Made by a program: the position numbers and the translations under genes. Below, one piece after another: positions 1-64,000 of a stretch of 64,000 nt of DNA. The stretch lies in assembly GCF_056712565.1 (NCBI RefSeq), contig NZ_CM160072.1. One strand, given 5' to 3'. Below the pieces are notes generated by a model. That model was not told where the DNA came from and did no database searches. It saw nothing but the letters and a program-made list of their open reading frames with translations. Numbering within the stretch: position 1 is the first letter of the stretch; each line of letters begins with the position of its first letter.

Positions 1-397
1 TAAATAACGTCCGATGCTGGTCAGCGTCAGAGATGCGCCATTGATTAGTGCGATAGTGGCATCCAACAAAGCATTTTGTCGGTATTTGTGAAATGGTGCT
101 AAAGCACCGCGGAAAAAATTCTGACATACTTGGCGAGCAGGCATAGAGGAGATCTCATTGAATTGGTTGCACAAGTCAGTAGATCACAAAACTCTATGCC
201 TGTCTTTTTTTACCCGCCCATTACTGGGGATTCCTCAGCGCTCCGGCGGGTTTTTTTTATGGGCACGGTGCGGGGGGAGTTGTCGGATGCGCTTCGCTTA
301 TCCGACCTACAGGGGAGGATATTTTAGGTCCGGTAAACGCGGTGCCATTGGGCAGAATTAGCTCGGAGTAACAGGTTTTGAGTATTTCAGGAAGAAA

Positions 398-416
398 TGG
401 TGGTGGGGGAAGGATT
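398..416 (-). repeat. Partial tRNA-Tyr 3'-end copy (rtT/tpr-type repeat distal to tyrV)
   Basis: 19-nt tggtggtgggggaaggatt is identical to the 3' ends of the two tRNA-Tyr genes at 575-593 and 693-711, then diverges. Confidence 0.5.
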
Positions 417-574
417 ACTCAGCGCTGCGCGCTTCGCCCTACGGGTCGTTGCCTGCGGCAACGCTCTCTCGCTGGCCTCGAGTCGAACCTTGGTCGAAGC
501 TTCTCATCCTTCCCCGCATGGGCAGAATATTTAATTGCGGATTCGTTTGAGAATTCAGGGGCTTTTGTAAGCGA

Positions 575-659
<85 letters not shown>

Positions 660-692
660 AGGGGTAATTCATATTGTAGGTAATGCTTGAGA

Positions 693-777
<85 letters not shown>

Positions 778-827
778 ACGGGGTAATGCTTTTTACTGGC
801 CTGCTCCCTTATCGGGAAGCGGGGCGC

Positions 828-855
828 ATCATATCAAATGACGCGCCGCTGTAAA
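828..855 (-). promoter_or_regulatory. tyrT sigma70 promoter (-35 TTTACA, 16-bp spacer, -10 TATGAT)
   Basis: Minus-strand TTTACA (850-855) and TATGAT (828-833) upstream of tyrT; matches the classical tyrT promoter from memory. Confidence 0.6.
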
Positions 856-936
856 GTGTTACGTTGAGAAAAATGAACTGGTTGCGTGATTTTCATCCGT
901 AACGGATTAAAGCTAACCAGTTATTTTGGCTGACGA

Positions 937-1779
937 TTAAAGAATAATCGTCCGATTACCGTAAACAAAGACGCGCTGCGCCAGTACTTTGTATAGCGCA
1001 CGACTTAAGACGTTTTTCTCGACGTCACGACCTGCGCGCATCATATCTTCAGCTGTGTAGGTATGATCGACATGAATAACGTCCTGCATGATGATTGGGC
1101 CTTCGTCCAGATTGTCATTCACATAGTGAGCGGTTGCGCCAATAATCTTCACGCCACGCTCATAGGCCTGGTGATAAGGACGTGCGCCGATAAACGCTGG
1201 CAGGAATGAATGGTGAATATTGATGATCTTATTCGGGAAGCGTGCCACAAATTCCGGCGTTAATACCCGCATATACTTCGCCAGCACCACATAGTCAGGT
1301 TGATAAGCATCAATGGCATCCGCCATCTTTTGATCGTGCTCGTTGCGGCTTAACCCTTCATGGCTTACCAGCTCAAACGGAATATCAAACCGCTCAACCA
1401 GAGAACGTAAAGTATCGTGGTTACCAATAACTGCCGCGATTTCGACATCCAGGCCGCCGTAATTGGCTTTCATCAACAAATCGCCAAGGCAATGCGCTTC
1501 TTTAGTGACCAGAATTACTATCCGGCGACGACCGGCAGGATTCAGCTCACGCACGGAGCCTTCTGGCAATGCGCTATCGAGATCCGCCAGCAGGGTGGAA
1601 TCATTAAAAATCCCTTCCAGTTCCGTGCGCATAAAAAAGCGCCCGGTACGATGATCTACAAATTCATTGTTCTGCACGATATTTAACTCGTGCTTGTAGC
1701 AAATATTGGTAATACGTGCGATCAGACCTTTTTGGTCCGGACAAATAGTACGCAGAACTTTACGTTGGAGTGAATGCAT
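937..1779 (-). CDS. purU: Formyltetrahydrofolate deformylase
   Basis: 280-aa ORF with formyl-transferase fold and ACT-like N-terminus; K-12 synteny next to the tyrT operon. Confidence 0.93.
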   Translation of the reverse strand: MHSLQRKVLRTICPDQKGLIARITNICYKHELNIVQNNEFVDHRTGRFFMRTELEGIFNDSTLLADLDSALPEGSVRELNPAGRRRIVILVTKEAHCLGDLLMKANYGGLDVEIAAVIGNHDTLRSLVERFDIPFELVSHEGLSRNEHDQKMADAIDAYQPDYVVLAKYMRVLTPEFVARFPNKIINIHHSFLPAFIGARPYHQAYERGVKIIGATAHYVNDNLDEGPIIMQDVIHVDHTYTAEDMMRAGRDVEKNVLSRALYKVLAQRVFVYGNRTIIL

Positions 1780-1828
1780 TGCTGGAAAAACCTTGTTGAG
1801 AGTGTTTGCTAAACCGTACCGTCAACCA

Positions 1829-2287
1829 TTATTGGCCGCAGCACTTTTTAAATTTTTTACCTGAACCACAAGGGCAGGGATCGTTGCGGCCAAACTGCGG
1901 ACGTGTACCGTCAATATAGTACCATTGACCGTTTTCTTTCAAAAATCGCGAACGTTCAATTATTGCACCTGTTTTGCCACCCTCGGTAAATCGAGCAACA
2001 AAACTGACAAATCCGATATTGCCGCCGTCCTGCCAGCAATGTTCAAATACGGTCAATCCCAACCATTCAGTATGCGCAAATCCGGCAATCAATTCGGCTC
2101 GTAACGCCGCTGCTCCACAAGATGGATGCCAGGTCTTTATTAAATAATCTGCGTCTTGCATCACAAAAGCGCAGTAACGCGAACGCATGAGATGTTCTGG
2201 ATCAGGTGCAACCTTTTCACCAGACACATAAGGGTGGCAACATAGGCTATACTCGACAGTACTACCACAGGGACAAAGCTGAGACAC
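1829..2287 (-). CDS. ychJ: UPF0225 protein YchJ (SEC-C metal-binding motifs)
   Basis: Two CPCGSx Cys motifs at N- and C-termini; GTG start at 2287 gives 152 aa (the track ORF extends to 2308). Confidence 0.85.
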
Positions 2288-2399
2288 AAATAATCTCCCT
2301 GGAAACAATAACGGCGTATTAACCGCCTGAGTAGCACTATGTTAACCGAGCAGTAGCGATGTGGCTACGATTGCATTCCAGGGGAATCTTGCGGGAATA

Positions 2400-3305
2400 A
2401 TGAGAAAGATAAAAATAGGGCTGGCGCTGGGATCTGGCGCGGCAAGAGGTTGGTCGCATATTGGCGTAATTAATGCGCTAAAAAAAGTGGGTATTGAAAT
2501 TGATATCGTTGCAGGATGTTCAATTGGTTCGCTGGTGGGCGCTGCCTATGCATGCGATCGATTATCTGCGCTGGAAGATTGGGTGACCTCTTTCAGTTAT
2601 TGGGATGTTTTACGCCTGATGGATCTCTCCTGGCAGCGCGGTGGGTTACTGCGCGGCGAGCGTGTCTTCAATCAATATCGCGAAATAATGCCGGAAACAG
2701 AGATCGAAAATTGTTCCCGTCGCTTCGCGGCTGTTGCCACCAATTTAAGTACTGGGCGTGAATTATGGTTTACTGAAGGCGATCTCCATCTTGCTATTCG
2801 TGCATCATGCAGTATTCCAGGACTAATGGCACCCGTTGCGCATAACGGCTACTGGCTGGTTGATGGCGCTGTAGTTAACCCAATTCCTATTTCCCTCACG
2901 CGTGCATTGGGGGCTGATATTGTGATAGCGGTCGACCTGCAGCACGATGCTCATTTGATGCAACAAGATTTGCTCTCCTTTAATGTCAGTGAAGAAAATA
3001 GCGAGAATGGTGATTCTCTGCCGTGGCATGCGCGTCTGAAAGAAAGGTTAGGCAGCATAACGACACGTCGGGCGGTGACAGCGCCAACGGCAACAGAGAT
3101 TATGACCACTTCTATCCAGGTGCTGGAGAACCGCCTTAAAAGGAACCGCATGGCAGGTGATCCGCCCGATATTCTGATTCAACCTGTTTGCCCGCAAATA
3201 TCTACGCTTGATTTCCATCGCGCGCACGCTGCCATTGCGGCCGGGCAGCTGGCAGTGGAAAAGAAAATGGACGAACTTTTGCCGTTGGTACGCACCAACA
3301 TTTGA
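2400..3305 (+). CDS. rssA: Patatin-like phospholipase RssA
   Basis: 301 aa from MRKIKIGLALGSGAARG with GxSxG (GCSIG) and DGA motifs; the track ORF starts 13 codons earlier. Confidence 0.9.
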   Translation: MRKIKIGLALGSGAARGWSHIGVINALKKVGIEIDIVAGCSIGSLVGAAYACDRLSALEDWVTSFSYWDVLRLMDLSWQRGGLLRGERVFNQYREIMPETEIENCSRRFAAVATNLSTGRELWFTEGDLHLAIRASCSIPGLMAPVAHNGYWLVDGAVVNPIPISLTRALGADIVIAVDLQHDAHLMQQDLLSFNVSEENSENGDSLPWHARLKERLGSITTRRAVTAPTATEIMTTSIQVLENRLKRNRMAGDPPDILIQPVCPQISTLDFHRAHAAIAAGQLAVEKKMDELLPLVRTNI

Positions 3306-3396
3306 CCAGAATTTTTATCTACACTTAAGTTAATTCTGACAGGCGCAGGTGGCAATAGCATGCCACTATTGAGTAAAGCCAGTCAGGGGAGAGAAC

Positions 3397-4410
3397 ATGA
3401 CGCAGCCATTGGTCGGAAAACAGATTCTCATTGTTGAAGATGAGCAGGTATTTCGCTCGCTTCTGGATTCGTGGTTTTCCTCATTGGGAGCGACAACGGT
3501 ACTGGCGGCTGATGGGGTGGATGCCCTTGAGTTGCTGGGAGGTTTCACTCCAGACCTGATGATATGTGATATCGCGATGCCACGAATGAACGGGCTTAAA
3601 CTGCTGGAACATATACGCAACAGTGGTGACCAGACACCGGTTCTGGTGATATCTGCCACTGAAAATATGGCAGATATTGCCAAAGCGTTACGTCTGGGCG
3701 TTGAAGATGTTTTGCTGAAACCGGTTAAAGATCTGAATCGCTTGCGCGAGATGGTTTTTGCCTGTCTCTATCCCAGCATGTTTAATTCCCGCGTTGAGGA
3801 AGAGGAAAGGCTTTTTCGCGACTGGGATGCAATGGTTGATAACCCTGCTGCAGCGGCGAAATTATTACAGGAACTACAACCGCCAGTTCAGCAGGTGATT
3901 TCCCAATGCCGGGTTAATTATCGTCAATTAGTTGCCGCGGACAAACCCGGCCTGGTGCTTGATATTGCCGCACTTTCGGAAAACGATCTGGCATTTTATT
4001 GCCTTGATGTCACCCGAGCTGGACATAATGGCGTACTTGCTGCCTTGTTATTACGCGCATTGTTTAACGGATTATTACAGGAACAGCTTGCACACCAAAA
4101 TCAACGGTTGCCAGAGTTGGGCGCGTTATTGAAGCAGGTAAACCATTTACTCCGTCAGGCCAATCTGCCGGGGCAGTTTCCGCTATTAGTTGGCTATTAT
4201 CATCGCGAACTGAAAAATCTCATTCTGGTTTCTGCGGGTCTGAATGCGACGTTAAATACCGGCGAACATCAGGTGCAAATCAGTAATGGTGTTCCGTTAG
4301 GCACTTTAGGTAACGCTTATTTGAATCAATTGAGCCAGCGATGCGATGCCTGGCAATGCCAAATATGGGGAACCGGTGGTCGGCTGCGCTTGATGTTGTC
4401 TGCAGAATGA
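3397..4410 (+). CDS. rssB: Response-regulator adaptor RssB (targets RpoS to ClpXP)
   Basis: 337 aa, N-terminal receiver domain (ILIVEDE...D) plus PP2C-like C-terminus; K-12 synteny. Confidence 0.92.
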   Translation: MTQPLVGKQILIVEDEQVFRSLLDSWFSSLGATTVLAADGVDALELLGGFTPDLMICDIAMPRMNGLKLLEHIRNSGDQTPVLVISATENMADIAKALRLGVEDVLLKPVKDLNRLREMVFACLYPSMFNSRVEEEERLFRDWDAMVDNPAAAAKLLQELQPPVQQVISQCRVNYRQLVAADKPGLVLDIAALSENDLAFYCLDVTRAGHNGVLAALLLRALFNGLLQEQLAHQNQRLPELGALLKQVNHLLRQANLPGQFPLLVGYYHRELKNLILVSAGLNATLNTGEHQVQISNGVPLGTLGNAYLNQLSQRCDAWQCQIWGTGGRLRLMLSAE

Positions 4411-4611
4411 GCAAACGATAACACGGGCTAAATTTGCATTACCTGCTAATGTCGGCTGGTGGTACTATCGTCGCTATTCGTATAAGTAATTGTCTTAATT
4501 ATGCTAACTCGCCTCCTTTTCAGAACTTAGCCCCTTCGGGGTGCTGATATACTGGGATGCGATACAGAAATATGAACACGTTCAAAACACGAACAGTCCA
4601 GGAGAATTTAA

Positions 4612-5520
4612 ATGGCTGCCATTAATACGAAAGTCAAAAAAGCCGTTATCCCCGTAGCGGGATTAGGAACCAGGATGTTGCCGGCGACGAAAGCCATCCC
4701 GAAAGAGATGCTGCCACTTGTCGATAAGCCATTAATTCAATACGTCGTGAATGAATGTATTGCGGCTGGCATTACTGAAATTGTGCTGGTTACTCACTCA
4801 TCTAAAAACTCTATTGAAAACCACTTTGATACCAGTTTTGAACTGGAAGCAATGCTGGAAAAACGTGTAAAACGTCAACTGCTTGATGAAGTGCAGTCTA
4901 TTTGTCCGCCACACGTGACTATTATGCAAGTTCGTCAGGGGCTGGCGAAAGGCCTGGGACACGCGGTATTGTGTGCTCACCCGGTAGTGGGTGATGAACC
5001 GGTAGCTGTTATTTTGCCTGACGTTATTCTGGATGAATATGAATCCGATTTATCACAGGATAACCTGGCAGAGATGATCCGCCGCTTTGATGAAACGGGT
5101 CATAGCCAGATCATGGTTGAACCGGTTGCTGATGTGACCGCATATGGCGTTGTGGATTGCAAAGGCGTTGAATTAGCGCCGGGTGAAAGCGTACCGATGG
5201 TTGGCGTGGTTGAAAAACCAAAAGCGGATGTTGCGCCGTCTAATCTCGCTATTGTGGGTCGTTACGTACTTAGCGCGGATATTTGGCCGTTGCTGGCAAA
5301 AACCCCTCCTGGAGCTGGTGATGAAATTCAGCTCACTGACGCAATTGATATGCTGATCGAAAAAGAAACGGTTGAAGCCTATCATATGAAAGGGAAGAGC
5401 CATGACTGCGGTAATAAATTAGGTTACATGCAGGCCTTCGTTGAATACGGTATTCGTCATAACACCCTTGGCACGGAATTTAAAGCCTGGCTTGAAGAAG
5501 AGATGGGCATTAAGAAGTAA
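4612..5520 (+). CDS. galU: UTP-glucose-1-phosphate uridylyltransferase
   Basis: 302 aa with the [19 protein letters not shown] nucleotidyltransferase signature. Confidence 0.95.
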
Positions 5521-5544
5521 CATCCGTATCGGTGTTTTCCACGA

Positions 5545-5576
5545 AACGGCGTTGAGCAATCGACGCCGTTTTTTTA
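5545..5576 (+). terminator. Rho-independent terminator of galU
   Basis: Hairpin aacggcg...cgccgtt followed by a T6 run. Confidence 0.7.
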
Positions 5577-5611
5577 TAGCTTATTCTTATTATATTGTCT
5601 TAAACCGGACA

Positions 5612-5642
5612 ATAAAAAATCCCGCCGATGGCGGGATTTTTA
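5612..5642. terminator. Bidirectional hairpin terminator (hns side)
   Basis: Palindrome atcccgcc-gatg-gcgggat flanked by an A-run on the left and a T-run on the right. Confidence 0.7.
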
Positions 5643-5663
5643 GCATGTGCAATCTACAAAAGA

Positions 5664-6077
5664 TTATTGCTTGATCAGGAAATCGTCGAGGGATTTACCT
5701 TGCTCATCCATTGCTTTTTTGATTACAGCTGGAGTACGGCCCTGGCCAGTCCAGGTTTTAGTTTCGCCGTTTTCGTCAACGTAGCTATATTTTGCCGGAC
5801 GCTGAGCACGCTTAGCTTTGGTGCCAGATTTAACGGCAGCAAGGCTATTCAGCAGTTCGTTCGGGTCAATACCGTCAGCGATCAGCATTTCGCGATATTG
5901 CTGCAGTTTACGAGTGCGCTCTTCAACTTCAGCAGCAGCCGCGCTTTCTTCTTCGCGACGTTCGTTAACAACAACTTCTAATTTTTCCAGCATTTCTTCC
6001 AGCGTTTCAAGTGTACATTCTCTTGCCTGCGCACGAAGAGTACGGATGTTGTTCAGAATTTTAAGTGCTTCGCTCAT
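5664..6077 (-). CDS. hns: Nucleoid protein H-NS
   Basis: 137 aa [20 protein letters not shown]...[25 protein letters not shown]. Confidence 0.97.
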
Positions 6078-6680
6078 TGTAGTAATCTCAAACTTATATT
6101 GGGGTGGTTTGTTGAGGTAATAATAGAGCCTTAAATTCAGTTGTGCAATAGCCAGGAATGTAAGGAATTCAAAATTGTTCTTTATTTTGTGCCGCCAATA
6201 AATATCTTTTCATAAAATTAGCCAGAAAAGACGCGGCATATAGCCCTATTTGCACCGATGATTTCGCAGCACGTGAGGTTAAAACTTCCTGATTCATGTC
6301 ACATTTTATGGGGAGATAATCGTAGGCTGACGACCTTTCAGTCTTCTGTATTAGCCGTGTTTACGAGAATTCCCTATTAAGCGAATGATGAAAAGTAGAA
6401 CAGTCGCAATAAGAGCAGGGACTTAGTATTGCACTATCTCCTGGAGGTCAACAGAGGGCTATTACATGCGCAACAGGTTAAAGATTGTGAATAGTTACCG
6501 GCAGTCATTTACCCGCTTATAACAAGCGAGGCAGTTGTAATGATAGCTCAGAAGGATTATGCAAGGCTTCGTAAGGGAGAACGCATATACCACTTCTGTG
6601 CATACTGTTGAGCTGAAAAACTGACGAATTATGATAAACTCCAGCCAACTTTATTTCATATCATTGAGGGCCTGTGGCTG

Positions 6681-7298
6681 ATGGCACAGCTATATTTCTA
6701 CTATTCCGCAATGAATGCGGGTAAGTCTACAGCATTGTTGCAATCTTCATACAATTACCAGGAACGCGGCATGCGCACTGTCGTATATACGGCAGAAATT
6801 GATGATCGCTTTGGTGCCGGGAAAGTCAGTTCGCGTATAGGTTTGTCATCACCTGCAAAATTATTTAACCAAAATTCATCATTATTTGATGAGATTCGTG
6901 CGGAACATGAACAGCAGGCAATTCATTGCGTACTGGTTGATGAATGCCAGTTTTTAACCAGACAACAAGTATATGAATTATCGGAGGTTGTCGATCAACT
7001 CGATATACCCGTACTTTGTTATGGTTTACGTACCGATTTTCGAGGTGAATTATTTATTGGCAGTCAATACTTACTGGCATGGTCCGACAAACTGGTTGAA
7101 TTAAAAACCATCTGTTTTTGTGGCCGTAAAGCAAGCATGGTGCTGCGTCTTGATCAAGCAGGCAGACCTTATAACGAAGGTGAGCAGGTGGTTATTGGTG
7201 GTAATGAACGCTACGTTTCTGTATGCCGTAAACACTATAAAGAAGCGTTAGAAGTCGGCTCATTAACGGCTATTCAGGAAAGGCATCGCCACGATTAA
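6681..7298 (+). CDS. tdk: Thymidine kinase
   Basis: 205 aa with P-loop (SAMNAGKST) and C-terminal Zn-ribbon cysteines. Confidence 0.95.
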
Positions 7299-7424
7299 TA
7301 AGAATTTCTTTACTGACAGGGTGAGCAGGGCGCTTTTATCCTGTCAGTTCGTTTTACGCACTTCTTCCGGGCTATACACCCTTCTCGGCAGTTTTTTAAC
7401 GCCGCTATACGCCTCACAGAGCGC

Positions 7425-8630
7425 TTATACACCGACATTGACTTGTAACCTGTAAAGTACAATATCGCTGTGTGTAGGCGTTATACATCGTCGCAAATAT
7501 GATGAAGGACAATGCTGCCGGTTTATGGAAAAGTTGTTTTGGGAAAACAAAAAACGGCCCCAGAAGGGGTAATGCCAGTCAGTTAAGCAACTGACTGGCT
7601 CTTTTTCGGGGCTGTGGGGTATTTCCAGGGCCTCTCCTTTACCACTCTCGGGAAGGCCCTTTCCCTTCTTGTCGGTAATTTCACTGGTTGTCCCATACTT
7701 GCAAGATCGCGCATCAGCTCCGGTATACGTCCCGGTGAAGCGTATGGCGTCCGTCATCGACGTCAGCAGATGGCAGACTTTTCCTTTGCGCGTCACGGTC
7801 AGCAGGCGGGCTGTCACCTCATTTCCCAGTCCCGGCCACTTTTTTCGTGCCTGCGGGCTGATGTTCAGCTTCACCAGATGATCGCCTTTACCCAGTTTTC
7901 TGATCTCTTCATATTGCGCTCCCTTTCTGAGAGGGATCATCCAGTGGCGGTGTTCTCCCGCCAGGCTCCAGGCATTTAACAGTCCTGGTGAGTAATAACC
8001 TTTATCCATTAACGTCAGAGTGTTATCGCCGGTTTGTTCTATAAGTTGCTCAGCAAGCTCATTTTCGCTGTTCTTCATCGTGCCGAAGGCTGCAGTCGTC
8101 AGCAGATGGCTGGTCAGTTCCATCTGGCAGACCATTTTGACCTGCGGGTAGAGCGCCGGGTTCCCGGCATGTGTCTGGCGGGGGAAGGCTGCATCGTTCT
8201 CTGGTGTATCCGGTGTGCGCCAGAACACACCATCGATGGCCAGCAGGGTCAGGCCGCACCAGTGCGGATGCGGCGTGGCGTTATGCCAGAGCTGCGCTGT
8301 TTTCGTGAACACGCGGCGGACAGCCTCAATTCCCAGACGCTGGCGGGTCTGAATAACGGCACTGGGGGCAACGAAGGGGCGATTGCCCGGCAGCATGATG
8401 TCCAGGCGATTCACAATCTGGTGAAGAGGTTCTTTACGCTCAAGCGCCATGCCAACAATACACCAGACCATCATTTCGAGGGGAAGACGGCGCTTGCGTA
8501 GCGTTACAGTACCTGATTCGGCAAGGCAACGAGAGATGAGTTTGGGGGCGAGGTAATCCCCCAGAGAAGTCAGTGGGTTACGCAGAGAATCGTAACGGGA
8601 TACCAAATCAAGGGCCTGCCCAATGAGCAT
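7425..8630 (-). pseudogene. IS4-family transposase (InsG-like), C-terminally divergent and reading through the IS end
   Basis: N-terminus [27 protein letters not shown]... matches IS4 transposase from memory; the last ~40 codons cross the left IR into flanking DNA; same locus as the K-12 transposase pseudogene between tdk and adhE. Confidence 0.65.
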
Positions 8631-8714
8631 ACAAAAATCCGGAAACGAGTGAGCGTTTCCGGATTCTTACACAGCCACTGGATCGGTCAACTGATCCTTA
8701 ACTGACTGGCATTA
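7569..8714 (-). mobile_element. IS4-like insertion remnant (~1.15 kb) with 12-bp target duplication
   Basis: Inverted ends TAATGCCAGTCAGTTAAG at 7569 and 8714; direct repeat ccccagaagggg at 7557-7568 and 8715-8726; inserted into the palindrome aaacggcccc-agaa-ggggccgttt. Confidence 0.7.
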
Positions 8715-8755
8715 CCCCAGAAGGGGCCGTTTATGTTGCCAGACAGCGCTACTGA

Positions 8756-11431
8756 TTAAGCGGATTTTTTCGCTTTTTTCTCAGCTTTAGCCGGAGCGGC
8801 TTCTTTCTTCGCTGCAGTTTCGCCTTCTACATAATCACGACCGTAGTAAGTATCCAGCAGAATCTGTTTCAGCTCGGAGATCAGCGGGTAACGCGGGTTA
8901 GCGCCGGTGCACTGGTCATCGAATGCATCTTCAGACAGTTTATCCACGTTCGCCAGGAAGTCTGCTTCCTGAACGCCAGCTTCACGGATAGATTTCGGAA
9001 TACCCAGTTCAGCTTTCAGCGTTTCCAGCCATGCCAGCAGTTTCTCGATCTTAGCTGCAGTACGGTCGCCCGGTGCGCTCAGACCCAGGTGGTCGGCAAT
9101 TTCAGCATAACGACGGCGAGCCTGCGGACGGTCATACTGGCTGAATGCAGTCTGCTTGGTCGGGTTGTCATTCGCGTTGTAGCGAATAACGTTACAAATC
9201 AGCAGGGCGTTTGCCAGACCGTGCGGAATATGGAACTGGGAACCCAGTTTGTGCGCCATTGAGTGACATACACCCAGGAAGGCGTTCGCAAACGCGATAC
9301 CCGCGATAGTCGCTGCACTGTGAACACGTTCACGCGCTACCGGATTTTTAGACCCTTCGTGGTAGGACGCTGGCAGATATTCTTTCAGTAGTTTCAGTGC
9401 CTGCAGAGCCTGACCATCAGAGAACTCAGATGCCAGTACAGAAACATAAGCTTCCATGGCGTGAGTTACTGCGTCCAGACCACCGAAAGCACACAGGGAC
9501 TTCGGCATGTCCATAACAAGGTTGGCGTCGACAATCGCCATATCCGGGGTCAGTGCATAGTCTGCCAGCGGATATTTCTGACCAGTAGTGTCGTCAGTTA
9601 CAACCGCAAACGGAGTGACTTCAGAACCTGTACCAGAAGTGGTGGTGACAGCGATCATTTTCGCTTTCACACCCATTTTCGGGAACTTGTAGATACGTTT
9701 ACGGATATCCATAAAGCGCAGCGCCAGTTCTTCGAAGTGAGTTTCCGGATGTTCGTACATAACCCACATGATCTTCGCAGCGTCCATCGGGGAACCACCA
9801 CCCAGCGCGATAATCACGTCTGGTTTGAAGGAGTTTGCCAGTTCTGCACCTTTACGAACGATGCTCAGGGTCGGGTCAGCTTCTACTTCGAAGAAGACTT
9901 CAGTTTCAACGCCTGCTGCTTTCAATACGGAAGTGATCTGATCAGCATAGCCATTGTTGAACAGGAAGCGGTCAGTCACGATGAGCGCACGTTTGTGGCC
10001 ATCAGTAATCACTTCATCCAGCGCGATTGGCAGGGAGCCACGGCGGAAGTAGATAGATTTCGGAAGTTTGTGCCACAACATGTTTTCAGCTCGCTTAGCA
10101 ACGGTTTTCTTGTTGATCAGGTGTTTCGGACCAACGTTTTCAGAGATGGAGTTACCACCCCAGGAACCACAACCCAGAGTCAGGGAAGGTGCGAGTTTGA
10201 AGTTATACAGGTCACCGATACCACCCTGAGAAGCCGGGGTGTTAATCAGGATACGAGCCGTTTTCATTTTCTGACCGAAGTAAGAAACGCGAGCCGGTTG
10301 GTTATCCTGGTCAGTGTACAGGCAAGAGGTATGACCGATACCGCCCATAGCAACCAGTTTCTCTGCTTTTTCTACCGCGTCTTCGAAATCTTTAGCACGG
10401 TACATTGCCAGAGTCGGGGACAGTTTTTCATGTGCGAACGGTTCGCTTTCATCAACAACGGTCACTTCACCGATCAGAATCTTGGTGTTTTCTGGTACAG
10501 AGAAGCCTGCCAGTTCAGCAATTTTATAGGCTGGCTGACCAACGATAGCCGCGTTCAGCGCACCGTTTTTCAGGATAACGTCCTGAACAGCTTTCAGCTC
10601 TTTACCCTGCAACAGATAGCCGCCGTGGGTTGCGAAACGTTCACGTACTGCGTCATAAACAGAGTCAACAACAACAACAGACTGTTCAGAAGCACAGATT
10701 ACACCGTTGTCGAAGGTTTTGGACATCAGTACAGATGCAACTGCACGTTTGATATCAGCAGTTTCATCGATAACAACCGGAGTGTTGCCCGCGCCTACGC
10801 CGATAGCTGGTTTACCGGAGCTGTATGCGGCTTTAACCATGCCCGGACCACCAGTCGCGAGGATCAGGTTGATGTCTGGGTGGTGCATCAGTGCGTTAGA
10901 CAGCTCAACAGAAGGTTGATCGATCCAGCCGATCAGATCTTTCGGAGCACCGGCAGCGATAGCAGCCTGTAGAACGATATCAGCCGCTTTGTTGGTTGCA
11001 TCTTTTGCACGCGGGTGCGGGGAGAAGATAATGGCGTTACGGGTCTTCAGGCTGATCAGCGATTTGAAGATAGCAGTTGAAGTCGGGTTAGTGGTCGGAA
11101 CGATACCGCAAATAATACCGATGGGTTCAGCGATAGTGATGGTACCAAAAGTGTCGTCTTCAGACAGAACACCACAGGTTTTTTCATCTTTATAGGCGTT
11201 GTAAATATATTCAGAAGCAAAGTGGTTTTTGATCACTTTATCTTCGACGATACCCATGCCGGATTCGGCAACGGCCATTTTCGCGAGTGGGATTCGAGCA
11301 TCTGCAGCAGCCAGAGCGGCGGCGCGGAAGATTTTGTCTACTTGCTCTTGAGTGAAACTGGCATATTCACGCTGGGCTTTTTTTACACGCTCTACGAGTG
11401 CGTTAAGTTCAGCGACATTAGTAACAGCCAT
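8756..11431 (-). CDS. adhE: Bifunctional acetaldehyde-CoA/alcohol dehydrogenase
   Basis: 891 aa with N-terminal aldehyde dehydrogenase and C-terminal Fe-ADH domains, lysine-rich tail. Confidence 0.97.
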
Positions 11432-11907
11432 AATGCTCTCCTGATAATGTTAAACTTTTTTAGTAAATCATCTGCTCGAATACGAGAGTATAGTCAGTGC
11501 GGTGATGATTTGCTTAACCGATGGAAATCAAAAGCTTACTCGCGCTCACACTCACTGTGATTTACTAAAAGAGTTTAAACATTAGAGTTATTATCTCTAA
11601 TGCGTCACTTCCAGGTGGCGTAAGCAAGATTACTCACTTCTGGGTACTGATTACGTGATCCAAATCAAAATTTTGCAAAGCTGACACCTTTCAGCATGGC
11701 TTTTCGCCATTATAGCTAACAGTTAATAAATTGTAGTATGATTTGTTGGCTACATTAGCATGTTTTGCACAACTAGGTAACAATAACGAATGATAGCAAT
11801 TTTAAGTAGTTAGGAGGTGAAAAATGCTGTCAAAAGGCGTATTGTCAGCGCGTCTTTTCAACCTTATTTATGGCTAACATTATCCGGCTTTTGCTTCGGA
11901 GCTAACC

Positions 11908-12555
11908 GTGATTCAGACCCTTTTTGATTTTCCCGTTTACTTCAAATTTTTCATCGGGTTATTTGCGCTGGTCAACCCGGTAGGGATTATTCCCGTCTTT
12001 ATCAGCATGACCAGTTATCAGACAGCGGCAGCGCGAAACAAAACTAACCTTACAGCCAACCTGTCTGTGGCCATTATCTTGTGGATCTCGCTTTTTCTCG
12101 GCGACACGATTCTACAACTTTTTGGTATATCAATTGATTCATTCCGTATCGCCGGTGGCATCCTGGTGGTGACAATAGCGATGTCGATGATCAGCGGCAA
12201 GCTTGGTGAGGATAAACAGAACAAGCAAGAAAAATCAGAAACCGCGGTACGTGAAAGCATTGGTGTGGTGCCATTGGCGTTGCCGTTGATGGCGGGGCCA
12301 GGGGCGATCAGTTCTACCATCGTCTGGGGTACGCGTTATCACAGCATTAGCTATCTGTTTGGTTTCTTTGTGGCTATTGCATTGTTCGCTTTATGTTGCT
12401 GGGGATTGTTCCGCATGGCACCGTGGCTGGTACGAGTTTTACGCCAGACCGGCATCAACGTGATTACGCGTATTATGGGGCTATTGCTGATGGCGTTGGG
12501 GATTGAATTTATCGTTACTGGTATTAAGGGGATTTTCCCCGGCCTGCTTAATTAA
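11908..12555 (+). CDS. ychE: MarC-family inner membrane protein
   Basis: 215 aa multi-TM protein with GTG start; K-12 synteny. Confidence 0.85.
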   Translation: MIQTLFDFPVYFKFFIGLFALVNPVGIIPVFISMTSYQTAAARNKTNLTANLSVAIILWISLFLGDTILQLFGISIDSFRIAGGILVVTIAMSMISGKLGEDKQNKQEKSETAVRESIGVVPLALPLMAGPGAISSTIVWGTRYHSISYLFGFFVAIALFALCCWGLFRMAPWLVRVLRQTGINVITRIMGLLLMALGIEFIVTGIKGIFPGLLN

Positions 12556-13292
12556 TTCCTTTCAAATGAAACGGAGCTGCCATGCTCCGTTTACTTCGTC
12601 ATTATTTTTACTTTGTTCCTGCGCAGTTATCAAAAGCAAAAGGAATAGGTAAAAATATTCTTCTCAAATTACAGTTAGTTATAGGGATTTCCTTAACTGC
12701 TTCTCCTCACCATCATGTTATTTTCGCCACATCATAATCCTGGGCTTGCTGAAGAATAATTGAAATGATATTAGTAATTCCACTGCCTTTGGTAGAGGAA
12801 AGTGCTAAATAATAATCAATTGTTAAATTATTGTGCATTTCACTACTGGAACTGTAATCAGAAAAGAGAGACATGCTTAACCAACCTCTATTTGATTGAA
12901 TTGAAAGATGTTTGTTAAGGCATGGATGCAAGCTATAGATTCTGATACGGTCAATAAAAGAGAATTGCTTAACAATTTTGCAAAATGTATTGGCGAGTAA
13001 GAACCGCATTTGGTACTTTCCGGGCAACCGCCAGGCGATTCTTTATTGGTAATGAGAATAATTAACAATTAAAGATCGTCGCGAAAGAATAATGTGTCTC
13101 GACAGGGGAGACACAGTACGAATCGACATAAGGTGATCGTCTGAATCACCAGAATAAATAAAGTCGGTGATAGTAATACGTAACGATAAAGTAACCTGAC
13201 AGCAGAAAGTCTCCGAGCCTGTGCAGGGTCCCAATCCGGGATTACACATGCTGGTTAATACCAGTAATTATAATGAGGGAGTCCAAAAAACA

Positions 13293-14924
13293 ATGACCAA
13301 CATCACCAAGAGAAGTTTAGTAGCAGCTGGCGTTTTGGCTGCGCTTATGGCAGGGAATGTCGCGCTGGCAGCTGATGTACCCGCAGGTGTCACACTGGCG
13401 GAAAAACAAACGCTGGTACGTAACAATGGTTCAGAAGTTCAGTCATTAGATCCGCACAAAATTGAAGGTGTTCCGGAGTCTAATATCAGCCGAGACCTGT
13501 TTGAAGGCTTACTGGTCAGCGATCTTGACGGTCATCCGGCACCTGGCGTCGCTGAATCATGGGATAATAAAGACGCGAAAGTCTGGACCTTCCATTTGCG
13601 TAAAGATGCGAAATGGTCTGATGGCACGCCAGTTACAGCACAAGACTTTGTGTATAGCTGGCAACGTTCTGTTGATCCAAACACTGCTTCTCCGTATGCC
13701 AGTTATCTGCAATATGGGCATATCGCCGGTATTGATGAAATTCTTGAAGGGAAAAAACCGATTACCGATCTCGGCGTGAAAGCTATTGATGATCACACAT
13801 TAGAAGTCACCTTAAGTGAACCTGTTCCGTACTTCTATAAATTACTTGTTCACCCATCAACTTCACCGGTGCCAAAAGCCGCTATCGAGAAATTCGGCGA
13901 AAAATGGACCCAGCCTGGTAATATCGTCACCAACGGTGCCTATACCTTAAAAGATTGGGTCGTAAACGAACGAATCGTTCTTGAACGCAGCCCGACCTAC
14001 TGGAACAACGCGAAAACCGTTATTAACCAGGTAACCTATTTGCCTATTGCTTCTGAAGTTACCGATGTCAACCGCTACCGTAGTGGTGAAATCGACATGA
14101 CTTATAACAACATGCCGATCGAATTGTTCCAGAAGCTGAAAAAAGAGATCCCGGACGAAGTTCACGTTGATCCATACCTGTGCACTTACTATTACGAAAT
14201 TAACAACCAGAAACCGCCATTTAATGACGTGCGTGTGCGTACCGCACTGAAATTGGGTATGGACCGCGATATCATTGTTAATAAAGTGAAAGCGCAGGGC
14301 GACATGCCCGCCTATGGTTACACTCCACCATATACTGATGGCGCAAAATTGACTCAGCCGGAATGGTTTGGCTGGAGCCAGGAAAAACGTAACGAAGAAG
14401 CGAAAAAACTGCTGGCTGAAGCGGGTTATACCGCAGACAAACCGTTGACCATCAACCTGTTGTATAACACCTCCGATCTGCATAAAAAGCTGGCGATTGC
14501 TGCCTCTTCATTGTGGAAGAAAAACATTGGTGTAAACGTCAAACTGGTTAACCAGGAGTGGAAAACGTTCCTCGACACCCGTCACCAGGGCACTTTTGAT
14601 GTGGCCCGTGCAGGCTGGTGTGCAGACTACAACGAACCAACTTCCTTCCTGAACACCATGCTGTCGAACAGCTCAATGAATACCGCGCATTATAAGAGCC
14701 CGGCCTTTGACAGCATTATGGCGGAAACGCTGAAAGTGACTGACGAGGCGCAGCGTACAGCTCTGTACACTAAAGCAGAACAACAGCTGGATAAGGATTC
14801 GGCCATTGTTCCTGTTTATTACTACGTGAATGCGCGTTTGGTGAAACCGTGGGTTGGTGGCTATACCGGCAAAGATCCGCTGGATAATACCTACACCCGG
14901 AATATGTACATTGTGAAGCACTAA
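13293..14924 (+). CDS. oppA: Oligopeptide ABC transporter periplasmic binding protein
   Basis: 543 aa from MTNITKRSLVAAGVLAALMAGNVALA (signal peptide); GAGGGA RBS; the track ORF carries a 5' extension. Confidence 0.95.
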   Translation: MTNITKRSLVAAGVLAALMAGNVALAADVPAGVTLAEKQTLVRNNGSEVQSLDPHKIEGVPESNISRDLFEGLLVSDLDGHPAPGVAESWDNKDAKVWTFHLRKDAKWSDGTPVTAQDFVYSWQRSVDPNTASPYASYLQYGHIAGIDEILEGKKPITDLGVKAIDDHTLEVTLSEPVPYFYKLLVHPSTSPVPKAAIEKFGEKWTQPGNIVTNGAYTLKDWVVNERIVLERSPTYWNNAKTVINQVTYLPIASEVTDVNRYRSGEIDMTYNNMPIELFQKLKKEIPDEVHVDPYLCTYYYEINNQKPPFNDVRVRTALKLGMDRDIIVNKVKAQGDMPAYGYTPPYTDGAKLTQPEWFGWSQEKRNEEAKKLLAEAGYTADKPLTINLLYNTSDLHKKLAIAASSLWKKNIGVNVKLVNQEWKTFLDTRHQGTFDVARAGWCADYNEPTSFLNTMLSNSSMNTAHYKSPAFDSIMAETLKVTDEAQRTALYTKAEQQLDKDSAIVPVYYYVNARLVKPWVGGYTGKDPLDNTYTRNMYIVKH

Positions 14925-15009
14925 TGGCAATACGTGGGGCAGGAGTGTCCTGCTCCACGGTGTCTGATTTTTATCGCATTACAGAAGGCACAGGCCAGAA
15001 GGTAGGGCA

Positions 15010-15930
15010 ATGTTAAAATTTATTCTACGTCGCTGTCTGGAAGCGATTCCGACGCTATTTATTCTTATTACTATTTCGTTCTTTATGATGCGCCTCGCTC
15101 CGGGCAGTCCTTTTACCGGCGAACGTACTTTACCACCGGAAGTGATGGCCAATATCGAAGCGAAATATCATCTTAATGATCCGATCATGACACAGTATTT
15201 CAGCTACCTGAAACAACTGGCGCATGGCGATTTCGGTCCATCGTTTAAATATAAAGATTATTCGGTCAATGACCTGGTTGCATCCAGTTTTCCCGTTTCT
15301 GCTAAACTGGGAGCCGCAGCATTTTTTCTTGCGGTAATACTGGGTGTTAGTGCTGGCGTTATTGCCGCATTAAAGCAAAACACCAAATGGGACTATACCG
15401 TGATGGGGCTGGCAATGACCGGGGTTGTTATCCCCAGTTTTGTGGTTGCGCCATTATTAGTCATGATATTTGCGATCATTTTGCATTGGCTGCCGGGCGG
15501 TGGCTGGAATGGTGGAGCGCTTAAATTCATGATATTGCCAATGGTGGCGTTATCACTCGCCTATATCGCCAGTATTGCGCGTATTTCCCGTGGCTCTATG
15601 ATTGAGGTTTTACACTCCAACTTTATTCGTACTGCCCGGGCGAAAGGGTTACCTATGCGGCGGATCATTTTACGCCACGCATTAAAACCTGCTCTGTTAC
15701 CCGTGCTCTCCTATATGGGGCCCGCATTTGTCGGCATTATTACCGGTTCGATGGTCATCGAAACCATTTATGGTTTACCGGGGATTGGGCAATTGTTCGT
15801 TAATGGCGCATTGAACCGTGACTATTCCTTAGTGTTAAGTCTGACCATTCTGGTTGGCGCGTTAACCATTTTGTTTAATGCCATTGTCGATGTGCTATAT
15901 GCGGTTATCGACCCGAAAATCCGTTACTGA
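15010..15930 (+). CDS. oppB: Oligopeptide ABC transporter permease
   Basis: 306 aa, multi-TM with ABC permease signature region. Confidence 0.93.
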   Translation: MLKFILRRCLEAIPTLFILITISFFMMRLAPGSPFTGERTLPPEVMANIEAKYHLNDPIMTQYFSYLKQLAHGDFGPSFKYKDYSVNDLVASSFPVSAKLGAAAFFLAVILGVSAGVIAALKQNTKWDYTVMGLAMTGVVIPSFVVAPLLVMIFAIILHWLPGGGWNGGALKFMILPMVALSLAYIASIARISRGSMIEVLHSNFIRTARAKGLPMRRIILRHALKPALLPVLSYMGPAFVGIITGSMVIETIYGLPGIGQLFVNGALNRDYSLVLSLTILVGALTILFNAIVDVLYAVIDPKIRY

Positions 15931-15944
15931 TACTGGAGCTCGCG

Positions 15945-16853
15945 ATGATGTTAAGTAAGAAAAACAGCGAGACGCTGGAAAATTTCAGTGAAAAGCTGGA
16001 GGTCGAAGGGCGCAGCTTGTGGCAGGACGCACGTCGACGTTTTATGCATAACCGTGCGGCGGTTGCCAGTCTGATAGTGCTGGTGCTGATCGCGTTATTT
16101 GTAATCCTGGCACCGATGCTTTCGCAGTTTGCCTATGACGATACTGACTGGGCGATGATGTCCAGCGCCCCGGATATGGAGTCCGGTCACTACTTTGGTA
16201 CTGACTCATCCGGTCGCGACCTGCTTGTGCGCGTTGCGATTGGCGGGCGTATCTCACTCATGGTCGGTGTTGCTGCGGCACTGGTGGCAGTGGTCGTGGG
16301 GACACTTTATGGTTCGCTTTCCGGTTATCTGGGCGGTAAAGTGGATTCGGTAATGATGCGTCTGCTGGAAATCCTCAACTCCTTCCCATTCATGTTCTTC
16401 GTCATTTTGCTGGTGACCTTTTTCGGTCAAAACATCCTGCTGATTTTCGTGGCGATTGGCATGGTTTCCTGGCTGGATATGGCTCGTATTGTGCGTGGGC
16501 AAACCCTGAGTCTGAAGCGCAAAGAGTTTATTGAGGCGGCACAAGTTGGCGGTGTATCGACGCCGGGCATTGTTATTCGCCACATTGTGCCGAACGTACT
16601 CGGTGTGGTGGTGGTCTATGCGTCGCTTCTGGTGCCCAGCATGATCCTCTTTGAATCTTTCCTTAGCTTCCTGGGATTAGGTACGCAAGAGCCGTTAAGC
16701 AGCTGGGGTGCATTGCTGAGTGATGGCGCGAACTCGATGGAAGTCTCTCCATGGTTACTGTTGTTCCCTGCGGGATTCCTCGTGGTAACGCTGTTTTGTT
16801 TCAACTTTATCGGCGATGGCTTGCGTGATGCCCTCGACCCGAAAGATCGTTAA
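15945..16853 (+). CDS. oppC: Oligopeptide ABC transporter permease
   Basis: 302 aa permease; operon position. Confidence 0.93.
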   Translation: MMLSKKNSETLENFSEKLEVEGRSLWQDARRRFMHNRAAVASLIVLVLIALFVILAPMLSQFAYDDTDWAMMSSAPDMESGHYFGTDSSGRDLLVRVAIGGRISLMVGVAAALVAVVVGTLYGSLSGYLGGKVDSVMMRLLEILNSFPFMFFVILLVTFFGQNILLIFVAIGMVSWLDMARIVRGQTLSLKRKEFIEAAQVGGVSTPGIVIRHIVPNVLGVVVVYASLLVPSMILFESFLSFLGLGTQEPLSSWGALLSDGANSMEVSPWLLLFPAGFLVVTLFCFNFIGDGLRDALDPKDR

Positions 16854-16864
16854 GGAGTGCAGCC

Positions 16865-17878
16865 ATGAGCGTAATTGAAACTGCAACTGTGCCGCTCGCA
16901 CAACAACAGGCTGACGCACTGCTGAACGTGAAAGATTTGCGTGTCACCTTTAGTACCCCGGATGGCGACGTCACGGCGGTCAATGATTTGAATTTTTCGC
17001 TACGTGCCGGAGAAACGCTGGGCATCGTAGGTGAGTCTGGTTCGGGCAAATCGCAAACCGCATTTGCGTTGATGGGCCTGCTGGCTGCCAACGGACGTAT
17101 TGGCGGATCGGCAACCTTCAATGGGCGTGAAATCCTCAATTTGCCAGAGCGTGAACTCAATAAACTGCGAGCTGAACAAATCTCAATGATTTTTCAGGAC
17201 CCAATGACTTCGTTGAATCCCTATATGCGCGTCGGTGAGCAGTTGATGGAAGTGCTGATGCTGCATAAGAACATGAGCAAAGCTGAGGCGTTTGAAGAAT
17301 CGGTGCGGATGCTCGATGCGGTAAAAATGCCGGAAGCGCGTAAACGCATGAAAATGTACCCGCACGAATTTTCTGGCGGCATGCGTCAGCGAGTCATGAT
17401 TGCGATGGCATTGCTATGTCGACCTAAGCTGCTGATTGCGGATGAACCCACTACTGCGCTGGACGTCACCGTACAGGCGCAGATCATGACGCTATTGAAT
17501 GAACTGAAGCGGGAATTTAATACCGCCATCATTATGATTACCCACGATCTTGGCGTGGTAGCGGGGATCTGCGACAAAGTGCTGGTAATGTACGCCGGGC
17601 GCACGATGGAATATGGCAACGCGCGCGATGTCTTTTATCAACCCGTACATCCTTATTCTATCGGTTTGCTCAACGCGGTGCCGCGTCTCGATGCGGAAGG
17701 TGAAACAATGTTGACTATTCCGGGTAATCCGCCAAACCTGCTGCGATTACCGAAAGGTTGCCCGTTCCAGCCACGTTGTCCGCATGCGATGGACATTTGT
17801 AGTAGCGCACCGCCGCTGGAAGAGTTTACGCCTGGCCGTCTGCGTGCTTGCTTTAAACCAGTGGAGGAACTGTTATGA
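16865..17878 (+). CDS. oppD: Oligopeptide ABC transporter ATP-binding protein
   Basis: 337 aa with Walker A (GESGSGKS), ABC signature (FSGGMRQR) and Walker B. Confidence 0.95.
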   Translation: MSVIETATVPLAQQQADALLNVKDLRVTFSTPDGDVTAVNDLNFSLRAGETLGIVGESGSGKSQTAFALMGLLAANGRIGGSATFNGREILNLPERELNKLRAEQISMIFQDPMTSLNPYMRVGEQLMEVLMLHKNMSKAEAFEESVRMLDAVKMPEARKRMKMYPHEFSGGMRQRVMIAMALLCRPKLLIADEPTTALDVTVQAQIMTLLNELKREFNTAIIMITHDLGVVAGICDKVLVMYAGRTMEYGNARDVFYQPVHPYSIGLLNAVPRLDAEGETMLTIPGNPPNLLRLPKGCPFQPRCPHAMDICSSAPPLEEFTPGRLRACFKPVEELL

Positions 17879-18879
17879 ATGCTGTAACCGAAGGAAGAAA
17901 AGTCCTCCTCGAAATCGCCGATCTGAAAGTGCACTTTGAAATCAAAGATGGCAAACAGTGGTTCTGGCAACCGCCGAAAACGCTCAAAGCCGTCGATGGT
18001 GTAACTCTTCGCCTGTATGAAGGGGAAACATTAGGTGTGGTAGGGGAATCGGGATGCGGGAAGTCCACCTTTGCTCGCGCCATCATTGGCTTGGTTAAAG
18101 CGACCGACGGTCATGTGGCCTGGTTAGGTAAAGAGTTGCTGGGCATGAAGCCCGATGAATGGCGTGCCGTACGCAGTGATATTCAGATGATTTTCCAGGA
18201 TCCGTTGGCATCACTGAACCCGCGTATGACCATCGGCGAGATCATCGCTGAACCACTGCGTATTTATCATCCGAAAATGTCACGCCAGGAAGTTCGCGAG
18301 CGCGTGAAGGCGATGATGCTGAAAGTCGGTTTGTTGCCTAACCTGATTAACCGCTATCCGCATGAGTTCTCCGGTGGGCAGTGCCAGCGTATCGGGATTG
18401 CTCGTGCTCTTATTCTTGAACCGAAGCTGATTATCTGTGATGAGCCGGTGTCGGCGCTGGACGTGTCAATTCAGGCGCAGGTGGTCAACCTGCTCCAGCA
18501 GTTGCAACGTGAGATGGGATTGTCATTAATTTTTATCGCTCACGACCTGGCCGTGGTAAAACACATTTCCGATCGTGTGCTGGTGATGTATCTCGGCCAT
18601 GCGGTAGAACTGGGGACCTATGATGAGGTCTACCACAATCCGCTACATCCTTACACCAGGGCATTGATGTCGGCAGTCCCCATACCTGATCCGGATCTGG
18701 AGAAGAACAAAACCATCCAGTTACTGGAAGGGGAATTACCGTCGCCGATCAACCCGCCTTCCGGTTGTGTTTTCCGTACCCGTTGTCCGATTGCAGGTCC
18801 GGAGTGCGCCAAAACACGTCCTGTGCTGGAAGGGAGTTTCAGACACGCCGTTTCTTGCCTGAAAGTCGATCCGCTTTAA
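17875..18879 (+). CDS. oppF: Oligopeptide ABC transporter ATP-binding protein
   Basis: 334 aa with Walker A (GESGCGKST) and signature FSGGQCQR; 4-bp overlap with oppD. Confidence 0.95.
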   Translation: MNAVTEGRKVLLEIADLKVHFEIKDGKQWFWQPPKTLKAVDGVTLRLYEGETLGVVGESGCGKSTFARAIIGLVKATDGHVAWLGKELLGMKPDEWRAVRSDIQMIFQDPLASLNPRMTIGEIIAEPLRIYHPKMSRQEVRERVKAMMLKVGLLPNLINRYPHEFSGGQCQRIGIARALILEPKLIICDEPVSALDVSIQAQVVNLLQQLQREMGLSLIFIAHDLAVVKHISDRVLVMYLGHAVELGTYDEVYHNPLHPYTRALMSAVPIPDPDLEKNKTIQLLEGELPSPINPPSGCVFRTRCPIAGPECAKTRPVLEGSFRHAVSCLKVDPL

Positions 18880-18887
18880 AAGCAATA

Positions 18888-18914
18888 AGGGCTGACAGTT
18901 GTCAGCCCTTTTTC
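18888..18914. terminator. Hairpin terminator after oppF
   Basis: agggctgac-agtt-gtcagccct followed by a T-run. Confidence 0.7.
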
Positions 18915-18931
18915 ACGCCAAAAGCGATTAT

Positions 18932-20756
<1,825 letters not shown>

Positions 20757-21126
20757 AGATTAGAAATCCTTTTGAAAGCGCATTGTTATGAGTTTACGCA
20801 TATGGATTCATCTGGCAAATAAAAACGCGGGAAAAGCACTGGTCAGCGTCAGGGGCGGGGGTATAATGACCATTCTGTTGTTGCATAGAGTAGTTAACAT
20901 GAAGCGGAGTAGAACGGAAGTGGGGCGCTGGCGCATGCAGCGTCAGGCTAGCCGACGTAAATCGCGTTGGCTTGAGGGGCAGTCGCGCCGAAATATGCGT
21001 ATCCACAGCATCAGGAAGTGCATTCTAAACAAACAGCGTAACTCGTTATTGTTTGCGATCTACAATATCTAAATGTACTGGGCACCATTGCGGTGCCCAA
21101 TAAGTTTACTCTTCCGTCTTTAAACT

Positions 21127-22380
21127 CTATTTTTGCGCCGATTCTTTACTGTCAGCTTTCGTTTCTTGTTCATCGTTATCGCTGAAAATGCCATGACCGG
21201 AGTTCAACAACATTGAAACGAGCATATCATTATTAATCTCTTCACCATTTAAAACTCGCGCCAGAATTTCGCTGCCAAACAGTTGTGGTGAGAGAATGAT
21301 ATCCGGATGTACCATCTTAATCTTATTCAGGTTTTTGCTATCACTGACGGCGAGAACTGTTTTGACATCACTGCTCATATCTTTTGCCGAGAGTACAACA
21401 AACGCGTTATCTGCATCGTTATCACTCAGCGCCAGAATGGCCCGGCAACGATCGATTCCCGCTTTCTTTAACACTGAACTGTCATTACTGTCACCGGGGA
21501 TAACATCGGCGTTATCGCCTAAGCGTTGCTCAAGTTGCTTGATATCATCTTCAGGCAAGTTGCTGATAACCGTTACGTTTTGTCCGCGTTGATTCAGTTG
21601 CAGAATCGTATTGATGGCGAGAATCGAATGTCCGCAAACAATAAAATGATCTTTACGATGCATTGTATGATTGTTTCCTTTTACAAGTTTGTTGAATCCC
21701 CCGCGGATAAGCGGACCAAAAATTGAGGTCATAGATGTGGCAAAAACGGTAATGCCGGAAATAATGACCGAAATAGTGAACAATCGTGCTGATTCAGAAA
21801 CAGGGACAATATCGCCATAGCCGACGGTTGACATGGTTTCTATCGAAAAATAGAACGCGGTCATCAAACTTTCTATTCGCGGATTAAAACCTTCGCTTAA
21901 ATAAAGCGCACCGTAAGTGGAGTAAAATAGTAACGTCGTGAAACTAATAAATGCGAAAATTGTCCCGGCTGCTGCGCTACTGTGGGAGAAGTCTTTGCGC
22001 AGTATCAGCAAAAACACCAGCGTAAAAATGCAAAATCCAATACTAAATTTCAGCCAGGGATAAAAATGCAGAGTGTAAATTAGCGCTATCAACAACAAAA
22101 TGATACTGATTGCCCATGCGAGCTTTGCCCGGAACAGTAAGCCAATGGAGTTCAGGACAAGAAATACGCCGAGCATAAAGAGTGGGGCGTTTGCCAGCAA
22201 GGAGAGATCCAGCTCTGAAAATGCTTTGATATGGAAAATATCAAGCAAATTGACCGACATACCATAGATTGTTTTAAAAATAAGCAATCCATTTAAAAAG
22301 ACGGCCAGCGCGAGAATGTCGTGCCGTAGGGTCACCCATAACTTTGTTGCTGTTTGTTTGAATGTAGTCCAGTGACTCAC
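21127..22380 (-). CDS. kch: Voltage-gated K+ channel Kch
   Basis: TVGYGD selectivity filter and C-terminal RCK/TrkA domain; GTG start at 22380 gives 417 aa. Confidence 0.92.
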   Translation of the reverse strand: MSHWTTFKQTATKLWVTLRHDILALAVFLNGLLIFKTIYGMSVNLLDIFHIKAFSELDLSLLANAPLFMLGVFLVLNSIGLLFRAKLAWAISIILLLIALIYTLHFYPWLKFSIGFCIFTLVFLLILRKDFSHSSAAAGTIFAFISFTTLLFYSTYGALYLSEGFNPRIESLMTAFYFSIETMSTVGYGDIVPVSESARLFTISVIISGITVFATSMTSIFGPLIRGGFNKLVKGNNHTMHRKDHFIVCGHSILAINTILQLNQRGQNVTVISNLPEDDIKQLEQRLGDNADVIPGDSNDSSVLKKAGIDRCRAILALSDNDADNAFVVLSAKDMSSDVKTVLAVSDSKNLNKIKMVHPDIILSPQLFGSEILARVLNGEEINNDMLVSMLLNSGHGIFSDNDEQETKADSKESAQK

Positions 22381-22679
22381 TGATACCTCTGTAACCACAA
22401 TTTTGTTTAATTATCTCAACGTGCACATTTTCTGAACATACATGCAGCGCGTGAATGTGTTAAACAATAGTAGATGACTTTATCCGCAGTAATCAAAGGT
22501 TTTGAGTGAGCAACTCTGCGTCAGGAAAGGGCATTTTCCTGAATATGTTCACATCATATAAAGAAATACAGATAAAGTTATTATCTGCTTGTGGTGGTGA
22601 ATGCACTGACCGACCTATAAGGAAAGGCCAAACAAGAACACGGTTGCAAAAACCGTGCCCTTAAATATTGAATTTCTAT

Positions 22680-22976
22680 TCAGAACACTTTCTTAAATGG
22701 TTTCACTGAAACGTGTTCATAGACTCCTGCCGCTACGTACGGGTCAGCATCGGCCCAGGCCTGAGCTGCTTCCAGCGACTCAAATTCAGCAATAACGGTT
22801 GAGCCAGTAAATCCCGCAGCCCCTGGATCGTTACTGTCTACCGCTGGCATTGGACCGGCGGTCAACAAACGACCTTCATCATGCAGTAACTGTAAACGTG
22901 CCAAATGTGCCGGACGAACGGAAAGGCGTTTTTCGAGGCTATCAGCTTTGTCTTGAGCGTAAATAACATACAACAC
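22680..22976 (-). CDS. yciI: YciI-like protein
   Basis: 98 aa from GTG start ([10 protein letters not shown]...); the track ORF is extended 5'. Confidence 0.8.
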
Positions 22977-23199
22977 AGGCACAACTCCTTGTTCGGGAAA
23001 GTTGTAAAGTACGTTATTTGAAAGGGCGAAGATCTGCAACGGAAAGATGATGTCTTTGTTAAGACCATGCATAAAGTAAGGTCAATTACGCCAAAAATGA
23101 CATTTTCACTGATCCTGATCGTCTTGCCTTATTGAATATGATTGCTATTTGCATTTAAAATCGGGACCTGGTTTTTCTACTGAAATGATTATGACTTCA

Positions 23200-23916
23200 A
23201 TGACCCTTGATTTACCTCGCCGCTTCCCCTGGCCGACGTTACTTTCGGTCTGCATTCATGGTGCTGTTGTGGCGGGTTTGCTCTATACCTCGGTACATCA
23301 GGTTATTGAACTACCTGCGCCTGCGCAGCCGATTTCTGTCACGATGGTTGCGCCTGCTGATCTTGAACCGCCACAAGCCGTTCAGCCACCACCGGAGCCG
23401 GTGGTAGAGCCAGAACCGGAACCTGAGCCGATCCCTGAACCGCCAAAAGAAGCTCCGGTGGTCATTGAAAAGCCGAAGCCGAAACCTAAGCCAAAACCGA
23501 AGCCGGTGAAAAAGGTGGAGCAGCCAAAACGCGATGTCAAACCCGTAGAGTCGCGTCCGGCATCACCGTTTGAAAATACGGCACCCGCGCGCCCGACATC
23601 AAGTACGGCAACGGCTGCAACCAGCAAGCCGGTTACCAGTGTGGCTTCAGGACCACGCGCATTAAGCCGTAATCAGCCGCAGTATCCGGCACGAGCACAG
23701 GCATTGCGCATTGAAGGGCAGGTTAAAGTTAAATTTGATGTCACGCCAGATGGTCGCGTGGATAACGTACAAATCCTCTCAGCCAAGCCTGCAAACATGT
23801 TTGAGCGTGAGGTGAAAAATGCGATGCGCAGATGGCGTTATGAGCCGGGTAAGCCAGGCAGTGGGATTGTGGTGAATATCCTGTTTAAAATTAACGGCAC
23901 TACCGAAATTCAGTAA
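23200..23916 (+). CDS. tonB: Energy transducer TonB
   Basis: Starts [26 protein letters not shown]; (EP)n and (KP)n proline-rich spacer; C-terminal TonB domain. Confidence 0.96.
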
Positions 23917-23926
23917 GCATAAAGTC

Positions 23927-23951
23927 AAAAGCCTCCGACCGGAGGCTTTTG
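23927..23951. terminator. Bidirectional tonB/yciA terminator
   Basis: aaaagcctccg-acc-ggaggctttt palindrome with symmetric A/T runs. Confidence 0.8.
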
Positions 23952-23955
23952 ATTA

Positions 23956-24354
23956 TTACTCAACGGGTAAGGCGCGAGGTTTTCCTTCGGGATCAACCGC
24001 GACATACTTAAATAATGCTTCTGTTGCTTTATAGCGTTGCCCGATTGGTTCAGACGCCACTTTTTTCACCCACACTTCAATATTAATGCTGACTGATGTC
24101 GTCCCTTTCTGGACACAGCGTGCATAGCAGCACACCACATCGCCGACCGCAACCGGCCGTAAGAAAGTCATTCCTTCAACCCGCACGGTCACTACACGAC
24201 CATGGGCAATTTCTTTCGCCAGAATAGCGCCGCCAATATCCATTTGTGACATTAACCAACCACCAAAGATGTCACCATTGGCATTGGTATCGGCGGGCAT
24301 GGCTAAAGTACGTAAAACAAGATCGCCCTGAGGGACGTTATGTGTTGTAGACAT
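23956..24354 (-). CDS. yciA: Acyl-CoA thioester hydrolase
   Basis: 132-aa hot-dog fold thioesterase. Confidence 0.9.
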   Translation of the reverse strand: MSTTHNVPQGDLVLRTLAMPADTNANGDIFGGWLMSQMDIGGAILAKEIAHGRVVTVRVEGMTFLRPVAVGDVVCCYARCVQKGTTSVSINIEVWVKKVASEPIGQRYKATEALFKYVAVDPEGKPRALPVE

Positions 24355-24459
24355 GGTAAAACCGACTTAAAAGGAAAATCACAGGCGCGATGCTACTATG
24401 ATTTTCCTGAGGAGAACAGAGGAGATACAGCGCCAGCCCCTGAAGGACTGGCAGTCTGG

Positions 24460-24999
24460 TTAGGATTTATCTTCCTGCGGCATGTGGCGGTAGATATAGA
24501 TACCGCTTAACAATGTGAAGATTAAGGTAAGGGCGGTCAGGCCAAAGACTTTAAAGTTGACCCAAATATTTTGCGGCAGCCAGAATGCGATGTAGATGTT
24601 TGCCAGACCGCAAAGGATAAAGAAAACAGCCCAGGCCAGATTCAGCTTCGACCATACCGATTGCGGCAGGGTGAGTTCTTTACCCAGCATCCGCTGAATT
24701 AGCGGCTTTTTCATCACCCATTGGCTGACTAACAGGGCACCCGCAAACAGGGCATAAATGACAGTAACCTTCCATTTAATAAACTCATCATTGTGGAAGA
24801 ACAGCGTCAAGCCACCGAAGACGACCACCAGAACAAAAGTGATCAGGGCCATCTTCTCAACCTTACGAAAGCGAACCCAGCTATATATAAGCACAATCGC
24901 CGTGGCGACGATGAGCGCCGCAGTAGCCGCATAGATGTCATAAATCTTGTAAAACGCGAAAAAGACAACCAGCGGTAAAAAATCAAGAAACTGCTTCAT
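24460..24999 (-). CDS. yciB: Inner-membrane septation protein YciB
   Basis: 179 aa, 5 TM helices; K-12 synteny. Confidence 0.9.
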
Positions 25000-25028
25000 T
25001 TTACGATTCCGTAATCAAATGCTTAAGG

Positions 25029-25772
25029 TTATTGGCGAATCAACATATACAGGCGGAACAGATAGATGAGCAATACGGCTGAAATCAGGTTGCTCAAGGT
25101 GTTCGCCAGTACGGCACCAATTTCCGGGGTTAATGCGGCAAAAGAAGAGGCAAAAAGCAGCAACAGTGTTTTTGCCAGCAACCAGCTCAGTACTGCGGGT
25201 GCCACCAGACGCATATTCGCCCATGTCAGCCGCATACTGCTACGCATCGAGGCAAAAACGCCCATTTTGTCCTGTACCAGCATCACCGGTGCCAGAGCCA
25301 GTAAAATGGCCATGATAATTCCCGGAACGACCACCAGCATGATGCCAATCTGTACTAAAAGGGTAGTCAGAAAAATCAGAATAAATAACTTTGGTAATAT
25401 CGGCGCACTGGCACCAATAGCTCGCAGCGCACTGACTCTCTGACCCGCAGACACCAGCTGGATAATTAATATTACGCCCCCGGCGAGAATGGCGTTACCG
25501 ATTAATCCTGAAAAAGTGGACGCCGCTGAAGCCTGCAGCAAAATTTGTTGCTGTTCCGGTGACATATTCTGAACCAGGTCGAACAACCCACTACTGCCGC
25601 TAACGGGTACGCCGTCATTGAGCTGCGCAAGCTGTGCATCACTGGGTGAGAAAACATGCCCTAACACCACTGTGATAAACGCACATAGCAACGATACCAA
25701 CAGAATGGTCATAAATTGATTACGGAAAAAATTTCCGGTGTCACGGTATACGGACTGCGCCGTGATAGACAT
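25029..25772 (-). CDS. yciC: UPF0259 membrane protein YciC
   Basis: 247-aa multi-TM protein; K-12 synteny. Confidence 0.88.
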
Positions 25773-26127
25773 GCACTCTCCTTGAGTTTTATGCAGGTGT
25801 TAATTAGCGGGCAATTGTACCCTGGTTAAGCCCCGGGTGGCAGCATCAGGTCTTGTATGGAAAAGCATATCTTTGTAAAGCGGAGGTAATTGCTGGCCTT
25901 CAGGCGTGGGCAAACCGCTGAAAGTGGCGAGCGAGTTAATATTTGCGTAGCGAAATATATAAAAATTGATTTAAATCACATTAACCAGGATTTTCAATGC
26001 AACTTCTAAATTAATCCAGATCAATAAAGGGTGAATTACCATATGTAATGTGATCTGTGTAGGATCATTTGTTACCCCAATGTGGGTATATTCGTCACGT
26101 TTTTATAACCATAACGACGGAGCGGAT

Positions 26128-26766
26128 ATGAAAAAGTTAACAGTGGCGGCTTTGGCAGTAGCAACTCTTCTCTCTGGCAGTGCCTTTGCACATGAAGCCG
26201 GCGAATTTTTTATGCGTGCAGGTTCTGCAACCGTACGTCCAACAGAAGGTGCTGGTGGTACGTTAGGAAGTTTGGGTGGATTCAGCGTGACCAATAACAC
26301 TCAACTGGGCCTGACGTTTACTTATATGGCGACCGACAACATTGGTGTGGAATTACTGGCAGCAACGCCGTTCCGCCATAAAATCGGCACCCGGGCGACC
26401 GGCGATATTGCAACCGTTCATCATCTGCCGCCAACACTGATGGCGCAGTGGTATTTTGGTGATGCCAGCAGCAAATTCCGTCCTTACGTTGGTGCAGGTA
26501 TTAACTACACCACCTTCTTTGATAATGGATTTAACGATCATGGCAAAGAGGCGGGGCTTTCCGATCTCAGTCTGAAAGACTCTTGGGGAGCTGCCGGGCA
26601 GGTGGGGGTTGATTATCTGATTAACCGTGACTGGTTGGTTAACATGTCAGTGTGGTACATGGATATCGATACCACGGCTAAGTACAAATCTGGTGTTACT
26701 ACCGTAAAAGACTCGGTACGACTGGATCCGTGGGTGTTTATGTTCTCCGCAGGATATCGTTTTTAA
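26128..26766 (+). CDS. ompW: Outer membrane protein W
   Basis: 212 aa from MKKLTVAALAVATLLSGSAFA (signal peptide), beta-barrel ending ...FSAGYRF. Confidence 0.93.
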   Translation: MKKLTVAALAVATLLSGSAFAHEAGEFFMRAGSATVRPTEGAGGTLGSLGGFSVTNNTQLGLTFTYMATDNIGVELLAATPFRHKIGTRATGDIATVHHLPPTLMAQWYFGDASSKFRPYVGAGINYTTFFDNGFNDHGKEAGLSDLSLKDSWGAAGQVGVDYLINRDWLVNMSVWYMDIDTTAKYKSGVTTVKDSVRLDPWVFMFSAGYRF

Positions 26767-26770
26767 TTTT

Positions 26771-26805
26771 CTCTGCAAAACCTCTGCAAAACCCCTCTGC
26801 AAAAC
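26771..26805 (+). repeat. Three tandem copies of ctctgcaaaac at the ompW/prophage junction
   Basis: Direct 11-bp repeats at 26771, 26782 and 26795, just before a hairpin and the integrase stop codon. Confidence 0.8.
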
Positions 26806-26830
26806 TGGTCATCAAATGACCAGTTTTTTC
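26805..26830 (+). terminator. Hairpin terminator after ompW
   Basis: ctggtcat-caa-atgaccag followed by T6; overlaps the 3' end of int on the opposite strand. Confidence 0.6.
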
Positions 26831-27942
26831 CATTCCTTACCGCGTGCGTCGTTGTAAATATCGGTCATTTTTTGATTCGAATGGCCCAGCAAAATTTTGG
26901 TATCAACCCCCTGCTCTCTGAACAATCGCTCTGATAAAGATCTCTGCTCATGGAAAGAGGGTGGGGTGCCATTAGCACGCCAGTTGTAATCCACAGAATC
27001 CCGGGCTTTTTTAAATGCAACGGTTAATGTTGCTGGCTTAACCATCCCGCCGCGCTTAGCTGTCCCTTTCGCGTGATGGTGGTGCAATAGCCACGGACTA
27101 AGAACGCAATCGCGGCAGGATGACACCACATCATCTAGGGTGAGATTTAATTTATCGCAACGCAGAGCCAGAGGGATGGCAATCCGGGTTCCTGTTTTTT
27201 GCTGTTCGACATGAAGATAACCATCCCGGATATCCGAAAATTGCATTTTGCAAATATCTGAAAGGCGCTGGCCTGTCATCAGTGCCAGCAGCATACCGCG
27301 CTGTAAAAAGTAACCATCCTTTTCCGCTGCGTTATAAATCATCATCCACTCATCAAAAGTCAGTCGCTGTCTTGATATCCGCACCTGCGGTTTTTTTGCC
27401 GATTCTGCAGGGTTAAAGCCTGGCGGGACATCGCCCGTTTGCTGAGCTTCCCGGAAAACATCGATCAGTACTTTCCTGAAAATTTGTCCCATTCTGTTAT
27501 GTCCTCTGGCCTTGTACTCTTCCAGTACTGATACCACATCTTTTACGGTTATGGCATCTAACGGTCTGGTGCCAAAACGTTCATCAAATACCCTGAGAGG
27601 GGCCGCTTTCTGTTTCAGCGTGTTGAGTTTGATCTCGCCGTTTTCATATCTTTCCTGTTGAATTTTTCTGTAATTATTCAGAAAAATGGTAACGGTTGAT
27701 GAACCGCCGGTGTCACTAATAATTTTCTCCTGCAGACTGAGCATTTGTTCCATTTGCTGCCGGGCAAGACGGCTGTTCGCTTCTGCTGCAATAGTTTCTG
27801 CCAGTTTCTGGTCAATACTGCCGAGACCGTGATTTTTGCCTGTTATGGGATGCCTGTAACGCCAGTAAACTTTGTTATTTCTTTTGTCAAAATACGGAGA
27901 TAATCCCGGAACATCGGTTTTATATTTTCGCGGGCGCGCCAT
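26812..27942 (-). CDS. int: Prophage tyrosine integrase (lambda Int family)
   Basis: 376 aa with tyrosine recombinase C-terminal catalytic region; lies at the prophage end next to ompW. Confidence 0.9.
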   Translation of the reverse strand: MARPRKYKTDVPGLSPYFDKRNNKVYWRYRHPITGKNHGLGSIDQKLAETIAAEANSRLARQQMEQMLSLQEKIISDTGGSSTVTIFLNNYRKIQQERYENGEIKLNTLKQKAAPLRVFDERFGTRPLDAITVKDVVSVLEEYKARGHNRMGQIFRKVLIDVFREAQQTGDVPPGFNPAESAKKPQVRISRQRLTFDEWMMIYNAAEKDGYFLQRGMLLALMTGQRLSDICKMQFSDIRDGYLHVEQQKTGTRIAIPLALRCDKLNLTLDDVVSSCRDCVLSPWLLHHHHAKGTAKRGGMVKPATLTVAFKKARDSVDYNWRANGTPPSFHEQRSLSERLFREQGVDTKILLGHSNQKMTDIYNDARGKEWKKLVI

Positions 27943-28168
27943 CTTCCAGTATCCTCTTCAAAGCAGGGTGATCTGTGGCGATCACCTCCGGCTTGTTTAC
28001 CATTCCGACAAAGCGAGCTTGCGGATCCACTCGCCAGCGTCTTCCAACTTTTTTGGGGAGAGGAAATATCATTCCGGCTTTAGCGTATTTACTTAACGTA
28101 CTCGGAGTAGGGACCGGTTCACTGAATTCCTCCTTTGCCCACTCAGTGAGCAGAATAAGTCTTGCCAT
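27920..28168 (-). CDS. xis: Excisionase / AlpA-like DNA-binding protein
   Basis: 82-aa protein overlapping the int start; ...PLPKKVGRRWRVD... motif typical of Xis family. Confidence 0.7.
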   Translation of the reverse strand: MARLILLTEWAKEEFSEPVPTPSTLSKYAKAGMIFPLPKKVGRRWRVDPQARFVGMVNKPEVIATDHPALKRILEDGAPAKI

Positions 28169-28232
28169 GAGCGTCGTTCGCTAATCATGGTCGCCGCCAC
28201 TATAGCTGGTGGGCAACGACCGGGGTTGAACA

Positions 28233-28775
28233 TTAAAAATCAGCCTGATTTGGGATCAGTTTTTGCCAGATAGCTGAAACGTATTTTGCCTGGTAACGGG
28301 CGTCATCAAGTGCATTATGGCGCTCACCTTCGAATGGAATAGCCGTTCTGGCATCGAAGTCTATGGCTTTCCCCAGCTCAACGATTGTGCGTACATCGCG
28401 ATCGTTGTAGTAACGCCACGGGCAGGGGATCCCCTGCCGTTCGTATGAACGGCGCAAAATCGTGTTGTCGAAGTTGGCTCCATTTCCCCAAACCTGAACA
28501 AAAAATTCACCGGAGTTTTCGTCGATAAATTCCCGCAATTGTAACAGTGCATCATCTAACGGGATTTCATCGGTCATAATGGCAGATTGCGCTTCGCGTG
28601 ATTGCTTAAGCCACCATTTAATGGTGTCCCGATCAATGACTCCGCCAGCAGTTTCCAGATCGATAGTCTTACTAAATTCCGGTCCCATATCTCCGGTTTG
28701 CGGATCGAAAAATATTGCACCTATTGAGATGATCGGGGCATCAGGATTTTTTCCCATGGTTTCAAGGTCGATCAT
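28233..28775 (-). CDS. DnaQ-like 3'-5' exonuclease (DEDDh)
   Basis: 180 aa with Exo I (DLETMG) and Exo III (HNALDDARY) motifs. Confidence 0.75.
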   Translation of the reverse strand: MIDLETMGKNPDAPIISIGAIFFDPQTGDMGPEFSKTIDLETAGGVIDRDTIKWWLKQSREAQSAIMTDEIPLDDALLQLREFIDENSGEFFVQVWGNGANFDNTILRRSYERQGIPCPWRYYNDRDVRTIVELGKAIDFDARTAIPFEGERHNALDDARYQAKYVSAIWQKLIPNQADF

Positions 28776-28808
28776 TAGATGGTCACACGTCCTGCTGGTG
28801 GATGTGAT

Positions 28809-30704
28809 TTAGTGATGACCGTTCACCTTAATTGGGTGATCTGCCGTCTCGCCAGTTTCATTATCGCTATTGTGATGCTGATTGCCGCCAGTGTTCTCCT
28901 TGTGTGGATGTTCAGCGCCTTCCATTTCCTCCGGATCATCTTCCTGAACTTCAACCTGATACTCTTCATCGAATGTTTCTTGGTATGTTGCGTCGCCCAT
29001 CACCGCGCCACAATCAGGACAGTTGCCGCCGCCGGTCTGACCGCAGGCGGTGCAGGCTTTTTCCACTTCCTGGTGCGCCACTGGTTCAGGCTGTTTCGTT
29101 TCTGGCTCGTTTTGTAACGCATTTGGACTGTTTTGTTCCGCTTTTTGGTAGTTCCGTTCCGATTCATGCTGGTTCTGGCTCACAGAATCGCGGGTCTGGA
29201 TCCCCTTAATCCATTTCGGATCATTCGGGTCACTAATCCCTTCAACAAATTCACCACGTGATGCAGCAAGCAACTTATCGGCGTCAGGCTGGCTGATATT
29301 GGCTGCCTGCATAATTTTGTTTACTTCGTCAGCGGTAACTTTTATCGGCTCTGGTTGTTCTGAATCTTCAGCGGTATCTACATTTTGCGGTAAGCCCGTG
29401 TATGTGCCATTTTTTCGGGCAAAATATTCTTCTTTTGTGATTTCAGTGGCGCCAGCAGCCAGTGCCTTATCCAGACCAGAAAGTTTGTTTGCGCGACCGT
29501 ATTTTTCTCCGTCCTTATCTGCGAAGAGGAAATAGAACGGCCCCTCACGCTCTACAGATGGTTCAGCTTCCGGCGCGGTTTCATTTTTTGGGATATCAGA
29601 TACCTCAGTTTCCACTGCATCAGTTTGTGTTTCTGATGACTGGAGAACATCAACAGTGCCCAGGTCTGTTTCTTCATTCTCAAACACGCCCTTTGTCGTC
29701 AGGTATTCGCAGATATATTTGTTCAGTGCTACGGGATCTTTGTGAATGTCGATCGGACGCTCACGGACAAGGCCAAAAATAGTTTGGCGGTCGTAGCGAA
29801 GGGCATCAGGCTGTTTGCGCATTGATGCCGAGATACGCTTCCAGTCTTCGCGGTCGTTGTCGATAACTTCTTTTTTTGCCCAGCGATGGATGCTGCCGTC
29901 AATGTTTCCGGCATCCACATCACCAGGCCAGAGAGCGTAGGCCAGTTCGTCATCCAGTGTTTTCCATGTCTGCTTGTATTCGCGATGAATGGCAGCAATG
30001 ACCGGGCTGATTTTTCCTGTTGAATTTTCAGTGTACTGTTGATTGGCTCTGGCGCGGGCGAGATCAACAACAGACGTGTATTTTCCGGTTTCCTTGCGTT
30101 CACCTTCGCGACGTTTTTTCCAGATGCGCATCTCTGCCTGAATTTCGGGCCATTTAGCACCAGGAATACATTTATGCTTAACCCACCCAATGGCGTGCAA
30201 CTTAAGATCCGGATACATGGCGTTAACTTCTGGCATTTTCATCAACGCTTCAACGATATGTCCGTCGAATGTTGCCATGTCTTCCTGCAACAATTCCTGT
30301 GCGCTAATAACCATATCAACGGTGATGTTTTCACATGTGTCGAACTTAACCATGACAGCGTTCTGTACTTCAGGGGCCAGCTTGTCAAAAGTGACGTTCA
30401 TCGGATCGGATTCAGTCTCGACCGGAACAAAGGAAGCAGACGCCTCATCCCAGCGGTTTTCCTGCATATATTCAGCATCCCAGGAATCGAGGGCTGGGCG
30501 GGGTATACCGGGTTTATCCTCGCAAACAAGAAATTTATAAGCGCAGTCCTGAGCAGCCGGATAATGTTCCAGGAATTGCCAGTGAAATTTTGCGCGGGCG
30601 CGACGTTCATCACCGGCTTCAATGGCAGTGGCTACAGCGACGGCACCTTCTTCCTTTATTGCCTGTTCGTCCGGAATGGCGGCGCAAATAAAGACTTTAC
30701 TCAT
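28809..30704 (-). CDS. Large early-left protein of unknown function, acidic with C-terminal Cys cluster
   Basis: 631-aa ORF with ATG start; C-terminal CTACGQTGGGNCPDCG zinc-ribbon-like motif and a His/acidic tail. Confidence 0.6.
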   Translation of the reverse strand: MSKVFICAAIPDEQAIKEEGAVAVATAIEAGDERRARAKFHWQFLEHYPAAQDCAYKFLVCEDKPGIPRPALDSWDAEYMQENRWDEASASFVPVETESDPMNVTFDKLAPEVQNAVMVKFDTCENITVDMVISAQELLQEDMATFDGHIVEALMKMPEVNAMYPDLKLHAIGWVKHKCIPGAKWPEIQAEMRIWKKRREGERKETGKYTSVVDLARARANQQYTENSTGKISPVIAAIHREYKQTWKTLDDELAYALWPGDVDAGNIDGSIHRWAKKEVIDNDREDWKRISASMRKQPDALRYDRQTIFGLVRERPIDIHKDPVALNKYICEYLTTKGVFENEETDLGTVDVLQSSETQTDAVETEVSDIPKNETAPEAEPSVEREGPFYFLFADKDGEKYGRANKLSGLDKALAAGATEITKEEYFARKNGTYTGLPQNVDTAEDSEQPEPIKVTADEVNKIMQAANISQPDADKLLAASRGEFVEGISDPNDPKWIKGIQTRDSVSQNQHESERNYQKAEQNSPNALQNEPETKQPEPVAHQEVEKACTACGQTGGGNCPDCGAVMGDATYQETFDEEYQVEVQEDDPEEMEGAEHPHKENTGGNQHHNSDNETGETADHPIKVNGHH

Positions 30705-30796
30705 TTTGTTTTACCTCATTACAGATTTAAGGGTGAACAAATCCCTGCCATTGCTGGCATATAAGAATGAAATCGGATGTTTATTACGGAACTGTT

Positions 30797-30988
30797 TTAA
30801 AGACCTGCCGGGATTTCGTTATTATCCTGGTGAATAACTTTATCGACCGGGTAACAGTTACCGGGAATTTTCTGTTCGGTTGCTGCAGTCACACACTCCT
30901 GCATTGTCCTGTGAACACTGACTGCAGTATCAACTGGCTCTCCGGAAACAAGAAAAACTGTCAGAACAAGTGCAAATGCTGTATTCAT
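30797..30988 (-). CDS. Small secreted protein (signal peptide)
   Basis: 63 aa from MNTAFALVLTVFLVSGEP...; AAGGA RBS; 4-bp overlap with the upstream gene. Confidence 0.4.
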   Translation of the reverse strand: MNTAFALVLTVFLVSGEPVDTAVSVHRTMQECVTAATEQKIPGNCYPVDKVIHQDNNEIPAGL

Positions 30989-31173
30989 TGCCAGCATCCT
31001 TTTTGTATCGGACGTAAACGGGCCAACATTGAAAGAATGCATATTTTATTTAATAGCTCCCGTTCGTGTTTTCTCTTGTTAATGGCATCTTCAGTAAATA
31101 CAGGGTTACTGATAGTGACACCAATTTCAAAACAACCTTCAGACGTATTAACGTTTGGTAATAACGTTTCCAT
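30985..31173 (-). CDS. Hypothetical early-left protein
   Basis: 62 aa from METLLPNVNTSEG... with GAGGA RBS; the track ORF is longer. Confidence 0.35.
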   Translation of the reverse strand: METLLPNVNTSEGCFEIGVTISNPVFTEDAINKRKHERELLNKICILSMLARLRPIQKGCWQ

Positions 31174-31738
31174 TATCGCGTCCTCAACAATGAATTTTGT
31201 GATGCGGTGCCTGGTGCTTCCAGGTGACGTTAACCAGTTAACAATTAACGCCGGATACAGAGAATCCACCCATAACACTGTTTTTGGTTTTAACTGTTCC
31301 GCGTGCGCTTAGCCGCATTCACCGCATCACAAAATTCACTTTAAAAAGGGCGGCAGAGCAGTCACGGAGTAAAACTGATACCGCCAAACGTCACCAGAAA
31401 ATTGATAACAGAGGGCGTTGCAGCGGGGTTGTCACTTAAGCGTATGGTCAACCTGACAACCCGGTGTCCTCAACGGTGGAAGGAATAACCCCGCCATACT
31501 TACCGCCGCGCCATTTCGCGGATTGCCACAACCGGAAGCGCACGGTCGACGAAAATTTAACGACAGGCTATCTATGAACCAGCTACCTCGCCGTGCGCTT
31601 TCGCGTTATGGTCTGACTTTTCAGGGAAATATCCTTTCAGTAAACTGTCAGTGCCGGATGCTCACCCGTGTCCGGCGCACGCACTCCACCTCACCCGTGG
31701 AGAACTCCTTAATTACCAACCTTAGCTTCGTTGGTTAG

Positions 31739-31960
31739 CTATTCACGCGGGTATGTAATCATTCTGGCAATGCTTAATGCCGCTGCTTTTTCCAGATTGG
31801 TGATATCCTGCTCCAGAGCGGACAGATTTTCAGCCTGCTTAGCCCTGGCTTCATTGGCCCATTTCAAATCCTGCGCTGCATTAATTTTCTGGCGCATCCA
31901 CTCATAAAGTTCATCATTGGTATAGTCTGGCGCGATGATGACGGGTTCTCGTTTCTGCAT
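31739..31960 (-). CDS. Hypothetical early-left protein
   Basis: 73-aa ORF MQKREPVIIAPDYTNDELYEWMRQKINAAQ... Confidence 0.4.
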   Translation of the reverse strand: MQKREPVIIAPDYTNDELYEWMRQKINAAQDLKWANEARAKQAENLSALEQDITNLEKAAALSIARMITYPRE

Positions 31961-31989
31961 ACTGATTCCTCGCGGTGCTGCTTCGCTTA

Positions 31990-32118
31990 TCAGCCGTTAG
32001 ATTTTGCCGAGCTGGAAAGCGCCTGTTTAAACTCACTGAAGCTGAGAGCTTCTTCGCCTTCGGCAAGGCCTTCGAAGTATTCTTCGTAAGCCTTTTCCAT
32101 GATTGTGTCGAAATCCAT
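31990..32118 (-). CDS. Small acidic protein (Rac YdaG-like position)
   Basis: 42-aa ORF MDFDTIMEKAYEEYFEGLAEGEEALSFSEFKQALSSSAKSNG translated by hand; below the ORF-track cutoff. Confidence 0.35.
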   Translation of the reverse strand: MDFDTIMEKAYEEYFEGLAEGEEALSFSEFKQALSSSAKSNG

Positions 32119-32119
32119 A

Positions 32120-32275
32120 TCACTCACCTGAGTTTCTTTCCAGCCAGCGACGGGCACCATTTTCGGTTTTAAACGTTTTGCTTTTGGTATACGTCATCGC
32201 GGTGAACGTACCGTCCTGGTTGGGGAACACGCCACATACCAGAGATTCGCTGTTGCCAAGATCGATAGTATCCAT
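32120..32275 (-). CDS. YdaF-like small protein
   Basis: 51 aa from MDTIDLGNSESLVCGVFPNQDGTFTAMTYTKSKTFKTENGARRWLERNSGE; position and length fit Rac ydaF; the track ORF is extended 5'. Confidence 0.45.
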   Translation of the reverse strand: MDTIDLGNSESLVCGVFPNQDGTFTAMTYTKSKTFKTENGARRWLERNSGE

Positions 32276-32567
32276 GCTGACCTCATTTCCCCTTAACGCC
32301 GGGGTAGCGGAACAAAAACCTGCTGCATAGTTATTAAAGTTGAACCCTGCCGTCATGTTCTTACGCCTCGGGCTGGCTACTTAACCCCTGACCACTGCCT
32401 GGTAACTAGAAGTATTGCCCTGCATTCTGTGGGGTGGGGAGAGGGAATGAATTAAGTTTAGAAAAATGAACTTTTCAGGTCAATGTTTTTTTATCAAAAC
32501 ATTTTAAGCAGGCAGCTGTTAAGCCATCACCACGATGGCATACAGTTAATCAAATAGATGAGGTCGG

Positions 32568-33206
32568 TTAAATATTTTGTTGAATTTTAAAGCATACGCC
32601 CAATATGCAAGATAGATCATCCAGCATAATTGAAGGGTAGCGAGGATTCGTGGGGACTAAAAGAATATCCGGCCCTTCTATCTCCAGTTTACGAATGACA
32701 GGTGTTGTGGTCCCTTTGGGTAAGGCAAGGACAATATTTCCTGGTTGTACGGTTCGATCGGGATCAACAAAAACTGTTGAACCATTTGGGATGGAAACTC
32801 CCCCACCAGATGTTGACATACTGTCACTCTCTAGAACAACTGCAAAGGTATTGGCCGGGATTTCTCCGACAAGCTGCACACAAGAGGTTATTGAGGAATT
32901 TTTCATATAATCACTCCAGCTTGCTGCCTGCTGAAGTGATAGTAGCGGAACCGTTTTTATCGGCGGTAAAGATAGATCAAGCGAATCACCTGTATTTAAC
33001 TCTCCTCCATTAAGAAGCCAATTTTCGTTTACTTTCAATATTTTTGCCAGTGAACTTATGTAACGCGAGGACGGCGCTCCTCCACCGTTCATCCATTGAC
33101 TTACGGAGCCTTTTGATGCGCCAGTGGCATTGACAAGGTCTTTGCCTTTCAGGTTTAGCGCATGCATACGTTGGGTTATGCGTTCAGATATTGTTTGCTT
33201 GTTCAT
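32568..33206 (-). CDS. CI-type prophage repressor (HTH_XRE + S24 LexA-like peptidase)
   Basis: 212 aa; N-terminal HTH (LKGKDLVNATGASKGSVSQWMNG) and C-terminal S24 domain; divergent from the Cro-like gene. Confidence 0.85.
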   Translation of the reverse strand: MNKQTISERITQRMHALNLKGKDLVNATGASKGSVSQWMNGGGAPSSRYISSLAKILKVNENWLLNGGELNTGDSLDLSLPPIKTVPLLSLQQAASWSDYMKNSSITSCVQLVGEIPANTFAVVLESDSMSTSGGGVSIPNGSTVFVDPDRTVQPGNIVLALPKGTTTPVIRKLEIEGPDILLVPTNPRYPSIMLDDLSCILGVCFKIQQNI

Positions 33207-33297
33207 GTTTTGATTTTAAAACACAGATGGTTTTGTTTCTTGACTTTCTTTGGTTTTGATTATTAAACTTTTGGCGTTCAGTTTTATGGAGCGACTC

Positions 33298-33540
33298 ATG
33301 AAAAAATCAGAAGTATTAGGCTATTTTGGCGGAGTTGTTAAAACAGCCGCAGCTCTAGGAACGTCAAAAACCACAGTCAGCATGTGGGGGGAAGAGGTTC
33401 CGTGGAAATGGGCGTTGCTAATTCAGGCAGTCACTGCCGGGGCGCTCAAATATGAGTTACACATACCGACGGTTGTCATTCCCGGTTCTGATCATAATCC
33501 GCCTTCTAACCAAGGGGGGATTCATGAAAATCAAGCATGA
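33298..33540 (+). CDS. Cro-like HTH regulator (YdaS-type)
   Basis: 80 aa from MKKSEVLGYFGGVVKTAAALGTSKTTVSMWG...; AT-rich operator-like repeats at 33207-33297. Confidence 0.6.
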   Translation: MKKSEVLGYFGGVVKTAAALGTSKTTVSMWGEEVPWKWALLIQAVTAGALKYELHIPTVVIPGSDHNPPSNQGGIHENQA

Positions 33541-33949
33541 ACACATCCGCATGGCGATGAATGCCTGGGCGCGTCCTGATGGCGAAAAAGTTCCGGCAGC
33601 TGGAATAACCCAGGCTTATTTTGAGTTGGGTATGACGTTTCCTGAACTGTACGACGACAGCCATCCGGAAGCCCTGGCTCGCAATACCCAGAAAATTTTC
33701 CGCTGGATAGAGAAAGACACCCCTGATGCAGTTGAAAAAATTCAGGCGTTGTTACCAGCGATCGAAAAGGCAATGCCACCTTTGCTGGTGGCCAGAATGC
33801 GCAGCCACAGTTCAGCTTATTTTCGGGAGCTGGTGGAGACGCGGGAGCGACTGGTGAGAGACGCTGATGATTTTGTCGCAGTGGCAATCGCCGGTTTCAA
33901 TCAGATGAACCGTGGTGGCCCGGCAGGAAATGCTGTGGCAGTACATTGA
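33524..33949 (+). CDS. YdaT-like (CII-like) regulatory protein
   Basis: 141 aa from MKIKHEHIRMAMNAWARPDGEK...; N-terminus recalls Rac YdaT. Confidence 0.55.
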   Translation: MKIKHEHIRMAMNAWARPDGEKVPAAGITQAYFELGMTFPELYDDSHPEALARNTQKIFRWIEKDTPDAVEKIQALLPAIEKAMPPLLVARMRSHSSAYFRELVETRERLVRDADDFVAVAIAGFNQMNRGGPAGNAVAVH

Positions 33950-34014
33950 CTGACAATAGCCATATCGAATCGCTTCCGGCAACTCGTGAGTAAAAAGATT
34001 CGGTATCAGAAGAG

Positions 34015-35091
34015 GTGAGTATGGCTAACGCCTGGCTCAGATTATGGCATGACATGCCAAATGACCCTAAGTGGCGAACAATTGCCAGGGTGTCAGGGCA
34101 GCCAATTGCAACAGTGATGGCAGTGTATATCCACCTCCTGGTGAGCGCGTCACGAAATGTCACGCGAGGTCACATTGATGTCACGACAGAAGATTTGGCA
34201 AGTGCGCTCGACGTGACAGAAGAGGTAATTGATTCAATTTTGCAGACGATGCAGGGGCGGGTACTTGATGGTGATTTAATCACTGGATGGGAAAAACGCC
34301 AGGTGCTTAAAGAGGACAACGGCAATATTTCGCAAACCGCAAAATCTCCTGCAGAGCGCAAGAGGGCGCAGCGAGAGAGGGAAAGAAAGCGGGAACAAAA
34401 TGGCGATTGTCACGGCGCGTCACGAAATGTCACGCACATGTCACGACGAGTCACGACAGATAAAGATACAGATAAAGATACAGATCAAGAAGATCAAAAC
34501 ACTATGGTCCATGGCGTAAAAAACGCCACGAACCAGGCAGGGGATGTTCAGACCGTCAATCTTGGTCAGCCAGCAGGCACGACACCGGAAGCCGATTCAG
34601 CGTATGCGCTGAAAGCCGATTCGGGCGCTGTGCAGCAGGTGATGACCGCAAGGCCGGAGCAATCACACCAACTGCAGCAGCCCGAAGCCGATTCCGCCAT
34701 TCAGCGGGAAGCCGATCGGGTAGTCCCGGAAAACACCGGGCAGTCTGTGGGACGAGTGGATTATCCGGATGTGTTCGAACAGGTCTGGCGGGAGTACCCG
34801 TTGCGTGCTGGGGCAAACCCGAAGAAATCCGCTTTCAGTGCCTGGAAGGCCAGATTACGCGAGGGGGTGCCACCAGAGGCCATGCTGGATGGCGTGAGGC
34901 GTTACGCAAGATACTTGGCGGCTACCGGGAAAACGGGAACGGAATTTGTTCAGCGAGCGACGACGTTTTTTGGACCGGACCGGAATTTTGAGAACCCCTG
35001 GTTGCTCCCGGTAAGCGGCACGAACAACCAGCGTTGTGTGAATCATATTTCTGAACCGGATAACGAAATTCCGCCGGGCTTCAGGGGGTAA
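34015..35091 (+). CDS. Replication initiator (lambda O-like / YdaU-type) with embedded origin repeats
   Basis: 358 aa; position after the cro/cII-like genes; contains two GTCACG iteron clusters and an AT-rich stretch inside the ORF. Confidence 0.6.
   Translation: MSMANAWLRLWHDMPNDPKWRTIARVSGQPIATVMAVYIHLLVSASRNVTRGHIDVTTEDLASALDVTEEVIDSILQTMQGRVLDGDLITGWEKRQVLKEDNGNISQTAKSPAERKRAQRERERKREQNGDCHGASRNVTHMSRRVTTDKDTDKDTDQEDQNTMVHGVKNATNQAGDVQTVNLGQPAGTTPEADSAYALKADSGAVQQVMTARPEQSHQLQQPEADSAIQREADRVVPENTGQSVGRVDYPDVFEQVWREYPLRAGANPKKSAFSAWKARLREGVPPEAMLDGVRRYARYLAATGKTGTEFVQRATTFFGPDRNFENPWLLPVSGTNNQRCVNHISEPDNEIPPGFRG
34149..34185 (+). repeat. Iteron cluster 1: four GTCAC(G/A) copies at ~10-bp spacing
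   Basis: Copies at 34149, 34159, 34169 and 34180. Confidence 0.6.
34409..34484 (+). repeat. Iteron cluster 2: five GTCACG copies at 10-bp spacing plus AT-rich gataaagataca x2 (candidate ori)
   Basis: GTCACG at 34409, 34419, 34429, 34440 and 34450, followed by gataaagataca gataaagataca at 34461-34484. Confidence 0.6.
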
Positions 35092-35131
35092 GTGTTAATT
35101 TCTGGTCATGAGGTAATTTTCAGGAGGGCTT

Positions 35132-35554
35132 GTGGCAAAAGTTTTTACACAAGAAGAGCGGGAAAAAATTAAAGGACAGGTTGTTGAACTCGTACGCCAG
35201 AGTGGGCGTGAGACGTTACGGCAACTGGAAGTCAAGACAGGTGCGACAAGATATCTGATGAGCGTTCTCGCAAGAGAGCTGGTTGCCAGCGGCGATGTAT
35301 GCAACTCTGGTTACGGGTTATTCCCGTCTGAACAGGCGCGTAAGGACTGGCAAAATGCCAGTAAAAAGCTCTCAAGGGCAAAGCTGAAGAAACCATCTGC
35401 GGTTGATCCGGACCTTATCTGGTCATTACCTGACGGAGAAATACGTCGCTACGACAGGCGTCAGAACATAATCTGTCGCGAGTGCCGGAAGAGTGAAGTT
35501 ATGCAGCGCATATTGTCGTTTTATCAGGGTGATGTTCGGTATTTATTGAAGTGA
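35132..35554 (+). CDS. Hypothetical protein downstream of the replication initiator
   Basis: 140-aa basic ORF; no recognisable helicase-loader motifs. Confidence 0.4.
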   Translation: MAKVFTQEEREKIKGQVVELVRQSGRETLRQLEVKTGATRYLMSVLARELVASGDVCNSGYGLFPSEQARKDWQNASKKLSRAKLKKPSAVDPDLIWSLPDGEIRRYDRRQNIICRECRKSEVMQRILSFYQGDVRYLLK

Positions 35555-35685
35555 CGAGATTAAAGTGCATTAGTTCAGATGCAAATTGACATTTTGTGGC
35601 ACAGGGTAGAGCTAGCGTGGTTGTCCGCTTTGTGCCAATAGCGGACATTGCTGGCTCATGGTATGTTAGTTTAAGGAGGCAGGTT

Positions 35686-36708
35686 ATGCCCTGTATTTCG
35701 CTGTGGTATAATAGTTGCGCAATTGATACAAGGGAGCGTTACATCGTGAAAATTGTTTTCGAGGTTAATGGAAAGAAAGTTCCACTAAAATCTTTAAAAT
35801 ACATAAGCAAAAAAGATCAACTCGAAGTAATGAAAAACTGGTTCTTTGAAAACTTTGAAGATCCGGCAAATGCTTGTCCGTATGAAAGTAGAGAAGGTGG
35901 CTATGCTTACATATATGGCGGGCCGTATGATGCGAGCGAAGAACTACAATCCATCTTCGGTCAATATGTTAAATCTGAGTATATTGAGGAATTAGTAGAT
36001 GAATTACAAACACAATGTTTTGACTGGTCTGGAAACTCAAATAATATAGATGATTGGTACGATGATGATATCTACGACGCTGTAACGTCTTCCGGTAATC
36101 CGTATTTAAAATTCATTGATAATATCGATAAAATAAAAAAACTTGCAAAAGATAAAACTGAACAACAGCAAAAAAACCACTTGCTTAGTTTGCTCTACAC
36201 GAATGTTATTACAGCTTTGGAAACGCTTTATGTTGAGCTATTCATTAATTCTATAGAGAAAGATGATGTCTACATAGCCAATTGTATAGAAAAAGGTAAG
36301 ACTGAATTTAAAGTAAGCAAAGATATTGCTGCGTTGCCTTTCAAGGGTGAACCCATCGAGAAAATTAGGGGAGAGCTAATCAGGTCAATCAAGGAACACT
36401 TGATCAGTGCAAGCTGGCATAGCACTAAAAAGGTAATCGACCGCTATGAAGCTACATTCGATATAAAAGTACAAAAAGACTGTCCGATAGAAGCTATTGA
36501 ATTGGCAACCCTCAATCGAAATCACTTAGTGCATCGTGGTGGAAAGGATAAAGAAGGGAACCTCGTAGTGATTACAGACCAGGATCTTGAAACGCTGATT
36601 GAAAATGCATCGAACCTGGCAATTATGCTCTACAACAGTTTAAATGTAGCAACGAATAAAACCACCATTTTGCAACCAGATGACAAACCGTTCATTCATG
36701 AATTTTAA
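35686..36708 (+). CDS. AT-rich cargo gene 1: protein with HEPN-like R-N-x3-H motif near the C-terminus
   Basis: AAGGAGG RBS 6 nt before ATG 35686 (alternative GTG at 35746); strongly AT-rich body; motif LNRNHLVHRGG. Confidence 0.55.
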   Translation: MPCISLWYNSCAIDTRERYIVKIVFEVNGKKVPLKSLKYISKKDQLEVMKNWFFENFEDPANACPYESREGGYAYIYGGPYDASEELQSIFGQYVKSEYIEELVDELQTQCFDWSGNSNNIDDWYDDDIYDAVTSSGNPYLKFIDNIDKIKKLAKDKTEQQQKNHLLSLLYTNVITALETLYVELFINSIEKDDVYIANCIEKGKTEFKVSKDIAALPFKGEPIEKIRGELIRSIKEHLISASWHSTKKVIDRYEATFDIKVQKDCPIEAIELATLNRNHLVHRGGKDKEGNLVVITDQDLETLIENASNLAIMLYNSLNVATNKTTILQPDDKPFIHEF

Positions 36709-36723
36709 TAGCGCAGGTCATAC

Positions 36724-37725
36724 ATGGATATTCGCACACGAAAGACAAAATTTTTAGAGTCGTTAGATTCAACTGAAGTGATACGCAAAGCAGTAAGTCT
36801 CGCTATAGATTGCATTATTGATAATCATAATAGTAATGAAGATACCCCCTTAGTTATTACCAGCTATGATGATCTCTGTAGAATCCAGGTGCTAAATTAT
36901 GTACAGGAGTTTTGCGAAGCTGCATTCCCTGATATGGATGAATATTACTTTAGTCCTAACATACTTCGCATCAACGGCAAGACTAGTGAAGAAGCTTGTA
37001 TTAACTTAATTAAACTCTTAAGAAGTACAAAAGGCATGCTATTCTGGTCCGATGCCCCATCGTGGTTCGCTAGCCTCCCCGACGGATTATTCCATGTTGT
37101 TAACATTGATCAAAAAATCGTTACTCGCGGCCTTAATAAGAAAAACTCTAAGCCGACAATAATCAATAAAGATTACAGTGTAGATACACTACTATCAGAG
37201 CTATTTTTGAATGGCGCACACATGGAGCAACCCAACGTACACAACGTTTCTGAGGGAAACATGAAGTTCTATGATGAATGCCATGCTGGATTAATCAGAC
37301 CAATACCCGCTCCAATAGGCGCGTCATACGATGAAGAGATCACAATTAATTCTCCAGATTGGCAAAAGCTCGCGTGTGTAGCTTTACGCCGCTATCAGTC
37401 GAAGGAATGTCATGACGGAATGCAATGGGATACAACCGATCATGGTTGGACTGATGTAATCGCGTATCCATTCGTCGAAGAAATACAATCAATGGATAAT
37501 AGTGGTTATCGACAATGTTTAGTTGGGCTGGTCACAATAAACAATTCAAATGCAAATTCTCCGTACCTATCTACCGTTTGGATACATCCATTTTATCGCA
37601 GGAGAGGGTTATTAAGTAAGTTATGGCCAAAATTACAAGAGTTATATGGAAGTAACTTCGAAATTGAGCGACCTAATGAAAATATGAAAGCATTTCTGAA
37701 AAGTGCGAAACACGCAGATTACTAA
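36724..37725 (+). CDS. AT-rich cargo gene 2: protein with GNAT-like C-terminal motif
   Basis: 333 aa, 15 nt after gene 1; C-terminal ...LSTVWIHPFYRRRGLLSKLWPKL... resembles GNAT acetyl-CoA motif A. Confidence 0.5.
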   Translation: MDIRTRKTKFLESLDSTEVIRKAVSLAIDCIIDNHNSNEDTPLVITSYDDLCRIQVLNYVQEFCEAAFPDMDEYYFSPNILRINGKTSEEACINLIKLLRSTKGMLFWSDAPSWFASLPDGLFHVVNIDQKIVTRGLNKKNSKPTIINKDYSVDTLLSELFLNGAHMEQPNVHNVSEGNMKFYDECHAGLIRPIPAPIGASYDEEITINSPDWQKLACVALRRYQSKECHDGMQWDTTDHGWTDVIAYPFVEEIQSMDNSGYRQCLVGLVTINNSNANSPYLSTVWIHPFYRRRGLLSKLWPKLQELYGSNFEIERPNENMKAFLKSAKHADY

Positions 37726-38041
37726 TTTATGAATCAGTCTGTGGAGTTAGGGTTGGTGTCAACAAGTAGGGTAAGAGCCTCAACGTGATGCTATGCCGAC
37801 CTGCTCCCTGAGAATTCACACAGAAGGCTGCTAGCAATGTCTGCAGATCGCTCAAAGCGGACTAGAAGGTTAGCTTGCGTCGGACTTGGCGTATTTAAAG
37901 AAGTGCTGGTGGTGACTGGTTGTTGTGTTCCATTTCTACAGAACAAAATCACAGAAACTATACCCAATAGTTATATTGAATCAATGATGAGACAGCCTCA
38001 TATTTATCAGAACTGGTGTACGTCCAATACAGGAGGTTGTC

Positions 38042-38131
38042 GTGCTGGTTCTCAAATGTGCGCTAGCTATTGCGGCTGTAATGGCAATTTATTGTCTTGC
38101 TGTTGTTCTTATGGATCGCCTTTCTGATTGA
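38042..38131 (+). CDS. Candidate 29-aa hydrophobic peptide (type I toxin-like)
   Basis: AGGAGG at 38031-38036 then GTG; translation VLVLKCALAIAAVMAIYCLAVVLMDRLSD; overlaps in another frame the Cys-rich track ORF 37837-38127. Confidence 0.3.
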   Translation: MLVLKCALAIAAVMAIYCLAVVLMDRLSD

Positions 38132-38342
38132 TTTTATATTGGCGAGGTGACGGGAGTTAAGTAGAATTGCTGCGGGTGCTTGAGGCTATCTGCCTCAGGC
38201 ATGAACACCAAAGGCAGATAGAGAAAAGCCCCAGTTAATATTACGCGTCCTGCAAGACGCTTAACATTAATCTGAGGCTCAATCTATGAACGGCAAATCT
38301 AGGTTAGCCTCTTACGTGCCGAAAGGCAAGGAGAAGCAGGCT

Positions 38343-38498
38343 ATGAAGCAGCAAAAGGCGATGTTAATCGCCCTGATCGTCATCTGTTTAACCGTCATAG
38401 TGACGGCACTGGTAACGAGGAAAGACCTCTGCGAGGTACGAATCCGAACCGGCCAGACGGAGGTCGCTGTCTTCACAGTTTACGAACCTGAGGAGTAA
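38343..38498 (+). CDS. hok: Hok/Gef-family type I membrane toxin
   Basis: 51 aa MKQQKAMLIALIVICLTVIVTALVTRKDLCEVRIRTGQTEVAVFTVYEPEE. Confidence 0.85.
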   Translation: MKQQKAMLIALIVICLTVIVTALVTRKDLCEVRIRTGQTEVAVFTVYEPEE

Positions 38499-38567
38499 GA
38501 GACCCGGCGAGGGAGAAATCCCTCGCCACCTCTGATGTGTCAGGCATCCTCAACGCACCCGCACGTA

Positions 38568-38594
38568 ACCCGCTTCGGCGGGTTTTGTTTTTTC
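38568..38594 (+). terminator. Rho-independent terminator
   Basis: aacccgcttcggcgggtt followed by ttgtttttt. Confidence 0.7.
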
Positions 38595-38665
38595 CTGGCA
38601 TTCTGGTTTACAATTCGCACGCCAGCCTGAACAACTGGCACCTGCTGCGCCAGCAGAGACAACCG

Positions 38666-38944
38666 ATGGCGCACGATACCAAATTACACAATTCTGATGA
38701 TTCTGCCGTCTTTGCCAGCAGGCACGGGCGGCGTTCCCGCACTTTCAAATCTGACTGGTTCCAGCATCCCCCATGCACTGAAGAACAGGCCGAGTGGCTA
38801 ATTCAGTGCTACCGCAGACACGGATACGAGATTAAGAAAGCCCTCAGCCTCGATTATCGTCACTGGATAATCTCCGTCAGGCTTCCTTACTCCGAACGAT
38901 CACCGCGTCCGTCCCGCACATTCCAGCAACGCATCTGGAGGTAA
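38666..38944 (+). CDS. Hypothetical protein
   Basis: 92 aa from MAHDTKLHNSDDSAV...; the track ORF start lies upstream of the terminator, so the internal ATG is preferred. Confidence 0.35.
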   Translation: MAHDTKLHNSDDSAVFASRHGRRSRTFKSDWFQHPPCTEEQAEWLIQCYRRHGYEIKKALSLDYRHWIISVRLPYSERSPRPSRTFQQRIWR

Positions 38945-38945
38945 C

Positions 38946-39992
38946 GTGCGAGTATTACTTCGACCTGTTCTGGTACCGGAACTCGGGCTGGTGATCGTTA
39001 AGCCGGGCCGTGAATCCATGCCGGTATTCCACAATACCCGGGTACTGGTGGAGCCGGAACCGAAAAGCATGCGTAATCTGCCGTCCGGGGTTGTTCCTGC
39101 CGTTCGCCAGCCGCTAGTGGAAGACAAAACATTGCTGCCGTTTTTCAGTAACGCACGGGTGATTCGTGCTGCTGGTGGTGCTGGTGCATTGTCTGACTGG
39201 CTGTTGCGCCATATTAAATCCTGCCAGTGGCCACACGGCGATTATCATCACAGCGAAACCGTCATTCACCGTTATGGTACCGGCGCAATGGTGTTGTGCT
39301 GGCACTGCGACAACCAGCTGCGTGACCAGACATCCGAATCACTCGAGCAACTTGCTCATCAAAACCTGTCAGCATGGATGATTGACGTCATACTCCATGC
39401 AATGAATGGCTCGCAGGAACGGGAATTATCGCTGGCTGAATTATCCTGGTGGGCGGTCCGCAATCAGGTGGCGGACGCGCTACCGGAAGCGGTATTACGT
39501 CGTTCGCTGGGGTTGCGTGCGGAAAAAATCCGCTCAATGTACCGTGAAAGCGACATCGTACCGGGAGAGCAGACCGCCACCAGCATACTGAAGCAGCGCA
39601 CAAAAAATCTTGCGCCGCTGCCTCACGCCCACCAGCAAAACCCGCCACAGGAAGAGACGGTGGTCAGCATTGCCGTTGATCCTGAGTCTCCGGAATCTTT
39701 CATGAAACGACCTAAACGTCGCCGCTGGGTTAACGAGAAATACACACGCTGGGTGAAGACACAGCCGTGTGCGTGTTGTGGTAAGCCAGCCGACGATCCC
39801 CATCACCTGATTGGTCATGGTCAGGGCGGAATGGGGACAAAATCTCACGATATTTTCACGCTACCGCTGTGTCGGGAGCATCACAACGAGCTTCATGCGG
39901 ATCCTCTGGCGTTCGAAGAAAAGCATGGTTCTCAGGTTGATTTAATTTTTCGTTTTCTTGATCACGCCTTTGCAACTGGCGTGCTTGGGTAA
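38946..39992 (+). CDS. DUF968-type phage protein with C-terminal HNH-like motif
   Basis: 348 aa, GTG start; C-terminal CACCGKPADDPHHLIGHG...CREHHNELH. Confidence 0.55.
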   Translation: MRVLLRPVLVPELGLVIVKPGRESMPVFHNTRVLVEPEPKSMRNLPSGVVPAVRQPLVEDKTLLPFFSNARVIRAAGGAGALSDWLLRHIKSCQWPHGDYHHSETVIHRYGTGAMVLCWHCDNQLRDQTSESLEQLAHQNLSAWMIDVILHAMNGSQERELSLAELSWWAVRNQVADALPEAVLRRSLGLRAEKIRSMYRESDIVPGEQTATSILKQRTKNLAPLPHAHQQNPPQEETVVSIAVDPESPESFMKRPKRRRWVNEKYTRWVKTQPCACCGKPADDPHHLIGHGQGGMGTKSHDIFTLPLCREHHNELHADPLAFEEKHGSQVDLIFRFLDHAFATGVLG

Positions 39993-40004
39993 AAGAGGTG
40001 ACTG

Positions 40005-40379
40005 ATGCTCATAGATTTGGTTTTACCTTACCCGCCGACGGTGAACACTTACTGGCGACGCCGTGGCAGCACATATTTTATCTCGGAGGAGGGAAAGCGT
40101 TATCGCCGGGCTGTGGCGCTTATTGTTCGCCAGCAGCGGCTGAAATTAAGCCTGTCCGGAAGGCTGGCGATAAAGGTGATTGCAGAGCCACCGGATAAGC
40201 GTCGTCGCGACCTGGACAATATCCTGAAAGCACCGCTGGATGCGCTGACGCATGCGGGAGTGTTAATGGACGATGAGCAGTTTGATGAAATCAATATCGT
40301 TCGTGGTCAGCCAGTATCTGGTGGACGTATGGGGGTGAAGATTTACCCCATAATGCATGAAGAGCAGGTCAAAAAATGA
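40005..40379 (+). CDS. rusA: Holliday-junction resolvase RusA
   Basis: 124 aa MLIDLVLPYPPTVNTYWRRRG...RRDLDNILKAPLDAL. Confidence 0.88.
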   Translation: MLIDLVLPYPPTVNTYWRRRGSTYFISEEGKRYRRAVALIVRQQRLKLSLSGRLAIKVIAEPPDKRRRDLDNILKAPLDALTHAGVLMDDEQFDEINIVRGQPVSGGRMGVKIYPIMHEEQVKK

Positions 40380-41197
40380 AACTGGAAGATTTACCGAAAT
40401 ACTACTCCCCAAAATCCCCTGGCCTGACCGATGCATCGGCCTCAACGTCAAAAGATGCGCTGAGTATCACTGATGTGATGGCCGCGCAGGGCATGACACA
40501 GAATCGGGCTGAGATGGGGTTTTCTGCGTTCCTGGGGAAAATGGGCATCAGTATGAATGACAGGGCGCGGGCAACAGAATTACTGGCAGATTATGCACTC
40601 AGTCGGTGCGATCGTGTGGCGGCGTTGAGAAAACTTCCGGCAGAAATAAAACCGGTAGTGATGCGCATTATGGCTTCGTATGCGTTTGAAGATTATGCCC
40701 GTAGCGCGGCGAGCAAAAAACAGTGCCCTTGCTGTCACGGAAAAAAATTTATTGAAAGCGAGGTTTTTACAAACAAGATCCAGTATCCGGATGGTAAGCC
40801 ACCAGTGTGGGCAAAGTGCACAAAAGGCGTGTATCCGTCTTACTGGGAAGAATGGAAAAAAGTCAGGGAGGTGGTAAAAGTTGCCTGTCCGGAGTGTGGC
40901 GGAAAGGGTGAGGTTTCCACCGCCTGTAAGGATTGCCGTGGGCGTGGTGTCGCCATTCATCGTGAAGAGTCGGTAAAACGTGGTATGCCTGTTATCAGAG
41001 ATTGCCAGCGTTGTGGTGGTCGTGGCTGTGAAAGGCTGCCATCAACGGAGGCATTTAATGCCATATGCAAAGTGACGAGTGCTATCACGCTTGATACGTG
41101 GAAAAAATCAGTGAAACGCTTTTACGATACGTTGGTGGTTCGGTTTGACATTGAAGAGGCATGGGCGGAGCGGCAGTTAAAGAGGGTAACGCGATAG
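40376..41197 (+). CDS. Late antiterminator Q-like protein with DnaJ-type Zn-finger repeats
   Basis: 273 aa; four CxxCxGxG-type motifs; immediately upstream of a lambda-like PR' and tR'. Confidence 0.6.
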   Translation: MKLEDLPKYYSPKSPGLTDASASTSKDALSITDVMAAQGMTQNRAEMGFSAFLGKMGISMNDRARATELLADYALSRCDRVAALRKLPAEIKPVVMRIMASYAFEDYARSAASKKQCPCCHGKKFIESEVFTNKIQYPDGKPPVWAKCTKGVYPSYWEEWKKVREVVKVACPECGGKGEVSTACKDCRGRGVAIHREESVKRGMPVIRDCQRCGGRGCERLPSTEAFNAICKVTSAITLDTWKKSVKRFYDTLVVRFDIEEAWAERQLKRVTR

Positions 41198-41202
41198 TGT
41201 TG

Positions 41203-41230
41203 TTGATTTTTCCCGAATCTGTGGTAAATT
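41203..41230 (+). promoter_or_regulatory. Late promoter PR'-like (-35 TTGATT, 16-bp spacer, -10 TAAATT)
   Basis: gtggTAAATTtgctctaacgatggg closely matches lambda PR' (gggTAAATTtgactcaacgatggg) from memory. Confidence 0.6.
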
Positions 41231-41278
41231 TGCTCTAACGATGGGCGTTTTATGCCTGACGTTAGAAGATTTTTTACA

Positions 41279-41302
41279 CCCCGCCGCCTGGCGGGTTTTT
41301 TA
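41279..41302 (+). terminator. tR'-like intrinsic terminator downstream of PR'
   Basis: cccgcc-gcct-ggcggg followed by T6. Confidence 0.7.
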
Positions 41303-41421
41303 TGACTGAAATCGCGTCAGTACAGTAAACGCGCTGGTGGCGGTGAATACCTGTCTTTCAGCTTGCTGGCTTTTTCGACAAGAGTTATTGGTGTGTCACG
41401 TTAACCGGAAAAGGAAAAGAC

Positions 41422-41619
41422 ATGCTAAAACAGCAGGATATGACAGAAACCGCCAGAGTGGTGTTTAATGAATTAAGCGTTACCGACCCGGCGACAGTCG
41501 GGGAGATAGCGCAGAATACTTACCTTTCACGCGAACGCTGCCAGTTAATACTGACTCAGCTGGTTATGGCGGGTCTGGCAGACTATCAGTTCGGTTGTTA
41601 CAGACGCCTTCCGCAGTGA
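41422..41619 (+). CDS. Hypothetical small protein
   Basis: 65-aa ORF followed by a hairpin terminator at 41606-41630. Confidence 0.35.
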   Translation: MLKQQDMTETARVVFNELSVTDPATVGEIAQNTYLSRERCQLILTQLVMAGLADYQFGCYRRLPQ

Positions 41620-41630
41620 AGGCTTTTTTA
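41606..41630 (+). terminator. Intrinsic terminator
   Basis: gccttc-cgcagt-gaaggc followed by T6. Confidence 0.6.
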
Positions 41631-41769
41631 TTTGTGGTAAATGGGCGGCTGGTGGGTGTTAGGGGCACCCACCAGCCATCTGCTCATGCGTCCGGATCAC
41701 AAGCAAACCTCAGGCCCACTGCTTTGCGCAAAAGCAGAATGAGCCTATCAGAGACAGGCTTAATGATCC

Positions 41770-42819
41770 ATGCTTAATACTGTAAAAATATCCAGTTGTG
41801 AGTTAATCAACGCCGACTGCCTGGAATTTATCCGGTCGTTACCCGAAAATTCTGTTGACCTGATAGTCACGGACCCGCCGTACTTTAAAGTGAAGCCTGA
41901 GGGCTGGGATAACCAGTGGAAGGGCGACGATGATTACCTGAAGTGGCTGGACCAGTGTCTGGCGCAGTTCTGGCGGGTGCTGAAACCTGCCGGAAGTCTT
42001 TACCTGTTCTGTGGTCATCGCCTGGCATCTGATATCGAAATCATGATGCGTGAACGCTTCAGTGTGCTGAACCATATTATCTGGGCGAAGCCGTCCGGAC
42101 GCTGGAACGGATGCAACAAGGAAAGCCTGCGGGCGTATTTCCCCGCCACAGAGCGCATTCTGTTCGCGGAACATTATCAGGGGCCGTATCGTCCGAAAGA
42201 TGCCGGGTATGCGGCGAAGGGCAGTGCACTGAAACAGCATGTGATGGCCCCGCTGATTTCTTACTTTCGTGATGCGCGCGCGGCCCTGGGGATAACGGCA
42301 AAACAGATTGCAGATGCCACAGGAAAGAAAAACATGGTGTCGCACTGGTTCAGTGCCAGTCAGTGGCAGCTACCGAATGAAAGCGATTATCTGAAATTAC
42401 AGGCGCTGTTTGCCCGGGTGGCAGAAGAGAAGCATCGGCGTGGTGAACTGGAAAAGCTCCACCACCAGCTGGTGGATACGTATACCTCACTGAACCGGCA
42501 GTATGCGGAGCTGCTGAGTGAATATAAACATCTGCGGCGGTATTTTGGCGTGACGGTGCAGGTGCCGTATACCGATGTGTGGACGCATAAACCGGTGCAG
42601 TTCTATCCCGGGAAACATCCGTGCGAAAAACCGGCAGAAATGCTGCAGCAGATAATCAGCGCAAGTAGCCGTCCTGGTGATCTGGTTGCGGATTTTTTCA
42701 TGGGGTCGGGTTCAACGGTAAAAGCGGCGATGGCACTGGGGCGTCGTGCGATTGGTGTTGAGCTGGAGACCGGACGTTTTGAGCAGACAGTCAGGGAAGT
42801 TCAGGATTTAATCGTTTGA
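41770..42819 (+). CDS. Orphan DNA methyltransferase (N6-adenine/N4-cytosine family, motif IV DPPY before motif I FxGxG)
   Basis: 349 aa with DPPY at the N-terminus and DFFMGSGST near the C-terminus; no adjacent restriction endonuclease gene. Confidence 0.8.
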   Translation: MLNTVKISSCELINADCLEFIRSLPENSVDLIVTDPPYFKVKPEGWDNQWKGDDDYLKWLDQCLAQFWRVLKPAGSLYLFCGHRLASDIEIMMRERFSVLNHIIWAKPSGRWNGCNKESLRAYFPATERILFAEHYQGPYRPKDAGYAAKGSALKQHVMAPLISYFRDARAALGITAKQIADATGKKNMVSHWFSASQWQLPNESDYLKLQALFARVAEEKHRRGELEKLHHQLVDTYTSLNRQYAELLSEYKHLRRYFGVTVQVPYTDVWTHKPVQFYPGKHPCEKPAEMLQQIISASSRPGDLVADFFMGSGSTVKAAMALGRRAIGVELETGRFEQTVREVQDLIV

Positions 42820-42868
42820 AACGGATGAGATTGCAGAATTAATTACGCACCATTATTATTCTGCTCCC

Positions 42869-42944
42869 GGCCCTTTAGCTCAGTGGTGAGAGCGAGCGAC
42901 TCATAATCGCCAGGTCGCTGGTTCAAATCCAGCAAGGGCCACCA
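42869..42944 (+). tRNA. Phage tRNA with anticodon CAU (Ile2/Met; ileZ-like)
   Basis: 76-nt cloverleaf, acceptor ggccctt/aagggcc, anticodon loop ct-CAT-aa, T-loop GGTTCAAATCC, encoded CCA. Confidence 0.8.
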
Positions 42945-42951
42945 TCACATA

Positions 42952-43028
42952 CCGCCATTAGCTCATCAGGAAAGAGCGCCAGCCTTCGAAGCTGGTTGCG
43001 CGGAGTTCGGGTCCCCGAAGGCGGTCCA
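42952..43028 (+). tRNA. Phage tRNA-Arg (UCG), slightly degenerate (argN-like)
   Basis: Anticodon stem ccagc/gctgg with loop ct-TCG-aa; D-stem gctc/gagc; one acceptor and one T-stem mismatch; encoded CCA. Confidence 0.55.
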
Positions 43029-43041
43029 TTATCTGTATCCT

Positions 43042-43118
43042 GCGTTGTTAGCTCAGCCGGACAGAGCAATTGCCTTCTAAGCAATCGGTCACTGGTTCGA
43101 ATCCAGTACAACGCGCCA
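43042..43118 (+). tRNA. Phage tRNA-Arg (UCU) (argO-like)
   Basis: Perfect 7-bp acceptor gcgttgt/acaacgc, anticodon loop ct-TCT-aa, T-loop GGTTCGAATCC, encoded CCA. Confidence 0.8.
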
Positions 43119-43134
43119 CACTTATTTTCCCTGG

Positions 43135-43158
43135 CTCGCTTTTGCGGGCTTTTTTTTA
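43135..43158 (+). terminator. Intrinsic terminator after the tRNA cluster
   Basis: gctcgc-tttt-gcgggc followed by T8. Confidence 0.6.
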
Positions 43159-43161
43159 AAT

Positions 43162-43380
43162 GTCTCACAATTCAGGCGGTTGACTGTTGTCTGGTTTGCG
43201 GGGAGTTTGTTAAAAGAAACTGGCATGGTGAATCCCCCTGTGCGGAGGGGCAATCAGCGAGTAGGTATATGGGATAATCGCGGATTCAGGTGCTGGTACT
43301 GAATTCACCGGGAGGCACCCGGCACCATGCAATGGCACATAGCGCCACTCTCCAGCCCCTCTCCGGAGGGGCTTTTCTGT
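43162..43380 (+). ncRNA. Non-coding unit 1 (candidate sRNA): conserved boxes plus terminator
   Basis: ctcacaattcag / TTGACT / gcatggtgaatccccctgtgcggagggg / caccgggaggcacccggcaccatg / cccctctccggaggggcttttctg; no credible ORF. Confidence 0.4.
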
Positions 43381-43567
43381 GCCGGATACATCACAGTTTC
43401 TGGAACCTTAGGTACTACAGTATCAGTCAGGGTGCTATATTTTCAGATGTGATGAAAGCCTGTCAGCAGGCAGGGCGTATCGGAAATGACCCAGTAGAGA
43501 AAACGTTGACTCAGATACCGGTGCTGAGTTACCGGGAAACCGGCATCACATGACCGCTATCCTTCCA

Positions 43568-43595
43568 GGCCCATCCGCTCCGGTGGGCCTTTTTA
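43568..43595 (+). terminator. Intrinsic terminator between the two non-coding units
   Basis: ggccca-tccgctccgg-tgggcc followed by T5. Confidence 0.6.
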
Positions 43596-43630
43596 CTGCA
43601 GAAAACAGGTTCCCCGTTAAATGCTATGTT

Positions 43631-43866
43631 GCTCACAATTCAGTAAGTTGACAGTTGCCTGTCAGACTGGGCATTTGTTAAAAAAATTTCGCATGGTGAA
43701 TCCCCCTGAGCGGAGGGGCGACTGGTGACGGTATAATCTCTGATTATCAAAACGAGAATGACGCGGGTTTAGTGGCACCGGGCTGAACTCACCGGGAGGC
43801 ACCCGGCACCATGTGCATGATGATACAGATACGCGGCTTTAGCCCCTCTCCGGAGGGGTTTTCTTG
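43631..43866 (+). ncRNA. Non-coding unit 2 (candidate sRNA), diverged paralog of unit 1
   Basis: Same ordered boxes as unit 1 (TTGACA, gcatggtgaatccccctgagcggagggg, caccgggaggcacccggcaccatg, cccctctccggaggggttttcttg). Confidence 0.4.
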
Positions 43867-44093
43867 TGGGCAAAAAAAGCCCGCGCTGGGAGACGCGGGC
43901 GGCAAGGAATAAACAATAAAACGTGAAGTAATATTTCAGCTGGCGAATAATACCCCATAGTAATCACTCTGCGCAACTGCGCGGTCTTTTTCGAATTGCG
44001 GGCTGTCGTCTCTCTTCTGCCATTGTCCTGTAACTTCCGGACTTCAGCCCGCTCCTTATTTTACTCACAATATTATCCCGGCCGGGAGGATTC

Positions 44094-54354: not shown

Positions 54355-55383
54355 ATGGGATTGTTTACGACCCGCCAGTTACTCGGTTATACCGAACAAA
54401 AAGTGAAATTCCGTGCGCTGTTTCTGGAGCTGTTTTTCCGCCGTACGGTGAATTTCCATACCGAAGAGGTGATGCTGGACAAAATTACCGGAAAAACGCC
54501 GGTGGCGGCCTATGTCTCCCCGGTTGTTGAAGGAAAAGTGCTGCGTCATCGTGGTGGTGAAACCCGCGTGTTGCGTCCGGGCTACGTCAAGCCGAAACAC
54601 GAATTTAATTACCAGCAGGCGGTTGAGCGCCTTCCTGGTGAAGATCCATCTCAACTGAATGATCCGGCTTACCGCCGTCTGCGTATCATTACCGATAACC
54701 TCAAACAGGAAGAGCACGCCATTGTCCAGGTGGAAGAAATGCAGGCGGTGAATGCCGTGCTGTATGGCAAATACACCATGGAAGGGGAGCAGTTTGATAC
54801 TGTCGAGGTGGATTTCGGGCGCTCTGAAGGAAATAACATTGAGCAGGCTGACGGTAAAAAATGGTCTGAGCAGGACCGTGATACGTTTGATCCGACGCAT
54901 GATATTGACCTCTACTGCGATCAGGCCAGCGGCCTTGTGAATATCGCCATTATGGACGGTACGGTCTGGCGTCTGCTGAATGGCTTTAAGCTGTTCCGCG
55001 AAAAACTGGATACCCGTCGCGGCTCAAATTCACAACTCGAAACGGCAGTGAAAGATCTGGGCGCAGTGGTGTCCTTCAAGGGGTATTACGGCGATCTGGC
55101 CATTGTGGTGGCGAAAACGTCTTATATAGCAGAAGACGGTACCGAAAAACGTTATCTTCCAGATGGCATGCTGGTTCTGGGGAATACTGCTGCAGATGGG
55201 ATCCGTTGTTACGGTGCCATTCAGGATGCTCAGGCGTTGTCCGAAGGTGTGGTGGCCTCTTCCCGTTATCCGAAACACTGGCTGACGGTAGGGGATCCCG
55301 CCCGTGAATTTACCATGACGCAGTCCGCGCCGCTGATGGTGTTGCCGGACCCGGATGAGTTTGTGGTGGTACAGGTGAAATAA
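54355..55383 (+). CDS. Major capsid protein E
   Basis: 342 aa, lambda gpE-like (...RGSNSQLETAVKDLG...TGDPAREFTM...). Confidence 0.93.
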   Translation: MGLFTTRQLLGYTEQKVKFRALFLELFFRRTVNFHTEEVMLDKITGKTPVAAYVSPVVEGKVLRHRGGETRVLRPGYVKPKHEFNYQQAVERLPGEDPSQLNDPAYRRLRIITDNLKQEEHAIVQVEEMQAVNAVLYGKYTMEGEQFDTVEVDFGRSEGNNIEQADGKKWSEQDRDTFDPTHDIDLYCDQASGLVNIAIMDGTVWRLLNGFKLFREKLDTRRGSNSQLETAVKDLGAVVSFKGYYGDLAIVVAKTSYIAEDGTEKRYLPDGMLVLGNTAADGIRCYGAIQDAQALSEGVVASSRYPKHWLTVGDPAREFTMTQSAPLMVLPDPDEFVVVQVK

Positions 55384-55391
55384 TCCGTGAG

Positions 55392-55420
55392 CGGGGGCGA
55401 AATGCCCCCGTGTCTTTTTT
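55392..55420 (+). terminator. Intrinsic terminator/attenuator after E
   Basis: cgggggc-gaaat-gcccccg followed by tgtc and T6. Confidence 0.6.
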
Positions 55421-55434
55421 CACAGGAGGCTGAG

Positions 55435-55818
55435 ATGGCAACAAAAGAAGAAAATCTGAATCGTCTTCGTCAACTGGCTGACCTGCTGGGGCGCGAGGCG
55501 GATATGTCGGGGAGTGCTGCGGATATTGCTCAACGTGTGTCTGAGTGGGAAGAGGAGCTTGCTGTTTCCCCGGAGGGCATTATGCACTCTGATGAGAGCG
55601 GGGCTGATCAAAATCACACAGACGATGGTGAGCAGTTGAACAACACGGATGCTCCGGATGATGTTAAAGCCGTCCGGGTACGGAAGTGCCTGCAAGTAAT
55701 GGGGTATTGCCCGGAGACAGGTCGTCCCGTTGAGCTGGCGTTACGGGGTATGCGTGTTCTGGTGCCATCATCACTGGCAACGGCCATGATACAGCACGGA
55801 ACGGCTGAATATGCGTGA
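55435..55818 (+). CDS. DNA-packaging protein FI
   Basis: 127 aa from MATKEENLNRL with CAGGAGG RBS; acidic central region. Confidence 0.6.
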   Translation: MATKEENLNRLRQLADLLGREADMSGSAADIAQRVSEWEEELAVSPEGIMHSDESGADQNHTDDGEQLNNTDAPDDVKAVRVRKCLQVMGYCPETGRPVELALRGMRVLVPSSLATAMIQHGTAEYA

Positions 55819-56164
55819 TTTTCAGAATGCCTTTGATGCTGCCCTCGCCGGGGTAGACAGTACGATCGTTGAAGTGATGGGGCTCTGTGCGCAGTTCACC
55901 TCGGGGGCACAGTGTGGCAGCGAAGTTCAGGGGGTTTTTGATGATCCGGAGTCGCTGGGGTTTGCCGGTGGCGGGGTCCGTATTGAAGGAAGCAGCCCGT
56001 CATTATTTGTGCGGACGGATACGGTTCGTGCCGTGCGGCGTGGTGACACGCTGACCATTAATGGTGAGATATTCTGGGTGGATCGTGTTTCTCCGGATGA
56101 CGGGGGCAGCTGTTATCTCTGGCTCAACCGTGGTCAACCACCCGCAGTTAACCGGCGACGATAA
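55811..56164 (+). CDS. Head-tail connector FII
   Basis: 117 aa, lambda gpFII-like (...GSSPSLFVRTD...WVDRVSPDDGGSC...). Confidence 0.88.
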   Translation: MRDFQNAFDAALAGVDSTIVEVMGLCAQFTSGAQCGSEVQGVFDDPESLGFAGGGVRIEGSSPSLFVRTDTVRAVRRGDTLTINGEIFWVDRVSPDDGGSCYLWLNRGQPPAVNRRR

Positions 56165-56179
56165 ACGCAGGGTGAAATT

Positions 56180-56713
56180 ATGGCGATAAAAGGGCTTGAT
56201 CAGGCGATTGACAATCTGAGCCGGGTTCGTAAAAACGCCATTCCGGCGGCTTCAGCAATGGCCATTAACCGCGTGGCCACAACGGCGATTAATCAGTCTT
56301 CATCACAGGTTGCCCGGGAGACAAAGGTTCGCCGGAAACTGGTTAAGGAACGGTCCAGACTGAAACGGGCGACGGTCAGAAATCCGAATGCCAGAATTAT
56401 CGTTAACCGCGGTGATCTCCCTGTGATTAAGCTGGGGATCAGGATGCTGGGGCGTCGCCCGAACAGCATACTTAAAGCCGGTCAGCATCGGTATCAGCGG
56501 GCATTTATTCAGAGATTAAAAAATGGTCGCTGGCATGTCATGCAGCGTGTGGCCGGGAAAAACCGTTACCCCATTGATGTGGTGAAAATCCCGATGGCGG
56601 CCCCACTGAAACAGGCATTTGATGAGAATGTTGACCGTATCCGGCGTGAACGCCTGCCTAAAGAACTGGCATACGCGCTGAAACAACAACTGAGGATTGC
56701 AATAAAACGATGA
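56180..56713 (+). CDS. Tail completion protein Z
   Basis: 177 aa, lambda gpZ-like. Confidence 0.88.
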   Translation: MAIKGLDQAIDNLSRVRKNAIPAASAMAINRVATTAINQSSSQVARETKVRRKLVKERSRLKRATVRNPNARIIVNRGDLPVIKLGIRMLGRRPNSILKAGQHRYQRAFIQRLKNGRWHVMQRVAGKNRYPIDVVKIPMAAPLKQAFDENVDRIRRERLPKELAYALKQQLRIAIKR

Positions 56714-57105
56714 AACACACTGACATTCGTGCCGCAGTGCTGGATGCACTCGAGCAGCATGAACACGGGGCGACGCTGTTTGATGGTCGCCCCGTTGTTT
56801 TTGACGAAGAGGATTTTCCTGCGATCGCGGTTTATCTGACGGATGCAGAGTATACCGGTGAAGAGCTGGATGCAGATACCTGGCGGGCCACGCTGCATAT
56901 TGAGGTGTTTTTACCGGCACAGGTACCGGATTCAGAGCTTGATCAGTGGATGGAAAGCCGGATTTACCCGGCGATGACCGCGATCCCGGCACTGGCAGGA
57001 CTGATTACCACGATGGTTACGCAGGGCTATGAGTATCGTCGTGATGACGATATGGCGTTATGGAGTTCTGCAGATCTGACTTATTCCATTACATACGAGA
57101 TGTGA
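56710..57105 (+). CDS. Tail terminator protein U
   Basis: 131 aa, lambda gpU-like. Confidence 0.88.
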
Positions 57106-57112
57106 GGACGAT

Positions 57113-57865
57113 ATGGCAACACCAAATCCCCTTGAGCCGGTAAAAGGTGCCGGTACCACTCTGTGGGTTTACAACGGCAAGGGTGATGCTTATGCAAACC
57201 CGTTGTCAGACGATGACTGGCAGCGACTGGCTAAGGTGAAGGATCTGACGCCGGGCGAGATGACGGCAGAATCCTACGATGATAACTACCTGGATGATGA
57301 AGACGCGGACTGGACCGCGACCGGGCAGGGGCAGAAATCTGCAGGTGATACCAGTTTTACGCTGGCCTGGAAACCGGGAGAGGAAGGCCAGAAAGGGCTT
57401 ATAGGCTGGTTTGAAAGCGGCGATGTCCGGGCCTATAAAATCCGTTTTCCGAATGGCACGGTGGATGTGTTTCGTGGCTGGGTCAGCAGTATCGGTAAGG
57501 CCGTGACGGCGAAAGAAGTGATCACCCGCACGGTGAAAGTCACTAACGTGGGTAAACCTTCTGTAGCGGAAGAACGCAGCAAAATTACGCCGGTCAGTGC
57601 GATTAAGGTGACGCCGACATCCGGTACGGTGGCAAAAGGGAAAACAACCACCCTGACGGTTTCTTTTGAGCCGGAAAGTGCAACCGACAAGACGTTCAGA
57701 GCGGTTTCCGCCGATCCGTCGAAAGCCACCATTAGTGTGAAAGATATGACAATTACGGTAAACGGCGTGGCGACAGGTAAGGTGCAGATCCCTGTGGTGA
57801 GCGGAAATGGTCAGTTCGCCGCAGTGGCTGAAGTCACCGTTACTGAAGCGGGCGCTGCAGGGTAA
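57113..57865 (+). CDS. Major tail protein V (C-terminal Ig-like domain)
   Basis: 250 aa, lambda gpV-like. Confidence 0.9.
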
Positions 57866-57878
57866 ACGGAGGTAATAC

Positions 57879-58310
57879 ATGTTTCTGAAAACAGAACAAT
57901 TTGAATATAACGGTGTGTCTGTCACGCTTTCCGAATTGTCTGCGCTGCAGCGTATCGAGCATCTTGCCCTCCTGAAACGGCGTGCAGAACAGGCAGAATC
58001 CTGCGGCAACCTGCAGGTAAGCGTGGAAGATCTCGTCAGAACCGGCGCGTTTCTGGTGGCGATGTCCCTGTGGCATAACCATCCACAGAAAACGCAGTCA
58101 CCGTCAATGAATGAGGCCGTGATGAAGATAGAGCAGGAAGTGCTCACCACCTGGCCTGCCGATGCCATTGCCCGGGCGGAAGACGTGGTGTTGTGCCTGT
58201 CCGGGATGATCGAAGCTGTTCGTCCGGATACTGATATTACTGAAGTGGCGAAAAATAACACGCTGACTGATGATGATTTTTCTGCGGGAAAGTCTTCGAC
58301 GGCGAGCTGA
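57879..58310 (+). CDS. Tail assembly chaperone G
   Basis: 143 aa, lambda gpG-like, ending ...FSAGKSSTAS. Confidence 0.88.
   Translation: MFLKTEQFEYNGVSVTLSELSALQRIEHLALLKRRAEQAESCGNLQVSVEDLVRTGAFLVAMSLWHNHPQKTQSPSMNEAVMKIEQEVLTTWPADAIARAEDVVLCLSGMIEAVRPDTDITEVAKNNTLTDDDFSAGKSSTAS
58286..58292 (+). promoter_or_regulatory. Programmed -1 ribosomal frameshift slippery site G GGA AAG (G to G-T)
   Basis: Heptamer in the G frame 14 codons before the G stop; the -1 frame is open through the T ORF to 58750. Confidence 0.8.
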
Positions 58311-58750
58311 ACTTTGCCCTCAGACTGGCGCGTGAGATGGGGAGACCCGACTGGCGCGCCATGCTTGCCGGGATGACATCCACCGAATATGCCGACTGGC
58401 ACCGTTTTTACCGCACGCATTATTTTCAGGATACCCAGCTGGATATGCATTTTTCCGGGCTGACGTACGCTGTACTCAGCCTGTTTTTTTGCGATCCGGA
58501 TATGCATCCCTCTGATTTCAGTCTGCTTGTCCCCCGGCATGAGGAAGAGCAGGTGGAGAGGCCGGATGAGGACAAAATGCTGATGCAGAAAGCGGCAGGA
58601 CTTGCCGGAGGCGTCCGGTTCGGTGGGGACGGAGGGCGCGATATTTTATCGTCTGCGGATGTGGCGGATGTCATGGTGGATGATGCCGCATTAATGATGG
58701 CTTCAGCGGGGATTCCGGGAGGTGTGAGATATGTCCCAGCCGGTTGGTGA
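58286..58750 (+). CDS. T portion of the G-T tail assembly fusion (-1 frame)
   Basis: -1 frame from the slippery site reads GKVFDGELNF...MGRPDWRAML... to the stop at 58750. Confidence 0.75.
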   Translation, partial: GKVFDGELNFALRLAREMGRPDWRAMLAGMTSTEYADWHRFYRTHYFQDTQLDMHFSGLTYAVLSLFFCDPDMHPSDFSLLVPRHEEEQVERPDEDKMLMQKAAGLAGGVRFGGDGGRDILSSADVADVMVDDAALMMASAGIPGGVRYVPAGW

Positions 58751-61304
58751 TCTTGTTATTGACCTGAGTCTGGATGCTGTCCGTTTCGATGAGCAGATGA
58801 GCCGGGTAAGGCGTCATTTTTCAGGTCTGGATACCGACGCCAGAAAAACCGCCAGTGCTGTTGAACAGGGCCTGAGCCGCCAGGCGCTGGCTGCACAAAA
58901 AGCCGGGATTTCCGTCGGGCAGTATAAAGCGGCCATGCGAACCCTGCCCGCACAGTTTACGGATATCGCCACGCAGCTTGCCGGTGGTCAGAATCCCTGG
59001 TTGATCCTGCTGCAACAGGGCGGTCAGGTGAAGGACTCCTTCGGCGGGATGATCCCCATGTTCAGGGGGCTTGCCGGTGCGATCACCCTGCCGATGGTCG
59101 GGGTCACCTCGCTGGCGGTGGCGACAGGTGCGCTGGCGTACGCCTGGTACCAGGGCGACGCCACGCTTTCAGAATTTAATAAAACGCTGGTCCTTTCCGG
59201 CAATCAGGCCGGACTGACTGCCGATCGTATGCTGACGCTCTCAAGAGCCGGGCAGGCAGCAGGGCTGACGTTTAACCAGGCGAGAGAGTCACTGGCAGCC
59301 CTGGTGAATGCCGGTGTGCGTGGTGGTGAACAGTTTGATGCCATCAACCAGAGTGTCGCGCGTTTTGCGTCTGCATCCGGTGTGGAGGTGGATAAAGTCG
59401 CTGAAGCCTTCGGGAAGCTGACCACTGACCCGACGTCGGGACTGATGGCGATGGCGCGCCAGTTCCGTAACGTGACGGCAGAGCAGATTGCGTATGTTGC
59501 ACAGCTGCAGCGTTCCGGAGACGAGGCCGGGGCATTGCAGGCGGCGAACGATATCGCCACGAAAGGCTTTGATGAGCAGACCCGTCGCCTGAAAGAAAAC
59601 ATGGGAACACTGGAGACCTGGGCGGATAAAACAGGGAAGGCATTCAAATCGATGTGGGATGCCATTCTGGATATCGGTCGTCCGGAATCCTCAGCGGATA
59701 TGCTCGCCAGTGCGCAGAAGGCATTTGATGAGGCGGATAAAAAATGGCAGTGGTACCAGAGCCGGAGCCAGCGCCGGGGAAAGACCTCCTCTTTTCGTGC
59801 GAACCTTCAGGGGGCATGGGATGACCGGGAAAATGCCCGTCTGGGTCTGGCAGCGGCCACGCTGCAGTCGGATATGGAAAAAGCCGGTGAACTGGCGGCA
59901 AGGGACAGGGCTGAGCGTGAGTCGTCACAGCTGAAGTATACCGGAGAGGCGCAGAAGGCGTATGAGCGCCTGCAGACGCCGCTGGATAAATATACCGCCC
60001 GTCAGAAAGAGCTGAATAAGGCCCTGAAAGACGGAAAAATCCTGCAGGCGGATTACAACACGCTGATGGCGTCGGCAAAAAAGGATTATGAATCGACGCT
60101 GAAAAAGCCGTCAGGTGTGAAGGTGTCTGCCGGTGAGCGCCAGGAAGACCGGGCGCATGCAGCCCTGCTGGCGCTTGAAACCGAGCTCAGGACGCTGGAA
60201 AAACACAGCGGTGTGAATGAGAAAATCAGCCAGCAGCGCCGGGATTTATGGGAAGCGGAAAGTCAGTATGTGGTCCTGAAAGAGGCCGCCACGAAACGGC
60301 AGTTATCTGAGCAGGAAAAATCCCTGCTGGCTCATGAGAAAGAGACGCTGGAGTACAAACGCCAGCTGGCTGAGCTGGGAGACAAGATTGAACACCAGAA
60401 GCGGCTGAATGAGCTGGCACAGCAGGCGGCGCGGTTTGAACAGCAGCAAAGCGCGAAGCAGGCGGCAATCAGCGCAAAAGCCCGCGGCCTCACCGACCGT
60501 CAGGCGCAGCGGGAGTCGGAAGAGCAGCGCCTTCGTGAGGTGTACGGTGATAATCCGGCTGCGCTGGCGAAGGCCACATCGGCACTGAAGAACACCTGGT
60601 CTGCGGAGGAGCAGCTTCGTGGAAGCTGGATGGCCGGGATGAAGTCCGGCTGGGGAGAGTGGGCGGAAAGTGCGACGGACAGTTTTTCGCAGGTTAAAAG
60701 TGTGGCCACGCAGACCTTTGACGGTATTGCACAGAATATGGCGGCGATGCTGACCGGCAGCGAACAGAACTGGCGGGGATTCACCCGTTCCGTGCTGTCC
60801 ATGATGACAGAAATTCTGCTTAAGCAGGCAATGGTGGGGATTGTCGGGAGTATCGGCAGCGCCATTGGCGGGGCTGTTGGTGGCGGCGCATCCGCGTCAG
60901 GCGGTACAGCCATTCAGGCCGCCGCGGCGAAATTCCATTTTGCAACCGGAGGATTTACGGGAACCGGCGGCAAATATGAGCCAGCGGGGATTGTTCACCG
61001 TGGTGAATTTGTCTTCACAAAGGAGGCAACCAGCCGGATTGGCGTGGGGAATCTCTATCGGCTGATGCGCGGCTATGCCACCGGTGGTTATGTCGGTACA
61101 CCGGGCAGTCTGGCTGACAGCCGGTCGCAGGCGTCCGGGACGTTTGAGCAGAATAACCATGTGGTGATTAACAACGACGGCACGAACGGGCAGATAGGTC
61201 CGGCTGCTCTGAAGGCGGTGTATGACATGGCCCGCAAGGGTGCCCGTGATGAAATTCAGACACAGATGCGTGATGGTGGACTGTTCTCCGGAGGTGGACG
61301 ATGA
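58731..61304 (+). CDS. Tail tape-measure protein H
   Basis: 857 aa, lambda gpH-like, coiled-coil rich. Confidence 0.92.
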   Translation: MSQPVGDLVIDLSLDAVRFDEQMSRVRRHFSGLDTDARKTASAVEQGLSRQALAAQKAGISVGQYKAAMRTLPAQFTDIATQLAGGQNPWLILLQQGGQVKDSFGGMIPMFRGLAGAITLPMVGVTSLAVATGALAYAWYQGDATLSEFNKTLVLSGNQAGLTADRMLTLSRAGQAAGLTFNQARESLAALVNAGVRGGEQFDAINQSVARFASASGVEVDKVAEAFGKLTTDPTSGLMAMARQFRNVTAEQIAYVAQLQRSGDEAGALQAANDIATKGFDEQTRRLKENMGTLETWADKTGKAFKSMWDAILDIGRPESSADMLASAQKAFDEADKKWQWYQSRSQRRGKTSSFRANLQGAWDDRENARLGLAAATLQSDMEKAGELAARDRAERESSQLKYTGEAQKAYERLQTPLDKYTARQKELNKALKDGKILQADYNTLMASAKKDYESTLKKPSGVKVSAGERQEDRAHAALLALETELRTLEKHSGVNEKISQQRRDLWEAESQYVVLKEAATKRQLSEQEKSLLAHEKETLEYKRQLAELGDKIEHQKRLNELAQQAARFEQQQSAKQAAISAKARGLTDRQAQRESEEQRLREVYGDNPAALAKATSALKNTWSAEEQLRGSWMAGMKSGWGEWAESATDSFSQVKSVATQTFDGIAQNMAAMLTGSEQNWRGFTRSVLSMMTEILLKQAMVGIVGSIGSAIGGAVGGGASASGGTAIQAAAAKFHFATGGFTGTGGKYEPAGIVHRGEFVFTKEATSRIGVGNLYRLMRGYATGGYVGTPGSLADSRSQASGTFEQNNHVVINNDGTNGQIGPAALKAVYDMARKGARDEIQTQMRDGGLFSGGGR

Positions 61305-61630
61305 AAACCTTCCGCTGGAAAGTGAAACCCGGGATGGATGTGACATCGGCTCCTTCCGTCAGGGAGGTGCGCTTTGGTGATGGCTATTCCCAGCGTGCGC
61401 CTGCCGGGCTGAACGCTGACCTGAAAACGTACAGCGTGACGCTGTCTGTCTCCCGTGAGGAGGCCACGGCGCTGGAGTCGTTTCTGGCTGAGCACGGGGG
61501 CTGGAAGGCCTTTCTGTGGACGCCGCCTTATGGTTACAGGCAGATAAAGGTGACCTGCGCAAAATGGTCGTCGCAGGTCAGTATGTTGCGTGTTGGGTTC
61601 AGCGCAGAGTTTAAACAGGTGGTGAACTGA
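61301..61630 (+). CDS. Minor tail protein M
   Basis: 109 aa, lambda gpM-like. Confidence 0.9.
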   Translation: MKTFRWKVKPGMDVTSAPSVREVRFGDGYSQRAPAGLNADLKTYSVTLSVSREEATALESFLAEHGGWKAFLWTPPYGYRQIKVTCAKWSSQVSMLRVGFSAEFKQVVN

Positions 61631-62328
61631 TGCAGGATATCCGGCAGGAAACACTGAATGAATGCACCCGTGCGGAGCAGTCGGCCAGCGTGGTGCTCTG
61701 GGAAATCGATCTGACAGAGGTCGGTGGAGAACGTTATTTTTTCTGTAATGAGCAGAACGAAAAAGGTGAGCCGGTCACCTGGCAGGGGAGGCAGTATCAG
61801 GCGTATCCCATTCAGGGGAGCGGTTTTGAACTGAATGGCAAAGGCACCAGTACGCGGCCCACGCTGGCAGTCTCTAACCTGTACGGCATGGTCACCGGTA
61901 TGGTGGAAGATATGCAGAGTCTGGTCGGCGGAACGGTGGTCCGGCGTAAGGTTTACGCCCGTTTTCTGGATGCGGTGAACTTCGTCAACGGAAACAGAGA
62001 CGCCGATCCGGAGCAGGAGGTGATCAGCCGCTGGCGCATCGAGCAGTGCAGCGAACTGAGCGCGGTGAGTGCCTCCTTTGTACTGTCCACGCCGACGGAA
62101 ACGGATGGCGCTGTTTTTCCGGGGCGTATCATGCTGGCCAACACCTGCACCTGGACCTATCGCGGTGATGAGTGCGGTTATCACGGTCCGGCAGTCGCGG
62201 ATGAATATGACCAGCCGACGTCCGATATCACGAAGGATAAATGCAGCAAATGCCTGAGCGGCTGTAAGTTTCGCAATAACGTCGGCAACTTTGGCGGCTT
62301 CCTTTCCATTAACAAACTTTCGCAGTAA
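61630..62328 (+). CDS. Minor tail protein L
   Basis: 232 aa, lambda gpL-like with C-terminal Cys cluster. Confidence 0.9.
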   Translation: MQDIRQETLNECTRAEQSASVVLWEIDLTEVGGERYFFCNEQNEKGEPVTWQGRQYQAYPIQGSGFELNGKGTSTRPTLAVSNLYGMVTGMVEDMQSLVGGTVVRRKVYARFLDAVNFVNGNRDADPEQEVISRWRIEQCSELSAVSASFVLSTPTETDGAVFPGRIMLANTCTWTYRGDECGYHGPAVADEYDQPTSDITKDKCSKCLSGCKFRNNVGNFGGFLSINKLSQ

Positions 62329-62332
62329 TCCC

Positions 62333-63076
62333 ATGACAGAGACAGAATCAGCGATTCTGGCGCACGCCCGGCGATGTGCGCCAGCGGAGTCGTGCGGCTT
62401 CGTGGTAAGCACGCCGGAGGGGGAAAGATATTTCCCCTGCGTGAATATCTCCGGTGAGCCGGAGGCGTATTTCCGGATGGCTCCGGAGGACTGGCTGCAG
62501 GCAGAGATGCAGGGTGAGATTGTGGCGCTGGTCCACAGCCACCCCGGTGGTCTGCCCTGGCTGAGTGAGGCTGACCGGCGGCTGCAGGTGCAGAGCGATT
62601 TGCCGTGGTGGCTGGTCTGCCGGGGGGCGATTCACAAGTTCCGCTGTGTGCCGCATCTCACCGGGCGGCGCTTTGAGTACGGGGTGACAGACTGTTACAC
62701 ACTGTTCCGGGATGCTTACCATCTGGCGGGGATTGAGATGCCGGATTTTCATCGCGGGGATGACTGGTGGCGTCACGGTCAGAATCTCTATCTTGACAAT
62801 ATGGAGGCTACTGGTTTTTACCGTGTCGCACTGACAGAGGCGCAGCCGGGCGATGTGCTGCTGTGCTGTTTTGGTTCATCGGTGCCGAATCACGCCGCCA
62901 TTTACTGCGGCGACGGTGAGCTGCTGCACCATATTCCTGAACAACTGAGTAAACGAGAGAGGTATACCGACAAATGGCAGCGACGCACACACTCCCTCTG
63001 GCGTCACCGGGAATGGCACGCATCTGCCTTTACGGGGATTTGCAACGATTTGGCCGCCGCATCGACCTTCGTGTGA
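62333..63076 (+). CDS. Tail assembly protein K (JAMM/MPN + NlpC/P60)
   Basis: 247 aa from MTETESAIL; JAMM motif HSHPGG...SEAD and Cys-His peptidase motif. Confidence 0.8.
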   Translation: MTETESAILAHARRCAPAESCGFVVSTPEGERYFPCVNISGEPEAYFRMAPEDWLQAEMQGEIVALVHSHPGGLPWLSEADRRLQVQSDLPWWLVCRGAIHKFRCVPHLTGRRFEYGVTDCYTLFRDAYHLAGIEMPDFHRGDDWWRHGQNLYLDNMEATGFYRVALTEAQPGDVLLCCFGSSVPNHAAIYCGDGELLHHIPEQLSKRERYTDKWQRRTHSLWRHREWHASAFTGICNDLAAASTFV

Positions 63077-63615
63077 AAACGGGGGCTGAAGCCATCCGGG
63101 CACTGGCCACACAGCTCCCGGCGTTTCGTCAGAAACTGAGCGATGGCTGGTATCAGGTACGGATTGCCGGGCGGGATGCAGGAGAAACCGAATTATCATC
63201 CCGTCTTAATGAGCCGCTGGCAAATGGTGCCGTGATCCACATCGTGCCGCGTCTTGCGGGAGCAAAAAGTGGCGGTGTGTTTCAGGCGGTGCTGGGTGCG
63301 GCGTTGATTGCTACGGCAATCTGGATGCCGGGGATCAGTATCGCTTTCAGTGACATTCTCTTTTCAATGGGTGCGGCGATGACGCTTGGTGGTGTGGCGC
63401 AGATGCTGGCACCGAAAGCCAGAACTCCCCGTACACAGACAACGGATAACGGCAAACAGAACACCTATTTCTCCTCACTGGATAACATGGTTGCCCAGGG
63501 CAATGTCCTGCCTGTTCTGTACGGTGAAATGCGCGTGGGGTCACGTGTGGCATCTCAGGAGATCAGCACGGCAGATGAAGGGGATGGTGGTCAGGTTGTG
63601 GTAATTGGGCGGTAA
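62974..63615 (+). CDS. Tail assembly protein I
   Basis: 213 aa, lambda gpI-like (...CLYGDLQRFGRRIDLRVKTGAEAIRALATQLPAFRQKLSDGWYQVRIAGRD...). Confidence 0.82.
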   Translation: MAATHTLPLASPGMARICLYGDLQRFGRRIDLRVKTGAEAIRALATQLPAFRQKLSDGWYQVRIAGRDAGETELSSRLNEPLANGAVIHIVPRLAGAKSGGVFQAVLGAALIATAIWMPGISIAFSDILFSMGAAMTLGGVAQMLAPKARTPRTQTTDNGKQNTYFSSLDNMVAQGNVLPVLYGEMRVGSRVASQEISTADEGDGGQVVVIGR

Positions 63616-63688
63616 TATTATTTTACTCATGTTCTAACTAATTTAATATTTATATCGAACACTGATAATTATTCTATTGGTTAGCTAT

Positions 63689-64000
63689 ATGAACAAAACG
63701 ATTTTATTCTGCACGATTATTGCCTTAACAGGATGTAAATCTTTGGATTACGTAAAATCCGGAAAACCTGTAATGGAAGGTAATTCATTAAAAAATATTG
63801 ATGAATTGTCAGGCTGCATATCCAGACAATGGGCTGGTAATGGAACACCTATAACATCCCTTCCTATTGAGAATGGGGTAAGCCTTTTAGTTCCACAGGC
63901 TATGGGGGGATATGATGTTGTGCTTGATATCAAAAAAGCAGGAAATGGCAGTAGTTTTACTCTTTATGAACGTGTACCAGCATTAACGCCAAAAATTTTT
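63689..64000 (+). CDS. AT-rich lipoprotein moron (partial, runs off the window end)
   Basis: ATG at 63689; MNKTILFCTIIALTGC lipobox; open frame to 64000; not in the ORF track because no stop is reached. Confidence 0.5.
   Translation, partial: MNKTILFCTIIALTGCKSLDYVKSGKPVMEGNSLKNIDELSGCISRQWAGNGTPITSLPIENGVSLLVPQAMGGYDVVLDIKKAGNGSSFTLYERVPALTPKIF

What the first reader, a model, noticed from the sequence alone, without database searches (positions are those of the whole stretch)
43120..43900. Two homologous non-coding units with hairpins and terminators in the late-region cargo slot
About 1 kb after the tRNA trio has no credible ORF. It contains two diverged copies (~43162-43380 and ~43631-43866) of a unit with the same ordered boxes: ctcacaattcag, TTGAC(T/A)gttg, gcatggtgaatccccctg(t/a)gcggagggg, caccgggaggcacccggcaccatg, and a terminator hairpin cccctctccggagggg plus T-run. 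Conservation of hairpin-forming blocks with divergence between them points to structured RNAs rather than protein. Their function is unknown.
Basis: partly seen in the sequence, partly recalled or inferred. Interest (0 to 1): 0.65.

Follow-up and report, generated by a model that had tools for sequence, protein, structure and literature searches.

The report
Tandem STnc100 prophage small RNAs
The two repeated non-coding units are copies of STnc100, a catalogued prophage small-RNA family of unproven function (with a third, diverged copy between them), so the finding is real but not new, although the family's conserved core proves to be a pseudoknotted fold that also occurs inside mRNA leaders.

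Summary
Window 43120-43900 holds two diverged direct repeats with the stated boxes and terminators, and no credible ORF. Both units match Rfam RF02076 (STnc100) at 136 and 161 bits against a threshold of 47. STnc100 is a described prophage sRNA family: 11 copies in EDL933, one Northern-confirmed, Hfq-bound as EcOnc27/sRNA103 next to stx2B, and related to EPEC PasD. The slot, Q - methylase - three tRNAs - [cargo] - STnc100 - DUF1737 - holin, is the one Stx2 phages use.

What I add:
- The stretch between the two units (43445-43555) is a third, diverged unit with its own extended -10 promoter and terminator.
- The core fold (P1, P2, P4, P5) shows strong covariation, and a pseudoknot is supported (z about 19).
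- The same core joins at least 9 different 3' linkers, and PasD's mapped interaction site lies in that linker.
- Diverged copies sit in the dicF-dicB spacer (here and in K-12) and in a porin mRNA leader in Klebsiella, Enterobacter and Kosakonia.

Best model: stand-alone Hfq-associated sRNAs made of a constant structured 5' domain, a variable seed linker and a terminator. The terminators also shield the lysis genes when Q is absent. Function remains untested. This is an already known family, of modest interest.

The parts
43133..43158 (+). Intrinsic terminator closing the tRNA trio (Met/Ile2-CAT, Arg-TCG, Arg-TCT at 42869-43118)
   Evidence: Terminator scan; tRNAs from ARAGORN.
43164..43216 (+). 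Unit 1 promoter region: CTCACAATTCAG box (43164-43175), TTGACT (43180-43185), -35-like TTGTCT (43187-43192), extended -10 TGtTAAAAG (43208-43216). The predicted TSS is at about 43222, the start of P1.
   Evidence: Read from the sequence. TTTGTTAAAA is the best-conserved upstream element among 48 distinct E. coli-type copies. The TSS is inferred, not measured.
43221..43334 (+). Unit 1 core. P1 43223-43230 / 43323-43330; P2 43234-43250; pseudoknot 43253-43259 with 43291-43297; P4 43283-43289 / 43299-43305; P5 43308-43312 / 43318-43322.
   Evidence: Rfam STnc100 136 bits over 43194-43384; core model R1 102 bits; pseudoknot pair ATCAGCG/TGCTGGT.
43331..43381 (+). Unit 1 single-stranded linker (43331-43353, candidate seed) and intrinsic terminator (43354-43373 plus U-run)
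   Evidence: Terminator scan; linker class 'CAATGGCACATAGCGCCACTCTCCAG' is the commonest of at least 9 classes.
43433..43598 (+). Unit 2, the diverged middle copy: extended -10 TGcTATATT (43433-43441), core 43445-43555, linker, terminator 43567-43590
   Evidence: R1 30 bits, E 1.7e-6; Rfam STnc100 30 bits, below threshold. P2 is kept by compensatory changes relative to phage homologues, and there is no coding signature.
43632..43684 (+). Unit 3 promoter region: CTCACAATTCAG (43632-43643), TTGACA (43648-43653), -35-like TTGCCT (43655-43660), extended -10 TGtTAAAAA (43676-43684). The predicted TSS is at about 43691.
   Evidence: Read from the sequence; conservation.
43689..43871 (+). Unit 3 core (43689-43818; pseudoknot CUGGUG/CACCGG), linker (43819-43840), terminator 43841-43860 plus U-run
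   Evidence: Rfam STnc100 161 bits over 43662-43871; R1 89 bits; terminator scan.
43872..43976 (-). Convergent minus-strand sRNA candidate: promoter-like TTGCGC-18-TATTAT, an RNA of about 70 nt, terminator 43900-43879. It occupies the place that AsxR/AgvB holds in EHEC prophages.
   Evidence: Terminator scan and sequence. The same sequence follows STnc100 in phage Stx2_95. The Rfam AsxR/AgvB models do not match it, although they do match Sakai Sp5. Its 3' end resembles an EPEC RIL-seq candidate.
31198..31329 (-). Diverged fourth copy of the core, in the dicF-dicB spacer. Its P1 ends 28 nt before the dicB ATG at 31172, and it has no terminator of its own.
   Evidence: R1 66.8 bits, E 1e-16, with a compensatory P5 (CCUGG/CCAGG). 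Rfam STnc100 scores only 37.7 bits, below the threshold of 47. Sequence. K-12 has the same element.

Best explanation
The region is a tandem array of three independently transcribed small-RNA genes of the STnc100 family (Rfam RF02076). It lies in the cargo slot of a lambdoid prophage's late region, between the Q antiterminator and tRNAs on one side and the lysis cassette on the other.

Each unit has three parts:
- a sigma-70 promoter with an extended -10 that should start transcription at the first helix (inferred);
- a pseudoknotted 5' domain of about 110-130 nt, comprising P1, P2, a variable P3, P4 whose loop pairs with the strand after P2, and P5 (shown by covariation);
- a 3' module made of a 20-45 nt single-stranded linker plus an intrinsic terminator with a U-tail.

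By analogy with its relatives EcOnc27 and PasD, the 3' module binds Hfq and the linker base-pairs with mRNAs in trans (inferred). The three units carry different linkers, so they should have different targets. The structured 5' domain is a constant module whose own role is unknown; stabilisation or binding of a partner are the candidates.

A second, passive effect follows from lambdoid late-gene control. Four same-strand terminators lie between the tRNAs and the convergent gene (five before DUF1737), and they stop lysogen transcription from reaching the holin and lysis genes unless RNA polymerase has been modified by Q.
For: Identity:
- Rfam STnc100 at 136 and 161 bits against a threshold of 47.
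- The query is 100% identical in UTI89, S88 and other genomes, and 2867 of 5426 E. coli genomes hold a match.
- The gene order matches Stx2a phage and Sakai Sp5.

Fold:
- 94.5% of cells pair on 18 sequences and 93.2% on 145, against about 45% when partners are slid. 21 of 25 pairs have double-sided changes, and 0 of 500 shuffles reach the observed values.
- Pseudoknot: cognate score 5.91 against a permuted 4.19 +/- 0.09, 0 of 5000 permutations, and a control window shows no signal.

Modularity:
- The same core is joined to at least 9 linker classes.
- PasD1's RIL-seq chimera segment and its seed UGUGAG map to the linker and terminator, not the core.

Expression and Hfq binding of relatives:
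- STnc100 copies are transcribed and one is Northern-confirmed in EDL933 (PMC5331693).
- EcOnc27/sRNA103 was recovered by Hfq-CRAC and seen on Northern blots (PMC4104026, PMC7873438).
- RpoD is bound at STnc100 promoters in LT2 (PMC10794520).
- PasD abundance is unchanged in a hfq deletion strain (log2FC +0.55 and -0.18), which fits a self-stabilising 5' domain.

Other points:
- The extended -10 TTTGTTAAAA is the best-conserved upstream element.
- Terminators are enriched, 10 found against 1.7 expected.
- The region is not coding.
Against: - No expression, 5'-end or Hfq data exist for this strain's copies. The TSS is predicted only, and Rfam's model begins 29 nt upstream of P1.
- The only targets reported for any STnc100 copy come from overexpression (fimZ, espA), with no mechanism shown (PMC7873438).
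- The U-tails are short (UUUUC).
- The core is far more conserved than the linkers, the reverse of a typical seed-driven sRNA.
- The same fold occurs where it cannot be a stand-alone sRNA: the dicB leader, a porin mRNA leader in 16 loci, and back-to-back arrays without intervening promoters or terminators.

The core may therefore have a primary function that the sRNA model does not capture.
Confidence: 0.6

Rival explanations
1. The conserved core is primarily a cis-acting 5' domain of longer transcripts. It would protect or process the RNA downstream of it: lysis-gene leader, dicB mRNA, porin mRNA or tRNAs. On this view the stand-alone sRNA units are a derived use or a by-product.
For: - The core sits 28 nt upstream of dicB with no terminator, both here and in K-12.
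- In 16 loci from four genera it forms the 5' end of a KdgM-family porin leader, with no U-tailed terminator before the start codon.
- In Enterobacter prophage L060, three cores lie back to back with 6-20 nt AU-rich spacers between Q and the holin gene.
- Cores directly precede tRNA genes in L019 and L026.
- In Pantoea-type loci the element follows a sequence homologous to lambda's late leader.
- Predicted start sites fall at P1, so the 5' end would be sequestered.
Against: - In the window each unit has its own promoter-like element and terminator, so in a lysogen it is made as a separate short RNA.
- A single hairpin would be enough to protect a 5' end, so this does not explain a conserved pseudoknotted junction.
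- No processing data exist.
- The lambda homology is weak (8 bits, E 0.05).
Confidence: 0.2
2. The core is a receptor for a specific partner, either a small ligand (riboswitch-like) or a protein. The units would then act as sensors or decoys rather than as base-pairing regulators.
For: - The junction and loop nucleotides (AAU, GCG, CA, the P5 loop AGGCA) and the 21-nt P5 box are identical across many genera, while the helices covary.
- A pseudoknotted multi-helix junction is typical of aptamers.
- The core occurs upstream of genes, in 5' leaders.
Against: - No conserved expression platform exists. Linkers fall into at least 9 unrelated classes, and the porin leaders differ in length from 82 to 204 nt.
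- The downstream genes share no evident theme (lysis, dicB, porin, tRNA).
- No ligand or protein candidate emerged.
- No overlapping Rfam riboswitch family matched.
Confidence: 0.12
3. The region encodes small proteins, for example the 55-aa 'hypothetical protein' annotated over the middle unit in phage records, or the 87-aa ORF at 43290-43553.
For: Three ORFs match PHROG families of unknown function, the best at E 7e-30. Phage records annotate a 55-aa CDS there. One EDL933 STnc100 copy had ribosome footprints (PMC5331693).
Against: - The PHROG hits lie on both strands of the same DNA, and none matches NCBIfam.
- The phage CDS loses its ATG in the window (ATG to ATA).
- Codon changes are 14 non-synonymous to 5 synonymous, and substitutions fall evenly on codon positions (8/10/9).
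- The same substitutions preserve the RNA helix P2.
- The P1 'ATG' is not conserved in other genera.
Confidence: 0.03
4. The units are inert duplication or recombination scars of the mosaic prophage late region, with no function of their own.
For: CTCACAAT boxes flank the units and recur at 44066 and in Sakai Sp5, which would fit module boundaries in a recombination hotspot.
Against: Helices are maintained by compensatory changes across many genera, and within arrays the P1 sequences are completely different yet complementary. Relatives are abundant transcripts (PMC5331693, PMC8550237).
Confidence: 0.02

Closest known systems
STnc100 (Rfam RF02076), also reported as EcOnc27 in O157 Sakai and sRNA103 in EDL933
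   Same: Units 1 and 3 match the full-length model at 136 and 161 bits. They have the same helices and the same slot downstream of Q, the tRNAs and cargo and upstream of the lysis genes. Like the Sp5 copy, the array is followed by a convergent small-RNA gene.
   Different: Here there are three tandem units instead of one, there is no stx or nanS-p cargo, and the linkers differ from the Sp5 copy. The middle unit falls below Rfam's threshold.
PasD1/PasD2 of EPEC E2348/69 (Pearl Mizrahi 2021; Zhu, Shabalina and Storz 2026 preprint)
   Same: The same architecture of promoter, pseudoknotted core, single-stranded linker and terminator, in the same prophage slot (Q ... PasD ... holin). The core is recognisably homologous (R1 35 bits).
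   Different: PasD has a reduced P5 and a compact P2, a longer U/C-rich linker carrying the seed UGUGAG, and a different terminator. The window units score far higher as STnc100 proper.
AsxR/AgvB anti-sRNAs (Rfam RF02703, RF02702; Tree et al. 2014)
   Same: They are the convergent partners of STnc100-type genes in the same slot. The window has a minus-strand promoter and terminator in exactly that position.
   Different: The window's minus-strand candidate does not match either Rfam model at E <= 1. It is a different sequence family, shared with phage Stx2_95.
Lambda 6S RNA / StxS (the pR'-tR' leader transcript)
   Same: A short terminated transcript in the late region whose terminator is overridden by Q-modified polymerase.
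   Different: STnc100 units lie downstream of the tRNAs and cargo, not at pR' next to Q. In Sp5 the STnc100 copy is 3' of stx2B, whereas StxS is 5' of it (PMC7873438). There is no sequence relationship.

Membership tests
STnc100 (Rfam RF02076) | Covariance-model score at or above the curated gathering threshold of 47 bits | tested here: met
   Unit 1 scores 136.3 bits and unit 3 scores 161 bits, both full length over model positions 1-206. The middle unit scores 30.1 bits and the dicB-leader copy 37.7 bits, both below threshold.
STnc100 (Rfam RF02076) | Consensus helices: closing P1, the CCCCC/GGGGG hairpin, the P4 hairpin, the CCGGG-AGGCA-CCCGG hairpin and a 3' terminator | tested here: met
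   All are present in units 1 and 3. In the middle unit they are present with compensated sequences.
STnc100 (Rfam RF02076) | Prophage location in the late-region slot between Q and the lysis genes | tested here: met
   The UTI89 annotation gives antitermination protein - methylase - 3 tRNAs - units - DUF1737 - holin. The order is the same in Stx2_95 and Sakai Sp5.
STnc100 (Rfam RF02076) | Expressed as a discrete Hfq-associated small RNA | not testable with these tools
   This is shown only for relatives in other strains (PMC5331693, PMC4104026, PMC7873438).
PasD | PasD-type 3' module: U/C-rich linker with seed UGUGAG and the terminator GGCUGCGCAUGGCGCGGCC | tested here: not met
   The window linkers and terminators are different. 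Only the core is homologous.
AsxR/AgvB anti-sRNA (for the convergent minus-strand candidate) | Match to Rfam RF02703 or RF02702, including the conserved 42-nt 3' region | tested here: not met
   There is no hit at E <= 1 in 42800-44200. As a positive control, Sakai Sp5 gives AsxR at 88 bits.
Riboswitch | Conserved aptamer coupled to a conserved expression platform upstream of functionally related genes | tested here: inconclusive
   An aptamer-like conserved pseudoknotted core is present. However, no conserved platform was found: there are at least 9 linker classes and the porin leaders vary in length. The downstream genes are unrelated.
Protein-coding gene | Conserved open frame with an excess of synonymous changes | tested here: not met
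   The start codon is lost, codon changes are 14 non-synonymous to 5 synonymous, and substitutions are even across codon positions. No NCBIfam match.

The most novel reading that the evidence does not exclude
The STnc100/PasD core is not just the body of one sRNA family. It is a widespread, modular, pseudoknotted RNA domain of Enterobacterales that works in several settings: at the 5' end of stand-alone sRNAs, in arrays in lambdoid late leaders, in the dicF-dicB spacer of E. coli K-12, and in a chromosomal porin mRNA leader. It would have a common, still unknown molecular function, such as binding a specific protein or ligand, or acting as a dedicated RNA-stabilising or processing module. The pseudoknot and the cis-leader members do not appear in the papers I could search.
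Probability: 0.35. Interest if true: 0.65.

Novelty: already known. Interest (0 to 1): 0.35.

Why it matters
As a finding it mainly confirms that the scan can pick out real structured RNA genes from raw sequence. The units are members of a catalogued family that annotation pipelines using Rfam already label.

What could matter is the family itself. It is among the most abundant sRNA annotations in enterobacterial genomes, and it sits next to Shiga toxin genes, where variants near its promoter were linked to HUS outcome (PMC12711010). Yet it has no established function.

The core is a covariation-supported pseudoknotted domain, the candidate target-recognition part is a swappable 3' linker, and the domain also occurs in the K-12 dicB leader and a porin leader. 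Together these give concrete, testable handles, including one in a standard laboratory strain.

Tried and rejected
1. RNase III lead. The dicB-leader copy has a P1 of about 20 bp, and from memory I suspected it was the RNase III site that shapes DicF. The 2023 dicBF preprint maps the RNase III cut to the 5' side of DicF and detects no dicF-dicB species. Not supported.

2. ManS. This RNase III-processed Salmonella sRNA lies in a sialic-acid cluster that includes an outer-membrane channel gene (STM1131). It is STnc500, an unrelated 81-nt 3'-UTR RNA.

3. Phage lambda homologue. At the same place in the late leader there is a perfect 9-bp P1 plus the AAU junction, but the interior differs, and R1 gives only 8 bits (E 0.05). 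Too weak to claim.

4. Identity with the pR'-tR' leader (6S/StxS-like). Rejected on position: the units lie after the tRNAs and cargo, not next to Q.

5. TTGAC(T/A) as the -35 element. It lies 25 bp from the conserved -10, which is too far. TTGTCT/TTGCCT at 18 bp fits better. The role of the CTCACAATTCAG and TTGAC boxes remains unexplained.

6. Protein coding. The PHROG matches are explained as ORF calls over conserved non-coding DNA.

7. Convergent partner as AsxR/AgvB. Not met.

8. PasA. I first read the PasA-related motif at 44393-44425 as an antisense PasA gene. The supplement shows it is a PasA target-type motif, and I did not pursue it.

9. HK022 put-like antiterminator RNA. Considered but not tested.

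Full report
**Observation.** Window 43120-43900 follows three tRNA genes (Met/Ile2-CAT, Arg-TCG, Arg-TCT at 42869-43118). It contains two diverged direct repeats:
- 43164-43251 against 43632-43719 (88 nt, 80% identical);
- 43299-43329 against 43783-43813 (31 nt, 97% identical);
- a terminator repeat at 43354-43381 and 43841-43868, with a weaker third copy at 43571-43598.

Terminator-like sites are strongly enriched, 10 found against 1.7 +/- 1.5 in shuffles. The ORFs in the region are short and overlap on both strands.

**Identity.** Both units match Rfam RF02076 (STnc100) over the full model: 136.3 bits for 43194-43384 and 161 bits for 43662-43871, against a gathering score of 47. The 781-nt stretch is 100% identical in UTI89, S88, IHE3034, NU14, ATCC 11775 and others. 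At least 80% of it is present in 351 of 5426 complete E. coli genomes, and parts of it in 2867.

The UTI89 annotation gives the context: RusA - antitermination protein - small ORF - DNA methyltransferase - three tRNAs - [this region, with only a pseudogene fragment annotated] - DUF1737 - class II holin - lysozyme. Stx2a phage Stx2_95 and Sakai Sp5 have the same order, with stx2AB inserted between the tRNAs and a single STnc100 copy.

**What the literature says.** STnc100 is a catalogued, abundant family (PMC9029176).
- EDL933 has 11 copies, all transcribed, one confirmed by Northern blot (PMC5331693).
- The copy 3' of stx2B overlaps the Hfq-bound sRNA EcOnc27/sRNA103. It forms a convergent pair with the anti-sRNA AsxR, and such pairs sit between the late promoter and the lysis genes in at least eight Sakai prophages (PMC4104026, PMC7873438).
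- Overexpressing sRNA103 raises fimZ and espA transcripts by an unknown mechanism (PMC7873438, PMC12711010).
- A 2026 preprint relates STnc100 to the EPEC sRNAs PasD1/2 (10.64898/2026.05.13.724894).

The function is not established. The finding therefore rediscovers a known family.

**A third unit.** Rfam gives a sub-threshold match at 43423-43596 (30 bits). A core model I built (R1, see below) finds 43445-43555 at E 1.7e-6. This copy keeps P1 (UGUGAUG/CAUCACA), P4 (GACUCAG/CUGAGUU) and P5 (CCGG/CCGG). It has its own extended -10 (TGcTATATT, 43433-43441) and its own terminator (43567-43590).

Compared with phage homologues (PhiR5_2, vB_EcoS-733R4), 7 of the 8 core substitutions fall in P2, and all the stem changes keep pairing (C-G to U-A, U-A to U.G, U.G to C-G). 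The 55-aa CDS annotated there in the phage records does not behave like a gene: it loses its start codon in the window, shows 14 non-synonymous against 5 synonymous codon changes, and has substitutions spread evenly over codon positions (8/10/9). PHROG matches of three ORFs, on both strands, are best explained as ORF calls over conserved non-coding DNA, and NCBIfam has none. The array therefore has three units.

**Structure.** I scanned public collections with the 21-nt P5 box and with a 14-nt 5' box. The genome loci come from many Enterobacterales genera, including Enterobacter, Citrobacter, Klebsiella, Kosakonia, Pantoea, Erwinia, Rahnella and Salmonella.

On 18 diverse cores, P1, P2, P4 and P5 pair in 94.5% of cells, against 42-48% with slid partners, and 15 of 26 pairs show double-sided changes. 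On 145 model-aligned sequences the values are 93.2% against 39-47%, 21 of 25 pairs, and a covariation score of 0.435 against 0.144 in shuffles, with 0 of 500 shuffles reaching it. That alignment was fitted to the model, which favours the structure. The MAFFT-based result and the slid controls agree with it.

A pseudoknot joins the strand 3-6 nt after P2 to the loop of P4. Each RNA's own loop pairs better than the loops of other members: 5.91 against a permuted mean of 4.19 +/- 0.09, z = 18.9, 0 of 5000 permutations, with 96 distinct 5' strands. A control window shows no signal. In the window the pairs are AUCAGCG/UGCUGGU (unit 1) and CUGGUG/CACCGG (unit 3). I found no mention of this pseudoknot in the papers I could search; the preprint used RNAalifold, which cannot predict one.

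**Promoter and modularity.** Among 48 distinct E. coli-type copies, the best-conserved upstream element is TTTGTTAAAA. This is an extended -10 ending about 6-7 nt before P1, with TTG(T/C)CT 18 bp upstream. Transcription should therefore begin at P1. This is a prediction, and Rfam's model starts 29 nt further upstream. Its role, and that of CTCACAATTCAG, is unexplained.

Downstream, the same core is joined to at least 9 unrelated linker classes, one of them with a PasD-type 3' end. In PasD1 the RIL-seq chimera segment (1060384-1060434) and the seed UGUGAG fall in the linker and terminator, not in the core. PasD levels do not drop without Hfq. This supports a modular design: a constant structured 5' domain, a variable seed linker, and a terminator that also serves as the Hfq-binding module.

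**Other settings of the same fold.**
- dicF-dicB spacer. The window has a fourth, diverged copy at 31329-31198 (-), in the spacer between DicF and dicB. It scores 66.8 bits with R1 and has a compensatory P5 (CCUGG/CCAGG). It ends 28 nt before the dicB ATG and has no terminator. Rfam gives it 37.7 bits, below threshold. K-12 MG1655 has the same element (L245 454-585, 63.6 bits).
- Arrays. Tandem arrays are common. An Enterobacter cancerogenus prophage has six copies, a tRNA-like gene and several terminators between Q and the holin gene. Three of the cores lie back to back and have completely different, complementary P1 sequences. Rfam labels most array members as STnc100.
- Porin leader. In 16 loci from Klebsiella, Enterobacter, Kosakonia and Citrobacter, the element lies on the same strand about 70-200 nt upstream of a KdgM/OmpL-family porin gene that is followed by a PelW-like lyase. 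No U-tailed terminator lies in between.

The fold therefore also exists as part of longer transcripts.

**Mechanism.** The best-supported account for the window's units is that they are stand-alone sRNA genes acting through Hfq and the linker seed. Their terminators also insulate the lysis cassette from lysogen transcription unless Q is present; that step follows from established lambdoid late-gene control and was not tested here.

The identity is near certain. The trans-acting mechanism rests on relatives and is moderately likely. What the conserved core does is open. A cis-acting stabilising or processing role (about 0.2) and a ligand- or protein-binding role (about 0.12) are live rivals. 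Coding and inert-scar explanations are effectively excluded.

**Verdict.** The finding is a real feature that was correctly read as structured RNA, but it belongs to an already known family. Interest is modest for the finding itself. The family-level observations (pseudoknot, modular linkers, cis-leader members including one in K-12) are the part worth following up.

Noticed in passing
window 31198-31329 (-); K-12 NC_000913 1649453-1649584 (L245 454-585): A diverged STnc100-type core with compensatory changes in P2 and P5 fills the dicF-dicB spacer. It ends 28 nt before the dicB start codon, and P1 can extend to about 20 bp. Rfam scores it below threshold, and the dicBF papers I read do not describe it.
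   Followed up: partly
window 43872-43976 (-): A convergent minus-strand sRNA candidate (TTGCGC-18-TATTAT promoter, RNA of about 70 nt, terminator 43900-43879) occupies the AsxR/AgvB position but does not match those Rfam models. The same sequence is in Stx2a phage Stx2_95, and its 3' end resembles the EPEC RIL-seq candidate E2348C_1409.E2348C_1408.IGR.
   Followed up: partly
L045 5155-5285 (-) and 15 other loci (L005, L016, L032, L033, L047, L057, L064, L074, L088, L092, L093, L096, L105, L108, L123): A chromosomal, single-copy version of the fold forms the 5' end of the leader of a KdgM/OmpL-family porin gene, with a PelW-like lyase gene behind it in at least 9 of the loci. It is found in Klebsiella, Enterobacter, Kosakonia and Citrobacter. 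A conserved short hairpin and ACCUUUGG precede the SD.
   Followed up: partly
L060 7100-9000 (-), L072, L085, L019, L039, L082: Dense tandem arrays of 4-6 STnc100-type cores lie between Q and the holin gene in non-E. coli prophages. Some cores are back to back with AU-rich spacers of 6-20 nt, and in L019, L060 and L072 they are interleaved with tRNA genes, including in L060 and L072 a tRNA-like gene that ARAGORN reads with a 4-nt anticodon.
   Followed up: partly
L246 1057-1145 (phage lambda 44856-44944): Lambda's late leader between tR' and S has a perfect 9-bp helix (GUUGUGCUG/CAGCACAAC) followed by AAU, at the position where Pantoea-type prophages carry the element. The flanking sequence is homologous but the interior is different. 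It may be a remnant; the evidence is weak (8 bits).
   Followed up: partly
window 43164, 43632, 44066; L003 about 6393 and 6806: The box CTCACAAT recurs upstream of units 1 and 3 and again just before the DUF1737 gene, and likewise in Sakai Sp5. It may be a module boundary or a binding site; this is unexplained.
   Followed up: no
L003 6437-6451 (Sakai Sp5, +90 to +103 after stx2B): The HUS-associated SNP and T-deletion reported downstream of stx2B (PMC12711010) map, by my coordinate conversion, onto the extended -10 (TGTTAAAAA) and the stretch between it and P1 of the STnc100 copy. That is the predicted promoter and 5' end.
   Followed up: partly
window 44393-44425 (+): The sequence GATAGAAAGTCTGGCGCTGGAGATAAATGCA closely resembles the PasA target motif listed for E2348C_0688 and E2348C_1246 in the EPEC RIL-seq supplement. 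It lies between the DUF1737 gene and the holin gene.
   Followed up: no
window 398-777 (-), 31348-31399 (-), 38174-38348 (+): Other Rfam matches in the window: RtT and two tRNA-Tyr genes (the tyrTV locus) at the left end, DicF, and a sok antitoxin RNA next to a hok-type toxin gene upstream of the Q region.
   Followed up: no

What the first reader, a model, noticed from the sequence alone, without database searches (positions are those of the whole stretch)
63616..64000. AT-rich lipoprotein gene inserted after tail gene I
Directly after gene I, where lambda continues into J, the sequence becomes sharply AT-rich and encodes a protein starting MNKTILFCTIIALTGC (signal peptide plus lipobox) that runs off the window end. 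It is missed by the ORF track because no stop codon is reached. Phage-borne lipoproteins in tail-region cargo positions are often superinfection-exclusion or host-surface factors.
Basis: partly seen in the sequence, partly recalled or inferred. Interest (0 to 1): 0.45.

Follow-up and report, generated by a model that had tools for sequence, protein, structure and literature searches.

The report
Uncharacterised lipoprotein moron between tail genes
A lambda-like prophage of pathogenic E. coli carries an extra, AT-rich gene between tail genes I and J that encodes a small outer-membrane lipoprotein of a widespread but unstudied family, probably a cargo gene that keeps other phages out, though no experiment has tested this.

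Summary
After the stop codon of tail gene I (window 63615), GC falls from about 0.57 to 0.28. An ORF starts at 63689 (MNKTILFCTIIALTGC…) and runs off the window end. In E. coli UTI89, 100% identical over the 601 bases compared, it is a complete 112-aa gene, with J resuming 66 nt downstream. The insert is about 430 bp relative to lambda. It occurs in 336 of 5,426 complete E. coli genomes, and the ORF is under purifying selection.

The protein belongs to PHROG 914 (function unknown). It has no Pfam, NCBIfam or PADLOC match. It is not homologous to Cor, T5 Llp, the mEpimmI Lpp proteins, or Bor/Iss. The whole family keeps a lipobox, has no Asp at +2, and keeps two further Cys. The AlphaFold model is confident (pLDDT 90.7) and shows a generic small alpha/beta fold.

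In phages, family members occupy three tail-module slots (T|H, K|I, I|J). They also occur on a plasmid-like contig and in chromosomes. So this is mobile cargo, not a virion part.

The same protein travels with at least four different J receptor-binding domains. That weakens a strict model in which it masks its own phage's receptor.

Best reading: an envelope-level phage-exclusion lipoprotein, a new family of a known kind. The function is inferred, not shown. Interest is moderate.

The parts
62333..63076 (+). Tail gene K (C40/NlpC-P60 plus JAB peptidase), upstream neighbour in the late tail operon
   Evidence: RefSeq annotation of the identical UTI89 sequence, L001:10934-11677 (window = L001 + 51399). 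ORF listed.
63040..63615 (+). Tail assembly gene I. Its stop codon (TAA, 63613-63615) is the left edge of the insert.
   Evidence: About 96-97% identical to gene I of lambda-type phages over the last ~210 nt.
63616..63688 (+). 73-nt AT-rich spacer upstream of the lipoprotein ORF. It contains only weak sigma-70-like candidates (best TTAATA-15 nt-GATAAT at 63643-63669) and a weak ribosome-binding site.
   Evidence: Sequence. The consensus scan finds no + strand promoter at its threshold. The relaxed scan scores 9 of 12 with a suboptimal spacer.
63689..63736 (+). Lipoprotein signal peptide (residues 1-15, MNKTILFCTIIALTG) and the lipidated Cys16 codon (63734-63736). Lipobox LTGC, with +2 Lys and +3 Ser.
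   Evidence: Translation. Cys16 is invariant in 51 homologues and none has Asp at +2.
63689..64000 (+). Lipoprotein ORF (PHROG 914). The first 104 of 112 codons are in the window; the stop codon would lie at window-equivalent 64025-64027.
   Evidence: PHROG 914 full-length match, E 7e-33. AlphaFold2 pLDDT 90.7. Purifying selection.

Best explanation
The feature is a moron: about 430 bp of foreign, AT-rich DNA inserted between tail genes I and J of a lambda-type prophage integrated at ompW. It carries one gene for a 112-aa prolipoprotein of an uncharacterised, Proteobacteria-wide family (PHROG 914).

Shown:
- It is an insertion.
- The ORF is intact and under purifying selection.
- It has a canonical lipobox and no Asp at +2.
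- Three Cys are invariant.
- The model is a confident, compact alpha/beta fold.
- It lies on the same strand as the late tail operon.
- Homologues recur in three tail-module moron slots and also outside phages.

Inferred:
- Cys43 and Cys111 form a disulfide that pins the C-terminus.
- It is not part of the virion.
- It is at least co-transcribed with the late operon. Expression in the lysogen is unproven.

Proposed function: from the periplasmic face of the outer membrane it blocks phage entry. That would give superinfection exclusion and possibly protect progeny from adsorbing to cell debris.

The identical protein rides with several different J receptor-binding domains. I therefore favour a target common to many lambdoid infections, either the incoming tail tip or tape measure (as for HK97 gp15 or Gram-positive Ltp) or a conserved outer-membrane partner, over the specific receptor of its own J.
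For: Insertion and composition.

Complete ORF and distribution: the ORF is complete in UTI89. The insert is in 336 of 5,426 complete E. coli genomes.

Selection: of 15 substitution sites in the ORF, about 10 are synonymous and 5 non-synonymous. 29 of 31 copies are intact. Strain 40EC differs at 1.9% of insert nucleotides yet encodes the identical protein.

Lipoprotein signature across the family: 51 members have a lipobox-type site, none has Asp at +2, 46 of 50 have exactly three Cys in the mature protein, and in 46 of 50 the last Cys is the penultimate residue.

Fold: pLDDT 90.7, pTM 0.80.

Tail-module slots:
- I|J in 28 E. coli loci.
- K|I in Fraca, LMessi, Klebsiella prophages, a soil metagenome contig and others.
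- T|H in L057-L062. This is the slot of the HK97 gp15 exclusion moron (PMC3594210).
- HK022 has annotated morons at K|I and I|J.

Precedents:
- Lipoprotein genes inside structural clusters were shown to exclude phages in mEpimmI phages (PMC11893012).
- Llp is a periplasm-facing outer-membrane lipoprotein with a disulfide constraining both termini (bioRxiv 10.1101/2022.06.28.497910).
- Exclusion factors are encoded next to the J-like hub in small siphoviruses (PMC11990801).

Independence from receptor type: lipoprotein copies 99-100% identical are linked to at least four J C-terminal types.
Against: - There is no functional data for any member of the family, and no paper mentions the protein.
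- The mature domain is not homologous to Cor, Llp, Lpp021 or Lpp010. Only the signal peptide and lipobox align.
- There is no PADLOC hit.
- No convincing own promoter was found. The downstream hairpin is resident in the I-J spacer. Expression from the repressed prophage, expected for classical exclusion, is therefore unsupported.
- Chromosomal members (Shimwellia blattae next to ecotin; another gammaproteobacterium) and plasmid-borne members show the fold has cellular roles outside phage biology.
- No Gram-negative outer-membrane lipoprotein is yet known to exclude phages by intercepting the tail.
Confidence: 0.45

Rival explanations
1. Receptor masking of the Cor/Llp type. The lipoprotein binds the periplasmic face of the specific outer-membrane receptor used by its own phage's J protein and allosterically prevents adsorption. 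This would exclude phages using the same receptor and protect progeny from cell debris.
For: - Every characterised Gram-negative phage exclusion lipoprotein works on a receptor: Llp and Cor on FhuA, Lpp021 with OmpA-using phages, Lpp010 with LamB-using phages.
- The architecture is the same: outer-membrane lipoprotein, no Asp at +2, and a disulfide to a Cys at the extreme C-terminus. HK022 Cor ends TTCK; this protein ends NACK.
- The gene lies directly upstream of J.
Against: - Lipoprotein copies 99-100% identical are linked to at least four J C-terminal domain types. Three are lambda-fold types sharing only 41-64% identity. One is HK022-like with a different architecture.
- The same J type occurs in many Stx phages that lack the gene.
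- Klebsiella homologues at 52% identity sit next to J proteins of more than 3,100 aa.
- There is no homology to Cor, Llp or the Lpp proteins.
- The mature domain is about 97 aa, against about 60 aa for those proteins.
Confidence: 0.2
2. A host-fitness or virulence cargo unrelated to phages. An outer-membrane lipoprotein that benefits the lysogen, for example through serum resistance like Bor/Iss, envelope homeostasis or stress tolerance, and is kept because it helps extraintestinal pathogenic strains.
For: - The listed carriers include many extraintestinal pathogenic isolates: UTI89, S88, APEC O1, IHE3034, NU14.
- The same prophage carries the Lom/Ail outer-membrane virulence-type moron after J.
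- The family has chromosomal members in non-prophage contexts and plasmid members.
- The fold resembles Francisella Flpp3 and the BamC N-domain, both bacterial envelope lipoproteins.
Against: - It is not a Bor/Iss or TraT homologue. No Pfam hit appears even at E <= 10.
- In phages the family is embedded in tail modules in every phage locus examined (three slots), rather than at the usual virulence-cargo sites.
- It also occurs in O104:H4, food, animal and environmental isolates.
- No clear lysogen promoter was found.
Confidence: 0.2
3. A phage-cycle accessory of the tail-tip module. For example, a periplasmic immunity or inhibitor protein for the NlpC/P60-JAB peptidase K, by analogy with type VI secretion amidase effector and immunity pairs, or a factor acting at lysis or release.
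For: - In most divergent homologues the gene lies immediately downstream of K. In the soil contig L025 it overlaps K's stop by 4 nt, which suggests translational coupling.
- In phage loci it is always on the same strand and inside the late tail operon.
Against: - In E. coli the gene follows I, not K. In L057-L062 it precedes the tape measure gene, about 4 kb from K.
- Plasmid and chromosomal copies have no K nearby.
- Most lambda-type phages that have K lack the gene.
- K is not established as a periplasm-delivered enzyme (own knowledge).
Confidence: 0.08
4. A non-functional hitchhiker: a decaying remnant of horizontally acquired DNA with no current role.
For: - Weak ribosome-binding site and no clear promoter.
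- 2 of 31 copies are frameshifted.
- Truncated variants exist in databases (P0002, P0018).
Against: - Excess of synonymous changes, rough dN/dS about 0.16, and 29 of 31 copies intact.
- The family is conserved across Proteobacteria with invariant Cys residues and a confidently predicted fold.
Confidence: 0.03

Closest known systems
Cor (phi80, N15, HK022, T1) and Llp (T5) superinfection-exclusion lipoproteins
   Same: - Phage-encoded small outer-membrane lipoprotein with a canonical lipobox.
- An intramolecular disulfide reaches a Cys at or near the C-terminus.
- The gene sits in or next to the tail-fibre / receptor-binding region.
- Expected location on the periplasmic face of the outer membrane.
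   Different: - No homology beyond the signal peptide and lipobox.
- The mature domain is about 97 aa with a beta-alpha-beta4-alpha fold, against about 60 aa.
- It is not tied to FhuA-type or any single J receptor-binding domain.
- No functional data.
mEpimmI Lpp exclusion lipoproteins (Lpp021 type A, Lpp010 type C; PMC11893012)
   Same: Lipoprotein genes located inside the structural gene cluster of temperate E. coli siphophages. These were shown experimentally to exclude phages in a receptor-correlated way.
   Different: - They are 72 and 82 aa, lie downstream of J on the opposite strand, and are unrelated in sequence.
- The window protein is 112 aa and lies on the same strand between I and J.
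HK97 gp15 moron (YebO-like inner-membrane exclusion protein)
   Same: - A moron inside the tail operon.
- One subgroup of this family (L057-L062) occupies exactly the gp15 slot, between the chaperone genes G/T and the tape measure gene.
- gp15 has chromosomal homologues, as this family does.
- gp15's exclusion depends on the incoming tail, not the receptor. That fits the independence from J type seen here.
   Different: gp15 is a small inner-membrane protein, not a lipoprotein. There is no sequence relationship: no Pfam or other family hit.
Lambda Bor / ExPEC Iss serum-resistance lipoproteins
   Same: A prophage-borne outer-membrane lipoprotein moron of about 100 aa found in pathogenic E. coli.
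   Different: - No Pfam match of any kind, so no match to the Pfam Bor family.
- Different genomic position: bor lies near the lysis genes (own knowledge).
Pseudomonas phage AH14a gp83 and related 'K|I lipoproteins' (PMC4936722)
   Same: - A lipoprotein gene between tail genes K and I of a siphophage. The authors proposed, without testing, that it is Cor-like.
- A protein from the same phage is the best viral structural match (BFVD A0A1B0VMC6, E 2e-5, TM 0.70/0.83). I did not confirm that this protein is gp83.
   Different: Only about 24% identical. The host is Pseudomonas, the slot is K|I rather than I|J, and it is also uncharacterised.

Membership tests
Bacterial lipoprotein (Lgt/Lsp/Lnt substrate, Lol-sorted to the outer membrane) | N-terminal signal peptide with a basic n-region, a hydrophobic core and a lipobox [LVI][ASTVI][GAS]C | tested here: met
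   The N-terminus is MNK-TILFCTIIA-LTGC. The Cys is invariant in 51 homologues and lipobox-type sites occur in all of them.
Bacterial lipoprotein (Lgt/Lsp/Lnt substrate, Lol-sorted to the outer membrane) | No Asp at +2 (the inner-membrane retention signal), implying outer-membrane sorting | tested here: met
   +2 is Lys. Across the family +2 is A, K, S, V, T, G, E or I, never D. The sorting rule is established knowledge.
Bacterial lipoprotein (Lgt/Lsp/Lnt substrate, Lol-sorted to the outer membrane) | Actual lipidation and outer-membrane localisation | not testable with these tools
   This needs globomycin sensitivity, palmitate labelling and membrane fractionation.
Moron (Juhala/Hendrix definition) | Extra DNA between genes that are adjacent in related phages | tested here: met
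   About 430 bp are present between I and J relative to lambda-type junctions. Phage records match only the I part of the query.
Moron (Juhala/Hendrix definition) | Base composition differs from the flanking genes | tested here: met
   GC is 0.36 for the gene and 0.28 at the minimum, against 0.52-0.57 in the flanks.
Moron (Juhala/Hendrix definition) | Own promoter and own terminator | tested here: inconclusive
   No + strand promoter reaches the scan threshold. The best relaxed candidate scores 9 of 12 with a 15-nt spacer. The downstream hairpin with a T-tract exists but is also present in the empty lambda I-J spacer, so it is not the moron's own.
Moron (Juhala/Hendrix definition) | Expressed from the repressed prophage | not testable with these tools
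   This needs RNA-seq or 5'RACE of an uninduced UTI89 lysogen.
PHROG 914 | Full-length significant match to the family profile | tested here: met
   E 7.3e-33, residues 1-112 against profile positions 1-118 of 118. The family is annotated 'unknown function'.
Cor superinfection-exclusion family | Sequence homology of the mature protein to Cor | tested here: not met
   hhalign of the 51-sequence profile against HK022 Cor aligns only 30 columns: the signal peptide, the lipobox and a short tether.
Cor superinfection-exclusion family | Association with FhuA-dependent phages and inactivation of FhuA | tested here: inconclusive
   Most linked J C-termini are lambda-fold types. Only L028 and L039 are HK022-like, at 37% identity. 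The receptors of these J types are unknown, and FhuA inactivation cannot be tested here.
T5 Llp (lytic conversion lipoprotein) | Sequence or fold homology to Llp (PDB 8a60_B, 7qjf) | tested here: not met
mEpimmI Lpp type A / type C | Sequence homology to Lpp021 or Lpp010 | tested here: not met
   Only 17-20 signal-peptide columns align, at probability 47-52%.
Bor/Iss, TraT, Rz1 and other named phage or plasmid lipoprotein families in Pfam | Match to the Pfam family profile | tested here: not met
   The query has no Pfam match even at E <= 10, and none of the 51 members has a match at E <= 0.001.
Known anti-phage defence systems (PADLOC) | Match to a PADLOC model | tested here: not met
   0 families at E <= 1.
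Virion structural tail component | Fixed position and universal presence in related tail modules; a cytoplasmic protein incorporated into tails | tested here: not met
   The gene occupies three different slots, is absent from lambda and most relatives, also occurs on a plasmid-like contig and in chromosomes, and has an invariant export/lipidation signal. Virion proteomics was not possible.

The most novel reading that the evidence does not exclude
PHROG 914 proteins are a Proteobacteria-wide class of outer-membrane-anchored, periplasm-facing 'tail interceptors'. They would stop siphophage infection after adsorption by binding the incoming tail-tip or tape-measure machinery, or by neutralising the K peptidase, rather than by masking a receptor. 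This would be the first Gram-negative counterpart of the Gram-positive Ltp mechanism. It would also explain why these genes hop between three slots of the tail module while staying independent of the J receptor-binding domain.
Probability: 0.2. Interest if true: 0.65.

Novelty: new variant of a known kind. Interest (0 to 1): 0.4.

Why it matters
If the protein excludes phages, it defines a new and common family of prophage-encoded envelope defences. The insert is in about 6% of complete E. coli genomes, and homologues occur in Klebsiella, Enterobacter, Salmonella, Serratia, Pseudomonas and Bordetella. The family is missing from current defence catalogues (no PADLOC, Pfam or NCBIfam model).

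That matters for predicting phage host range and for phage therapy against uropathogenic and avian pathogenic E. coli and Klebsiella. If exclusion turns out to be independent of the receptor, it would add a mechanism not yet described in Gram-negative bacteria.

The gene is small, self-contained and easy to test by expression in E. coli K-12.

Tried and rejected
1. Known families. Pfam (query and all 51 members), NCBIfam, PADLOC, and PDB sequence searches with both the single sequence and the profile gave nothing meaningful. The only NCBIfam hit (VirB7, 12.7 bits against a cutoff of 60) covers the signal peptide.
2. Homology to Cor, Llp, Lpp021 and Lpp010. Rejected: only the signal peptide and lipobox align.
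4. The stem-loop before J as the moron's own terminator. Rejected: the same hairpin is in the empty lambda I-J spacer.
5. A strong own promoter. Not found.
6. Coupling to one J receptor-binding type. Rejected: at least four types.
7. Giant proteins (2,000-3,700 aa) that hit residues 23-56 in the deep search. These are repeat adhesins with SYQWQRNG-type repeats, so the match is compositional.
8. A non-coding RNA reading of the insert. The only hit is a sub-threshold GcvB match, 19.6 bits against a gathering score of 42.
9. The search for related loci with the 51-sequence alignment failed because it had no conserved stretch. The 12-sequence alignment worked.
10. Literature. No paper mentions WP_001332187 or a K/I/J-embedded lipoprotein with a tested function. 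The primary HK97 gp15 paper is not held; I used the review PMC3594210 instead.
11. Several metagenomic contigs were too short to give context.

Full report
OBSERVATION

Tail gene I ends at window 63615. Immediately after it, GC in 200-nt windows falls from 0.55-0.59 to 0.28 at 63600-63799. An ORF begins with ATG at 63689 and reads MNKTILFCTIIALTGCKSLDY... for 104 codons to the window end without a stop. The ORF list omits it only because ORFs that run off the source are not listed.

Window 63400-64000 is 100% identical to E. coli UTI89, S88, APEC O1, IHE3034 and many other strains, mostly extraintestinal pathogenic isolates. In UTI89 the ORF is complete: 339 nt, 112 aa, WP_001332187.1, annotated 'hypothetical protein'. 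Gene J starts 66 nt after its stop.

ANATOMY

The window ends inside an apparently complete lambdoid prophage integrated at ompW. The integrase gene lies at about window 26.8 kb. An antitermination protein gene (presumably the late-gene regulator Q) and then the lysis, head and tail genes follow in the lambda order. The lom, stf and tfa genes lie beyond the window.

Alignment with an 'empty' lambda-type I-J junction shows about 430 bp of extra DNA. It sits between the I stop codon and a stem-loop with a T-tract that precedes J. That hairpin (9 bp, 6 GC pairs) is also present in the empty lambda spacer. It is therefore a resident feature of the I-J spacer and not a terminator brought in by the insert.

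The 73-nt spacer upstream of the ORF is very AT-rich. It contains only weak sigma-70-like candidates, the best being TTAATA-15 nt-GATAAT, and a weak ribosome-binding site. Co-transcription with the late tail operon is the only expression route the sequence guarantees. Expression in the lysogen is unproven.

No known RNA family explains the region.

IS IT A REAL GENE?

The insert is present in 336 of 5,426 complete E. coli genomes, almost always as a single copy. Sequence matching gene I occurs in 4,211 genomes.

I compared 31 E. coli-type copies. Of 15 substitution sites in the ORF, about 10 are synonymous and 5 non-synonymous, giving a rough dN/dS of about 0.16. 29 of 31 copies are intact. 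Strain 40EC differs at 1.9% of insert nucleotides yet encodes the identical protein. The ORF is under purifying selection.

THE PROTEIN

It has a textbook lipoprotein signal: a basic n-region, a 10-residue hydrophobic core, lipobox LTGC, and Lys at +2 and Ser at +3.

- It matches PHROG 914 ('unknown function') over its full length, E 7e-33.
- It matches nothing in Pfam, NCBIfam, PADLOC or PDB sequences.
- An exhaustive search of 1.84 billion representative proteins found 59 hits at E <= 0.001. About 45 of them are lipoproteins of 107-147 aa.

In a 51-sequence alignment the only invariant residues are Cys16 (the lipidation site), Cys43 and Cys111. No member has Asp at +2. 46 of 50 have exactly three Cys in the mature protein, and in 46 of 50 the last Cys is the penultimate residue. 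I infer an outer-membrane lipoprotein with a Cys43-Cys111 disulfide pinning the C-terminus.

AlphaFold2 run on this alignment gives a confident model: pLDDT 90.7, pTM 0.80, topology beta-alpha-beta4-alpha.

- AFDB50 returns 163 structural relatives, nearly all labelled just 'Lipoprotein'. They come from Serratia, Klebsiella, Salmonella, Pseudomonas, Bordetella, Pandoraea, Glaesserella and Sodalis.
- The best viral match is a protein of Pseudomonas phage phiAH14a. The authors of that genome had speculated, without testing, that a lipoprotein between K and I is Cor-like.

COMPARISON WITH KNOWN EXCLUSION LIPOPROTEINS

I compared the family profile with four proteins:
- HK022 Cor (sequence)
- T5 Llp (sequence verified against PDB 8a60_B)
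- Lpp021 of the mEpimmI phages
- Lpp010 of the mEpimmI phages

The two Lpp proteins are experimentally proven exclusion lipoproteins (PMC11893012). In every comparison only the signal peptide and lipobox align. The protein is therefore not a member of any of these families.

It does share their architectural principle. Llp is a periplasm-facing outer-membrane lipoprotein whose other two Cys form a disulfide 'constraining both termini'. HK022 Cor ends ...TTCK and this protein ends ...NACK.

GENOMIC CONTEXT OF THE FAMILY

I mapped K, I, J and L homologues in the loci fetched for family context. In phage loci the gene is always on the tail-operon strand. It occupies three different slots.

1. L-K-I-LPP-J. 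This order is found in 28 E. coli lambda-type loci. The lipoprotein is 99-100% identical in nearly all of them (two decayed copies aside), while K varies 91-99% and I 69-100%.
2. L-K-LPP-I-J. This order is found in phages Fraca and LMessi, Klebsiella prophages, L019, L055, L056, L063 and L064. It is also found in a forest-soil contig, where the gene overlaps K's stop by 4 nt. In L012-L014 a 4.7-kb Arc/Bro/ANT block lies between K and the gene.
3. G-T-LPP-tape measure. This order is found in L057-L062. [quoted passage not shown]

HK022 itself has annotated morons at K|I and I|J.

Outside phages, the family occurs on a plasmid-like contig with two tandem copies next to a Rep3 gene. It also occurs in plain chromosomal contexts: Shimwellia blattae next to ecotin, and another gammaproteobacterium.

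This distribution, together with the invariant export signal, rules out a fixed virion component. It identifies a mobile cargo gene with a strong preference for tail-module moron slots.

A TEST OF THE SIMPLEST MECHANISM

If the protein masked its own phage's receptor, as Cor and Llp do, it should co-vary with the J receptor-binding domain. It does not. Lipoprotein copies 99-100% identical are linked to at least four J C-terminal types:
- the UTI89 type (47% identical to lambda J over the last 170 aa);
- an L038 type (64% identical to the UTI89 type);
- an L029/L036 type (45%);
- an L028/L039 type with a different, HK022-like C-terminal architecture.

Conversely, the UTI89 J type is common in Stx phages that lack the gene. 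Recombination within J could uncouple the two, so this result weakens receptor-specific masking but does not exclude it.

INTERPRETATION

What is shown:
- an inserted, selected, intact gene;
- a canonical outer-membrane lipoprotein signature;
- a confident small alpha/beta fold;
- membership of an uncharacterised, widespread family that repeatedly lands in tail-module moron slots.

What is inferred: the function.

The best-supported reading (about 0.45) is envelope-level phage exclusion. Because the gene is independent of J type and one subgroup shares the gp15 slot, I lean towards a target common to lambdoid infections. That target could be the incoming tail tip or tape measure, or a conserved outer-membrane partner.

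Rivals:
- Cor/Llp-type own-receptor masking (0.2);
- a host-fitness or virulence lipoprotein in the manner of Bor/Iss (0.2);
- a tail-tip accessory such as an immunity protein for the K peptidase (0.08);
- junk (0.03, contradicted by selection).

NOVELTY AND SCORE

No paper mentions the protein, and no defence or domain database models it. The kind of element is well known: a moron lipoprotein in a tail module. The family is new to that kind and unrelated in sequence and fold to the characterised examples. I therefore rate it 'new variant of a known kind'.

Interest is moderate (0.4). The finding is not surprising to a phage biologist, but the family is common, uncatalogued and simple to test. 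A realistic minority outcome, receptor-independent interception from the outer membrane, would be new for Gram-negative bacteria.

Noticed in passing
window 26129-27943 (ompW, int); right end in L001:22322-22447: The prophage is integrated at the 3' end of ompW. An intact ompW lies at the left junction and a short ompW fragment at the right end. 'PPompW' prophage records carry a J C-terminus about 97% identical to this prophage's.
   Followed up: partly
window 42870-43119: The prophage carries three tRNA genes (Ile, Arg, Arg). They lie just after a DNA methyltransferase gene that follows the antitermination protein gene, and upstream of the lysis genes.
   Followed up: no
L001:12652-12682 (window-equivalent 64051-64081, just beyond the window); lambda spacer L021:~640-670: A GC-rich stem-loop followed by a T-tract lies in the I-J spacer inside the late operon. 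It is conserved between this prophage and lambda-type phages that lack the insert. Its role is not clear (an antiterminated terminator, or an RNA stability or processing element).
   Followed up: partly
L001:12206-12224 and 12662-12680 (window 63605-63623 and beyond the window): The octamer TTGGGCGG occurs at both edges of the insert, 456 nt apart: once at the end of gene I and once in the 3' arm of the hairpin. It could be a microhomology for gain or loss of the insert, or chance.
   Followed up: no
L015:904-1272 and 1393-1740: A plasmid-like metagenomic contig (Rep3, ParA, resolvase, YafO/PhdYeFM toxin-antitoxin) carries two tandem PHROG 914 paralogues next to the replication gene. The family therefore also travels on plasmids.
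   Followed up: partly
L012:1420-5939, L013, L014: In these prophages a variable block of about 4.7 kb sits between tail genes K and I, just upstream of the lipoprotein gene. It contains Arc-like repressors, Bro-N/KilA-N/ANT antirepressor-type genes and, in one case, a SocA_Panacea gene. This makes the K|I junction a large cargo hot-spot.
   Followed up: no
L002:4725-4994 (phage Fraca) and L003:4647-4994 (LMessi): A second small ORF (89 aa, PHROG 2320, function unknown) lies between K and the lipoprotein gene and ends 6 nt before it. It may be a two-gene cargo unit.
   Followed up: no
L001:20739-21407: A class I SAM-dependent methyltransferase gene lies on the opposite strand, just after the tail-fibre assembly gene at the right end of the UTI89 prophage. 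It is followed by fragments of tail-fibre genes. This is another likely cargo region.
   Followed up: no
L017:6001-6339 (Shimwellia blattae CP001560.1): A chromosomal, non-prophage family member (42% identical by tblastn) lies between a YidB-like gene and ecotin, near copC, copD and yebY. This suggests the phage genes derive from a cellular envelope lipoprotein.
   Followed up: partly
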